A program made the translations under genes and the position numbers. A DNA stretch of 49,854 nt, taken from positions 1-49,854 of the forward strand of contig CALEHF010000390.1 of assembly GCA_937876125.1 (NCBI GenBank). Reading direction: 5' to 3'. Source of the stretch: an uncultured bacterium (lineage in GTDB: Bacteria; Planctomycetota; UBA8108; UBA1146). Positions 1 through 49,854 of this stretch are shown here, in pieces. Below the pieces are notes generated by a model. It had not been told where the DNA came from and made no database searches. It was given only the letters and a program-made list of their open reading frames with translations. Within the stretch, counting starts at the first letter, position 1. Each line of letters opens with the position of its first letter.

Positions 1-18
1 CATTCCAGCACAGCTCAC

Positions 19-3000
19 CTACCGAATGATCGGCACGGTCACCGGCTCATCCACCAACTCCACCGATTGATGGATCGACCACCCTCCCGGGCCCCTCGAT
101 TCCACCGTGTATTGCACAATGCCCGGAGCGAGGTCGGGAATCACCAACGAGCTCCCCGTGATCGGAATCGTGACCTCGCCATCGACCTTCCACTGGTCGT
201 TCTTGAAAACCCAGCGCGGCAGCACCAAGACAGGATTTCGCGACAAGAGCACGCCGTCGTTGAAGGTAAACGACAGGTCGTAGGCGTTGATCTCGACTCG
301 GATCGGATCGGCGTGGAGCTCCGCGCGGGGGAGCTCTCTGGGGAGGGCGGAACCGAGCGCGAAGTCGATCGCGACCTCCGGCACCCTAGCCGGGGTCGCC
401 GAAACGAAGAGCGCACCCGCGCGCTTCGGCACTGGAATCTTCGCGACGCCCCCGACGATCCGTCCCGCACGCAAATGTTCGGCGTCGGTCGGATCATCGG
501 TGACCAGCACCCAGCCGCCAACGAGTCTCAGTCCATTCCTTCGGGCGATCACCGTGCGGATGTCGGCGTCGATCTGTAGCTCGAGCTCGCGAGCGTGCCC
601 CGGTCCAAGGCTCACTAGGGCGCTCGGAGTCACGATACCCAAGGGGAGGTCTTCGGGCCCCCACTCGAGCCGATAGCGCCCGGGACGGACATCTGAGTAG
701 TCGCGCGTCGTGCCCTCGACGACTTCGCCGAGATCGATGTCGCCCTCGACCGGGTCATCGGCGAGGTAGGTCAGTCGGAACCTATCCAGATCGACATCTT
801 CTCCGTCCCCATTTCGCACCGCGCGAATCCGGAGAGTGTTCCCCTCGCGCAGGAAGAGAGTGGGGGGCGGACCGTCGAGATCGACAATGTTGAGCACCGC
901 CGCGGTGTGGCCGGGGTGGCGCGCGACGAGAGAGAGTTCGGCATCGTCGCGAATGCCTTGGAGCTCGATGGAGAAGACTCCCCCTGCCCCACTCTTGACG
1001 CGACGCACGATGCGCGCGGTGTCGGGTTCTCGCCCGGGATAGCGGTACGCAGATCCCGGCTCGACGAGCATCACTTCGGCACCTGACACTCCGATGTCCC
1101 CCGCTTCGATGACAGCTCCGCGCAAGGTTCGAACTACTCCGAGCACGATCGGGGCGAGTTGATTGACCTCCGGCGCGAGGTTGGCGTCCACCGTCGTGCC
1201 GGTCGAGGTCCCCTCGTGCCGAAACTCGAAGACGTTCTCTCCGACCGACGCGCTGGGAGCGATGAACTCCCCACCGCTGAGCGCCACAAACTGGGACGAA
1301 CCGTAGCGGATCATCGTCCCCTCGGGCCAATCCGAACCCGCAGGAACCGCCACCGGTACGATCGTCAGGGTTCCATCGAGGGGTCGCTCCGAGGGGTCGT
1401 GCACGACACCGGTGATCGAGGTTTTCTCTCGGACGCGAAATGGCTCGGTGATCTCGCCGCCGACCGGGAGAGTCACCTCGACACCGACCCAGGGGACAGG
1501 CTCTTCGAGACCGAACTGAGACTCCAGACGCGGCCTGACCGAGATTCGATGCGCGAGGTCGCGGTACAGGGTCACGAGATAGACCCCGTCGCCGATCTCT
1601 TCAGCACGCAAGGTCTCTTCCTCGTCGATCGCAGGATCGAGTGCAGTGGAACTGACCGAGGCTCTCGAGACCGGCTCGCCTCCGTGATCGAGAACCGTCA
1701 GAGCGACCAGGTTGACCGCCGCGGGAGGGAGATCGATCACGCGATCGAGATCCTTCCGGTCTTCAGCGAACTTGAAAGGAAGCACGCCATCTTCGCGGCT
1801 AATGCTCTCCCAATGGAGCGAGTAGTCGCCGGTGAGGAAGAAGCGCATCTCGACGTGGGGCACGACGCCGGACCTCGATCCCACCCGGATCGAGAGCAAT
1901 TCTTGGTCTCGATTTCTTGCGGCTTCGCACCACACCTCCGGGGGGAGAGTGAGGCCCGCTCCTGGGAATCGGAAGAAAAACCGCCCGATCCGTGGATTCT
2001 CGGGCGAGAGCTGGGGAAATGTGAGGAGCCCGATCTCTTCTGGTAGTTGCGGCGGCGCGTGCGCAAAGAGCGCGTTATTCCCACCGACCAAGATCGCTTC
2101 GAAGCGATCGATGTCGTCGCGGTAGCGCTCAGATCCGAACGTGCCATCGGGCGCGAGAGGATAAGAGCGCTCGATCACCGGATCGTGCTCGTTTCCGCGG
2201 TAGCCACGCTCGATGATGCGGTATCGATCGGTTTCCCAGGGGGGGATCGAGGCGACCACTCCGCGCGTGACGACTCGACTCGGTTCGTTCGAGAAGGTGG
2301 GGATCGACAGGCCCTCGATGGAGGGGTCGTCGGAGTGACGGAACTCCCCGGAGGACTCATCGAGCCAAGGTCCCGTGACCCGAAAACGGTAGAAGCGCAC
2401 CGGATCGATCCCGCCGATCACCAGGCGAGAGCTCCCCTTGAGCGGGTAGAGGAAGCGCGTCGAGATCTCATCGTCTCCCGAGATCTCGAGGACCGCACCC
2501 TCGAGATCGGAGGGGGCGACGCCGGGAAGGATGACGGGGGTCGGCTCGCCGGGGGCGACCACCAGTGTTCCCAGGTCGAGATCCTCGGAGAGATCCGAGC
2601 GAGACGGAGTCCGCACCTCGAGGGGGAGATAGTCGCGCACGGCGACGAAGAACTTCTCCCCTCCTTCGGGCAACGCCCCGGTGAAGACCGCGCGACCTTC
2701 GGGAGTGAACTCGAGCGGAGTGAGATCGAGAGAGATCGTCACCTGCTCCGCGGGCACCGTGCGAAGTTCGCTTCCATCCACCTTCTCTACGAGTTCGAAA
2801 CTGAGGAGCGGCGACGCACGACCATTGAGGTGCAGTCGGTCGGCGACGCTCGGGACCATGAAGCCGGCGGAGTGACTGCGATACCGCGGATCGAGAACCA
2901 CGAGCGACCCCGCCTTCGGCAATTCGACGACATCAGGCGCTCCCGGGGGGCGATCGGAGACTCCCACGGTGAACCGACCCAACTCATCGGTTCGCACTCG

Positions 3001-4275
3001 AAATATTCGTCCATCTTCTGGGATCGATACTTCGATGGCAGTATCAGCGAGAAGGGTCTCGTCGGCGTCGACCAGCTCGAATGTTTCGATCGTCGGTGCG
3101 ATGACATGCAGCGAGACAATCGGTTCGTGCTCGCCGGTGGATGTGACTCCATCGTCGACAGGTGTCCCCGCCCAGAGGGGGCGCATGAGCCAACTCGGAA
3201 ACGGCACGATCGTCGGGTGAACGAGCGTCAAATGCTCCGTGCCTCGTACGGCGGAGATGCGGCCGGAGTCATCGGTGGTGCGATGTGAAATCCAGTTGTC
3301 TCCCTGCCTCGTGACGAGCGGACCATCTTCCGGAATGTACGGATCGGCCGCTTCGACGACACGGATGAGAGCGTTCGCGATCGGGGACTCATCCTCGAGG
3401 CGAAAATCGATGTCGGTGATCCAGGTGCGGCGCATCGACACTTCGACAAAGGGCCACGTGCCATCCAACGTTCGCAACTCCTCCGTCAAGGTCGTCACCG
3501 GCGCATAGCCGGGAGCATCGACCTCGATCCGGAGCCAGAGTCGCACGGCCCCCGGGGGACCGGGGGGCAGATCGAACCGCCCCGTATTGTCTGTGATCAC
3601 TACGGAAGGGGATACGACACCTGCGGCGCGGGGATCTCCCTCCGGCTGATCGCTGATCGTCACTCGAACGCGCGCGGCAGCGATCGGCCTTCCGTTCGCT
3701 CCGTCGATGACCATCCCCGCGGAGGCGCGCGCTCCATCGGTCTTAGAGTCTCGGGCACTGGCATCGCGCGATGCAGTGCCTCCGGGAGTTGCTTCCGTCG
3801 CGCGCGTACGAGGAACCGTCGCCCCACCGGGAATCATCGTGCCGTCGATGAGAACCCCGCCCGTCCCGACGATGATTTTCTCACCGCGAATCTCGATGCT
3901 CGAACCCGCCGGGATGCGAAACGGACCGAAGTCGGTGTCGAGCTTCGCCCTGACCTGCATCGATCCATCGTCGAGAATGGGGAGTCCACCTTCGATGCGG
4001 AACTCCGCGCCGGGCGCCATCTCGACCTCGAGCCCGATCTGCTCGAGCGAGATCCCCGCGTGGGTGCGGAACCCGCCATCCTCGGTGCGCTCGAGATCAC
4101 CCTCCCGATACTGCCACCCTTCGACGGTGATCAGTCCGGGAACCCCGGCGTCGACCGTCGGCTGGAGGGATTCGGTCCCGGCGGTCGAGTCTTTGCCCCC
4201 TTGCTCGAAGACGAGGAAGCCCAAGACCCCGGCGAGTGCCAAGAACCCCAAAAGGCAAAGGGTGCGCAGTGTCAT
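19..4275 (-). CDS. Large membrane-anchored protein with multiple carboxypeptidase-regulatory-like (beta-sandwich) domains
   Basis: 1418-aa ORF with an N-terminal hydrophobic helix and repeated motifs such as GMVIDGANGRPIAAARV, ITDNTGRF, TVLDHGGEPVSRASV, GVVHDPSERPL and GAVIEAGDIGVSGAEV. Acidic, Pro/Gly-rich extracytoplasmic composition. Confidence 0.75.
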   Translation of the reverse strand: MTLRTLCLLGFLALAGVLGFLVFEQGGKDSTAGTESLQPTVDAGVPGLITVEGWQYREGDLERTEDGGFRTHAGISLEQIGLEVEMAPGAEFRIEGGLPILDDGSMQVRAKLDTDFGPFRIPAGSSIEIRGEKIIVGTGGVLIDGTMIPGGATVPRTRATEATPGGTASRDASARDSKTDGARASAGMVIDGANGRPIAAARVRVTISDQPEGDPRAAGVVSPSVVITDNTGRFDLPPGPPGAVRLWLRIEVDAPGYAPVTTLTEELRTLDGTWPFVEVSMRRTWITDIDFRLEDESPIANALIRVVEAADPYIPEDGPLVTRQGDNWISHRTTDDSGRISAVRGTEHLTLVHPTIVPFPSWLMRPLWAGTPVDDGVTSTGEHEPIVSLHVIAPTIETFELVDADETLLADTAIEVSIPEDGRIFRVRTDELGRFTVGVSDRPPGAPDVVELPKAGSLVVLDPRYRSHSAGFMVPSVADRLHLNGRASPLLSFELVEKVDGSELRTVPAEQVTISLDLTPLEFTPEGRAVFTGALPEGGEKFFVAVRDYLPLEVRTPSRSDLSEDLDLGTLVVAPGEPTPVILPGVAPSDLEGAVLEISGDDEISTRFLYPLKGSSRLVIGGIDPVRFYRFRVTGPWLDESSGEFRHSDDPSIEGLSIPTFSNEPSRVVTRGVVASIPPWETDRYRIIERGYRGNEHDPVIERSYPLAPDGTFGSERYRDDIDRFEAILVGGNNALFAHAPPQLPEEIGLLTFPQLSPENPRIGRFFFRFPGAGLTLPPEVWCEAARNRDQELLSIRVGSRSGVVPHVEMRFFLTGDYSLHWESISREDGVLPFKFAEDRKDLDRVIDLPPAAVNLVALTVLDHGGEPVSRASVSSTALDPAIDEEETLRAEEIGDGVYLVTLYRDLAHRISVRPRLESQFGLEEPVPWVGVEVTLPVGGEITEPFRVREKTSITGVVHDPSERPLDGTLTIVPVAVPAGSDWPEGTMIRYGSSQFVALSGGEFIAPSASVGENVFEFRHEGTSTGTTVDANLAPEVNQLAPIVLGVVRTLRGAVIEAGDIGVSGAEVMLVEPGSAYRYPGREPDTARIVRRVKSGAGGVFSIELQGIRDDAELSLVARHPGHTAAVLNIVDLDGPPPTLFLREGNTLRIRAVRNGDGEDVDLDRFRLTYLADDPVEGDIDLGEVVEGTTRDYSDVRPGRYRLEWGPEDLPLGIVTPSALVSLGPGHARELELQIDADIRTVIARRNGLRLVGGWVLVTDDPTDAEHLRAGRIVGGVAKIPVPKRAGALFVSATPARVPEVAIDFALGSALPRELPRAELHADPIRVEINAYDLSFTFNDGVLLSRNPVLVLPRWVFKNDQWKVDGEVTIPITGSSLVIPDLAPGIVQYTVESRGPGGWSIHQSVELVDEPVTVPIIR

Positions 4276-4455
4276 CGCGTCGATCCTTCCCGACTGATGT
4301 AGCGATCTCGGCCCAAGAGGGGATCCGGGACGCCTATCTTCCGGGACGATTCAGAGGAGGTCGAGGGGAAAGGGGCTCGGAAGGAAATGAGGTCACCTGA
4401 CACGGGACACTGGAGAGGAGCTCTGTGCTTTTGGGCCGCCGACGGCTCAAAGACG

Positions 4456-5934
4456 CTACTGCGGCGGGATCGCATTCAGTGTGTAGTATGCGTCGGGGTG
4501 CAGCAGCGGGAGCCCTGCCTCGGAACGGAGTCCCTCCGCTCGCAGCTCATGCACATACCCCGCGCGTTGCCCCAAACAGGAAAGGTCGACCGACCGGCCA
4601 TCCGCAGAAGGGTGCGCCTTCGTGATGATGACATTAGCCCGATCGATCTCGGGACTGCCGTACGGCTCGTGTAATCGATATGTGTAGCTGCCGAGCGAGT
4701 AGCTCTTCACCGAACGGAGGGTGGCGAGATCCATCGGCTGCGTGAAGGTCAGTCGGAATCCGCCCGGGAGTGCTTCCATCGTGGCGATCTCCGTCGGCAC
4801 TTCCCCGGTCCACTCCAATCGCTGAATTCCGAACGGTCGGTTGCCGAGCGATCCCCAGCCGCGATTGGTCATGCCGGCGATCAACGATCCGTCCGCCCCC
4901 CAAGCGACCCGGGTGATCCCACAACCGAATCCCTCTCGGAAGGGAAAACACGCGCCCTGCCACTCCCCTCCGACCTTCTCGAGGAAGACGCGCATCACAG
5001 ACGCATCGTGTTGGTCGGCGACGAAGCACTGACCACCGAACGGGCCGAACCGACCACCCGTCGTGTCCCACACCAGCCCCGCCGCGCTCTTCCCCATTTT
5101 GTCGTAGGGGAACCACACCGCGGGAAGTTTGAGGAGCGGAATCTTCTTTGCGGCTTCTCCGATCGGCAATCCATCGGGAATCTCACCGGGGTGCGCGGCG
5201 AGCGATTCTTCGCGACGACAGCTCTCGATTCCCATCGGGTGTCCATAAAAACTTCCGGGCCGCAAGTGTGAGAGCTTATTGGTGGGGCACCACTCCCCTT
5301 GGTTGTCGGTGTAGAAGACATCTCCCCACGGCGCGACTTCGACCCCACACGGCGACCGGAGTCCCGAACACACCGGCTCCATCTTTCCACTCGGAGTGAT
5401 GCGCACCGCCCACCCGCGGAACTCTGCTCGACCGAACGGCTGATCTCCGAAAGGGCGGTTCAAAGTGACCCAAAAATTGCCGTCATGATCGAGGCGCGGA
5501 CCGAACGCATACTCGTGGTAGTTGCCGCTGATCCGCCAGTCGTCACAGAATGTCTCGACCCCATCGGCGCGCCCATCGGAGTCGGCATCGCGCAATCGGG
5601 ACAGCTCTCCCCGCTGAGCGGTGTAGATCCACCCCTCGTGGGCTAGAAGGCCCAGCGGCTCCTGCAGACCATCGATCCACAACGAGAACAGCGGTGCATC
5701 CGAGTACGCATCGTCGATCTTCCAGATCTCTCCTCGGCGCGTCGCCGCATAGACGACCGAATCACCCTCGACGAGCAATCCTCCGACTTCGAGAACCACA
5801 TCCTCTGGAGCGTTCAAGTCCACCAATCGGTAGTAACTCGCTTCGACCGGAGCCGGCGGAGCGGCAAGTGCTCCGGCCTCGGGCACGGGGGCGCCCAGTC
5901 CGAACAGGATCGCGCAGCTGAGCAGTAGAGCCAT
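4456..5934 (-). CDS. Secreted beta-propeller protein (glucose/sorbosone dehydrogenase-like, planctomycete type), partner of the adjacent cytochrome
   Basis: Signal peptide; motifs GLQEPLGL, DADSDGRAD, GNYHEYAFG, GLRSPCG, YTDNQGEW, FGPFGGQCFVAD. The ATG at 5934 overlaps the upstream TGA (TGATG); an alternative ATG lies at 5940. Confidence 0.75.
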   Translation of the reverse strand: MALLLSCAILFGLGAPVPEAGALAAPPAPVEASYYRLVDLNAPEDVVLEVGGLLVEGDSVVYAATRRGEIWKIDDAYSDAPLFSLWIDGLQEPLGLLAHEGWIYTAQRGELSRLRDADSDGRADGVETFCDDWRISGNYHEYAFGPRLDHDGNFWVTLNRPFGDQPFGRAEFRGWAVRITPSGKMEPVCSGLRSPCGVEVAPWGDVFYTDNQGEWCPTNKLSHLRPGSFYGHPMGIESCRREESLAAHPGEIPDGLPIGEAAKKIPLLKLPAVWFPYDKMGKSAAGLVWDTTGGRFGPFGGQCFVADQHDASVMRVFLEKVGGEWQGACFPFREGFGCGITRVAWGADGSLIAGMTNRGWGSLGNRPFGIQRLEWTGEVPTEIATMEALPGGFRLTFTQPMDLATLRSVKSYSLGSYTYRLHEPYGSPEIDRANVIITKAHPSADGRSVDLSCLGQRAGYVHELRAEGLRSEAGLPLLHPDAYYTLNAIPPQ

Positions 5935-8663
5935 CACCATTGCACCTCCACCTCGATCGTCGCGCCCCCCGCGGGGATCGCGACGCGCAGTTCGGTCGGG
6001 AATCCGAAGACCAGATGAAGACCCGCCTCGCCACCCTGGATCCGAATCTTCGGGCCGTGAGGAACTTCGAAACCGTCATCGGTCCGCACGAGCTCAGGAT
6101 CGATCCAAGCCCGAAACATGAGCGAGCCATCCCCGCCGGTCACCTTCACCGTCCGAACGATGCTCGATCCTTCCGCGGAGTACCGGGGCGTGATCGATTC
6201 TTCGACCGTCACCCCCCACTCGGCATGTTCGCGGCGAAACACGGGGCGGCGTTCGGAGTCCCGATCGATCGCGCGCTGCCGCCAACCGTTTTCGCGGCTC
6301 GTACCCTTGGGCCACTTCTCGGATTCGCGCCGGATTTTGGCGATGGCATCGCCCGCTGGAAAATCGATCGCGGCAGATCCCTCCGGCGTTTCGAGTTGTC
6401 CCGCGCGCCCCTCCCACGTTCCCCGTGCGTTCATGAACCGCCCACGCCACACCTTGGCGAGGCGCGTGTGCTCGACGTCGTAGGCGATCGAGATCCGTTC
6501 GGGGTATCCGCAACACACCACTCGACCACTCAGTCCCTCGAAGAAGGCACCGAACAGAATCGGCTCGTCGACGGGAATCAGGTCGTAGGTCCGACGATCG
6601 ACCACCAGCCCCGACGGGAGCGGGGCGGACTCTCCGAGCGCCAAGTAACTCCACGTGGCATCGATCTGCGCTCCCCCGTTGCCGCCGAGCAGATCGGGAA
6701 ACAGATCGAGGCCCGGCGTCCAGAACGCCGGCATGCGGGTCCCCGGGCGCATCGATTGCGGGTCGAGCATGTACTCGCGATACCACCCCGGCTGCAGGCG
6801 CTCGCCGACCGTCGCGAGATCGATCGCTGGCTCACCCAGCGATCGATGTCCGGCGAAGTCGTGGCAATCGATGCAGCGAAACCCTTCGCCGCCAGCGAGG
6901 AACCGCCCCGCCGCGACCGCTTCGTCGGAAAAGGGCGGGACGTCGTGGTCGTTCCCTCCGTCGACGCGGTGGAGTCGCTTCGCGAGGCCCTCAATGTGGT
7001 TCTGGGCGTAGATCGGCATGCGCGTCGTCATGTAGGGGCGCACCGATGCCCCCTCGAGAAGCACGCGCTCGAGCCAAGAAAGCTTGAGCTTCGCCCCGAT
7101 TCCGGTGAGGTCGGGAGGAAGGCGTCCTTCGTCCCCGAGCTCCGCGGTTCCGGTGAAGAGATGCTGAGTCTGATCAGTCGGGCCGCCGACTCCGTCACGC
7201 GCGTGGCAGCCGTCACAACCGAGCCGGTCAAAGACAAGGTTGACTGCGCGCTCCTCCGTGGGAAGCACCTCGAATTCTGCGCGCCGCTCGAGCAACGCGA
7301 GGATTCCTCCGATTTCGACATCCGACATCGGAAAGCGCGGAGCGCGGGACCCCCCTGACGGAGAAGGATCGAGACAACCCGCTGGCTCGGCGGGAAGTGT
7401 CGCGAACGACCGCGCCCCATCCGGCGCCATTCCGCGATCGTGACAAGCCGCGCAACCGAGCTGAATGTAATGCGACTGCCCTCGTGCGCGACGATCACGG
7501 TTGACCGCCAACTTCTCGCCGGGGGGTTGGTACGCCGAGGTCCGCACCCGGAACGCCGATCCCGGGACCTCTTCGAGGCTGGTGCCTGGCCCGCTCCAGT
7601 GCAATTTCAGCTCCTGGCCGCCGCCATGCTCGAACATCGTCACTCGAACGCGATGCCACCCCTCGGCCAGCTCGACTGCTCCGATTTTGATCGTCGGTCC
7701 ATGGAGTCCATCGTGATTGACGATTTCCTTCTCGTCGATCCACAGGCGCGAACCGTCATCGGAGAAGAGCGTGAACTCCCACCGCCCCGACGCGGGGATA
7801 TGAATCTCTCCATCGAGTGCAACCGCGAAGTAGTCTTCGCGATGACCCTCGGGCAGCCCGACTCGCTCTCCGACACCGACGCGCACCGGGGTCGCGTCTT
7901 CGAGCGCAGGACCGCAATCGGGGAACGCTCCTTCGAAGTAGGACTCGCGGAGGCCGGCGACTTCGAGGACCAACGACTGCCCGGCGGCGTCGCGTGACTG
8001 ATCTTCGAGCAAAAACAGAGAGATCGAACGCGCTTCGTCCTCGGTCAGGCCCATCGAAGGCATATGCCCGGAGGGAATTGCGCGCTCGGGGTGTCGCAGG
8101 ATCTCGCCGACGTACCTGAAATTCGTCTTCTGGGCGAGTTGCGCTCGCCAGTCGTTTCCGCCGTCATGACAGACTTTGCAGCCGATCGTCTCGAACAGTT
8201 CACGGCCGACGTCGACCTCGTGCGGGCTCGCGGCGATCGGCGTGAGATCAAAAAGCCCCCCGCGCGTCCCCAAATAGTGAACGAGATCCTCGATCACCTC
8301 TGTGCGCTCCGCCGGGGGAAACCCACCGAAGAGATCGGGCATGGTCACACCGATGCGATCTTCGTGGGATGCGGAGAGGAATTGACGCAGGTACTCGGGA
8401 GCTAGACGTTTGCCGATGGCGTGCAGGCTCCGAGCGGGCACCGGAGCGAGTCGCTCGGCGATGATTCCCTCGGCGCGGTGGCACGCGAGGCAGCCATTTG
8501 CGCGCACGGCGTTCTCGACTTCGACCGGGATCGTGTCGTCTCGGTCGCCTATGGCGAGCGCGAGCTGGGGGCCGCTCCCACCGAACCACAGCAGCCCGAG
8601 GCAGAGTGCGCACAAGCAAGCAGTGAGCAGAAGCAAGGACGGACGCGGCACGGCGACTCCCAT
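5934..8663 (-). CDS. Multiheme c-type cytochrome with PA14 domain
   Basis: Five CxxCH motifs (CLACH, CKVCH, CAACH, CDGCH, CIDCH), distal MP motifs, PA14 signature (FTLFSDDGSRLWID...NHDGLHG...FEHGGG) and an N-terminal signal or anchor. Confidence 0.88.
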   Translation of the reverse strand: MGVAVPRPSLLLLTACLCALCLGLLWFGGSGPQLALAIGDRDDTIPVEVENAVRANGCLACHRAEGIIAERLAPVPARSLHAIGKRLAPEYLRQFLSASHEDRIGVTMPDLFGGFPPAERTEVIEDLVHYLGTRGGLFDLTPIAASPHEVDVGRELFETIGCKVCHDGGNDWRAQLAQKTNFRYVGEILRHPERAIPSGHMPSMGLTEDEARSISLFLLEDQSRDAAGQSLVLEVAGLRESYFEGAFPDCGPALEDATPVRVGVGERVGLPEGHREDYFAVALDGEIHIPASGRWEFTLFSDDGSRLWIDEKEIVNHDGLHGPTIKIGAVELAEGWHRVRVTMFEHGGGQELKLHWSGPGTSLEEVPGSAFRVRTSAYQPPGEKLAVNRDRRARGQSHYIQLGCAACHDRGMAPDGARSFATLPAEPAGCLDPSPSGGSRAPRFPMSDVEIGGILALLERRAEFEVLPTEERAVNLVFDRLGCDGCHARDGVGGPTDQTQHLFTGTAELGDEGRLPPDLTGIGAKLKLSWLERVLLEGASVRPYMTTRMPIYAQNHIEGLAKRLHRVDGGNDHDVPPFSDEAVAAGRFLAGGEGFRCIDCHDFAGHRSLGEPAIDLATVGERLQPGWYREYMLDPQSMRPGTRMPAFWTPGLDLFPDLLGGNGGAQIDATWSYLALGESAPLPSGLVVDRRTYDLIPVDEPILFGAFFEGLSGRVVCCGYPERISIAYDVEHTRLAKVWRGRFMNARGTWEGRAGQLETPEGSAAIDFPAGDAIAKIRRESEKWPKGTSRENGWRQRAIDRDSERRPVFRREHAEWGVTVEESITPRYSAEGSSIVRTVKVTGGDGSLMFRAWIDPELVRTDDGFEVPHGPKIRIQGGEAGLHLVFGFPTELRVAIPAGGATIEVEVQW

Positions 8664-8815
8664 GGCAACTCATTGAGGGGAAAGGCGGGTGAACCCGGCG
8701 GGGATCGTAGCAGAGAGCCCAAGAGCCGGGTAGCTCGCCCCTCAGAGTCGGGAGACAGACACGCGGAGCAGGCGGCGCAAGGCAAACTCATGAGGCGCGC
8801 TGACCTCTTCGCGCT

Positions 8816-10723
8816 CTATTCTCGCCACAGGTGAACGATGGCGTCGGGGCGTCTCCCCGAGAGGTCGATGCGTTGCTCAGATGCGCGATGGCCGGAAGCG
8901 GTGACGGTCAGAGTGTACGGGGCTCGCGCGAGATCTCCGAAACGGAAGCCTCCTCGATCGTCCGCCAACGTGTTCCGTACCGAGCGGCTGGTGCAACCCG
9001 CCGATGCATGTTGCCAAGTGAGGCGGACTTTCGCCCCGCGGACAGCATTGCCGTCTTGATCGAGGACTGTGCCGCGCAGCTCGCGCGTCCCTCGATCCGC
9101 CACCAACTGGAGAGGGACGACGGCATCTCCATCGAGGTCGAGGCGACAGCCGGTGATCGTCAGCCCGTAGGATCCGCGGGCCTCGAAGCGCAGCTCGCCC
9201 GCCGCAATGCCCGTCAGGATGAACTCCCCTCTGGCATCACTTTGGATCGCGTGGGTGTTTCGCACTGCGCTCGAGCTCGCGACGGTGAGTGCGAAGTCGG
9301 GCAGTGGGGTCCCGCGCGGATCGAGGATCTTGCCAGAAATGGACCTGAGCGGGAGATCGAGCAGGGTGAAGACGCGCCGCTCGACCGGTGCCTCTCGCTC
9401 TCGCGGCCGGTCGAAATCGCGCTCCTCGATGAGGGTAATCGTCTCTCTGAGATCCGAGTATCGATCGGTCGGATAGATCTCGACTCTGTAGTTCCCAAAG
9501 GGGATGTCGGGTTGCGCGAACTTGCCGTTCTCGTCACTGACGAGTTCAAAGTAGAGCCCCCACTCGGCGGAGGAGAGCGCGATGGCTTCCCCCGAGATCG
9601 GCTCCCCCTCCGCGTCGACGACAAGCCCACGCAGCACAGCGTCCCCACAATGAGCCTCGAGGATGAAGTCGAGAGGGATCGTGGCATCCGTCGCGGAAGG
9701 CGAACGATCCGCGATGTCCACCTCCGCCTGAACCGGCAGGAAACCCGCGCCACGAGCGATGACCGCGCACTTTTCGTTTCCCTCCCGCGCGTCGGACTCA
9801 TCAAGTTGGAGTGTGAGCCGGTAGCTTCCATTTGTTTCCGTCACGGCCCGCCGAGCGAGAGATCCTGCCCCAGAGACTTTGATGCCGCGGAGCGGATGGC
9901 CTTCTTCGTCGGTCACGACACCGGTGATTTCGATGGTTCGGAGCGCGCGAAGACGGAGCTCGGCGGTGTCGGTCCCGACCGGCAAGATGACGTGAACGGC
10001 GGGTTGTCCGCTGGTTGCTCGCGTTGAGAGTAGATACTCGGTGTGCCCGAGCTGTTCGATCGCGAACTCACCGTAACGATCGGTCTTCCCCCACGCGGGA
10101 GTGTGACCGGTGAGGATCTCATTCGCCTCGGTCGGATCGGGCGCGCGTCGGCGAGCAAAGACCTGAATCCCTTCCACCGGAGTCCCCTCGGCATCGAGCA
10201 CACGTCCTCGGATGGTGCGATCGAACTTCCCAATCGGGATGAAAACAGAACGAGACTCCCCCTCTGCAAGATCGATGGGGACACTCGCAAGGAGCGGCCG
10301 CCATTCTCCCCCCTCGACGGAGAGAGAGTATCGACCCGCAGGGAGGTTTTCGAATAGGGCGATGCCATTCGCGCGCGTCGTCGCTTCGAGGCTGACCCCG
10401 CGCGAGCGAGCGAACACCATGAGCCCCGCTGCGGGCCTCCCCCCCTCGAGACGTGTTTCGATTCGCAGCGTGGCTTCGCCATCGAGCGGCGCGACCAGAT
10501 CAGGTCCTGCCTCCGCAAAGGGGGATGCCTCAACAGCACGGGAGAGATCTTCGGCAGTCCCCCAGAATTCTTCCGTATCCCAGCTGTGGGGTCGAGTCGG
10601 TTGGGGAGCTGGCTCTGCCTTCTGCCACGCACTCCACCCGAGCCACCCCGAGAGAACGAGGACGAATCCGATGGTGATTGATCTCAAGACAGACACTCCC
10701 TCGAGCTCTCGGGTGCAAAACAT
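8816..10723 (-). CDS. Membrane-anchored carboxypeptidase-regulatory-like repeat protein
   Basis: About 6 repeats of (I/L)xGxVxDxxGxP(V/L)xG...TDxxGxF...L..G.Y.L, with an N-terminal TM helix. Exact start uncertain. Confidence 0.8.
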   Translation of the reverse strand: MFCTRELEGVSVLRSITIGFVLVLSGWLGWSAWQKAEPAPQPTRPHSWDTEEFWGTAEDLSRAVEASPFAEAGPDLVAPLDGEATLRIETRLEGGRPAAGLMVFARSRGVSLEATTRANGIALFENLPAGRYSLSVEGGEWRPLLASVPIDLAEGESRSVFIPIGKFDRTIRGRVLDAEGTPVEGIQVFARRRAPDPTEANEILTGHTPAWGKTDRYGEFAIEQLGHTEYLLSTRATSGQPAVHVILPVGTDTAELRLRALRTIEITGVVTDEEGHPLRGIKVSGAGSLARRAVTETNGSYRLTLQLDESDAREGNEKCAVIARGAGFLPVQAEVDIADRSPSATDATIPLDFILEAHCGDAVLRGLVVDAEGEPISGEAIALSSAEWGLYFELVSDENGKFAQPDIPFGNYRVEIYPTDRYSDLRETITLIEERDFDRPREREAPVERRVFTLLDLPLRSISGKILDPRGTPLPDFALTVASSSAVRNTHAIQSDARGEFILTGIAAGELRFEARGSYGLTITGCRLDLDGDAVVPLQLVADRGTRELRGTVLDQDGNAVRGAKVRLTWQHASAGCTSRSVRNTLADDRGGFRFGDLARAPYTLTVTASGHRASEQRIDLSGRRPDAIVHLWRE

Positions 10724-10741
10724 GGCCTCTGAAAGGAAAGT

Positions 10742-10787
10742 TGGGGGCGGCCGGGCGGGGCACTTCGTCGCCGCCCGACCGCCTTCC
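10742..10787 (-). terminator. Probable GC-rich hairpin terminator after the two-heme Ig-repeat gene
   Basis: Imperfect stem ggggcggccgggcgg / ccgcccgaccgcctt, followed on the minus strand by aactttcctttc. Confidence 0.4.
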
Positions 10788-10823
10788 GAGTGGGACCCCG
10801 AAAGGTCGAGGTCACACTAGGCG

Positions 10824-12965
10824 CTAGTCGTCATCCTCGTCGTCGTCGTCGTCGTCATCATCACAGTCGTCGTTGTTGTTGCCACCGTTGTTGCCACCGT
10901 TGTTGCCACCGTTGTTGCCACCGTTGTTGCCACCGTTTTTGCCGCCGTTGTTGCCGCCGTGGTGGCCATCATCGTCGTCGTCATCATCGTCGTCGTCGTC
11001 GTCGAGGCTGGCGAGGAAGTCGGCAATCATTCCGATCTCAGCCGGGCTCAAGAACGAGAGGAACTGCATCTCCGACTCATCGGCGATCGCCTCGGCAATC
11101 TCAGAAGCAGATTCGCCGACGACGTTCTCGTCCGACGTTCCGCCACTGGCGTCGTCGCCGTGGCAGAAGGAGCAATTGTTCGCGTACAGAACCGCGCCCG
11201 TCACCGGAACCGGGGGTGGAACTGTCCCGTCGACAGCCACCGCGGTCAGCGTGACGATCACACTGCTGGTATCGGGATCGTCACTCATCACCTCGAGCGT
11301 ACCGGCGTCGGTCGCGACGACGGTCGGCGCGTAGGTCACCACAACCGTCACAGCCAGCCCAGGGTCCACCGAGAACGGGGTGAGCGGCGTCGCGGCGTCA
11401 AAACCAAACGGACCCGTTATCACCAGGTTCATCACCGTCAGTGGCGCGTTGCCCACGTTGGTGATGACCGTGCTCCGGGTTGCAACTGCGCCCACGTCGA
11501 CCGAAGCGAAGTCGAGCGCGACGGGAGATACGGTAATGTTCGGCTCGAGCACTTGCGGAACGAACCCACTACCACTGAGCGGAACAGAGACTGACGGAGT
11601 GCTGGGATCGTCGCTCGTGACGATGAGCGTGCCGCTGTCGATCGTGGCGGCTGTGGGAGCGTAAGCGAGCATCACAGCGATCGAGCCGCTCGGGGCGATC
11701 AGGAGCGGAGTCGCCGGCGCAGCCGAATCCAAGGTGAAGCCCGCACCCGAGATGGCGAGACCCATGACATTGAGATCGGCGGTGCCGAGGTTCTCGATCG
11801 TCACCGTCGCGTTCCCCATCGCCCCCACGGTCACAACGCCGAAGTCGACGGAGAGCGGCGTGATCGCGATATCGGGCAGATCAACCTGAGGAACGACTCC
11901 GCTTCCCATGAGCGGCACGTCGATGGTCGGAGAGTTCGGGTCGTCACTGGCGATCGTCAGCATTCCGCTGTCGACCACGGCAGCGGTCGGACTGTAGTCG
12001 ACTGGAATCTGCACGGAAGCGCCCGCTTGGACAACAACTGAGGTGGGCGGTGCCGCGCTATTGAGCGCGAAGCCGGCGCCACCAACCGTCAGTCCAGTCA
12101 CCGTGAGTGCCCCGGTACCGACGTTTTCGATCATGACATTCAAGCTCGAAGTACTTCCGATCGGAACCGCCCCGAAGTCGAGGCTCGCCGGCGAGACGGC
12201 GATCTCTGGCACGAGCACCACTGGAATGAAACCCACTCCCGTGAGTGCGACGTCGATCATTGGAGTCGCGGGATCGTCACTCGTGAGCGTCAAGACCGCG
12301 CCGTCTCCGAGGTCGTCGAGCGGCATGTAGTCGACAGTTACCACGATCGAGTTGTTGGGGGCGATGAGAATCGGCATTGCAGTCGCCGTTTGGAATGCGG
12401 TGCTCCCGACGAAGTCGAGAGAGGCAACATTGAGATCCGCGGTGCCGACATTGGTGACGGTTGTGGTGAGGCTTGCGACCTGACCGACTTCTACCGTTCC
12501 GAAGTCGAGAGAGAGCGGTGCAATGTTGATCGTGCCGTTCGACGCGACCAGGTCGAGATCTCCTGTGATGAAAGTAGGAGGAGGCTGGTTCGGTTGAGTG
12601 GAGCTCGACGTGAAGATGGTGTTGTTCGGCCCCGGTGTCCAACCCGGTTGGGCATTCCCGTTAATCTCCTCGACATTGGTCCCGTTGGCCGGATCGGCGT
12701 CTGAGTTGAGACCTTCAGCGAGGGCGATCGATTGCGCGAGCGAGTTGCCCAAGAAAAGGTTCTCCCGAATGACCCAGCCGTAGGCGTTCCAGGTACCGAA
12801 GCCGCCCTCTCCATGGCAGAGCTGACAACTGGAGTTCGCGGAGGACTGAGAGCTGGGGTAAGTGCCTTCCCATGGCGACACGTATGTCGGTCTGGAGAGT
12901 GCGACAAGAGCTGTCAAAAGCGTAACAATAAGAGCCGAAAAGGCGATCATGCGACGGGGTAACAT
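10824..12965 (-). CDS. Secreted two-heme cytochrome c with four choice-of-anchor-D/ASH-type Ig-like repeats and an acidic low-complexity tail
   Basis: RBS AAAGGAGG before ATG 12965 (713 aa); signal peptide; CQLCH near the N-terminus; 4 repeats of IxVxPxSLDFGxVxVG...NxGTxxLxV...SDDP; C-terminal class I cytochrome (GAVLYANNCSFCHG...EMQFL); tail of D12-GHH-(GGNN)n-poly-D. Confidence 0.85.
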   Translation of the reverse strand: MLPRRMIAFSALIVTLLTALVALSRPTYVSPWEGTYPSSQSSANSSCQLCHGEGGFGTWNAYGWVIRENLFLGNSLAQSIALAEGLNSDADPANGTNVEEINGNAQPGWTPGPNNTIFTSSSTQPNQPPPTFITGDLDLVASNGTINIAPLSLDFGTVEVGQVASLTTTVTNVGTADLNVASLDFVGSTAFQTATAMPILIAPNNSIVVTVDYMPLDDLGDGAVLTLTSDDPATPMIDVALTGVGFIPVVLVPEIAVSPASLDFGAVPIGSTSSLNVMIENVGTGALTVTGLTVGGAGFALNSAAPPTSVVVQAGASVQIPVDYSPTAAVVDSGMLTIASDDPNSPTIDVPLMGSGVVPQVDLPDIAITPLSVDFGVVTVGAMGNATVTIENLGTADLNVMGLAISGAGFTLDSAAPATPLLIAPSGSIAVMLAYAPTAATIDSGTLIVTSDDPSTPSVSVPLSGSGFVPQVLEPNITVSPVALDFASVDVGAVATRSTVITNVGNAPLTVMNLVITGPFGFDAATPLTPFSVDPGLAVTVVVTYAPTVVATDAGTLEVMSDDPDTSSVIVTLTAVAVDGTVPPPVPVTGAVLYANNCSFCHGDDASGGTSDENVVGESASEIAEAIADESEMQFLSFLSPAEIGMIADFLASLDDDDDDDDDDDDGHHGGNNGGKNGGNNGGNNGGNNGGNNGGNNNDDCDDDDDDDDEDDD
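10875..10958. repeat. 12-bp tandem repeat (gttgttgccacc) x7 encoding (GGNN)n, flanked by Asp-codon tracts
   Basis: Five perfect and two variant units; (tcg/tca)n tracts at about 10827-10862 and 10968-11003. Confidence 0.95.
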
Positions 12966-13327
12966 AGCTCCTCCTTTGGAGTATTCCCGCATCCGGCACG
13001 TTCCCACCGCCGCTCCGAACCCGGGGGTAACGGAGAATTCACAGGGCACAATTATCCTGTGAGGGAGGGATTCTGGTGCGTGATAAAACGGCCCGCAAGC
13101 GTACTTTGAGAACTTCCTATGCAATCGAGAAAATCGGAATGAGCTTCCCAAAACTGACGAACCTCGGGCCCGGACTGCTGTTGGACTTGCGAACTTCCTC
13201 GCGAAATGCGCTCCCACAAACGAGAACGATCGCACTTCGGAAAAGGAGCTTGGATGCACTTACGAAGTGGCGCGACACCACTCTCGGGGCGCCGCGCCGC
13301 TCCTGGACAACTCACTATGTTGCCTAC

Positions 13328-14617
13328 TTACGTCACCTGGTGCATGTGCACGTCCCGTTGCGGATACGGGATCGAGATCCCCTCCGCATCGAAGCGCTCC
13401 TTGACCGTTCTCAAGATGTCGTACTTCACGTCCCAGTAGTCGCTCGTCGCCGCCCATGGGCGCACATTGAAGTTCACCGACGAGTCGGCGAGCTCCGAGA
13501 CGTTGATGGACGGCTCCGGATCCTTGAGCGTCTTCGGGTGGTTCTCGACGATCTCACGAAGAATCTTCTCCGCTTTGGCGATGTCATCGCCGTAGCCGAT
13601 CCCGAACACCATGTCGACACGACGATTTGCGTTCCCCGTGATGTTCGTGATCACTCCGCCCCATACCTTACCGTTCGGCACGATGATCGTCTGGTTGTCC
13701 GGGGTGAGAAATCTCGTCGAGACGAGCGAGATGTCTTCGACCTTGCCGGTCACTCCTGCGGCGGTCACCCCGTGGCCGATCTCGAAGGGGCGGTACATCA
13801 AGATCATGATCCCCGCCGCGAAGTTGCCGAGCGTGTCCTGCAGGGCGAAACCGATGACAAAGCCCCCGACACCGATCGCAGCGATGAACGGTCCAATGTC
13901 GACGCCGAGCATCGAGAGGGCGAGGATCAACCCGAGAACCATGACCAGCTTCTTCACGATCCCGATGAAGAAGCGACGGAGGCCCTCACTCACCTTGATC
14001 TTGGCGCGCTTCATCGCGGCGTTGGTCACCCGCCCCGCGATCCCCGAGAGGAACTTGAAGACCAGAAGCGTCAAGAGCGCGAAGGCGACGCTCTTCGCCC
14101 AGCGGATACCGCCGTCTTCCTTCTTCGCCCAATCGAGCAGCAGCGATGTGGTCGCTGCGGCGTCCTTTGGATCGACTTGGATACCGGAAACATCGTCATA
14201 CCACGCCTTGTAGGTCGCTAGATCACCCCCCTTGCCGCGATAGGCGAGAAACGCGATGCGGAAGCACTCGAGCCTTCTCGACTTCTCACTCTCGAGGGTG
14301 CTTCGCATCGAAGTGAGCTGGCTCTTCTGCTCCCCCTCGGCAGATCGCATCGCGATGTTGATCTGGGCGATCTCTTCGAGCGTGGCCTTCGCCTTCTTTT
14401 GCCACTCCTCGGTCACGCCTTTGATTTCCTCGGCGAGCATGGGGTAGAGGGTCGACGTGAGATCGTCGGTCGAAATGTCGACGTTGTTTGCATCCAGGGT
14501 GGGGAGCTCGACCGGAGTGGGTGTCGCGGGTTCACCCGCTGGCGGGTCCTGTGCGACAACAACGGAAACTGCGAAAACCGCGAACAGAATACAACTGAGT
14601 CTTGTGAGGGTGAGCAC
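13328..14617 (-). CDS. mscS: Small-conductance mechanosensitive channel (MscS family) with N-terminal periplasmic helical extension
   Basis: GFVIGFALQDTLGNFAAGIMILMYRPFEIG, IIVPNGKVWGGVITN, FDAEGISIPYPQRDVH; RBS GAAAGGAG before GTG; signal-like N-terminus. Confidence 0.93.
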   Translation of the reverse strand: MLTLTRLSCILFAVFAVSVVVAQDPPAGEPATPTPVELPTLDANNVDISTDDLTSTLYPMLAEEIKGVTEEWQKKAKATLEEIAQINIAMRSAEGEQKSQLTSMRSTLESEKSRRLECFRIAFLAYRGKGGDLATYKAWYDDVSGIQVDPKDAAATTSLLLDWAKKEDGGIRWAKSVAFALLTLLVFKFLSGIAGRVTNAAMKRAKIKVSEGLRRFFIGIVKKLVMVLGLILALSMLGVDIGPFIAAIGVGGFVIGFALQDTLGNFAAGIMILMYRPFEIGHGVTAAGVTGKVEDISLVSTRFLTPDNQTIIVPNGKVWGGVITNITGNANRRVDMVFGIGYGDDIAKAEKILREIVENHPKTLKDPEPSINVSELADSSVNFNVRPWAATSDYWDVKYDILRTVKERFDAEGISIPYPQRDVHMHQVT

Positions 14618-14641
14618 GGGGGCTCCTTTCTGTGAACAAGA

Positions 14642-14678
14642 CCGACCGAGGAGACGCTCGCTGCGTCTTCTCGGTCGG
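14642..14678. terminator. Stem-loop between the DUF481 gene and mscS (terminator or mRNA-stabilising hairpin)
   Basis: ccgaccgaggagacgc-tcgct-gcgtcttctcggtcgg, a 16-bp stem with one non-Watson-Crick pair and a weak U-tail on the minus strand. Confidence 0.5.
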
Positions 14679-14709
14679 GGAGGTCGTCACACCGAAGAAC
14701 GTGCGGTTG

Positions 14710-15723
14710 CTAAAACTCGTAGGAGTAGCCCAAGCCGAGCAGATACTCGGTGTCGCCGCGAGTGGTTCCCGCGGCCGGCGTGTTGTCCCACTTGTAGTTG
14801 ATCTGCATCGACGCGAAGAAGTTATCGATGATGGTGAGGCGCACGCCAGTGCTGGTATCGACCAGAATGTCATCGGCGTCCTCGAGGCCCCAGAAAACCT
14901 CGTGGAAGTGGAAGAAGTTCACTTTGTCGGGGGTGATCACCCAGTCGAGCTTGCCGCTGAAGCGACTCGCTGCGAAATCATTGTCGGGGCTACGGGCGAA
15001 GTCCTCGTCAAAGTACGAGACCCCGACCTCCTCGTAGAACTTATAGGTCTCGTTCTCGATGAACTGGTAACCCGCACCGACACCGACCGTGGTGCGCAGA
15101 TCGAGATCGGCGAACTTGTCTCCACGGAGCGAGAAGTTGCCGTAGCCGAACAGGCGCTCGTTGAAGAAGTGGTCGTACTTGCCACGGAGGGCCGTGTTCC
15201 GCTCAGAGAGGACACCCGAGTTCTCGGCGTAGTTCCAGTCCGCGTTCACGGTGGTCCGGTTGTCCTCGGCGCGTCGAACGTACTCGGCAGAGGATGAAAC
15301 CCTCTTGGTGTGCGTGTTGCCGTCGGTCACCTTGGCGCTCATGCCGACGTTGCCGGAGTGCGTGACCGCCTTCACCTCGGGTGGATCGATCGCGGTGACC
15401 CGAGCGAGGTTTACCGCCTCGGTGCCGTTCGCAGAAACGATCTGCGCTTCACCACTCGAGGAGGTGGCAAACCGGGCCATCATCGAAGTTCCATCGGTGA
15501 GCACGACGTTCCTGTCGCCCACCGTGGCCAGCGACCGAACGTTCGCAAATGGGATCTGGATCGTTCCCGCCGAGCCGCCTTCGATGATCAACGACCCATC
15601 CCCGAGGGTCTTCACCGTTCCGACAATCCGGCTGCCATCTTTGAGGATCACTTCGTCCGCGAAGGAGGGAGCCGCGACAAGTAACAGCGCCAACAAGGCG
15701 CCGAGGAGAGTGTTTCGATGCAT
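14710..15723 (-). CDS. DUF481/YdiY-family outer-membrane beta-barrel with N-terminal extra domain
   Basis: Start corrected to ATG 15723 (RBS GAAAGGA). Signal peptide, DEVILKDGSRIVG N-domain, DLDLRTTVGVGAGYQF, and a terminal aromatic beta-strand LGLGYSYEF. Confidence 0.85.
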   Translation of the reverse strand: MHRNTLLGALLALLLVAAPSFADEVILKDGSRIVGTVKTLGDGSLIIEGGSAGTIQIPFANVRSLATVGDRNVVLTDGTSMMARFATSSSGEAQIVSANGTEAVNLARVTAIDPPEVKAVTHSGNVGMSAKVTDGNTHTKRVSSSAEYVRRAEDNRTTVNADWNYAENSGVLSERNTALRGKYDHFFNERLFGYGNFSLRGDKFADLDLRTTVGVGAGYQFIENETYKFYEEVGVSYFDEDFARSPDNDFAASRFSGKLDWVITPDKVNFFHFHEVFWGLEDADDILVDTSTGVRLTIIDNFFASMQINYKWDNTPAAGTTRGDTEYLLGLGYSYEF

Positions 15724-15746
15724 GAGTTTCCTTTCCGGTCCCGTTA

Positions 15747-15829
15747 GCAGTCGGTTGAAAAAGTACTTTCGAATCGAGAGGGCGATGGAAGCTCGGCCTC
15801 TCGATCGAAATGATTTCTTCAACAGGCTG
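15747..15829. repeat. About 83-bp imperfect palindrome with IS-end-like termini
   Basis: cagtcggttgaaaaagt...tttcgaatcgagagg / cctctcgatcgaaa...atttcttcaacaggctg. Confidence 0.55.
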
Positions 15830-16490
15830 TGAGGCGGACACGGCTTGAGGCAGCGGTCATGGCTGAGTGTTGCCCCAGCGAAATGACACGACCGCTCGAA
15901 GTTGACAATGGATGTAGAGAACGCGGAGGGACCCAACGGAGAGTTGGGCGGGCGACACACCTCGGTGAAACGCCTGACTCGAGCGTGAGTCAGCCTCGAG
16001 AGCCGGTCCCCCTGGAAAGCTCCCTGTTGTGATCCCCCTCGGTCACAGGCGAGATTCTAGCCGGGAAGGGCTGGCGCTCGCGACGCGAATCTAAAGTTTC
16101 CGACGACCCTTCCGGCCGGTGAATTGATGGAGCCACGCGCCCCGCACTTTCGATCGTCCAGACTTTGTGCGCTCGAACTCATACTCGATCTTTCGGCCGA
16201 ATTCCTTGATCTCGGAAACTCCCCGCCACCCTCAGCCGTTGGCGATCGATTCGCACCGGCCGCTAGGTTAAGGCCTCGATGCCAACAACAAACCCCGGTA
16301 GCCTCCTTTTGCCTCGGCTCCAGGCTCTTGGAGCCACCTTCACGGCCTCTGGATCTACAAGGACTCGCACGGTGGGAATCGCAATTTTGGGTCCTCCCCA
16401 GAGGCCAATGATCGCTCTCTCGTATCCGTGACTCGCCCGAGAAACCAACCATTGCTCTCGGGGAGGCACCTCACCATCGGAAGGAAAGAC

Positions 16491-17114
16491 ATGATTCGTC
16501 TCACAGGACTCACTCTCCTCGCTGCTCTGACCCTGGTCACGGCCGGCTGCGCTGGTATGGCCTCCCGTTCGACCTCCGCCTCCGCTGCGCCCGAGATTGC
16601 GGCGAGCTACTCGATCGACCCGGGGCACACGAGCCTGGTCTTCAAGATCAGTCACCTCGGCGCCTCCGACTTTTTTGGGCGCTTCAACAACGTCAGCGGG
16701 GATCTCCGGTTCTCCGAGAATGATCTCGCGAATTCGAGCATCCGCGTCGTCGCGGAAGCAGGAAGTGTCGACACGAACAACGGCGACCGCGATGGACACG
16801 TGAAGAGCGCCGAGTTGTTTGACTCAGGCACCCATCCGCAGATCGTGTTCGAGGGAACCGGCTTCAAGAGCGTGGGACGGGGAGCCTACAAGATCTCGGG
16901 TAATCTCACCTTTCATGGCGTGACGAAGAGCCTCACGGTGGTCGCCCAAAAGGTTGGCACCGTCTCCCATGAGAAGTTCGGCGACCGGATTGGCTTCACC
17001 AGCACCTTCGTGATCCAGCGCTCCGACTTCAATATGGGTTCCGGGATGCCGGCGAGCGTCCTCGGCGAAGATGTTCAGATCATGGTCGGGATCGAAGCCA
17101 TACTTCAGAAGTAG
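16491..17114 (+). CDS. YceI-family lipid/polyisoprenoid-binding lipoprotein
   Basis: YSIDPGHTSLVFKISHLG, GRFN, SVDTNNGDRDGHVKSAELFD, GNLTFHGVTK, RSDF; lipobox VTAGC; RBS AAGGA before ATG 16491. Confidence 0.92.
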   Translation: MIRLTGLTLLAALTLVTAGCAGMASRSTSASAAPEIAASYSIDPGHTSLVFKISHLGASDFFGRFNNVSGDLRFSENDLANSSIRVVAEAGSVDTNNGDRDGHVKSAELFDSGTHPQIVFEGTGFKSVGRGAYKISGNLTFHGVTKSLTVVAQKVGTVSHEKFGDRIGFTSTFVIQRSDFNMGSGMPASVLGEDVQIMVGIEAILQK

Positions 17115-17142
17115 GTCGCGCTCGCTCCCTGAATCGAGAAGC

Positions 17143-17182
17143 AAAACGCCCCCCGGAGAGTGATCTCACCGGGGGGCGTTTT
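17143..17182. terminator. Bidirectional intrinsic terminator
   Basis: aaaacgccccccgg...ccggggggcgtttt between convergent genes. Confidence 0.85.
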
Positions 17183-17210
17183 CGTGTCGTTCGGGCTTAA
17201 GAAGTTTTGA

Positions 17211-17876
17211 CTAGAGCTTCCCGCCTCGCTTCGCCTGGCGGGCTTCGCGCACCGACGCGCGGAACTGTTCCCGCTCTTCGGCCGAGAGCTCGCCGTCCTG
17301 ATCGCTATCGAACTCGGCGCGCTTTGCATCGATCTTGGCGCGGCGAGCCTCGCGAGCGGCTTGCCGCTCGGTCGGGTCAACGGTGCCGTCGCCGTTCGTG
17401 TCGATGTTCGCCTTGTGGGCGGCGCGACGCTCTTTCATCGCGGCCCGCGCGGACTCGCGCTCACTCGGGTCGAGTTTACCATCTTGATCGACGTCGAACC
17501 GGGCCTTGATGTTCTCCTTGATTGCCCACCGACGAGCGAGCCTGCGCACTTGGCGACGCGGCAGCTCTTCGCGCATCGCCACGCGCTCTTCGCGTTGGAG
17601 GCGGTGGTCTCCATCCACATCGAAGCGTTCGAGCAACGCGCGACGTGCCTGACGGTGAAGTTTCTGACCGCGGCGATTGTGTGGGCGATCGCCGCGTGCC
17701 CTCTCTCCTGCCGTCGCATCGTCCGCCGTCGCATCGTCCGCCGTCGCATCGTCCGCCGTCGCATCGGATGAGTCTTGTGCAGACACCTTCTCTTGAGCGG
17801 AAACCGAGAGGGGGAAGAGCGGGATGAACGACAGGACAGCGAGGGGAACCAGGCAGAGTTTCAATCGAGTGCGCAT
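17211..17876 (-). CDS. Secreted EF-hand protein (4 Ca-binding loops)
   Basis: DVDGDHRLQREE, DVDQDGKLDPSE, DTNGDGTVDPTE, DSDQDGELSAEE; signal peptide; RBS AAGGAG. Confidence 0.85.
   Translation of the reverse strand: MRTRLKLCLVPLAVLSFIPLFPLSVSAQEKVSAQDSSDATADDATADDATADDATAGERARGDRPHNRRGQKLHRQARRALLERFDVDGDHRLQREERVAMREELPRRQVRRLARRWAIKENIKARFDVDQDGKLDPSERESARAAMKERRAAHKANIDTNGDGTVDPTERQAAREARRAKIDAKRAEFDSDQDGELSAEEREQFRASVREARQAKRGGKL
17710..17766. repeat. 15-bp tandem repeat x3.8 encoding (DATAD)n
   Basis: Perfect copies of gccgtcgcatcgtcc. Confidence 0.95.
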
Positions 17877-18007
17877 GGTGCGACTCCTTTCTTCGGGTCT
17901 GGCGGTCGAACCCCAAGTGCGAGCACGCGGTTTCGAAGCGATCTAAGAATTGCACGGCTCGAGGCGTAGTGACGTCGTGTGCCACTCGTTTCCGAGGACA
18001 CGACCTC

Positions 18008-18586
18008 TCAGAACGCGATGCGGAAGAGCCTGCGCACGGAGTCGTCGGTCTCGATCGAGTCGAGCTCGCTCGGCGAAAACCAGCCGAGAGCGATCGACTC
18101 CTCGCTGATCGTCTCGACCGCACCCGCGGGCGCGTGCACCAAGAAGCGCACATCGAGGTGCCAATGCTCCGGTTCCGACTTGCGAGCGGGGATCGTGTGG
18201 ATGTCGAGATCGACCGGCATCGCGTCGATGGCGAGCCCGCCGATGCCGGACTCCTCGGTCGCCTCGCGCCACGCGCTCGCAGCCAAGTTGCCATCGCCAT
18301 CGCAATGCCCACCGAGCTGGAGCCAGCGGTCGAGCTTTCTGTGATGAGTGAGCAGGGCCCGCTCGCCACGGGCGTCGATCACGAGGGCGGACGCCGTGAG
18401 ATGACCGGAGAGGCAGGTGCGCTCGAGAGCGTCGGAATGCGCCTCGATGAACTCGAGGATCCGGCGGCGCTCCTCGAGCTGGGCGGGTTCTGTCGATCGG
18501 AATTCAGCGACGATCGAACGGGCTGTCTCGAGGTTGCCGCGTTCTCTGAGGCGCGGATCATCGGAGACCCAACGTGCGATGTTCAT
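18008..18586 (-). CDS. Nudix hydrolase
   Basis: GHLTASALV, HHRKLDRWLQLGGHCDG, Nudix box REATEESG, HWHLDVRF. Confidence 0.92.
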   Translation of the reverse strand: MNIARWVSDDPRLRERGNLETARSIVAEFRSTEPAQLEERRRILEFIEAHSDALERTCLSGHLTASALVIDARGERALLTHHRKLDRWLQLGGHCDGDGNLAASAWREATEESGIGGLAIDAMPVDLDIHTIPARKSEPEHWHLDVRFLVHAPAGAVETISEESIALGWFSPSELDSIETDDSVRRLFRIAF

Positions 18587-18751
18587 GGAGAGTCCTTCTA
18601 AACTTTGGAATCATCGACATGACGGGATCGGTCTTGAAAGGCGCGCCGTTTCCCGAGCGCTACCTCTCCTCCTCGGCGACACCCTAGCGGGGACGGTTAG
18701 ACTCCACCGGTCGCGCAAAGACCGTTCGCGCTCGTCGTCGGGGAGGAAGTT

Positions 18752-20086
18752 CTACTTCGATTCTCCATCCGATGGTTTCGATTTTCCTCGACGCATGCGC
18801 TCGGCCGGGGATTGTGTGATCAGGCGCGCTCCGCGTCCGTAGGTGAAGTAGTTCCAGATCCAATCGAGGAGCACGGCTGCGCGATTGCGAAATCCGATCA
18901 AGAAAATCAGGTGCACGAAGAGCCAAGCGAGCCACGCGGGGAATCCGGTGAGCTTCAACGATCCCATCTCTGCGATCGCCGCACTCCTCCCGATCGTCGC
19001 CATATTGCCCTTGTCCCGGTAGCGAAACGGCTGGCGTGCGCCACCCGCAAGGATCCGGCCCACATGCTTTCCTTGTTGCATCGCGACGGGAGCGACTCCG
19101 GGCAGCGGGCGACCTCGCGCATCTTCGGCGTAGACCATGTCACCCACTGCGAACACTTCGGGGTGCCCTGGGAAAGAGAGATCCTCCACCACCTTCAGCC
19201 GCCCTCCGCGGTCCTTCGGGACATCGAGGAGTTCGGTCAAGGGGGAAGCGCGAACCCCTGCGGCCCAGAGCACGGTGCGCGCTTCGATCCGTTCATCCCC
19301 GAGCTCAACCCCCCGCGCATCGATCGAGGTCACCCGCGCCTCGGTTCGGACCTCGACTCCCAATTTTTCAAGCTTTCGACGCGCGTGCTCCGAGAGAGAG
19401 CCGTCGAAGCTGCCCAGGATGCGGTCCAGCCCCTCGATCAGAATGATGCGCGTCAGTTTCGGCTCGATCTCGCGAAAGTCCCGCGCGAGAACGAAGCGAG
19501 AGATCTCCGACAGCGCGCCAGCCAGCTCGACGCCAGTAGGACCACCCCCAACGACCACAAAGGTCATCAGCTCCCGCCGTCGATCGGTGTCTCGCTCGCG
19601 CTCCGCGGACTCAAAGGCGGTGAACACCCGGCGACGCACTTCGAGCGCATCGTCGATGGTCTTCAGGCCGAGGGCGTGGTCGGCCCAACTCTCATTTCCG
19701 AACCAATGAGTCTCAGCCCCCACCGCAAGGACCAGGTGGTCATAGGGAATCTCGGTGTAGCGAAGTCCTGAGGGAGCAACCTCGACGATCTTTCGATCGA
19801 TATCGATCCCGGTGACTTCGGCGAGATAGACCGAGGTGTTCTTCTGCCGCCGAACAACGGCACGGATGGGGGCTGCGATGTCCGCGGGAGAGAGCCCCGC
19901 CATCGCCACTTGGTAGAGAAGCGGCTGGAAGAGATGGTGATTGGTTCGGTCGAGAATCGTCACGCGGACTGGCGCCGCCTTGAGTTCGCGAGCGACCGCC
20001 AGCCCGCCGAATCCCCCACCGATGATCAGGACGTGGGGCCGAGCGTCGTGAGGATCCTTGATCGGATTTGCAGCGTCCGGGGTCAT
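18752..20086 (-). CDS. ndh: Type II NADH:quinone oxidoreductase
   Basis: GGGFGG, HHLFQPLLYQVA, VVVGGGPTGVELAG, AQ-like APVAMQQG, YRDKGNMATIGR, WLFVHLIFLIGFRNR. Confidence 0.93.
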   Translation of the reverse strand: MTPDAANPIKDPHDARPHVLIIGGGFGGLAVARELKAAPVRVTILDRTNHHLFQPLLYQVAMAGLSPADIAAPIRAVVRRQKNTSVYLAEVTGIDIDRKIVEVAPSGLRYTEIPYDHLVLAVGAETHWFGNESWADHALGLKTIDDALEVRRRVFTAFESAERERDTDRRRELMTFVVVGGGPTGVELAGALSEISRFVLARDFREIEPKLTRIILIEGLDRILGSFDGSLSEHARRKLEKLGVEVRTEARVTSIDARGVELGDERIEARTVLWAAGVRASPLTELLDVPKDRGGRLKVVEDLSFPGHPEVFAVGDMVYAEDARGRPLPGVAPVAMQQGKHVGRILAGGARQPFRYRDKGNMATIGRSAAIAEMGSLKLTGFPAWLAWLFVHLIFLIGFRNRAAVLLDWIWNYFTYGRGARLITQSPAERMRRGKSKPSDGESK

Positions 20087-20115
20087 CTCGCGCCTCTCCG
20101 CTTCCTCATCGAAGC

Positions 20116-21018
20116 TCAGCTGCTGCGGCGGAACAAGTTCCTGAACACGTGGCCAGCGATCTGCGGGTTTTCACGCAAGCGGCGCGACGAGTACGCGTAC
20201 CACTCTTCTCCGAAGGGCACATAGACCCGTAACGGATGCTTCGCGGTGACCAGTTCCTGACGCATCGATTCGGTGACTCCGAGCAGCATCTGAAATTCGT
20301 AGCGCTCTGGTGGAATCTCGAGCTCTTTGATCATCGCCAAGGCGGCCTCGACGAGGGGGCGATCGTGAGTCGCAATTCCTACCTTCGCAGAATTCCCTTC
20401 GAAGAGCTGACGGAGGATCTCGGTGTAGGCGATCCGGATCTGTTCCTTTCCCTGGAACGCGATCGCCTGGGACTCGACGTAGATTCCTTTGCACAGTCGC
20501 AGAGTGGCGAGCCCTTCTTTGAGCAGCTGATCGACGTCTTCGGGGGTGCGCTTGAGGTAGGCCTGGACCACCGTGCCGACGCAATTCCAAGTGCGGCGCA
20601 GCTCTCGGTACAGATCGAGAGTGATCTGAGTGGCGGTGGCATCTTCCATGTCGATCCGCACGAAGTTCCCGCGGGTGGCGGCGGATGAGACTAGATCGCG
20701 CATCACCGAACGACACAACTCGGGATCGAAGCGCAGACCCATCTGCGAGAGCTTGACGCTGATGTTGCAGTCGAGGTGAGCCTTCTCGATCGCTTCGAGC
20801 GCCGCGAGATAGAGATCGCGCCCCTTGACCGCGTCCTCGGCGACAGCCGTATCTTCGCCGAGAACATCGAGAGTGGCGGACATGCCTTGCTCGTTGAGAG
20901 TGCGCACGCAGTCGAGCGCTGCTTCGAGAGACTTTCCGGCGATGTAGCGCTTCGAGACGCGCCACACGAGGGGCCGGGGAACGAGCGGAAGCAGGGTGAC
21001 GAGGGCTCGGTTCAACAT
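20116..21018 (-). CDS. Monofunctional proline dehydrogenase
   Basis: Start corrected to ATG 21018. RYIAG, LDVLGE, SVKLSQMG, RIDMED, QAYL, RLCKG, IATHD, EFQMLLG, RVYVPFG, RRLRENP. Confidence 0.93.
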   Translation of the reverse strand: MLNRALVTLLPLVPRPLVWRVSKRYIAGKSLEAALDCVRTLNEQGMSATLDVLGEDTAVAEDAVKGRDLYLAALEAIEKAHLDCNISVKLSQMGLRFDPELCRSVMRDLVSSAATRGNFVRIDMEDATATQITLDLYRELRRTWNCVGTVVQAYLKRTPEDVDQLLKEGLATLRLCKGIYVESQAIAFQGKEQIRIAYTEILRQLFEGNSAKVGIATHDRPLVEAALAMIKELEIPPERYEFQMLLGVTESMRQELVTAKHPLRVYVPFGEEWYAYSSRRLRENPQIAGHVFRNLFRRSS

Positions 21019-21249
21019 TCGATCTCCGCGCTCCGAGATGGGCCCCGAACCACCTGCGACCCGCGACGGCGCTCCGGCGCGAAGGGTGGTTGTCGCCCGA
21101 TCGCGCATGATACCCGGGACATCGGTGGAGTCTCCCAGATCCGCTGCGGCCGGAGGAACTCCCCTCGGGCAACTCGCACTCCCGTTCCCCGGCTCCCCGG
21201 GTATCATGCGGGCTTCTTCCACCCCACTGGACGACGGAGATCCCGATCT

Positions 21250-21690
21250 ATGAAGCAGACCCCCCGCTCTTACGCGGTACCCCTTGGTTACTTCGAGTGG
21301 CTCCTCGTGGGGTTCCTGCTGGTCAGTGGCGGAATGCACCTCTACGGCGGCTGGGCTCCGATCATCAGCGGCGGGGCGATGTCACGAGAGGAATTTTGGC
21401 GCGTTGCGGTCGGGACCTTCTCGCTGCTCCTGGCCGGTCAGGTCATTCTACGCACGCCGGTCGCCCGCTTCTCGATCGCGATTTTGTTCCTCTTGCAGAT
21501 CGGCCGGTGGGTCAATCGATTTGCGATCGAGAACCCAGAGTTGTGGCTGAGTTCGACCTGGGAGTTCCGAGTGCAACAGCTCGCGTCGATCGCGTTCTGG
21601 TCGATCGCGGTGGTCTGGGTGCTCTGCCGCCCTTGGCGCACGCGGCGACTGAAGTCTTTTGGGGATCCGATCGATCCGTATCTCCGGTAG
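21250..21690 (+). CDS. Hypothetical 4-TM membrane protein
   Basis: 146 aa from ATG 21250 with four hydrophobic segments; fills the gap between the ProDH gene and the next gene. Confidence 0.7.
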   Translation: MKQTPRSYAVPLGYFEWLLVGFLLVSGGMHLYGGWAPIISGGAMSREEFWRVAVGTFSLLLAGQVILRTPVARFSIAILFLLQIGRWVNRFAIENPELWLSSTWEFRVQQLASIAFWSIAVVWVLCRPWRTRRLKSFGDPIDPYLR

Positions 21691-21803
21691 CGCGACACCA
21701 TGGGTGGGCTCCTTGACCGGGGTGATGGCTCTTTCATCATCGATGGCGATCGATGCGCCTGATGCGCCGGTCGCGATCGTCGTCCCGCTCACTCAATGGC
21801 CCG

Positions 21804-22250
21804 CTACTGGCTCAGGGCCCACGGCTCGAAAGAGCCCCCCGTGATCACCCACGGCGCCGTCGGCTCGGCTTGGTCGGTCACACCCCACCACCATGGGGGT
21901 TGGTGTCGCTCCTCCGCCGTTCCATCGGCGGAGACCGAAAACTGATCCGCGACACGACCGTCGCGGGTGTACCAAGTCTGACGGAGTTCGGGATGCCAGC
22001 TCGTCACCTCTTCGCCGATGAACCCCGTCTCGAGATACCAGCCGGTGCGCAGTTGCATCTCGTTGCTTCGCTTGTGAACTCTGGCGTACCCACCGACCGT
22101 GTGGACCTCTTCCGTTTTTGGAATCGTGACTTTCCAGCTCCCGCAAATCGATTGCGTGTTCCACCACTGGGTGACCGCCGGCGCGATTTCGAGGCCGAGC
22201 CACACAAGGAGAAGGGAAACCGAGAGCGCGAATCGATAGCGGAGTGCGAT
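21804..22250 (-). CDS. Hypothetical membrane-anchored Trp-rich protein; start uncertain (GTG 22205 or non-canonical ATC 22250)
   Basis: The ORF track gives 21804-22205. The frame stays open back to the fucosidase stop and encodes a hydrophobic helix. WYLETG and WYTRDG are reminiscent of MORN-like repeats. Confidence 0.55.
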   Translation of the reverse strand: MALRYRFALSVSLLLVWLGLEIAPAVTQWWNTQSICGSWKVTIPKTEEVHTVGGYARVHKRSNEMQLRTGWYLETGFIGEEVTSWHPELRQTWYTRDGRVADQFSVSADGTAEERHQPPWWWGVTDQAEPTAPWVITGGSFEPWALSQ

Positions 22251-22277
22251 GGCGACTTCCTCTCCATTTGCTGCCTT

Positions 22278-23741
22278 TTACCGCTCGATGCGAACGACCC
22301 ACGCATCTTCTCCGGGCGGGGATTGACGGATCGCCGCGGGGACCTTCACGATGGTTTTCCCGCCGCGCGCCTCCATCGGTAAGGCTCCACCCGCACTTCC
22401 GACGAAGGTAGCCCTCGCCCCTTCCGCGACCGAGAGCGGCACCACGATGTCGGCGGGCGGTGCGGTTTCCCCATCGGCGGCGAGGTAGATCGCGTAGGTC
22501 AAACCGCCCTTCTGGGTGAGCGCCACCTGCCCCGCGCGATACGGCGGCAGCGCCCGCGTTTTGTGGATCGCCTCCGCGTTCACCTGCATCCACCGCGCGA
22601 CTCCGGCCATGCGCTCGTGCGCGATCGGATCCCACCGTCCATCCGGACCCGGTCCGATGTTGAGGAGCAGATTGCCCCCCTTCGCGACCACCTCGACCAG
22701 AAGATGAACGAGTCTCCGCACGCTCTTATAGCGATCTCCCGGCTTGTACGACCACTGATCTCCCATCGTGATGCAAGATTCCCACGCGTGAGCGAGCGGC
22801 GCGGGGGGGACCTTCTGCTCTGGGGTGTAGTAGTTCTCGTGGGGTCCCGCGACCCAGCGATCGACGACGATCAGTTCGCGGTTCTTCTCGCGCGCGCTCT
22901 TCGCGATCGCATCGATGTCGACGTCGTACTTCGGAGCCTGCACCCACGAACCATCGAACCAGAGAATGTCGGGGCGATACTTCGTCATCAGCTCATCGAT
23001 CTGCCGGTGCGTGAAATCGACGAAGCGTCGCCACCGCTTGGGGTTCGCGGCCACATCGTAGTTCGGAAACTTGTCGGGGGTGGGTCGTCCGCGATCCCAG
23101 AAATCGGGGTGGTTCCAATCGGGCTTCGAGAAGTACGCGCCGATCGGGAACCCCGCCTCGCGGAAGGAGCGGAAGATCGTGCCTGCGATGTCGGCGCGGG
23201 GATCGTCGTGGAACGGGCAACTCGGATGGGTCACCCGGAAGTCGGTTTCACCGGAGTCGAACATGCAGAACCCATCGTGATGCTTGGTCGTGAAGACCGA
23301 GTACTGCATCCCCGCCGCGCGCGCGGCCTCGACCCAAGCCTCGACTTCATAGCCGCGCGGATCGAACTCGGCATTGAGAGCTCGGTACCGCCTCCGGAAC
23401 TCGCGCAGATCACGACCGCACTCTTCCCACTCAGGTAGAGAGAACCGTCCGTACCCTTCCGCACCTTCCATCGGCCACGATTCCACTGCGCCCCAGGCCG
23501 AGTAGATCCCCCAGTGCTGAAAGAGCCCGAACTTCCAGTCTTGGAAGTCCTCGAGACGCTGGGCGAGGATCGGGTCGTCGATGGTCTTGGGCGGATACTC
23601 GCGCTCGTCAGACCCGAGCGTGGTTGCACCGAGCGTGGTTGCACCGAGCGGCGCGCTGAACTTCGGAACGAGCGGAGCGAGAGCGCCCGCGGCGAGGAGG
23701 GTGAGAGCTTCGCGGCGCGAGAGGGGCAATCGATCGGGCAT
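22278..23741 (-). CDS. Tat-exported alpha-L-fucosidase (GH29)
   Basis: Twin-arginine SRREAL; KFGLFQHWGIYS, TTKHHDGFCMF, DILWFDG, WESCITMG, KGGNLLLNIGP. Confidence 0.93.
   Translation of the reverse strand: MPDRLPLSRREALTLLAAGALAPLVPKFSAPLGATTLGATTLGSDEREYPPKTIDDPILAQRLEDFQDWKFGLFQHWGIYSAWGAVESWPMEGAEGYGRFSLPEWEECGRDLREFRRRYRALNAEFDPRGYEVEAWVEAARAAGMQYSVFTTKHHDGFCMFDSGETDFRVTHPSCPFHDDPRADIAGTIFRSFREAGFPIGAYFSKPDWNHPDFWDRGRPTPDKFPNYDVAANPKRWRRFVDFTHRQIDELMTKYRPDILWFDGSWVQAPKYDVDIDAIAKSAREKNRELIVVDRWVAGPHENYYTPEQKVPPAPLAHAWESCITMGDQWSYKPGDRYKSVRRLVHLLVEVVAKGGNLLLNIGPGPDGRWDPIAHERMAGVARWMQVNAEAIHKTRALPPYRAGQVALTQKGGLTYAIYLAADGETAPPADIVVPLSVAEGARATFVGSAGGALPMEARGGKTIVKVPAAIRQSPPGEDAWVVRIER
23614..23650. 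repeat. 15-bp tandem repeat x2.5 encoding LGATT
   Basis: ccgagcgtggttgca x2 plus ccgagcg. Confidence 0.9.
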
Positions 23742-23801
23742 AGGGATCCTCCGGGCTGTTCAGGTCAGCCCGGAGGATAACAGGAGTCGCGCCGACTGAC
23801 G

Positions 23802-24104
23802 TCACGCTTCCCGAGCGCCGCCAGACATGTTCTCCAACTGAGCCTCGAGCACCTCGACCTTCTTCCGCGCCTTCGCCACTTCTTCGAGCGCGTGCGCGAT
23901 CGAAGTCTCCTCGCGAAAAACCTCCGCCTCGTCGCGGTCGATCATTCGGTTCGCGCACGCCTTCCCGAGATCACGGTAGCTGTGCTCGAGAAACTTCCGC
24001 GCATCGCCAAGCTCGAGCTTGAGATTTGCAACCTCAGTGAGACGCTTCGCGCCCTCGCCGGCGGCGTGCAGCTTGTCCTTCATACGATCCATGAACGAAC
24101 CCAC
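23802..24104 (-). CDS. Small helical/coiled-coil hypothetical protein
   Basis: 100 aa, RBS TAAGGAG upstream of GTG; amphipathic heptads (FMDRMKDKL...YRDLGK...KKVEVLEAQLE). Confidence 0.75.
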   Translation of the reverse strand: MGSFMDRMKDKLHAAGEGAKRLTEVANLKLELGDARKFLEHSYRDLGKACANRMIDRDEAEVFREETSIAHALEEVAKARKKVEVLEAQLENMSGGAREA

Positions 24105-24422
24105 GCGCTGGCTCCTTACGTCTCACCCTACTTCTCAAATCGCACAAACAGGCTTCTCATGCGCGAGCACTGCTATCATCCCCCCTAAAGGAACTCTCCG
24201 ACAGCCTCTTTGCAATGCATTGGGATAATCGTGTGCGATGACTGACAATTGCGCTCCGACCGTTCCCAACAACCTCCTGCCCTCATTCTTGGTGAAGGGA
24301 GCGTTTGGTTCGAGTCGTGATCGCCACGAAAGTGATCTTTTGTGACAGTCGCATCCCGCAGACCCGAGGACAAACGGGGGCACCTCCCAAGGTGCCCCGA
24401 CCCTTCTTTTTGCTCGAGCAGC

Positions 24423-25582
24423 ATCCGTCCGTCGGGTGAGTTTCTCGTTCTGACCGATGGAACTCATCCGGAAAGCGCTTCGAGCAGGTCGTCGATCCAA
24501 GAGTTCGCCAGGTCGATGCATACTCTGAGATCCGCCGCGCTGCCGACGCGACACCATCGACCGAAATCAGCGGCTTGGCATTCGACAACGAGGGGTACCT
24601 GTTCATTTCCGACGCAGGAGCGGGAGCCTCGCCGTCTCACATCACGCGGATGCGCGACAACGACGCGGATGGATACTGCAGTGCCGCGGCGGGGGAAGTG
24701 AACGTGATCTACTCCACGGCGACCACGACCGGGTCGACGCTGACCGATATCACGGGGCTCGCCATTCGCGAGGATGGTTTCCTCATCGCCTCGGACGTGA
24801 ACTCGAACAACATGCATCGCTTGAGCGACTCAGGGATCGATGGCGATGCCAACGACGCGGGTGAACAACCGTTCTTCTTCATCTCCGATTCCACCGGGGT
24901 CATTCTCGGAGATTCCGAGAGCATCGCGTTCGCGCCTGGCGGCGCTGTCGTCGTCATGTACGTCAATCCGAGCTCGCCTACCGACTCGATCTTCCGCTTG
25001 CGCGACAACAACGGCAACGGCTTCATGAGCAATCCCGCCGAGGTGAACACGTTCTGGGGCTCGGCTTAGGCGAATGGGATCATCCCCGATGATGCGCGAC
25101 GGATCGCGGTCAATGAAATCGGTGCGTTGTTCGTCGCCGACCGTGGTACCGACCGCATCGTTCGTCTCCAGGATCTCGACAACAACGGCGATGCCAATGG
25201 GAGCGGCGAGGCGATGGTCTTCCTCGACAACTCGAACCTCTCCGGAGTGACGCTCGGAGATCCCTACGGGCTCGCCCTAGAACTCCCCGCGCCGCCTCCT
25301 TCCGGGCCATTCTTCACTCGCGGCGACGCGAATACCGATGGTGGGTTCAACATCGCGGACGCCATCTTCATTCTCGGTGTGCTGTTCAGCGGGAACCCGG
25401 CGGGCACCTGCGAAGACGCGAACGACGCGAATGACGACGGTTCGCTCAACATTGCAGATGCGATTTTTGCGCTGGGCGCACTCTTCGGCGGCGGCGGAAA
25501 TCTGCCGGCACCGTTCCCGGGGTGTGGACTCGACCCGACTGTCGACGCGCTGGGCTGCGCGGGTTTCGCCGCTTGTCCGTGA
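24423..25582 (+). pseudogene. Disrupted beta-propeller (NHL-like blades with DxDxDG loops) plus C-terminal dockerin-like gene
   Basis: ORFs 24575-25069 and 25127-25582 are in the same frame, separated by one TAG (25067-25069), and the 19 intervening codons continue the blade pattern. A further blade remnant (IRPSGEFLVLTDG, 24423-24461) lies in another frame. No signal peptide or good start was found. Confidence 0.75.
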
Positions 25583-25608
25583 TCCGCTGATCCGGTCGAT
25601 GTGAAGAT

Positions 25609-25647
25609 TGCGGTGCTCCGAGCAACTCGGAGCACCGCAGTTTTTTT
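25609..25647 (+). terminator. Intrinsic terminator
   Basis: 14-bp perfect stem tgcggtgctccgag-caa-ctcggagcaccgca followed by g and T7. Confidence 0.92.
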
Positions 25648-25682
25648 GTGCCCCTGCGGAGCGTGGGAAGGAGAGAGGCCCC

Positions 25683-26225
25683 TTAGTTGGCTGCGCGCTT
25701 GGCCCCCTGCGCCTTTCGGCGCCGCCGCTTTCGCACTACCGGTGTCGCCCAAATGAAGACTCCGCTTCCCGACAAGAACAAGAGACCCATCGCCACGATC
25801 GGCATGCCGTAGTCGTGCCACACCGATGCGAACCAGCTCCCGTCGTGGATCTCTTCGAAAAGGTCGGAGGGACGCCAGGTGTGACTGAGCACCTCGCCGG
25901 TGATCGCGTCGACCTGCACCTCTTTGTGATCGTGCTTCGAGAGAACCTTGTGGACGCGTTTGCCCGGGCGCAGATCGACCCGAGAAATGTCGTCGATGGT
26001 CGCGAACGCAGGGTCGCCGGTGGCGCGCGCCGCCTCGAGAACTTTGGCGATCGACAAGAACTCATCCACCGACCCCTCCTGGCCGACTTGCGTCGGTGGC
26101 TGGATCGAGGAGAAATTCTTCTTCACGAGAAGGAGAAACCCGGTAACCGAGGTCACCATCACGACGGCTGCGATGGTGAGCCCGATCCACTTGTGGAGGT
26201 CCCACGTCAACTTGAAGAGTGTCAT
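25683..26225 (-). CDS. PepSY-associated TM helix protein
   Basis: Start corrected to ATG 26225. WDLHKWIGL...VTGFLL, central PepSY-like EVQVDAITGEVL, FEEIHDG, LSGSGVFIW, and a basic tail. Confidence 0.85.
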   Translation of the reverse strand: MTLFKLTWDLHKWIGLTIAAVVMVTSVTGFLLLVKKNFSSIQPPTQVGQEGSVDEFLSIAKVLEAARATGDPAFATIDDISRVDLRPGKRVHKVLSKHDHKEVQVDAITGEVLSHTWRPSDLFEEIHDGSWFASVWHDYGMPIVAMGLLFLSGSGVFIWATPVVRKRRRRKAQGAKRAAN

Positions 26226-26349
26226 GCAGGTGAGTGTCGCAAGGAGGAGTGCGCGGAGCAACGGAGACCGAAGGGACAAACCGCCAAGGGGCAGCCCCCA
26301 CCAAGGAATGGCGCCAAGGGAGAGGCAGGGGGCGCAGCGCTCGCCCTGA

Positions 26350-26814
26350 TCACCAACGGCCGGTGCGTTCTGCCCCCCACGCCCCGTACATGCGCCGGAT
26401 GCGAGGGAACGGCCGCGGCCAGGGGAACCAGCGACGGGGCAGTCGCACATCGATGAGATCGATCCGAGCTCCAACATCGGCTCGCCGACTCGTTCTGAGA
26501 TAGCGCCCGTGGAGGAATTGCGCGGCACGGGCAATCCGGGCCACCTGCCGGGAGGAGACCTCGAGCGGCCTCTGGTCACGCCGGGTCTTCACCTCAACGA
26601 TCACGAGCGCCCACGGACGCCGCTCGACCGCAACGAGATCGATCTCCCCGTAGGGAGTCCGCACGTTTCGGCCGATGACCCGAGCTCCGCTGAGAGTCAG
26701 GTACAGAGCGGCGATCCACTCCCCGCGGCGACCGAGGGCGCGGCGCCCGTCGCGGCGAGGGGGTTTGGGGGGACGGCTGCGGCCTGAGGGAGGACGCGGG
26801 ATCGAACGGTGCAT
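26350..26814 (-). CDS. yraN: YraN/UPF0102 PD-(D/E)xK-like protein
   Basis: LGRRGEWIAA, RNVRTPYGEIDLVA, IVEVKTR, ARIDLI; sits downstream of rplS. Confidence 0.85.
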   Translation of the reverse strand: MHRSIPRPPSGRSRPPKPPRRDGRRALGRRGEWIAALYLTLSGARVIGRNVRTPYGEIDLVAVERRPWALVIVEVKTRRDQRPLEVSSRQVARIARAAQFLHGRYLRTSRRADVGARIDLIDVRLPRRWFPWPRPFPRIRRMYGAWGAERTGRW

Positions 26815-26997
26815 CGCGTCCGGATCCGTCGGGACGTCCTCAGAGGGACACCGTGGATGCGAAAACCCTCCGATCGGTGTCCCTGTCGGGCACCCGGTCG
26901 GAGGGTTCAGAGGTGCTGCCGAGGCAGCTCGTTTGGTTCGAGGTCGATCGGGAGGCCTCTCCTCCGACCGACCGCGTCGAAATCGGAACAGCGACTC

Positions 26998-27462
26998 TTA
27001 GCTTTCGGTTCCGGCCACTGCCGCGCCAGCCTCGGCCGGCACGTCCGCAACTTCGACAACCGGCTCCGGCTCGGGAGCCGGCGCGACTGCCATCGGCTTC
27101 TTCTTCCGATGACGCTCGCCACCGATGAGTTCTTTGACTTTGGTCGCCTTGCCGATGCGATCGCGGAGGTAGTAGAGCTTCGCGCGACGGACACGGCCCC
27201 GGCGCTTCACTTCGACCGCTTCGATCCACGGGCTGTGCAGCGGGAAGACCCGCTCGACACCTTCCGACGCTACGATGCGGCGAACGGTGAAACAGCTGCG
27301 GTTGGCAGCGTTCTTCCGAGCGATCACGGTACCGCTGAAGATCTGGATCCGTGTCTTGTCTCCCTCGATGATGCGCACGTGCACATCGACCGTGTCCCCG
27401 ACGTCGAATTCAGGAAGGGACGTCTTGAGCTGGCGGCGTTCGAATTCTTCCAGCAGGTTCAT
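26998..27462 (-). CDS. rplS: 50S ribosomal protein L19 with acidic C-terminal extension
   Basis: FDVGDTVDVH, RIQIFSGTVIA, FTVRR, GVERVFPLHSP, GRVRRAKLYYLR; start corrected to ATG 27462. Confidence 0.97.
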   Translation of the reverse strand: MNLLEEFERRQLKTSLPEFDVGDTVDVHVRIIEGDKTRIQIFSGTVIARKNAANRSCFTVRRIVASEGVERVFPLHSPWIEAVEVKRRGRVRRAKLYYLRDRIGKATKVKELIGGERHRKKKPMAVAPAPEPEPVVEVADVPAEAGAAVAGTES

Positions 27463-27570
27463 CTCAGATCTCCGCTCTTCGACCGCTCGCACGTCCCTTA
27501 AAGAGGATCTATGCGACGGGCGCACCTGCTCTCTCGAGCTGGTTCCTTCTGTTGGTTCCGGACCCGTCGA

Positions 27571-28323
27571 TCAAGTGCGGCGTCGTCGAGTCGCTTCTCG
27601 CGCGCGCTCGCGTCGCCACAATTCGATCCGTCCGTGATCCCCGGACTTGAGGATCTCGGGGACATCACGTCCCCGATAGTTGGTGGGCCGGGTCCACGAC
27701 GCGTGGTCGAGGCCCCCTTCGCCCGCACTCTCTCCCGCCCACTCCCCGAAGGAGTCGAGGCGAGCTGATTCGCTGTCTCCGAGAACCCCCGGCAAGAGCC
27801 GGGAAACGCCCTCGACGATCGTCATGGCAGGCACTTCGCCTCCGGAGAGAACATAGTCCCCCACCGAGAGGTGGCGCCAAGGATACGCTTCGAGAATTCT
27901 CTCGTCGTACCCTTCGTACCGCCCGCAGAGGAACACCAACCGGTCGAGACCGGCGAACTCCTCGAAGTGCGCCTGCTCGAGACGCTCCCCACGCGGACAA
28001 AGCAGCACCAACTGGGTCGATGCTTGCGCCGTGCTCTCAGGGGCCACGGTTTTTCCGACGGCGCCCCGGCCCTCTTCGCCCAGCCGTTCGCCGATACCCA
28101 GCACATCGAGCGCTCGGCAGACCGGCTCAGGCTTGAGCAACATCCCCGGGCCACCGCCGTAGGGACGATCATCGACCGCGTGGTGCCGGTCGCTCGTGAA
28201 CGCGCGCAGGTTGGAAACTCGAACTTCGAGCTGACCCATTTCCCGAGCGCGCCGCACCATCCCGTGGGAAAGAAACGGACGAAAGAAGTGCGGGAAGATC
28301 GTCAGAATGTCGACCCGCATCAC
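27571..28323 (-). CDS. trmD: tRNA (guanine37-N1)-methyltransferase
   Basis: VDDRPYGGGPGM, LCGRYEGYDER, SVGDYVLSGGE, VPEILKSGDH. Confidence 0.97.
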   Translation of the reverse strand: MMRVDILTIFPHFFRPFLSHGMVRRAREMGQLEVRVSNLRAFTSDRHHAVDDRPYGGGPGMLLKPEPVCRALDVLGIGERLGEEGRGAVGKTVAPESTAQASTQLVLLCPRGERLEQAHFEEFAGLDRLVFLCGRYEGYDERILEAYPWRHLSVGDYVLSGGEVPAMTIVEGVSRLLPGVLGDSESARLDSFGEWAGESAGEGGLDHASWTRPTNYRGRDVPEILKSGDHGRIELWRRERAREATRRRRT

Positions 28324-28332
28324 TACCGTCTT

Positions 28333-28647
28333 CTACTTGCCCGCAGCGGCGCGTTTCTTCGCGCGTTGAATCGCGCGTCGGCTGCGCTTCACCTGCCCGT
28401 ACTTCACGTCGACTTTGCGCAAGAACGACGTGACCGTCTGGGAAGGACGCGCGCCTTGATCGAGCCAATGCTGGACCCGATCGACCTTGAGCTTCACGCG
28501 GGTCGCGGCGTCCTCGACGAACGGGTCGTAGGTGCCCACGATCTCGAGGGACTTGCCCTGACGCGCGTTACGCTTCTCGATAGCCTCGACGCGGTAGAAC
28601 GGACGATGCCGACGTCCGCAGCGCTTGAGGCGAATCATGACCGCCAT
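28333..28647 (-). CDS. rpsP: 30S ribosomal protein S16
   Basis: IRLKRCGRRHRPFYRV, LEIVGTYDP, WLDQGARPSQTV. Confidence 0.97.
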   Translation of the reverse strand: MAVMIRLKRCGRRHRPFYRVEAIEKRNARQGKSLEIVGTYDPFVEDAATRVKLKVDRVQHWLDQGARPSQTVTSFLRKVDVKYGQVKRSRRAIQRAKKRAAAGK

Positions 28648-28775
28648 CGATACTCCGTGCTTCCCGGCTCCACATTGAAGCCTGCGTTTCAGTCCGGAAT
28701 TGGGACAATCCCAATCCGAGGGCTGTTTTGGGGATGGATGGGAGAAACGCCAGACTCGGCTTCCCCCAGGGTCCT

Positions 28776-28839
28776 TTGCTCGAACCCACTCCCTTGCTCG
28801 AACCCACTCCCTTGCTCAAACCCACTCCCTTGCTCAAAC
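28776..28839. repeat. 18-bp tandem repeat x3.5 in the rpsP leader
   Basis: ttgctc(g/a)aacccactccc x3 plus ttgctcaaac. Confidence 0.92.
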
Positions 28840-28930
28840 GGGGCGCGAGACTCCTCAAGCCGCAGAATCGGCGTCAAGAGCAGTCTGGAACGGGATCCCG
28901 CCGAGCATCCAACTCATGTTAAGACCGGCG

Positions 28931-28958
28931 ATTATAGGAGAGGGCCCCGGTCCTGCAA
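28931..28958 (-). promoter_or_regulatory. Candidate sigma70 promoter for rpsP-trmD-rplS
   Basis: Minus strand TTGCAG-16 nt-TATAAT; a perfect -10 in a GC-rich genome. Confidence 0.6.
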
Positions 28959-29031
28959 CGGCAATTCGCTGCGAAACGGCTGTTCTTGGCAGTTGGTTGA
29001 TAGATATCGAGCCAAAAAGAGCCTTGTGCTG

Positions 29032-29208
29032 GGAGGCTGTCGGGAAACTGCTTTCGAACCGACGGTTCGAGATTTCGGTGGCCTGTGCCCTCGGCAGGGC
29101 GCAGGCACACTGCTTTGTAGATCGAGTTCTGCCGAAGGTGCAGGACTGAGGACACATAGGGCCGGAAGCTCAAATCGTCGGTCGGAATGAGTTTTCCGAC
29201 AGGCCTCC
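29032..29208. mobile_element. MITE-like 177-bp imperfect palindrome
   Basis: The left arm ggaggctgtcgggaaactgctttcgaaccgacggttcgag... matches the reverse complement of the right arm (ggaggcctgtcggaaaactcattccgaccgacgatttgag...) over about 65 bp. No coding capacity. The terminus recurs at 31125-31150 and 24197-24208. Confidence 0.6.
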
Positions 29209-29352
29209 GAGGGTCGAACACGGAGTTCCGGCAATAGTGGACCCTTTCCTCCGCAAGCGCCACACGGCGGCTCGATCGCCGGGTACACTCCATTGTCTTC
29301 GTGCTGCTGGATCCATCGGCCGTACGGAGGTGTGTTGGAAAGCCCCATCATC

Positions 29353-31038
29353 ATGTCACAGCTCTCACGTCTTGAGGCTGCCGCGTGCGCCTTCGCGTTC
29401 ATCTCTTCCCTGACCGTCGCCCCCGCGTTCTCAGGCGACGTTGTCGTTCCCGCCGAGATCGTTGACGCCATGGCGACGAGCCCCGATGGCCGTGCCTATG
29501 TCGTCGTGGTCCTCGCTCCCCCATCACAGGAGACCGTGCGGGCCCCCTCCGACCTGGGCGCTCTCTCCCGATTGCGGAGCGCCGTCGACCAGACCACCGC
29601 GCCGGTTCTCGATCGGATTCTCGGCGCCGACTTTTCACTCGGCTACCGCTACGCCCACGTCGCTGCGTTCACCGGCTGGGCCAACGCCGCGGCCCTCGAC
29701 GCCCTGACCGGTGACCCCATGGTTGTCGCCGTGGGCCCCGACCTGCGCTGCCAGGGCAGCCTCGCCTCGTCGGTCCCCTACTTGGGAGCAGACACGGTGC
29801 AATCGATGGGGATCACGGGGGCCGGCATCACGGTCGCGGTTCTCGACTCGGGAATCGACACGAACCACCCCGCACTCTCCGGCAACATCGCACCGGGCGC
29901 GTGGCACTTTCTCGATCTCGGTCAGAACACCGGGCCAGGCGCCGAGGACCAGCACGGACACGGCACGAACGTCGCCGGGGTGATCGCCTCCAATGGCGCG
30001 GGCTCGCTCGCGCCCGGGGTCGCGCCGGGCGCTCAGATCCTTCCGATTCGCGTCCTCGATGGGAACAACTCGGGTTGGATCGCCGACATCGCGGCAGGGG
30101 TCGATTACGTCGTTTCCGTGAGTGGCAACTACACGCACCTCGCGGCGATCAACATCAGCATCGGAACCAACGTGCTCTACTCGCAATGCCCCTGCGACAC
30201 GGCCAGCGCGACGAACATGCTGGTCGAGGGGGCGTGCGTGGCCGCGCGGCTCGCGGGGATGGCGATCTTCGCGAGCAGCGGTAACGAGGGCAGCTGCAAC
30301 TCGATGACGAGCCCCGCGTGCCTCTCTGCGGTTTCCGCGGTCGCCGCACTTTACGACTCGAATTTGGGGTCCGAGCCGAACTCGGGAACCTACTTCGATT
30401 CACTCGGAGGGACGTTTCCCGCGTGCTCCGACTCGAATGCAGTGGGCGGGCGTGTCACCTGCTTCTCGAACCAGAGCGGCTGCAACGACCTCGCGGCGCC
30501 GGGGCGGCTGATCACTTCGGTCGGCATAGGTGGCGGGACAAGCACCTTCACGGGAACCTCGCAAGCCTCCCCCCATTGCGCGGGGACAGCGGCACTCCTC
30601 TGCGACCGCGCGCTCTCCTTGGGGCTTCCCGCGCCGGGGCCCGACACCATCGTTTCGCTCCTCCGCTCGACCGGCCAAACGGTCATTGACGGTTGCACTG
30701 GGAACCCCAATCCGATCGGAATCGACGCGCTCGCTGCGGTCAATGCGATCGTGCCGCTGCCCAACTTCGTGCGCGGCGACTGCAACGACAGCGGATCTCG
30801 AAACCTCGCAGATGTCGTGTTCTTGCTCAACATGCTGTTCGGTTCTCCCACCCAAGTCGCCCACTGCCCCCAGGCGTGCGACGCGAGCGACGACGGCGAT
30901 CTCGACATTGCCGATGCAGTGGCGGAGCTCGTCTCGCTGTTCGGGAATCCCACGATCCCTCTCGCCGCTCCGAGTGCGTGCGGTCCCGATCTCACGAACG
31001 ATCCGCTCACGTGCGGAAGCTTCAACAGCTGCCCCTGA
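29353..31038 (+). CDS. Secreted S8 (subtilisin-like) serine peptidase with propeptide and C-terminal dockerin-like domain
   Basis: Catalytic triad in VAVLDSG, HGHGTNVAG and GTSQASPH; oxyanion ASSGN; signal peptide; C-terminal FVRGDCND...DASDDGDLDIAD...CGPD. Confidence 0.93.
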   Translation: MSQLSRLEAAACAFAFISSLTVAPAFSGDVVVPAEIVDAMATSPDGRAYVVVVLAPPSQETVRAPSDLGALSRLRSAVDQTTAPVLDRILGADFSLGYRYAHVAAFTGWANAAALDALTGDPMVVAVGPDLRCQGSLASSVPYLGADTVQSMGITGAGITVAVLDSGIDTNHPALSGNIAPGAWHFLDLGQNTGPGAEDQHGHGTNVAGVIASNGAGSLAPGVAPGAQILPIRVLDGNNSGWIADIAAGVDYVVSVSGNYTHLAAINISIGTNVLYSQCPCDTASATNMLVEGACVAARLAGMAIFASSGNEGSCNSMTSPACLSAVSAVAALYDSNLGSEPNSGTYFDSLGGTFPACSDSNAVGGRVTCFSNQSGCNDLAAPGRLITSVGIGGGTSTFTGTSQASPHCAGTAALLCDRALSLGLPAPGPDTIVSLLRSTGQTVIDGCTGNPNPIGIDALAAVNAIVPLPNFVRGDCNDSGSRNLADVVFLLNMLFGSPTQVAHCPQACDASDDGDLDIADAVAELVSLFGNPTIPLAAPSACGPDLTNDPLTCGSFNSCP

Positions 31039-31089
31039 GGCCGACTCCTCGACTCCTCTAGGAGCTTGAAGTGAGCGTACAAAGCACTG

Positions 31090-31122
31090 GGGGCGCGTCG
31101 ATCCATGGGATCGACGCGCCCC
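31090..31122. terminator. Perfect 15-bp hairpin between convergent S8 and ffh
   Basis: ggggcgcgtcgatcc-atg-ggatcgacgcgcccc. Confidence 0.7.
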
Positions 31123-31124
31123 GA

Positions 31125-31150
31125 GGAGGCTGTCGGAAAACTCATTCCGA
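31125..31150. repeat. Solo inverted copy of the MITE-like terminus
   Basis: 31130-31150 is the exact reverse complement of 29182-29202 (21 bp) and extends to 26 bp with one indel. Confidence 0.9.
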
Positions 31151-31154
31151 GCGG

Positions 31155-32753
31155 CTACTTCTTCCGCGAGTTCTTCTTCCTCTGACGCTCCGACTTTCGC
31201 TTCTTGCGAATGTCATCCTTCGGCGGGCGATGCTTGCCGGGCTTCTTCGACTCTTGCTGTTGTCCGGCGAGAGCGCCGAAGAGCCCCCCTGCCTGCTGCG
31301 GGTTCACGGGACGGTTCTGCCCGGGAAGCGCGGGGCCGCCTTCGGGTCCGGGGGGAGCCATGAGGGCGGGGCCGCCCCCCATCCCCTGCATGATTTCGTG
31401 AGCAGACTCGCCCTGCATTTGCTTCTTCATCGCGCGCATCCCTTTGAGCTTGCCCAGGGGACCACTGCCGAACTGGTTCATCTGCTGCATCACCATCTGC
31501 ATCTGCTTGAACTGCTTCAAGAGATCGGTGACTTCTTCGATCTTGCGACCGGAGCCGACTGCGATGCGCTTGCGGCGGCTGGTGTTCAGGATCTCGGGAC
31601 GACGGCGCTCTTGCTTCGTCATCGATTGGATCATGCACTCGATCGACATCAACTCATCGCCTTGGAGATCGAGCTCGTCCGTCCGTCCGCCCATGCCGGG
31701 CAGGTGACCGAGCAGATCTTTGATCCCACCGAGCTTCTTCAGGTGGCCGAGCTGCTTGAGGAAGTCGTCGAGATCGAATCGAGCCTCGAGGAGCTTCTGC
31801 TGCATCTCCTCCTGCTCGCCCACATCCATGACGTCCTGTGCCTTTTGGACCAGGCTCGTGACATCGCCCATGCCGAGGATCCGCCCCGCCATCCGACGCG
31901 GGTGGAAAGTTTCGAGCTTATCGAGCTTCTCACCGACCCCGATGAACTTGATCGGCTTGCCGGTGATCGACTTCACCGAGAGCGCGGCACCACCACGGGC
32001 ATCGCCGTCGAGCTTGGTCAAGATGACGCCAGTCAGTTCGAGCGCGTCATTGAAGTCGCGCGCCGAGGTCACGGCGTCCTGACCGGTCATCGCATCGCAA
32101 ACGAGGAAGATCTCGTCCGGCGCGGTCTTCTTGGCGATGAGTTTCAGCTCCGCCATCAACTCGTTGTCGATGTGCAAGCGGCCGGCGGTATCGAGGATGA
32201 CGGTGTCGCACCCCTTCCCCATCGCCTCCTTCACAGCCCTCGCGCACACCTCCGGAGGGGTGAGGCCAGCTTCGTGGAAGACGGGAATGTCGAGGTCGCG
32301 GCCGAGCACTTTCAGCTGCTCGATCGCCGCGGGGCGTTGGAGGTCGGCCGCAACGAGAATCGGCCGTCGATCCTTCTTGTCGCGCAGGTGCTTCGCCAGT
32401 TTGCCGCAGGTCGTGGTCTTACCGGAGCCCTGAAGGCCCGCCATCAGAATGATGGTGGGGCCCTTCTTCCGCCAAGTGATCTCGGGATCTTCCGGACCCA
32501 TCAGATCGGTCAGGGAATCTTCGACGATCTTGGTGAAGTGCTGACCGGCGTCGACTCCTTCGACGACTTCTGCGCCGAGCGCTTCTTCGCGCACGCGCTT
32601 GACGAAGTCTTTCACGATGGGAAGCGCGACGTCCGCTTCGAGGAGCGCGCGACGGATTTCGGTGACCGTCTCTTTGACGTTCGATTCGGTGATTTTCTTC
32701 CCGCGAAGCCCTCCGACGATATCGGAGAAGCGGCGAGTCAGATTATCGAGCAT
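31155..32753 (-). CDS. ffh: Signal recognition particle protein
   Basis: ALLEADV, GLQGSGKTTT, DTAGR, TKLDGDARGGAALS, RILGMGD, M domain; start corrected to ATG 32753. Confidence 0.98.
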   Translation of the reverse strand: MLDNLTRRFSDIVGGLRGKKITESNVKETVTEIRRALLEADVALPIVKDFVKRVREEALGAEVVEGVDAGQHFTKIVEDSLTDLMGPEDPEITWRKKGPTIILMAGLQGSGKTTTCGKLAKHLRDKKDRRPILVAADLQRPAAIEQLKVLGRDLDIPVFHEAGLTPPEVCARAVKEAMGKGCDTVILDTAGRLHIDNELMAELKLIAKKTAPDEIFLVCDAMTGQDAVTSARDFNDALELTGVILTKLDGDARGGAALSVKSITGKPIKFIGVGEKLDKLETFHPRRMAGRILGMGDVTSLVQKAQDVMDVGEQEEMQQKLLEARFDLDDFLKQLGHLKKLGGIKDLLGHLPGMGGRTDELDLQGDELMSIECMIQSMTKQERRRPEILNTSRRKRIAVGSGRKIEEVTDLLKQFKQMQMVMQQMNQFGSGPLGKLKGMRAMKKQMQGESAHEIMQGMGGGPALMAPPGPEGGPALPGQNRPVNPQQAGGLFGALAGQQQESKKPGKHRPPKDDIRKKRKSERQRKKNSRKK

Positions 32754-32950
32754 TCTCGGTCTCCTCGAGGCGGGGATCGGTCCCCGCGGGGTGCGGCTAG
32801 TATCCTTGGATGCGTCCCGCTCGATGCGCGCTTCGTCGATCGAGAGCGGACGGGGCACTGTGACGCATCATGCGCCATCACCCGCCAGAGGTCCACCAAT
32901 CGGCAGAAACCTGCAAGAGCGCGTCGTAATGAGACCCCGCGGGCCCCCAA

Positions 32951-34258
32951 TCACACCCCGGACTCGTCGTGGATCCGCTCGATCTTCGCCCCGAGGCGAT
33001 TGAGCTTCTTCTCCATGTTTACGTATCCCCGATCGAGGTGGTAGATCCGATGGATCCGCGTCGTCCCCTCGGCGATCAGCCCCGCCATCACCAAACTCGC
33101 GCTGGCGCGGAGATCGCTCGCCATCACGTCGGCCCCGGAGAGGCGATGGCCTCCGTCGATGATCGCAGTCGGGCCTTCCTTCCGGATCCGAGCGCCGAGA
33201 CGGTTCAGCTCGGCCACGTGCATGAAACGATCGGGATAGACCTTTTCGGTGATCAGGCCGATCCCTTGGGCTCGGGTGAGGACCGCCATCAATTGCGCCT
33301 GGAGATCGGTGGGGAAGCCGGGGAACGGCAACGTCGCGACATCGACCGGCTTCAGCCGTGGGACCCCGGTCACGATCACATAGTCTTCTCCGATCTCGTG
33401 CGGGACTCCCATCCGCTCGAGCACATCGAAGAGCGAGCGCAGCTCAGACGGATCGCAACCCTCGACCCGAATTTCGCCGCCGGCGAGCGCGCCGGTGAGG
33501 ATGTAGGTCCCTGCTTCGATGCGATCGGGAGGCATGGTGAAATCCGCACCTCGCAGGTTTGGCTGCCCCTCGATGCGCACCTGATGAGTTCCCGCGCCTT
33601 CAACCGGAACTCCGAGCGCCTGGAGGAACCGGGCGAGCCCGCGGATCTCCGGCTCGCACGCCGCGCCCTCGATGGTCGTGACTCCCTCGGCGCGTGAGGC
33701 GGCCATCATCACGTTTGCGGTCCCGAGGACCGTCGGCCCAAAGGGCCCACTCAAGTAGGTCGTCGCACCCACCAAGCGATCGGCGCGGGCTTCGATGTAG
33801 CCGTGCTCGATGCGAATGTCGGCCCCGAGCGCGCGAAGTCCCTTCAGGTGGAGATCGACCGGGCGGTCGCCGATGGCACACCCGCCGGGCAACGAGACCC
33901 GCGCGCGACCTTGGCGGGCGAGGAGCGGGCCGAGACAGCAGATCGAGGCGCGCATCCGACGCACCATGTCATAGGGCGCGGTCGCTTCGAGTTCTCCCGC
34001 AGCGGCGATCCGGATCGTCAGCCCATCGGCATCGACCTCACCCTGGGATTCTACTGACAACCCCAGCTCTGACAGGATCTTAAGGGTGGTGTGGATGTCG
34101 CTGAGAGGGGGCACGTTGCGGAGGGTGACCGGCTCTTCGGCGAGAATCGAAGCGAAGAGAATCGGTAAAGAACCATTCTTCGAACCCGAAATCTCGACGG
34201 TCCCGTTGAGCACCTTGCCGCCGTGGATCTCCAATTGTTGCACTTGAGTGTTCCCCAT
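32951..34258 (-). CDS. murA: UDP-N-acetylglucosamine 1-carboxyvinyltransferase
   Basis: SGSKN, RMRAS, LPGGCAIGDRP (active-site Cys present), PDRIEAGT, PGFPTDLQAQ, DLRASA, HLDRGY. Start is ATG 34258 or 34282; the 809-aa track ORF is over-extended. Confidence 0.97.
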   Translation of the reverse strand: MGNTQVQQLEIHGGKVLNGTVEISGSKNGSLPILFASILAEEPVTLRNVPPLSDIHTTLKILSELGLSVESQGEVDADGLTIRIAAAGELEATAPYDMVRRMRASICCLGPLLARQGRARVSLPGGCAIGDRPVDLHLKGLRALGADIRIEHGYIEARADRLVGATTYLSGPFGPTVLGTANVMMAASRAEGVTTIEGAACEPEIRGLARFLQALGVPVEGAGTHQVRIEGQPNLRGADFTMPPDRIEAGTYILTGALAGGEIRVEGCDPSELRSLFDVLERMGVPHEIGEDYVIVTGVPRLKPVDVATLPFPGFPTDLQAQLMAVLTRAQGIGLITEKVYPDRFMHVAELNRLGARIRKEGPTAIIDGGHRLSGADVMASDLRASASLVMAGLIAEGTTRIHRIYHLDRGYVNMEKKLNRLGAKIERIHDESGV

Positions 34259-34343
34259 TCTGCTGATCGTCGCGGCTGGCATCACCCGCTCTCGAGGTCT
34301 ACTCAGGCGCGGAGAGCAGCCCTTCGTGCGTAGGTATCCGGCG

Positions 34344-34371
34344 ATTCTAGGCGGCGCACTCTCGGGCGCAA
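34344..34371 (-). promoter_or_regulatory. Candidate sigma70 promoter for murA
   Basis: Minus strand TTGCGC-16 nt-TAGAAT. Confidence 0.4.
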
Positions 34372-34582
34372 GGCGAGGGAAAGATAAGGAGGTCGTTCTC
34401 CCGATCGTAGGTCTCAAGCTCGCCATCCCCATCGGTCGATATCGAAGTGAGTGCATCGCGCACTCTCCCCGGTTCACGACCGAGGGAACCTCATGGAGCC
34501 CGGGGACGGAGACGATGACGCGCACCAACCGATACCCCTTCGCTCCCAGCATCACACCCCCACGTGTGTCGAGGGGACTGCG

Positions 34583-36469
34583 ATGAGCTTTCGACTGCCA
34601 CTCGGCGTTCGGATCGGTCTCTGGACCGGGATCCCCCTCGCATTCGTCACGGGGCTCGCCGGATTCATGGAGTTCGATCGCACCAAGCACGAAGCGCGCG
34701 ACAACGCCGCCTCGGTCGGTGCGGACTTCCTCGAGGAGTTTGGGCGGCGGGTGGTCTACGACGTCATTCTCGAGGATGACGATCGCCTTGCCGCTGCGTT
34801 CGAAGACTTCCGCAACACTCTCCCCGAGCTCCGTCGTGGACGCATCACGGTCGATGGGCATACCGTCATCGACTGGGAGCCCGCATCGGTGCGGGGCCCA
34901 CTCATCGGGATCCCGCAGACTCTCTCTCACGAGCTTTCGAAGACCGGAGATCGGCACGGCAGGGTTGTGATCTCGATCGACGAGAGTCGGTTCGCGCCGA
35001 CTCTCGCGCGGCGAAGAGAGCAGATCCTCTTCCACACCATCATGACCCAAGTCGCCCTCGCCATCATCTGCGCGACGGTCGGCCACTCGCTGGCGCGCAG
35101 GATTCGGGTCCTCGCTGCACAGTCCCATCGAATCTCCGAGGGGAATTTCTCGACCAGCGCACCTGAAGGCAGCGATGAGCTCGGTCGGGTCGGTGAGGCG
35201 TTCAATCGGATGGCTCGAGAGATCGAACGACAACAATATCGGCTCGCTGAGAGCCGAGATACCGCGGTCGCTGCGGCGAGCCACGCGCAAAAAGCGACCG
35301 CCGCCAAGAGTGAGTTTCTTGCGAACATGAGCCACGAGATCCGCACGCCCCTGAATGCCGTGCTCGGCTTCGGAGAGCAACTGCTCGACCCCGAGATCTC
35401 GGTCGACGATCGTCGCGCCTCAGCCGATGCAATCATCCGAAACGGCAAACACTTGCTCAACTTGATCAACGACATCCTCGACTTCTCGAAGATCGAAGCG
35501 GGCCATATGGACGCCGAGAAGCAGCGGGTGAACGTCCCGAGTCTCGCCAGAGAGACGGTGTCTCTTCTCAAAGGACGCGCCGACGCGAAAGGGCTCACCC
35601 TCGACCTCGTGATGCCTCCACAACTTCCAGAGACGATCGAGACAGACCCCACCCGGTTGCGACAGATTCTGCTCAACTTGATCGGCAACGCGATCAAGTT
35701 CACGGAAAGGGGATCGGTGACGCTCGAGGTGGGTGACGTCATCCCCGAACAAGGAGGGGTCGACGGACAGTTGTCCTTCTCGGTGAAAGACTCAGGGATC
35801 GGTATCGAACCGGAAACGCTTTCGAAACTGTTCCAACCGTTTACGCAGGCGGACTCGACGATGACACGCCGGTTCGGGGGTACGGGCCTCGGCCTTTCGA
35901 TCAGTCGGAGGCTTTCGAACCTGCTCGGAGGCAAAATCTCAGTCGAGAGCAAGCCGGGCCAAGGGAGTACTTTCCGCAGTTCGATTTCGACCGGGTCCCT
36001 GATCGGGATCCCGTGGGTCAACACGTCTCGGAGCAACACGCCGCGTGTCGAGCCCGTCGCGACCCTTCCAAGTTTTGCCTCGGGTGCTCGAATCCTCGTC
36101 GCAGAAGATGGACCCGACAACCAAGAGCTCTTCCGCTTGATCCTCGAGAAGGCGGGAGCCGAGGTGACGATCGTCGAGAACGGTCGACTTGCAATCGATG
36201 CTGTCCATACCGCAGAGACGACAGGTGAGCCATTCGACCTCTTGGTGCTCGACATGCAGATGCCGGAGCTCGATGGCTACGCCGCCGCGACGCAGCTGAG
36301 AGCGATGGGATACGAACTGCCGATCATCGCCGTGACCGCACATGCGCTCGATTCCGATCGCAAGAAGTGCATTGCCGCAGGTTGCGACGACTACGAGTCC
36401 AAGCCCATCGTTCGCAAACGCTTCCTCGAGACGCTCGAGCGCAACTTCCACAAGACCGTCGCTGAGTAG
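34583..36469 (+). CDS. Membrane hybrid sensor histidine kinase (2TM-HAMP-HisKA-HATPase-REC)
   Basis: DELGRVGEAFNRM, EFLANMSHEIRTPLN, LRQILLNLIGNAIKFT, DSGIGI, GGTGLGL, VAED...LDMQMPELDG...SKP; start at ATG 34583. Confidence 0.95.
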   Translation: MSFRLPLGVRIGLWTGIPLAFVTGLAGFMEFDRTKHEARDNAASVGADFLEEFGRRVVYDVILEDDDRLAAAFEDFRNTLPELRRGRITVDGHTVIDWEPASVRGPLIGIPQTLSHELSKTGDRHGRVVISIDESRFAPTLARRREQILFHTIMTQVALAIICATVGHSLARRIRVLAAQSHRISEGNFSTSAPEGSDELGRVGEAFNRMAREIERQQYRLAESRDTAVAAASHAQKATAAKSEFLANMSHEIRTPLNAVLGFGEQLLDPEISVDDRRASADAIIRNGKHLLNLINDILDFSKIEAGHMDAEKQRVNVPSLARETVSLLKGRADAKGLTLDLVMPPQLPETIETDPTRLRQILLNLIGNAIKFTERGSVTLEVGDVIPEQGGVDGQLSFSVKDSGIGIEPETLSKLFQPFTQADSTMTRRFGGTGLGLSISRRLSNLLGGKISVESKPGQGSTFRSSISTGSLIGIPWVNTSRSNTPRVEPVATLPSFASGARILVAEDGPDNQELFRLILEKAGAEVTIVENGRLAIDAVHTAETTGEPFDLLVLDMQMPELDGYAAATQLRAMGYELPIIAVTAHALDSDRKKCIAAGCDDYESKPIVRKRFLETLERNFHKTVAE

Positions 36470-36478
36470 CCCGCACTC

Positions 36479-37366
36479 CTACGACGGCGTCCCTCCAGAA
36501 AACCCGTTCCACTGACACAAGAGTGCACGCTCGATTCCCGCAAGGTCTCTCCGCATCTCGACCGTGAACCCGCGGGCCTCTGCGCTCTCCCGGACCGTCG
36601 CCGCTCCGTCCTCGGGAAGCTCGAGAAGCAGAGATCCCCGCGGAAAAAGACGTCCGGGCGCCGCTTCGAGGAGGCGGCGGTAGAAACCGAGACCGTCACC
36701 GACTTCCTTGTCATAGAGCGCGAGGGCAGGCTCATGGGCTGCGACATTCGCCTCGAGCCGCGGATCGCCGGGGGTGATGTACGGTGGATTGCTCACGATG
36801 AGATCGTAGACGGGGTGATCGGCGAGCGGTGCGAGCAGATCCCCTTCGAGCAGGCGAACGCGGTCTTCGAGCTTATGTCGTGCGACGTTCCGCGCCGCGA
36901 CGGCGAGCGCCGCAGTGGAGAGATCGACCGCGTCGATCGTTGCAGCCGGGAGCATCGTCGCGAGCGCCACCGCGATGCAGCCGGAGCCTGTTCCAATATC
37001 GGCGATGCGGGGCTCTGGATCGTCGCGGAGAAGAGCGCTCCCCCATTCGACCAAGAGCTCGGTCTCGGGGCGAGGGACGAGAACGTCGGAGGTCACGAAG
37101 AGAGGCAAGCTCCAAAACTCCCACTCCCCGAGCAGATAAGCGAGCGGGACACCGCGTCCCCGCTCGGCAACCAACCCGTCGAGTCGGGCCAGATCCACGG
37201 CGCTCACCGACCTGCCACTCTGGGTTGCGACCTCTCCGGGTTCGATCGCGAGCACGTGCGCGAGAAGCCACTTGGCATCGAGATGAGGCGCATCGGCACC
37301 CGCCCTGATGAGACGCAAAACAACTGACTCGAACACTGGGCCCAAGGTCGACACGCTACTCCTCAT
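36479..37366 (-). CDS. prmC: Release factor glutamine methyltransferase
   Basis: GVPLAYLLG, VLVPRPETE, ADIGTGSGCIA, VSNPPY, DLAGIER; start is ATG 37366 or GTG 37354. Confidence 0.96.
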   Translation of the reverse strand: MRSSVSTLGPVFESVVLRLIRAGADAPHLDAKWLLAHVLAIEPGEVATQSGRSVSAVDLARLDGLVAERGRGVPLAYLLGEWEFWSLPLFVTSDVLVPRPETELLVEWGSALLRDDPEPRIADIGTGSGCIAVALATMLPAATIDAVDLSTAALAVAARNVARHKLEDRVRLLEGDLLAPLADHPVYDLIVSNPPYITPGDPRLEANVAAHEPALALYDKEVGDGLGFYRRLLEAAPGRLFPRGSLLLELPEDGAATVRESAEARGFTVEMRRDLAGIERALLCQWNGFSGGTPS

Positions 37367-37928
37367 CCCGGATGGCGAGTTCAAGCATGACCAGGAAGGG
37401 GATCACCCGCGCCGTCTCTTTGGACTTCTCGTAGAGGAGCGGCTGCAGGATCGAATCGTGATCTGGCTCGTCGCGATCCCAGGGAAAGCGCTTCTCGCGA
37501 TCGGCCCAATAGACCTGAAGTGCAGGAAAGTGATCGCCGCGATGGAACCAGCGCGCATAACCGAGGAACGGCCCGTACCAGCGAGGACGCACGTGGCGAA
37601 ACGAGAGCGAATACCCTTCGATCACATCGGCGAGCTCGGTCTCTTGATCGAATCGCTCACCTGCGATGACGCGTTGTCCGAGGTCGGAAAGAACCGTCGC
37701 GGAGAATCCCTCGGGCAGTCCGAAGATCGTCAGTTCAGGGTGATCGAAGCGATGGGAGAGCCCCACCGTGAACGCCCAACCCGCAAGATCGGATTCTTGA
37801 CCGATCGCGTGGGCACCGACCTGCACGATGTGAAAACCATGGGTCGCGACGTCGGAGATGAGCTTTTGATCACCGTCGTCGAGATCGCGGTCGGCGAGCG
37901 TTCGCACCATAAAGCCTCCTTCGCTCAC
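37356..37928 (-). CDS. DUF4262-like protein
   Basis: VATHGFHIVQV, WAFTVGL...FDHPEL.IFGL, ALQVYWADREKRFPWD, QPLL. Confidence 0.8.
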   Translation of the reverse strand: MSEGGFMVRTLADRDLDDGDQKLISDVATHGFHIVQVGAHAIGQESDLAGWAFTVGLSHRFDHPELTIFGLPEGFSATVLSDLGQRVIAGERFDQETELADVIEGYSLSFRHVRPRWYGPFLGYARWFHRGDHFPALQVYWADREKRFPWDRDEPDHDSILQPLLYEKSKETARVIPFLVMLELAIRDEE

Positions 37929-37967
37929 CTCAATCGTGCGGCAGTTCTTTAAGACGTGCGCTTCTGC

Positions 37968-39077
<1,110 letters not shown>

Positions 39078-39127
39078 CGAAAGCCTCCGAGCAGGGACTC
39101 AGCCAAAGTAATGAGAGCCGACAAGGC

Positions 39128-39175
39128 AAAAAAGAACACGGGCCGGATGGACCTCGAGTCCATCCGGCCCGTGTT
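39128..39175 (-). terminator. Intrinsic terminator after rpmE
   Basis: 18-bp perfect stem aacacgggccggatggac / gtccatccggcccgtgtt, followed on the minus strand by ctttttt. Confidence 0.85.
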
Positions 39176-39188
39176 TTCAAAGTGAGAG

Positions 39189-39758
39189 CTAGGCGTCGCT
39201 GGCGGGCTTGTTCTCAGCCTTGGGGGCATCAGCGGCCGGAGCAGCCGCCTTTGGGGCTTCTGCTTTTGGGGCTTCTGCTTTTGGGGCATCGCTCGCCGGC
39301 GCGTCGGCGGCAGGCGTCACAGCCGCTGCCGGGGCCGCAGCATCGGCCGCGGCCTTCGCCGCTTCTTCAGCCTTCTGAGCCGCTTCTTGCTCGGCGTACT
39401 TCGCCTTCTTGTCCTCGAGGATCTTGGCGCGGCGCTCGCCGGTTTTTTTCTTCTTGTCGACGAGCTTCTGACGCTTCTTCGCCTCTTGGTCGACGAGGGC
39501 GAGACGCTGCTCTTCGCGTTGCTTCTCGGCGTCGGTCAAGACGCTTCCGATCGAGTCTTCCTTCCACGCGAAGCGCTTCTGGAACTTCTCGACTCGGCCC
39601 GCGGCATCGACGAACTTCTGCTTGCCGGTGTAGAACGGGTGGCAGGCGGAGCAGATCTCAACCTTCAGCTCCGGCACGGTCGCCCGGGTCTCAAAGCTGT
39701 TCCCGCAACCACAGGTCACGGCGCATTCGATGTAATCTGGATGGATGTCAGCCTTCAT
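39189..39758 (-). CDS. rpmE: 50S ribosomal protein L31 (Zn-binding type) with long C-terminal extension
   Basis: [35 protein letters not shown]; about 120 extra K/E/A/P-rich residues including (APKAE)n at 39250-39287. Confidence 0.96.
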
Positions 39759-39891
39759 GGCGACGGTCTCCCTACTTTTAGTCTGTCATCTCCGCAGGAT
39801 CGCGGTCTCCGCCGAACTCGGCCCGAGGAGGGGTGTTTTCACCTCAGGAGGGGATCACCCGGGAGCGTCGGCAGGATGACACAAGGGGCGA

Positions 39892-39920
39892 ATCCTACAG
39901 ACCGCCCCTCTGGGGTGCAA
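39892..39920 (-). promoter_or_regulatory. Candidate sigma70 promoter for rpmE
   Basis: Minus strand TTGCAC-17 nt-TAGGAT. Confidence 0.55.
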
Positions 39921-39982
39921 GCGATCTGAAACGTGATCCGGACCGAACCCGTTCCCCGGAGTGACAAAACAGAAGGAGCGCA

Positions 39983-40756
39983 ATGAGCCAGCAGGGTGAC
40001 GCGACGATCCTCGGGATGCTCGAACATCGTTCGATCCGCCGATTCACAAATGATCCCGTCTCGACCGAGACCCTCGAACGCTGGGTCCAGGCCGGCCAAG
40101 CCGCCTCCACCTCGAGCCACGTCCAGGCGTTCTCGGCGATCCGGATTACCGAGCCCAAAACCCGGGAGCGCCTGGTGGAGCTCACGGGAGGTCAGCGACA
40201 AGTCGCGGAAGCGGGGGCGTTCCTCGTGATCTGTGGGGATAGCCGCCGCCACCGCCTCCTCGCCACAAATGCCGGCACCCCCTGCCACGAGAACTTCGAG
40301 AGCTTCCTGGTCGCGGCGATCGATGCGGCCCTCTTCGCCCAGAACCTGGTCGTGGCCGCAGAGTCGGAGGGAGCGGGGATCTGCTACATCGGCGGGCTCA
40401 GAAACGACCTTCCCGCAGTCGATGCCCTGCTCGAACTGCCCGCCGGGGTCTTTCCCCTCTTCGGCTTGTGCCTCGGAACGCCGGCGGAGGACCCGGCGGT
40501 CAAACCCCGCCTCCCCATCGCGGGGGTACTTTTCACCGATCGATACCCGGGGGACGGAGAGCTCGAGCGGGCGATCGAAGAGCACGACGCCGCGATGGCC
40601 AAGCACTATGCCGAGCGCGGCCTCCCCGGTCGCAACTGGAGTGGCGGGGTGGGACGGAAGCGCGCGGTCCCCCATCGCACCGAGCTCCCCGAGTACTACA
40701 CGTCGAAGGGCGCGCGGCTGGATGGGCGCGGAGGGGTGGTCGAGCTGGACGGGTGA
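39983..40756 (+). CDS. nfsA: NfsA/FRP-family NADPH-dependent nitro/flavin reductase
   Basis: HRSIRRF, AASTSSHVQ, IDAALFAQN, AAESEGAGICYIGGLRN, PLFGLCLG, KPRLP; RBS AAGGAG. Confidence 0.9.
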   Translation: MSQQGDATILGMLEHRSIRRFTNDPVSTETLERWVQAGQAASTSSHVQAFSAIRITEPKTRERLVELTGGQRQVAEAGAFLVICGDSRRHRLLATNAGTPCHENFESFLVAAIDAALFAQNLVVAAESEGAGICYIGGLRNDLPAVDALLELPAGVFPLFGLCLGTPAEDPAVKPRLPIAGVLFTDRYPGDGELERAIEEHDAAMAKHYAERGLPGRNWSGGVGRKRAVPHRTELPEYYTSKGARLDGRGGVVELDG

Positions 40757-40777
40757 CAGCCTCCTCCGAGCGCCAAT

Positions 40778-41770
40778 TCACGCCTCTTCCCCGCACTTCC
40801 CATGCAACTCGGCCGCAACCGTCACGAGTCTCTCGCGCTGCTCGAGCTTTGCCAACGGCTCCGGGGGCAGTCGGCGAGCGCCGTTGGCCGCCCCCCACAC
40901 CGCACCCGCCATGGCGCCGATGGTGTCGACATCGCCACCCACCGACGCGATGAAGTTCTGCATCTCGAGGAACGGCTCTTCTGCGAAGCGCAGAGCGCAG
41001 TAGATCGCAGTCACACACGATTCCGTCGTCGCGATGCCATTGCCGAGGTGTTGTCGGATCAGTTGGGCGGACGGCGCGTCGCCACTATCGAACCACTGTT
41101 TCGCGAGCTCGAGGCGCGAACGGAACGGATCCTTCGCGCAATTTTCTTGAGGGCTGTCTTTCGGAGCACTGTCTTTCGGAGCGCTGTCTTCCGGAGAACT
41201 GTCTTCCAGAACACAGTGCCGCGTCGCGGCCGCGAGCACTGCGTCTCGAGACTCACCCAGCGCGGCGGACGCCGTCGACGCGGCAACGAGAACAGCGCCG
41301 ACTTCGCCGAGCGGGTGCGCATGGGTGACCCGGGCCGCCCGGCGTGCGGCGTCTGCCAACTCGCGAGGCCTCGAAGCAAAGAACAGCCCGATGGGAGCCG
41401 CTCGCATCGCGCCGCCATTTCCGTAGGACCCGTCTGGGAAGACCGAGCGGTTCGCCTCCTGCCAATCGGCGCCGCCCTTGATGCATTTGAGGAGCTTCGC
41501 CGCTCCCGGGCCATACCCCCAACTCCACCGGTAGCTGTCGGCGAATCTCCGTGCCAGGTCATCCGGATCGATCCGTCCGTGCTCTGTCAACGACTCGGCG
41601 ACGTCCAGAGACATCTGTGTGTCGTCGGTCCAACGCATCTCGCCTTGACGGGTTCTGCCGATGAGTCGCCAGACCAGACGCTCGAGTGGTCCCCCCTCGA
41701 GAGGCGCGCCGAGCGCGTCACCGAGCGCGAGCCCGAGCAAGCAACCTTCGAATCGGTCGCGGTCGATCAT
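40778..41770 (-). CDS. ADP-ribosylglycohydrolase (DraG/ARH family)
   Basis: GCLLGLALGDALGAP, WTDDTQM, GNGGAMRAAP, TH, GGDVDTIGAMAGA; start at ATG 41770; contains a degenerate 15-bp repeat at 41154-41207. Confidence 0.93.
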   Translation of the reverse strand: MIDRDRFEGCLLGLALGDALGAPLEGGPLERLVWRLIGRTRQGEMRWTDDTQMSLDVAESLTEHGRIDPDDLARRFADSYRWSWGYGPGAAKLLKCIKGGADWQEANRSVFPDGSYGNGGAMRAAPIGLFFASRPRELADAARRAARVTHAHPLGEVGAVLVAASTASAALGESRDAVLAAATRHCVLEDSSPEDSAPKDSAPKDSPQENCAKDPFRSRLELAKQWFDSGDAPSAQLIRQHLGNGIATTESCVTAIYCALRFAEEPFLEMQNFIASVGGDVDTIGAMAGAVWGAANGARRLPPEPLAKLEQRERLVTVAAELHGKCGEEA

Positions 41771-42236
41771 CGGGGGCACCTTCCACCAGGACACCCTAAC
41801 TGTCACGAGGCACGATGCGCGCCCCTTCGACCTGGGTCCCATCTCCAAAGCCTCCGCAGCGCAATTCGCACTCGAGCCACCCCTTCGCGAACTGCCAGCC
41901 CTACTTCACCTCTGCCTCGGAGAGTCCGAGCACCGCTCGTCCGCGCCGCTCATTCTTCGTTGCGGAGACTCCCTTTAGAACTCCGCTAAGCTCCCTTTAA
42001 CAAACGACTTGTGGCTTCTCATCTAGCCGCTCGAGCCCCGGCGGGCCAGAAATCTTGCGAACCGCTGTTCTGTTTCTCGGGCGGCGCCCCTTCACCAGGC
42101 AGATCGATCGACGTTGTCGGTCGCAACTCAGCCACACCACTTCGAAAGGGAAGTCGCCATGCAAGTTTCACTGATCCCGTCCGCCGACTCGTCCTGTGTC
42201 CAAGCCAACCCGAACTCCAATGAAATGCGGTGTCCC

Positions 42237-43649
42237 ATGTCCTTCATTCGCCTCACATCCCTCGCGGTCGCTCTCTTGCTCGCTTCGGTCATCTCCGGTT
42301 GTGGCGGCGGTGGTGGTGGTGGCGGTGGCGCAGCTGCCAGCGCACAGTCGAATCTCACCGGCAAGTGGCAGGTCTCCTACACCGAAGTGGGGAACGATTG
42401 CGGAAAGCAGCTCGAGTCCGGTACCGCCGAAATGTCGATCCGCCAGAACGGCGATGTCGTTGATATGGAGATGGTCAATGGCCAAGGCGGCATGGACCGT
42501 TTCGTCGGCTTCCGGAGCGGCGCAACCATCGAGCTGTTCGGTGCCCAGGTGGACTCGAACCGGTCGGCAAGTTTTGACTTCAGCCTCACCGTGTCCGCCG
42601 CGGGCAACTCATTCGTCGGGAGCATGTTCCAAATGGAGGATGAGATGAGCGGTATCTGCAATCGTGAGAACACATTGAGCGCAGTGCGTATCGGAGCCTT
42701 GGATCCTCCCGCACCGCCGACCCACGACTTCACTGAGCTCATGGATGTCTTCGCGAATTCGCTGATCAGTTACTGCGGCGGCGGGGTCGAAGGTGGCACG
42801 GTCACGATCGACTTCGTGCAAGCGGGGAACGACGTCGTGATCGACATTCTGGGTCGGGATGACGAAGTTGCCTTCGGGACCGTGAGTGGAGATACGATCC
42901 GCATTCACGTGGAGACGGAAGAAGAGAATGGTCTGGAGATCCGGATCGGCACTCTGACGGCGACCCCGGACGGGTTCCTCGTAGGAGAAGTGGCCACTCT
43001 CGTCGACGCCGCAGAGCTCTGTGGCGGGATCGAACAGTGGGTCGTGATCCCCGCCCTGGCAGACGAAGTTGCCACCCTGGGCACGACGTTCGGAAGCGTT
43101 GCCGGTGCAACCGACGAATTCACGGGGAGTTGCTGGGTCGATACTCTTCCCGATCGCGCCTACCACTTCACCGCCCCGGAGTCGGGCCTCTACCAGATCG
43201 ACACCTACGGATCCGAGACCAACGACACCGTCCTGTTCGTGCTCGACGCCGCAGGCAACGAAATCGCATGCAATGACCAGGCAGGTGGCACAAGCCACTC
43301 CGAACTCCTCCTCGACCTGGCTGCAGGCGACATGATCGTCATTGTGATCGACGTCTTCACCGCCTCGCAGAGCGAAGAGTTCCAACTCAACATCACTCAC
43401 GTGCTCCAGAGCGTGTCCTCGGACACCTACGTCAATCTAGAGATCGTGAACCTGTCGGGTGCCACCCTTGAGGTGTTCTGGGTGAACTTCGCGGGACTGG
43501 AGCTTCATTACGGAACTCTCATGGACGGTGATTCCTACATGCAGGGCACCTATGCGACTCACCCGTGGCGCTTCCGCACACTCGCCGGGGAACTCCTCGA
43601 GACCTACGTCGCGACGACGGACGCGAACCAAACGGTGACGATCAACTAG
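42237..43649 (+). CDS. Lipoprotein with beta-rich core, PPC-like domain and C-terminal VHL-beta-like domain
   Basis: Lipobox ISGC followed by poly-Gly; PPC-like YHFTAP..GLYQIDTYGS..DTVLFV..IACND; C-terminal VNLSGATLEVFWVNFAG..YGTL..TYATHPWRFR. Alternative start ATG 42159 has an RBS. Confidence 0.8.
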   Translation: MSFIRLTSLAVALLLASVISGCGGGGGGGGGAAASAQSNLTGKWQVSYTEVGNDCGKQLESGTAEMSIRQNGDVVDMEMVNGQGGMDRFVGFRSGATIELFGAQVDSNRSASFDFSLTVSAAGNSFVGSMFQMEDEMSGICNRENTLSAVRIGALDPPAPPTHDFTELMDVFANSLISYCGGGVEGGTVTIDFVQAGNDVVIDILGRDDEVAFGTVSGDTIRIHVETEEENGLEIRIGTLTATPDGFLVGEVATLVDAAELCGGIEQWVVIPALADEVATLGTTFGSVAGATDEFTGSCWVDTLPDRAYHFTAPESGLYQIDTYGSETNDTVLFVLDAAGNEIACNDQAGGTSHSELLLDLAAGDMIVIVIDVFTASQSEEFQLNITHVLQSVSSDTYVNLEIVNLSGATLEVFWVNFAGLELHYGTLMDGDSYMQGTYATHPWRFRTLAGELLETYVATTDANQTVTIN

Positions 43650-43660
43650 GACTCACGAGT

Positions 43661-43804
43661 ATCGCGTGCAATGACCAGGCGGGTGGAACGAGTCACTCCA
43701 AACTGTTCCTCGACCTGTCCGCGGGAGAAACGGTGATCATCGTGATCGACGTCTACTCGACTTGGGACAGCCTGGAGTTCCAGCTGAATATCGGCACCAA
43801 CTAG
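43661..43804 (+). pseudogene. Orphan 3' half of a PPC-like repeat with its own stop codon
   Basis: IACNDQAGGTSHSKLFLDLSAGETVIIVIDVY...EFQLNIGTN*, out of frame with the upstream gene and without a start; collinear with 45773-45916. Confidence 0.85.
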
Positions 43805-43839
43805 GCCTAGCAGCCTGCTCACTCTGTTTGACCATGTTT

Positions 43840-43887
43840 CTCGTCGCTTCCCGCCGGCATCGGCCGCGGGGGGCGACGAGTTTTCTT
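43840..43887 (+). terminator. Intrinsic terminator, copy 1
   Basis: ctcgtcgcttcccgc...gcggggggcgacgag-ttttctt; identical to 45945-45992. Confidence 0.8.
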
Positions 43888-44095
43888 GTGCACTTTCTGC
43901 GGACCTCGGCCGAGCCGCTGATCTCTCGCGATCGCTCTCGCGGCCGTGGCGAGTCGACTCCGTTACCTACGTCTTGGCCAACACTTACGACGATCTCAAC
44001 CGGTGCAGTTCGGTTCTCCCTTCAAACCCCCTTCTTGGTGTGTGGCGCGAACGGTCGTGCCACAGAACGAAACCACCTCGAAGGGAGTGTCTTCC

Positions 44096-45916
44096 ATGCA
44101 ACTCGTCAAACTCACCACCACGGGCGTCTCCGGTCTCCGCACTTGTGCCCTCGCCATCGCTCTCCTGGTCGCCAGCTTTGCGGCCCCCACCGTCGCTGAC
44201 GCTCAGCACGCCTTTACCCGCGGCGACATCAATCAGGACTCGAGCGTCTCCATCGTCGATGCGATCTCGCTCCTCTCCTACCTTTTTGCTGGTCTCCCCG
44301 GTCAGGTTCCGGCCTGCAACGATGCAGCTGACGTCAACGACGACGGCCATATCAGCCTCTCCGACCCGATTGTGCTCCTCACCAACCTGTTCGGCGGCGG
44401 CGGTCCCCTGCCCGCACCGACAAATGGGGAATGCGGAGCCGACCCGACTGCGGACGCACTCGGATGCGACAACTTCGCCGGCTGCACGTCTCTCACCGGC
44501 AAGTGGCAGCTCTCCTACACCGAAGTGGGCAACGATTGCGGGAAGCCACTCGAGTCCGGTACCACCGAAGTGATGATCCGCCAGAACGGCGATGTCATAG
44601 ACTTGGAGATTGGGGATCAAGGTGGCGTGAGCCGTTACGTCGGTTTCCAGAACGGCACAACCATCGAACTGTTCGGTGCGCAGGTTGCCTCGAACTACTC
44701 CTCGAGCATGAACTTCCTCCTCACCGTGTCCGCGGCGGGCAACTCAATCGTCGGGAGCGCGTTCCAGCTTCAAGAGGAGCCCATCGGTATCTGCAATCAT
44801 GAGTACACACTGAACGCAAATCGTATCGGAGACTTGGATCCTCCGGCGCCGCCGACCCACGACTTCACCGCGCTCATGGATGTCTCCGCGAATCCGCTGA
44901 TCAGTTACTGCGGCGGCGGAGCGTCGGGTGGCACGGTCACGATCGACTTCGCGCAGTCGGGGAACAACGTCGCGATCGAGATTCCTGGTCTCGTTGACGT
45001 CATTGCTTTCGGAACCGTGAGTGGAGACACGCTCCGCATTCATGTGGAGACCGAAGAAGCTGGCGGTCGCGAGATTCGGATCGGCACCCTGACGGCGACC
45101 CCGAACGGTTTCCTCACAGGAGAAGTGTCCACCCTCGTCGACGCCGCCACTGGGCTCTGCGGTGGGATTGAAGAGTGGATCGCTGTGCCCCCCACGACAG
45201 GGCCCCCCACGGTCAACGAAGTTGCCACTCTGGGCACGACGTTCGGAAGCGTTGCCGGCGCAACCGACAATTTCACGGGGAGCTGCTGGGTCGACACTCT
45301 TCCCGATCGCGCCTACCAGTTCACTGCGCCGGGAGCGGGCCTCTACCAGATCGACACCTACGGATCCGTGACCGACGACACCGTCCTGTTCGTGCTCGAC
45401 GCCGCAGGCAACGAAATCGCATGCAATGACCAGGCGGGCGGAACGGGACACTCCGAACTCGTCCTCGACCTGGCTGCAGGCGACATGATCGTCATTGTGA
45501 TCGACGTCTACACCTCCTGGCAGAGCGAAGAGTTCCAGCTCAACATCAATCATGCCTTGTCCCCGCTGGCGGACGAATTCGCGGCACTCGGCTCCATGAC
45601 CGGTAGTGTCGCCGGCGAAGACGACGACTACAGCGGGTCTTGCTGGGCCGACACGCTTCCCGATCGCGCCTGCCAATTCAGCGCGCCGGAGTCGAACACC
45701 TACCGCATTGACACGTTCGGCTCGCAGACACTCGACACCGTCCTGTTCGTGCTCGACTCCGCAGGCAACGAGATCGCCTGCAATGACCAGGCGGGTGGAA
45801 CAGGTCACTCCGAACTGTTCCTCAACTTGGCCGCGGGAGAAATGGTGATCATCGTGATCGACGTCTACACCCCCTGGCAGAGCGAAGAGTTCCAGCTCAA
45901 CATCAGCACCAACTAG
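44096..45916 (+). CDS. Secreted protein with N-terminal dockerin-like domain, the same beta-rich core and two PPC-like domains
   Basis: RBS AAGGGAG, ATG 44096, signal peptide (ADA-Q), FTRGDINQD...DVNDDG...CGADPTADALGC, core paralogous to 42353-43400, and two PPC-like repeats. Confidence 0.85.
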   Translation: MQLVKLTTTGVSGLRTCALAIALLVASFAAPTVADAQHAFTRGDINQDSSVSIVDAISLLSYLFAGLPGQVPACNDAADVNDDGHISLSDPIVLLTNLFGGGGPLPAPTNGECGADPTADALGCDNFAGCTSLTGKWQLSYTEVGNDCGKPLESGTTEVMIRQNGDVIDLEIGDQGGVSRYVGFQNGTTIELFGAQVASNYSSSMNFLLTVSAAGNSIVGSAFQLQEEPIGICNHEYTLNANRIGDLDPPAPPTHDFTALMDVSANPLISYCGGGASGGTVTIDFAQSGNNVAIEIPGLVDVIAFGTVSGDTLRIHVETEEAGGREIRIGTLTATPNGFLTGEVSTLVDAATGLCGGIEEWIAVPPTTGPPTVNEVATLGTTFGSVAGATDNFTGSCWVDTLPDRAYQFTAPGAGLYQIDTYGSVTDDTVLFVLDAAGNEIACNDQAGGTGHSELVLDLAAGDMIVIVIDVYTSWQSEEFQLNINHALSPLADEFAALGSMTGSVAGEDDDYSGSCWADTLPDRACQFSAPESNTYRIDTFGSQTLDTVLFVLDSAGNEIACNDQAGGTGHSELFLNLAAGEMVIIVIDVYTPWQSEEFQLNISTN

Positions 45917-45944
45917 CAGCCTTCTCGCTCTCTTGCCTCAGACT

Positions 45945-45992
45945 CTCGTCGCTTCCCGCCGGCATCGGCCGCGGGGGGCGACGAGTTTTCTT
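45945..45992 (+). terminator. Intrinsic terminator, copy 2
   Basis: 48-bp identity with 43840-43887. Confidence 0.8.
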
Positions 45993-46024
45993 ATGCACTC
46001 GTCTCGCGTGTTCGGCTGGTTCGT

Positions 46025-49000
46025 TCAGGGGGTGGTCGTGAGCTTGGGAAGCGCGAGCTCGATCCAGGCGGCAGCCGGGGACTCGGAGGGCGAAAAACCG
46101 AGTAGCTCTTCGATCGAGTCGCTGGCTGCTTCTGCGAAGAGTTGCAGTGTTGTCGCCAGTCCGACCGACTCGGTCAGAGTGTCGGGGCCTGCTCGCCGGA
46201 TCAAGTCCCGCGCTTCTTCGCCCGCCTCTGCCGAGAGCGAGTGGCCCTCGTAGTGCTTCGCGCGCATGCGCACAGTCGCCTCGAGAAGCTGGATTTCGAG
46301 TTCTGTGGTCTGGCCAAGTTCGAGCTGTGCTGCGAGCTGCACGAGCGGCTGTGAATCGCCCAGTAGATCTTCGAGAAGAGCCGCCCGTGCCTCGAATGCC
46401 CGTCGACGAATGGGCGCCGCAATCGCCGGAGACACCTCGCGCGCATCTCGAAGCTCGCATCGGGCGCAGTCATCCTCCCCCGCAAGCCACTCGATTCCGG
46501 CTCGACTCAGCCGATACTCAGCCTCAGCTGCACGATCCGACATTTCCGCGCACAGAGCTGCAGCGCGTTCCGCTGCTGGGCGGGCTGCGTCCAGGTTCCC
46601 GAGCAAGGCTTCGACCTCCGAGAGGTTGTAGTAGCAGCGGGAGAGAGCGCGGCGATTTTGGACCTTTTGAAATGCTGACACCGCATCGATGTAGCCCGAG
46701 CGCGCTGCCTCGAGGTCCCCGCGCTTGAAGGCGACGTTCGAGAGCCACACCCGGGCATGGGTCTGGAAGTCCAGATTGTCGAGTTCGCACCCGATCGACT
46801 CCGTGATCCGAAAGCAGCGCTCCGCCTCGTCGAGTCGATTCTCTTCGTAGTGCAGGATCCCAAGATTGTTTGTGGCTCGGGCCTCCCCGCTCCGATCACT
46901 CCACGCCACATATCTGCGTCGATTTTCCTCCCAGAGTTCCCGCGCTCGGTCGCGGTCTCCGAGACGACGAAATGCTGTCGCGAGGTTCTGCACCGCATCG
47001 GCCTGAATTCGTTCGAGTTCGGGAGCGCGCGCGAGAACTCGCGCTTGTTGAGCGAGCTCGCAAACCTGCTCGAATTGCCCTCTTCGGAACGCGATCTCGC
47101 TCAGTTGGACCAGGGAACTCGCCTTCGATCGGACGTCGTCGAGTTGCTCGGCGAGTTCGAAGGCCGCGCGAATCGACGCCTCCGCTCGCTCGAGCCTTCC
47201 GCACGCAGTATGGACACGCCCCTCGAGCGCCAGCCACTCGAGCTCTCGTCGTGGATCACTCCAACCTATCTGATCCACGATCTCGGTCACCCGCGCCGCC
47301 AGCTGATCCGCGTCGGCCGCCTGACGGAGCCGAACGTGCTGCTCGAGCGCCTTCATCAGCGGAGGCAATGCAGAAGAGAAGTCGCCGAGCTCGAGGAGCC
47401 GTAGCCCCAGCTCCTCGGCGTAGCGCGGTTCGGAAAAGAGATCCTGCAAACACTTCGAGACTTCGAGCCGACGCCGTCGGGCTTGACGACTTCCTCGAAG
47501 TTCGATTTGCCGCACCGCGATCGTCGCAAATGACGGATTCTGAAATCGATACTGCGTGAGCTCTGGATCGGTGGGCAACAAGATGCCGAGAGATTCCAGC
47601 TGGTCGAGGCCATCGTCGAGCGTACTCCCCTCCTCGAAGAGCGCTTCGAGAACGGAGATCGGAATCTCGGTGCCGAGAAGACCTGCCGTCTCGAAGATCG
47701 CGCGCCCTTCGTCGGTCATCTCATCAACCCTTAGTGCCAAGAGATCTACATACTGGCTCGGCATTGCGGAGAGCAGCGCTTGCGGGGTCACCTCCGGCCG
47801 CACGCTCCACGATGTCCCAATGAGTCGGAAGAAGCCCTGGCGGCCGTCCACATTTCGGGAAAGCGCCTCGATCATCTCCTCGATCATCCCCAGGTGTCCA
47901 CCACTTCGAGTGTGGATCGCGTCGGCGAGTCCCGGGGAGTAATCGAGGTGATTCGAACCGGGGTAGCGAAGCGCGAGCAAGGCGTCGATCTCCTCGGCCG
48001 TGATCGAAGTCATCACCGTTCGTTGCAATCGAGGACGAGGGGCAACAAGTCGGTCGAGAACCGTGGGTTCGGCTCGCCCATGGCTCGGAAGCTCGGCCAT
48101 CGTTCCCACGACCGCAAATGGGATGTGTTCCTCGTGGCATCGTTCCAGGATGGCGAGGAGTAGCTCGAGGGACGCAGGATCCGCGTGCTCGAGATCGTCG
48201 ACGAGCGCTACGCAAGGCACAGACTGAGTGAGGCTCGCAATCAGTCGATACCACCGATACTGCTGGGTCGGTGAGTCCTCGGGTTCGAGCTCCTGCCCGA
48301 GGAGCTGTGAGAGGAAGAACTCCACGCTAGGCGAGCCGCGACCGAAGAGCTCGCCAAGACGTCGGCGTGCTGTCTTCTCGAGCAATGCGTCGCGCTGCTC
48401 CGACTCGACGATGCAGAGCAAACTCCTCAGCAAGTCGTGGACGAGTTTGAGTCGCTGCCCGACACCGCTTCGAGCATTCGCTCTCAAAACTCGAATTCCG
48501 AGGCCTCGAGCCACGAGGTCCACGTGGTCCAACGAGACAGTCCGCCCCGTTCCGGCCGCGCCGACGATCAGGTGCAACACACCCGAGTCACTGGCGATCG
48601 AAGCGATACTCGACTCGAGGGACTCCCACTCTCGCCGCGGAAGGACCGGCCGGTTGTGTGCAGAGTCTTCGACCGTGATCCGCGAGGGGACAGACTGGAT
48701 GGTTCGCTGCTCTCCGTCGACACGAACTCGAATCTCTGGCAGCCGACGAGACCCTGACTGAGTCTGGGTCAGAATCACGAGCTGTTCGCGAGTGGTCTCC
48801 GCGGGCAACTCGAGCAAGCCGAGCGGGGGGGAAATCTGGTCCCAACCATCACCCGTGGCGACTTCGACCTCGAACTCGGCGGAGGCGTGGCCCCCGTTCT
48901 CGAAGAACAATCGAAGTTGGACGGGATCGCCAACCCGAACCGATCGCTGCAGTGGAGACGCTTCAACTCTCTGCTGGCCCGAGGCGGGAAGCCCTTCGAA

Positions 49001-49854
49001 CGATCCATCCGTCAGCGCAGGGATTGCGAGATGCAGGCTCTCGAGGCGCTGCGCCGGGTCCTTCTCGAAACAAAGCTTCAGCAGCTGAACGACAGACTCC
49101 GGGGTTTCGCGGGGGAGCCGTTCGAACGGTGGCGGCACGTGCATGATCTTGCCCACAAGCAGACCATCATTCGGCGCATCAAACGCTCGAGTTCCCGTCA
49201 GTGCTTCGAACAGGAGACAACCGAAGGCCCAAACGTCCGCCGACTTTCGGCTCCGGCCGCCGCGGAGAGTCTCCGGACTCATGTAGCTCGGCGTTCCCAT
49301 GACCGGGCTCTGCGTACGATCGCTCGGTTGTTCATCGCCGATCGAACGGGCGAGGCCGAAATCGAGGACCTTCACCTTGCCATCGATGCGCACCATGACG
49401 TTCGAGGGACTCAGATCACGGTGCGCCACACCTTGGTCGTGGGCGGCTGCAAGGGCATCGGCGATCTGGCTCGCGATGGCGGTTGCATCCTGGATCTCGA
49501 GGCGACCATTCTTGAGACGAGCCCTCAGGGTCTCGCCTTCGACGTGCTCGAGGATGAGGAAGTGCCCCTCTTCCGCACGTTCGAAGCTGTAGATCGCGCC
49601 GATGTTCGGGTGGTGGAGAGAAGCGAGGAGTTGCGCTTCGCGTCGAAAGCGCTCGATCCGCAATTGGTCGCGATGTTGATCCCAGTGGATCGATTTGATG
49701 GCGACTCGGCGATCGAGCTGGGTGTCGTAGCCTTCGTAGACCACGCCCATTCCTCCGCGCCCGAGTTCACGAACAATTTCGTAGTGGCGGATCGTCTTCG
49801 GGGTCTCTGGGGCCGGGGTCTCTGGGGCCGGGGTCTCTGGGGCCGGGGTACCAG
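46025..49854 (-). CDS. Ser/Thr protein kinase-Ig-like-AAA ATPase-TPR protein (5' end outside the window)
   Basis: The frame is open to the window edge (...KTIRHYEIVRELGRGGMGVVY). VAIK, HRDLSPSN, DFG, GTPSYMSPE, DVWAFG; P-loop GAAGTGRT; Walker B LVDD; TPRs (NNLGILHY, YNLSEV). Confidence 0.92.
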   Translation of the reverse strand, partial: GTPAPETPAPETPAPETPKTIRHYEIVRELGRGGMGVVYEGYDTQLDRRVAIKSIHWDQHRDQLRIERFRREAQLLASLHHPNIGAIYSFERAEEGHFLILEHVEGETLRARLKNGRLEIQDATAIASQIADALAAAHDQGVAHRDLSPSNVMVRIDGKVKVLDFGLARSIGDEQPSDRTQSPVMGTPSYMSPETLRGGRSRKSADVWAFGCLLFEALTGTRAFDAPNDGLLVGKIMHVPPPFERLPRETPESVVQLLKLCFEKDPAQRLESLHLAIPALTDGSFEGLPASGQQRVEASPLQRSVRVGDPVQLRLFFENGGHASAEFEVEVATGDGWDQISPPLGLLELPAETTREQLVILTQTQSGSRRLPEIRVRVDGEQRTIQSVPSRITVEDSAHNRPVLPRREWESLESSIASIASDSGVLHLIVGAAGTGRTVSLDHVDLVARGLGIRVLRANARSGVGQRLKLVHDLLRSLLCIVESEQRDALLEKTARRRLGELFGRGSPSVEFFLSQLLGQELEPEDSPTQQYRWYRLIASLTQSVPCVALVDDLEHADPASLELLLAILERCHEEHIPFAVVGTMAELPSHGRAEPTVLDRLVAPRPRLQRTVMTSITAEEIDALLALRYPGSNHLDYSPGLADAIHTRSGGHLGMIEEMIEALSRNVDGRQGFFRLIGTSWSVRPEVTPQALLSAMPSQYVDLLALRVDEMTDEGRAIFETAGLLGTEIPISVLEALFEEGSTLDDGLDQLESLGILLPTDPELTQYRFQNPSFATIAVRQIELRGSRQARRRRLEVSKCLQDLFSEPRYAEELGLRLLELGDFSSALPPLMKALEQHVRLRQAADADQLAARVTEIVDQIGWSDPRRELEWLALEGRVHTACGRLERAEASIRAAFELAEQLDDVRSKASSLVQLSEIAFRRGQFEQVCELAQQARVLARAPELERIQADAVQNLATAFRRLGDRDRARELWEENRRRYVAWSDRSGEARATNNLGILHYEENRLDEAERCFRITESIGCELDNLDFQTHARVWLSNVAFKRGDLEAARSGYIDAVSAFQKVQNRRALSRCYYNLSEVEALLGNLDAARPAAERAAALCAEMSDRAAEAEYRLSRAGIEWLAGEDDCARCELRDAREVSPAIAAPIRRRAFEARAALLEDLLGDSQPLVQLAAQLELGQTTELEIQLLEATVRMRAKHYEGHSLSAEAGEEARDLIRRAGPDTLTESVGLATTLQLFAEAASDSIEELLGFSPSESPAAAWIELALPKLTTTP
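49799..49849. repeat. 15-bp tandem repeat x3.4 encoding (TPAPE)n
   Basis: Perfect copies of cggggtctctggggc. Confidence 0.95.

Follow-up and report, generated by a model that had tools for sequence, protein, structure and literature searches.

The data suggest that two adjacent exported-protein genes, located in a 49,854-nt stretch of DNA from an uncultured planctomycete (referred to below as the window), very probably arose by a species-specific tandem duplication reaching from leader to terminator, followed by replacements at the level of domains, with a relic surviving ahead of a terminator that was kept. A first-pass annotation had proposed the locus as a modular system of surface variation in which a silent cassette acts as donor, and its observations on the sequence were all confirmed. 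While a system of this kind would be novel, the evidence favors ordinary gene duplication with domain shuffling, and what was found is the outcome that the annotation had set against its own reading, namely a single duplication plus a domain insertion, the orphan fragment being in decay.

The two genes share a core and differ at both ends

Gene 1 (42237..43649; all features of the locus lie on the + strand) encodes 470 amino acids from ATG 42237, or 496 if ATG 42159 is used, as read from the open reading frame and its translation, and both starts are present in public protein sets (P0002 with 470 and P0016 with 496 amino acids). Gene 2 (44096..45916) encodes 606 amino acids and is present in these sets as P0001. 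A blastn comparison gave 84.1% identity over 1067 columns between 42353-43399 and 44491-45552 (repeat families D1, D3, and D4), which agrees with the shared core of ∼1.05 kb previously noticed in the two genes. The similarity starts abruptly in both units at TCTCACCGGCAAGTGGCAG, and the colinear match extends over 42353-43894 versus 44491-45999, interrupted by one unalike block. The core is made of barrel A (42354-42719 in gene 1, 44492-44854 in gene 2), barrel B (42720-43064 and 44855-45217), and a first PPC domain, PPC1 (43065-43400 and 45218-45553). The repeats of the locus were all far above chance; a 23-nt PPC word occurred four times in the window and in none of 100 shuffles, and the 3′ half of the PPC sequence was present in four direct copies inside 2.7 kb, with 70%–86% identity. 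The comparison of the two genes gave dS of 0.35–0.36 and omega of 0.46–0.52 for the barrels, and dS of 0.19 and omega of 0.29 for PPC1, which is 91% identical; hence, both genes are coding and diverged. The fact that PPC1 is closer than the barrels (dS 0.19 versus 0.35) may reflect some exchange between the copies.

The N-termini of the two proteins are unlike, as was also seen earlier. Gene 1 begins with a lipoprotein-type signal (42237-42302) with the lipobox ISGC, followed by a Gly-rich linker to 42353. The lipobox motif is [LVI][ASTVI][GAS]C, and MSFIRLTSLAVALLLASVISGC, which precedes the Gly run, can be read in the translation as a lipobox-type signal, the start at 42159 or 42237 being ambiguous; the product is thus a predicted bacterial lipoprotein of the kind processed by signal peptidase II. 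Gene 2, on the other hand, begins with a Sec-type signal (about 44096-44203, VADA/Q in the translation) and a type I dockerin with two DxNxD loops (44222-44365), which matched Pfam PF00404 Dockerin_1 with 25.4 bits (gathering cut-off 22.9). The translated sequences DINQDSSVSIVD and DVNDDGHISLSD correspond to the two Ca-binding repeat loops, and a Cys-rich linker lies between the dockerin and barrel A.

The C-termini also differ in the way that had been described. Gene 2 continues into a second PPC domain, PPC2, ending in a TAG stop (about 45575-45913), and PF04151 PPC (pre-peptidase C-terminal domain) matched this gene in two stretches with 37.1 bits, while gene 1 alone scored 17.4 bits, under the gathering cut-off of 25.9. 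In its place, gene 1 has a VHL-beta-like tail ending in TAG (43401-43646), where Pfam VHL maps to 43407-43580; PF01847 VHL beta scored 23.1 bits with the whole open reading frame and 27.8 bits with the tail alone (gathering cut-off 21), the match spanning profile positions 2–59 of 82. The replacement segment as a whole (43401..43660), which contains the VHL-like domain, the stop, and a few bases, is delimited by the points where similarity stops and resumes, and it occupies the place of the 5′ part of PPC2 in unit 2 (45554-45772). Global alignment of these two sequences gave a z-score of −0.27, with 183 of 300 shuffles reaching the score. The search for a donor of the VHL-like segment was negative: the best match in the genome was 31% identical, and a word-index search returned the query alone.

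Leaders and terminators of the two units

Both units are preceded by homologous leaders. Leader 1 (42136..42164) consists of ACCACTTCGAAAGGGAAG, 5 nt, and ATGCAA (ATG 42159), and leader 2 (44072..44101) of ACCACCTCGAAGGGAG, 8 nt, and ATGCAA (ATG 44096). At 0 mismatches each of the two motifs was single in the 5.41-Mb genome; ACCACTTCGAAAGGGAAG remained single up to two mismatches, and ACCACCTCGAAGGGAG had one unrelated site at one mismatch. The related leaders before ATGCAA pointed out in the first-pass annotation were thus recovered, and we place the left boundary of the duplicated unit at leader 1.

At the other end, in both terminator 1 (43839..43894) and terminator 2 (45944..45999; repeat family D6), UUUUCUU comes after a hairpin of 18 pairs that has a single bulge and a 4-nt loop. 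The 48-bp identity reported for the two unit ends was reproduced in full (48/48 for 43839-43886 versus 45944-45991), and the longer stretch matched at 55 of 56 positions. The RNA fold of terminator 1 had a free energy of −35.6 kcal/mol (z −6.25, none of 200 shuffles being as stable) and that of terminator 2 had −36.0 kcal/mol (z −5.22). A simple consensus terminator scanner called neither hairpin, probably because of the bulge. Judged from their sequence, both hairpins, each with a U-tract downstream of the stop, correspond to predicted intrinsic (Rho-independent) terminators. Their near-identity could be explained by the fact that nearly all of the bases are paired and that both terminators would be in use.

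Predicted fold of the shared core

The core is predicted to form two tandem eight-stranded beta-barrels with a conserved Cys pair in each. The AF2 model obtained from a 14-row alignment had a pLDDT of 85.9 and eight strands per module. In VIA comparisons, the core model matched the Cap15 barrel with Z 12.9 and rmsd 1.9 over 94 aligned residues, and the Z values of 12.9, 12.8, and 11.7 to eight-stranded barrels point to a calycin-like fold. Further VIA matches were avidins (Z 9.5–10.4) and the barrels of TbpB, HpuA, and NHBA, with Z of 7.2–9.2 for NHBA, hemophilin, and HpuA, while Foldseek returned double-barrel proteins and TbpB at E-values of 2e-4 to 1e-3. The whole-model TM-scores were low (0.24–0.33), because the two barrels are differently oriented. 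Sequence searches of Pfam, NCBIfam, and PDB with the barrel core were empty. The predicted calycin-like fold is a statement about fold only and is no evidence of function.

The orphan PPC half is probably decaying

Between the stop of gene 1 and terminator 1 lies a 144-nt relic of the ancestral PPC2 3′ half (43661..43804; 47 codons and TAG), which lacks a start codon and has no stop in its own frame, one base behind that of gene 1. It is 86% identical to 45773-45916 in gene 2, consistent with its earlier description as a start-less, uninterrupted cassette. The two sequences differ at 20 positions, and with the PPC1 copies as outgroup 14 of these changes polarize to the orphan and two to gene 2, while four are unpolarizable (binomial p 0.004 for 14:2), a ratio that PPC1/PPC2 gene conversion inside gene 2 would mimic. 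The changes on the orphan branch affect eight amino-acid-changing codons and two silent ones, and conserved positions such as QSEEF are altered in the orphan alone. The pairwise omega of orphan and PPC2 was 0.38, not 1, and second codon positions account for only two of the 14 changes on the orphan. In simulations of neutral decay the frame was still open in 56%–63% of cases, and the open frame is therefore uninformative. The 14:2 ratio and the eight versus two codons, a dN/dS-type check as had been suggested, did not reveal coding-type constraint on a kept cassette; the orphan is most probably a decaying leftover and not a part of a switching system.

Copies of the locus in genomes and metagenomes

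The genome of origin is a draft of 475 contigs that is 91% complete, and as repeats often stay unassembled in such drafts, a further cassette could be missing from it. A blastn search of the draft with 42001-46100 found no further copy of the core, the orphan, or the terminator, and only dockerin-like stretches matched outside the locus. In a protein search of the genome, in which 150 of 350 candidates were scored, the sole match beyond the dockerin was the locus itself. The core was present in 0 of 40 relatives, as the five with any match had the PPC part only or a weak match, and two metagenome scans and one of species genomes did not find it either. Against 5.8 billion proteins, the core region returned P0001 and P0002 alone. 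These searches gave no support to the expectation of other copies of the core, PPC cassette, and terminator, or of related genomes with the core.

The same junctions were present at 100% identity in contigs assembled from four public runs, which belong to three studies (2017, 2024, and 2025). The junction at 42353 was bridged by contigs of X1, X2, and X3, those at 43400 and 43661 by X1 and X2, the latter also by X5, and that at 44491 by X1 and X3. These contigs contained no alternative joints, indels, or loose ends, although assembly contigs lose rare variants, so that junction variants of low frequency are invisible in them. In public collections, both proteins were present on seven to nine contigs, the longest of 53 kb.

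Alternative explanations of the locus

Cassette-type surface variation, in which the orphan would serve as silent donor and swap the C-terminal tip by recombining with the PPC repeats, could draw on the four direct PPC 3′-half copies, the open orphan frame, and the conserved unit ends, but we consider it very improbable. Silent-donor systems have several cassettes, while here there is one 144-nt fragment, for which the draft genome holds no further copy, and its excess of lineage-specific changes and the outcome of the neutral simulations argue against its being kept. No recombinase, transposase, or reverse transcriptase was present among the 28 largest open reading frames of the window. The mismatches between orphan and PPC2 involve all bases and are not adenine-specific as those given by a diversity-generating retroelement. 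Moreover, the orphan is a direct repeat, so that recombination between it and the PPC1 copy in gene 1 would be expected to cause the permanent loss of the VHL tail and not to act as a switch. Together with the lack of variant joints in the contigs of the four runs, these data speak against the system proposed in the first-pass annotation: the core with two address modules and two C-terminal domains stands, while functional switching or variation is not supported, and the locus has no sign of switching.

Two other explanations are less probable still. The orphan could be expressed, through a −1 ribosomal frameshift within 43565-43649 that fuses it to gene 1 or as a small protein that starts at GTG 43565, since its frame, one base behind gene 1, is open from 43565, overlaps the end of gene 1, and lies upstream of the terminator. 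However, inspection by eye of 43565-43649 in the gene 1 frame found no canonical X XXY YYZ heptamer, half of a PPC sandwich would be unlikely to fold, the QSEEF-type positions are altered in the orphan alone, and the public calls are of 470 and 496 amino acids, with nothing longer among the two cluster members listed. The least probable explanation is an assembly artifact, in which two strain alleles of one gene would have been set side by side or a chimeric join made at the VHL segment. The window does come from a fragmented draft, and repeats invite mis-joins, but one X1 contig spans 43327-44361, from the end of PPC1 in gene 1 to the dockerin of gene 2 with all that lies between (VHL, orphan, terminator, spacer), and contigs of X2 and X3 cover the same junctions, all with 0 differences. 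X1 is perhaps the source sample and so not independent, but the runs come from three studies, and both proteins recur on the public contigs mentioned above.

Proposed origin and possible roles

According to the preferred explanation, tandem duplication with domain replacement, the duplicated unit would have been about 1.8–1.9 kb long and contained one exported-protein gene, from leader through intrinsic terminator. The ancestral protein would have had both PPC domains, PPC1 and PPC2, in addition to a signal and two tandem eight-stranded beta-barrels. Following the duplication, the N-terminal address regions would have diverged into lipoprotein signal and Gly linker versus Sec signal and type I dockerin, and in gene 1 ∼218 nt of the first part of PPC2 would have given way to 260 nt of DNA unrelated to it, which encodes a VHL-beta-like domain and supplies the stop. 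The 3′ half of PPC2, now presumably untranslated, would persist downstream of the new stop and ahead of the old terminator, where it decays. The sequences suggest that the products are probably two diverging paralogs, ligand- or peptide-binding exported proteins, one lipid-anchored and the other docked on cohesin. On this view, the locus offers a clear case from nature of an entire transcription unit that was duplicated and had both protein ends exchanged, and a datable relic sets the sequence of events.

Signal-plus-dockerin N-termini occur at least 147 more times in the genome, and cohesin-like domains are found in eight places, six of them above the cut-off; this unusual number of N-terminal dockerin proteins, together with the cohesin-like domains, may merit attention itself. 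The closest outside matches of the dockerin were Planctomycetota MAGs. One report describes the "planctosome" as a hypothetical non-cellulosomal dockerin/cohesin system of freshwater Planctomycetes, and the model, itself a hypothesis, concerns peptidases of another family (PMC6461901). The locus would resemble it in a signal peptide directly followed by a dockerin in non-cellulolytic proteins and in the cohesin-like domains within the same genome (PMC6461901). It is conceivable, if rather unlikely, that the pair records an exchange of portable address tags, with one double barrel at two stations forming a capture-and-relay pair. In that case, the gene 1 barrel would be lipid-anchored on the membrane with a proline-peptide-binding VHL-like tip, the gene 2 barrel would be docked on a cohesin scaffold, and the double barrel would bind a small ligand or peptide, which could be likened to surface lipoprotein and hemophore systems; the organism would then run a large non-cellulosomal dockerin/cohesin display network.

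Comparison with known systems

The predicted fold of the core is like that of the calycin-like barrels of the TbpB C-lobe, HpuA, NHBA, hemophilin, avidins, and Cap15, and several of these proteins are lipoproteins, as gene 1 is predicted to be. The core belongs to a small unnamed double-barrel family (P0004, P0006–P0015, and P0005; profile E-values 1e-36 to 1e-119) with a module of ∼115 amino acids, LxGxW...C...xQxG...GxxSG...C, in which the two Cys are 83–89 residues apart. Identity to the window core is only 21%–25%. P0004 and P0006–P0015 have a signal, two barrels, and, where complete, a PEP-CTERM tail (weak Pfam match, E 0.1), and unlike the genes described here they have this C-terminal anchor instead of PPC, dockerin, or VHL domains; P0005 is a lipoprotein with a Gly linker and three barrels. 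The module is thus found with three anchors: PEP-CTERM, lipoprotein, and dockerin.

The Neisseria pilE/pilS, Borrelia vlsE, and Treponema tprK systems have many silent cassettes that are kept intact, and loci of antigenic variation by gene conversion have variant junctions in populations. The locus is like these systems in that a presumably expressed gene for a surface protein adjoins a start-less homologous fragment and that the direct repeats could pair, but it differs from them in having one fragment with an excess of amino-acid-changing substitutions, no other copies in the draft genome, and no variants in the assembly contigs of the four runs. On the other hand, nothing essential separates the locus from the general evolutionary pattern of tandem paralogs that underwent domain shuffling and left a pseudogene fragment, with which it shares the leader-to-terminator copy, the dS of ∼0.35, the replacement of a block, and the non-coding leftover of the old frame, while the exchange of both ends and a retained terminator still identical at 48 of 48 positions are unusual for that pattern.

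Two tandem genes share a core between unlike ends

Gene 1 (ATG 42237 or 42159 to 43649) and gene 2 (44096-45916) are adjacent paralogues on the same strand, as defined by their open reading frames and translations. Public protein collections hold the gene 1 product in two forms, of 470 and 496 aa, together with the 606-aa product of gene 2. Gene 1 has two candidate starts: ATG 42237 is the beginning of a canonical lipoprotein signal, while the conserved leader favors ATG 42159, which places 26 residues ahead of this signal, and both starts are used in public calls (42237 for the 470-aa and 42159 for the 496-aa form).

The locus was compared by blastn with itself and with the whole draft genome. 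The data showed that the core, 42353-43399 versus 44491-45552, is 84.1% identical over 1067 columns, and that its left edge is abrupt, at TCTCACCGGCAAGTGGCAG. With lax gap costs the two units gave a single colinear alignment (42353 to 43894 versus 44491 to 45999), interrupted by one unalike block (43401-43660 versus 45554-45772), for which the global score had a z of -0.27 and was reached by 183 of 300 shuffles. After this block the likeness returns at 43661 versus 45773, with 86% identity over 144 nt; this segment (43661-43804), which lies behind the stop of gene 1 and corresponds to the 3′ half of the second PPC repeat (PPC2) of gene 2, is referred to as the orphan. A diverged 35-nt stretch lies between the orphan and the hairpin region at the right end of both units, which is identical at 48 of 48 positions (55 of 56). 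The two terminator folds have energies of -35.6 and -36.0 kcal/mol (z -6.25 and -5.22). Related leaders, ACCACTTCGAAAGGGAAG or ACCACCTCGAAGGGAG, are located 5-8 nt before ATGCAA upstream of both genes, and neither motif recurs elsewhere in the 5.41-Mb genome. A promoter and terminator scanner returned no promoters and no terminators, and Rfam gave no match within 41500-46500. Hence, everything that the first-pass annotation had observed in the sequence, including the core and its abrupt start, the orphan, the terminators and the leaders, was confirmed.

The shared core is modeled as two eight-stranded barrels

Gene 2 matches Pfam Dockerin_1 with 25.4 bits (cut-off 22.9) and, in two stretches, PPC with 37.1 bits (cut-off 25.9). 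Gene 1 matches VHL beta (cut-off 21) with 23.1 bits, rising to 27.8 bits when the tail is taken by itself; from 42237 it reads MSFIRLTSLAVALLLASVISGC, followed by a glycine run, and MSFIRLTSLAVALLLASVISGC reads as a lipoprotein-type signal. The shared part ahead of the first PPC repeat (PPC1) is without a Pfam or NCBIfam match; NCBIfam gave no families for four proteins, and a search against PDB sequences returned a single chance match (E 0.81). This part (42354-43064 in gene 1 and 44492-45217 in gene 2) consists of two modules of ~115 aa, each with the motif LxGxW...C...xQxG...GxxSG...C and a pair of cysteines, spaced by 83-89 residues, that is predicted to form a disulfide. The AlphaFold2 model, built on a 14-row alignment, had a pLDDT of 85.9 and eight strands per module. 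Using VIA-align, the best likeness was to the Cap15 barrel (Z 12.9, rmsd 1.9, 94 residues aligned) and to designed barrels (Z 11.7-12.8), followed by avidins (Z 9.5-10.4) and the NHBA, hemophilin and HpuA barrels (Z 7.2-9.2). Foldseek listed double-barrel proteins and TbpB with E values of 2e-4 to 1e-3, at low whole-model TM-scores, while the Atlas search gave weak leads only (best 0.88; calycin, avidin and lipocalin clusters 0.76-0.80). The core modules are thus modeled as eight-stranded barrels, a claim made at the level of fold, and at that same level the fold would be that of small-ligand and peptide binders. Differences between the two paralogues showed no concentration in loops (32%, versus 25% in strands; p 0.35).

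Only the two proteins of the window matched the core region among 5.8 billion proteins. When all 1.84 billion representatives were searched with HMMER, five proteins reached E <= 0.001, two of which were the window's own. Two others, P0004 and P0005, are true but distant and weak relatives, while P0003 was rejected as a spurious short-repeat match. A profile search then added ten relatives (P0006-P0015), the complete ones of which carry two barrels between a signal and a PEP-CTERM-like tail; P0005, a lipoprotein, has three barrels and a glycine linker. These metagenomic proteins make up a small unnamed family sharing the 115-aa, two-cysteine module, mostly as two barrels with a PEP-CTERM-type tail and once as the three-barrel lipoprotein, and no Pfam or NCBIfam model covers it. 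The core was absent from all 40 related genomes, five of which matched the PPC part only or weakly. A species-genome scan with a single-protein query found five loci, all dockerin-only matches, the best in Planctomycetota MAGs, and did not find the core. Among metagenome contigs, none of the 57 pattern matches obtained with the core alignment was confirmed, and a degenerate 23-nt PPC word had no match.

The gene pair as a probable duplication rather than a variation system

The first-pass annotation had read the locus as a modular surface-variation system, in which the orphan would serve as a silent 3′ cassette. This interpretation is not supported. No further copies of the core, orphan or terminator were found in the draft genome, although this absence is not proof because the draft is 91% complete, and no recombinase, transposase or reverse transcriptase was found among the window's 28 largest open reading frames. 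Contigs of four public sequencing runs from three studies (2017, 2024 and 2025) bridge 42353, 43400, 43661 and 44491 with 100% identity, and a single contig of one run, X1, which may be the source sample, covers 43327-44361, from gene 1 into gene 2. The proposed check for alternative junctions at 42353, 43400 and 43661 thus showed no variant joints, indels or loose ends at the level of contigs, which drop rare variants, so that the answer does not extend to low-frequency events.

The orphan itself also argues against the switching reading. Its changes were polarized with the two PPC1 copies as outgroup, an approach that presupposes no sequence exchange between PPC1 and PPC2 within gene 2. The orphan shows 20 differences from the end of PPC2 in gene 2; 14 were assigned to the orphan branch, 2 to the gene 2 branch, and 4 were unpolarized (binomial p 0.004 for 14 versus 2). 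The orphan branch has eight amino-acid-changing codons and two silent ones, and QSEEF and like motifs, kept in the three coding PPC copies, are changed only in the orphan. The open frame is uninformative, because its 47 codons stay open in 56%-63% of random-substitution simulations with 14-18 changes. It lies one base behind the frame of gene 1, and no canonical slippery heptamer was seen by eye in the overlap of the two frames. On the other hand, a pairwise omega of 0.38 between orphan and PPC2, and the fact that only 2 of 14 orphan changes hit second codon positions, speak against simple decay. By rough arithmetic, 22-25 changes would be expected in 141 nt at a neutral divergence of ~0.16-0.18 per lineage (half of dS 0.31-0.36); because 14-18 were observed, the data suggest that the orphan was unconstrained for most, not all, of the time since duplication.

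The pair is better described by the outcome which the first-pass annotation had itself set against its reading, namely a one-off duplication and domain insertion with a decaying orphan. The tandem duplication would have copied one whole unit, leader and terminator included. Both PPC1 and PPC2 would already have been present in the ancestor, since the relic resembles the end of PPC2 in gene 2 (86% identity) more than it does the PPC1 ends (70-74%). PPC1 and PPC2 differ by a dS of 0.63, and judging from the sequences the internal PPC duplication predates that of the unit. In gene 1, an unrelated block of DNA with the VHL-like domain and a stop would then have replaced the first part of PPC2. That this block is instead a diverged PPC2 half was rejected, as the DNA score of the block, and the protein scores of the VHL-like tail against either PPC half, were within those of shuffles. 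A donor was not found: within the same genome tblastn and blastn gave only a 31%-identical match on contig C379 and chance-level DNA matches, and in a word-index search the query was the sole match among 50 candidates. The two genes are also unlike in their N-terminal regions; the candidate ancestral forms are lipoprotein, glycine linker and barrels, as in P0005, and signal plus dockerin, a module that recurs in this genome. The identity of the terminators is plausibly explained by nearly every base being paired, and recent conversion could also account for it. The barrels have an omega of 0.46-0.52, which fits diverging paralogues. The PPC1 pair (43065-43400 versus 45218-45553) looks closer, with a dS of 0.19 and in part 91% nucleotide identity, than the barrels, with a dS of 0.35; gene conversion over part of the repeat, or a tighter constraint on codons, may be the cause. 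Taken together, the locus is an unremarkable though neat case of tandem duplication in which domains were shuffled and a relic was left behind, and it involves an unnamed double-barrel module.

Export, neighbors and the dockerin setting

PPC domains are typical of secreted proteins. Both products are inferred to be exported, because of their signals, the conserved cysteine pair in each barrel, the PPC domains, and relatives with PEP-CTERM tails. The gene 1 product is probably lipid-tethered to the membrane. The neighbors of the pair are an ADP-ribosylglycohydrolase gene, which had no match at E <= 1e-20 in four relatives, and a convergent downstream gene (46025-49750, minus strand) for a 1241-aa Ser/Thr protein kinase with an AAA_16 ATPase domain and TPR repeats, for which no link to the pair was seen.

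Elsewhere in the genome a VHL-beta-like domain, 31% identical, occurs only once, in locus L030 (G000:C379:6493-9657; open reading frame 799-3165), where it immediately precedes a DPP-IV N-terminal region and an S9 prolyl-oligopeptidase domain. This adjacency hints that bacterial VHL-like domains could bind proline-containing peptides.

The signal-plus-dockerin N-terminus of gene 2 recurs at at least 147 further places in the genome with 37-56% identity (150 of 350 candidates scored). The family of proteins with an N-terminal dockerin is thus of unusual size here; one match is inside the window, at 25295-25579 (open reading frame 25127-25582). Cohesin-like (PF00963) matches were found at eight places, six of them over the cut-off, on contigs C361, C381, C273, C85, C139, C349, C282 and C103 of the draft genome G000 (loci L026-L029), and some of these open frames, e.g., on C381, C85 and C349, also have a dockerin match. 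The cohesin-like domains are possible dockerin partners, and the gene 2 product is probably docked to one of them. The combination of the gene 2 dockerin with cohesin-like domains of the same genome is comparable to the non-cellulosomal dockerin/cohesin arrangement that has been put forward as a hypothesis for freshwater Planctomycetes (PMC6461901).
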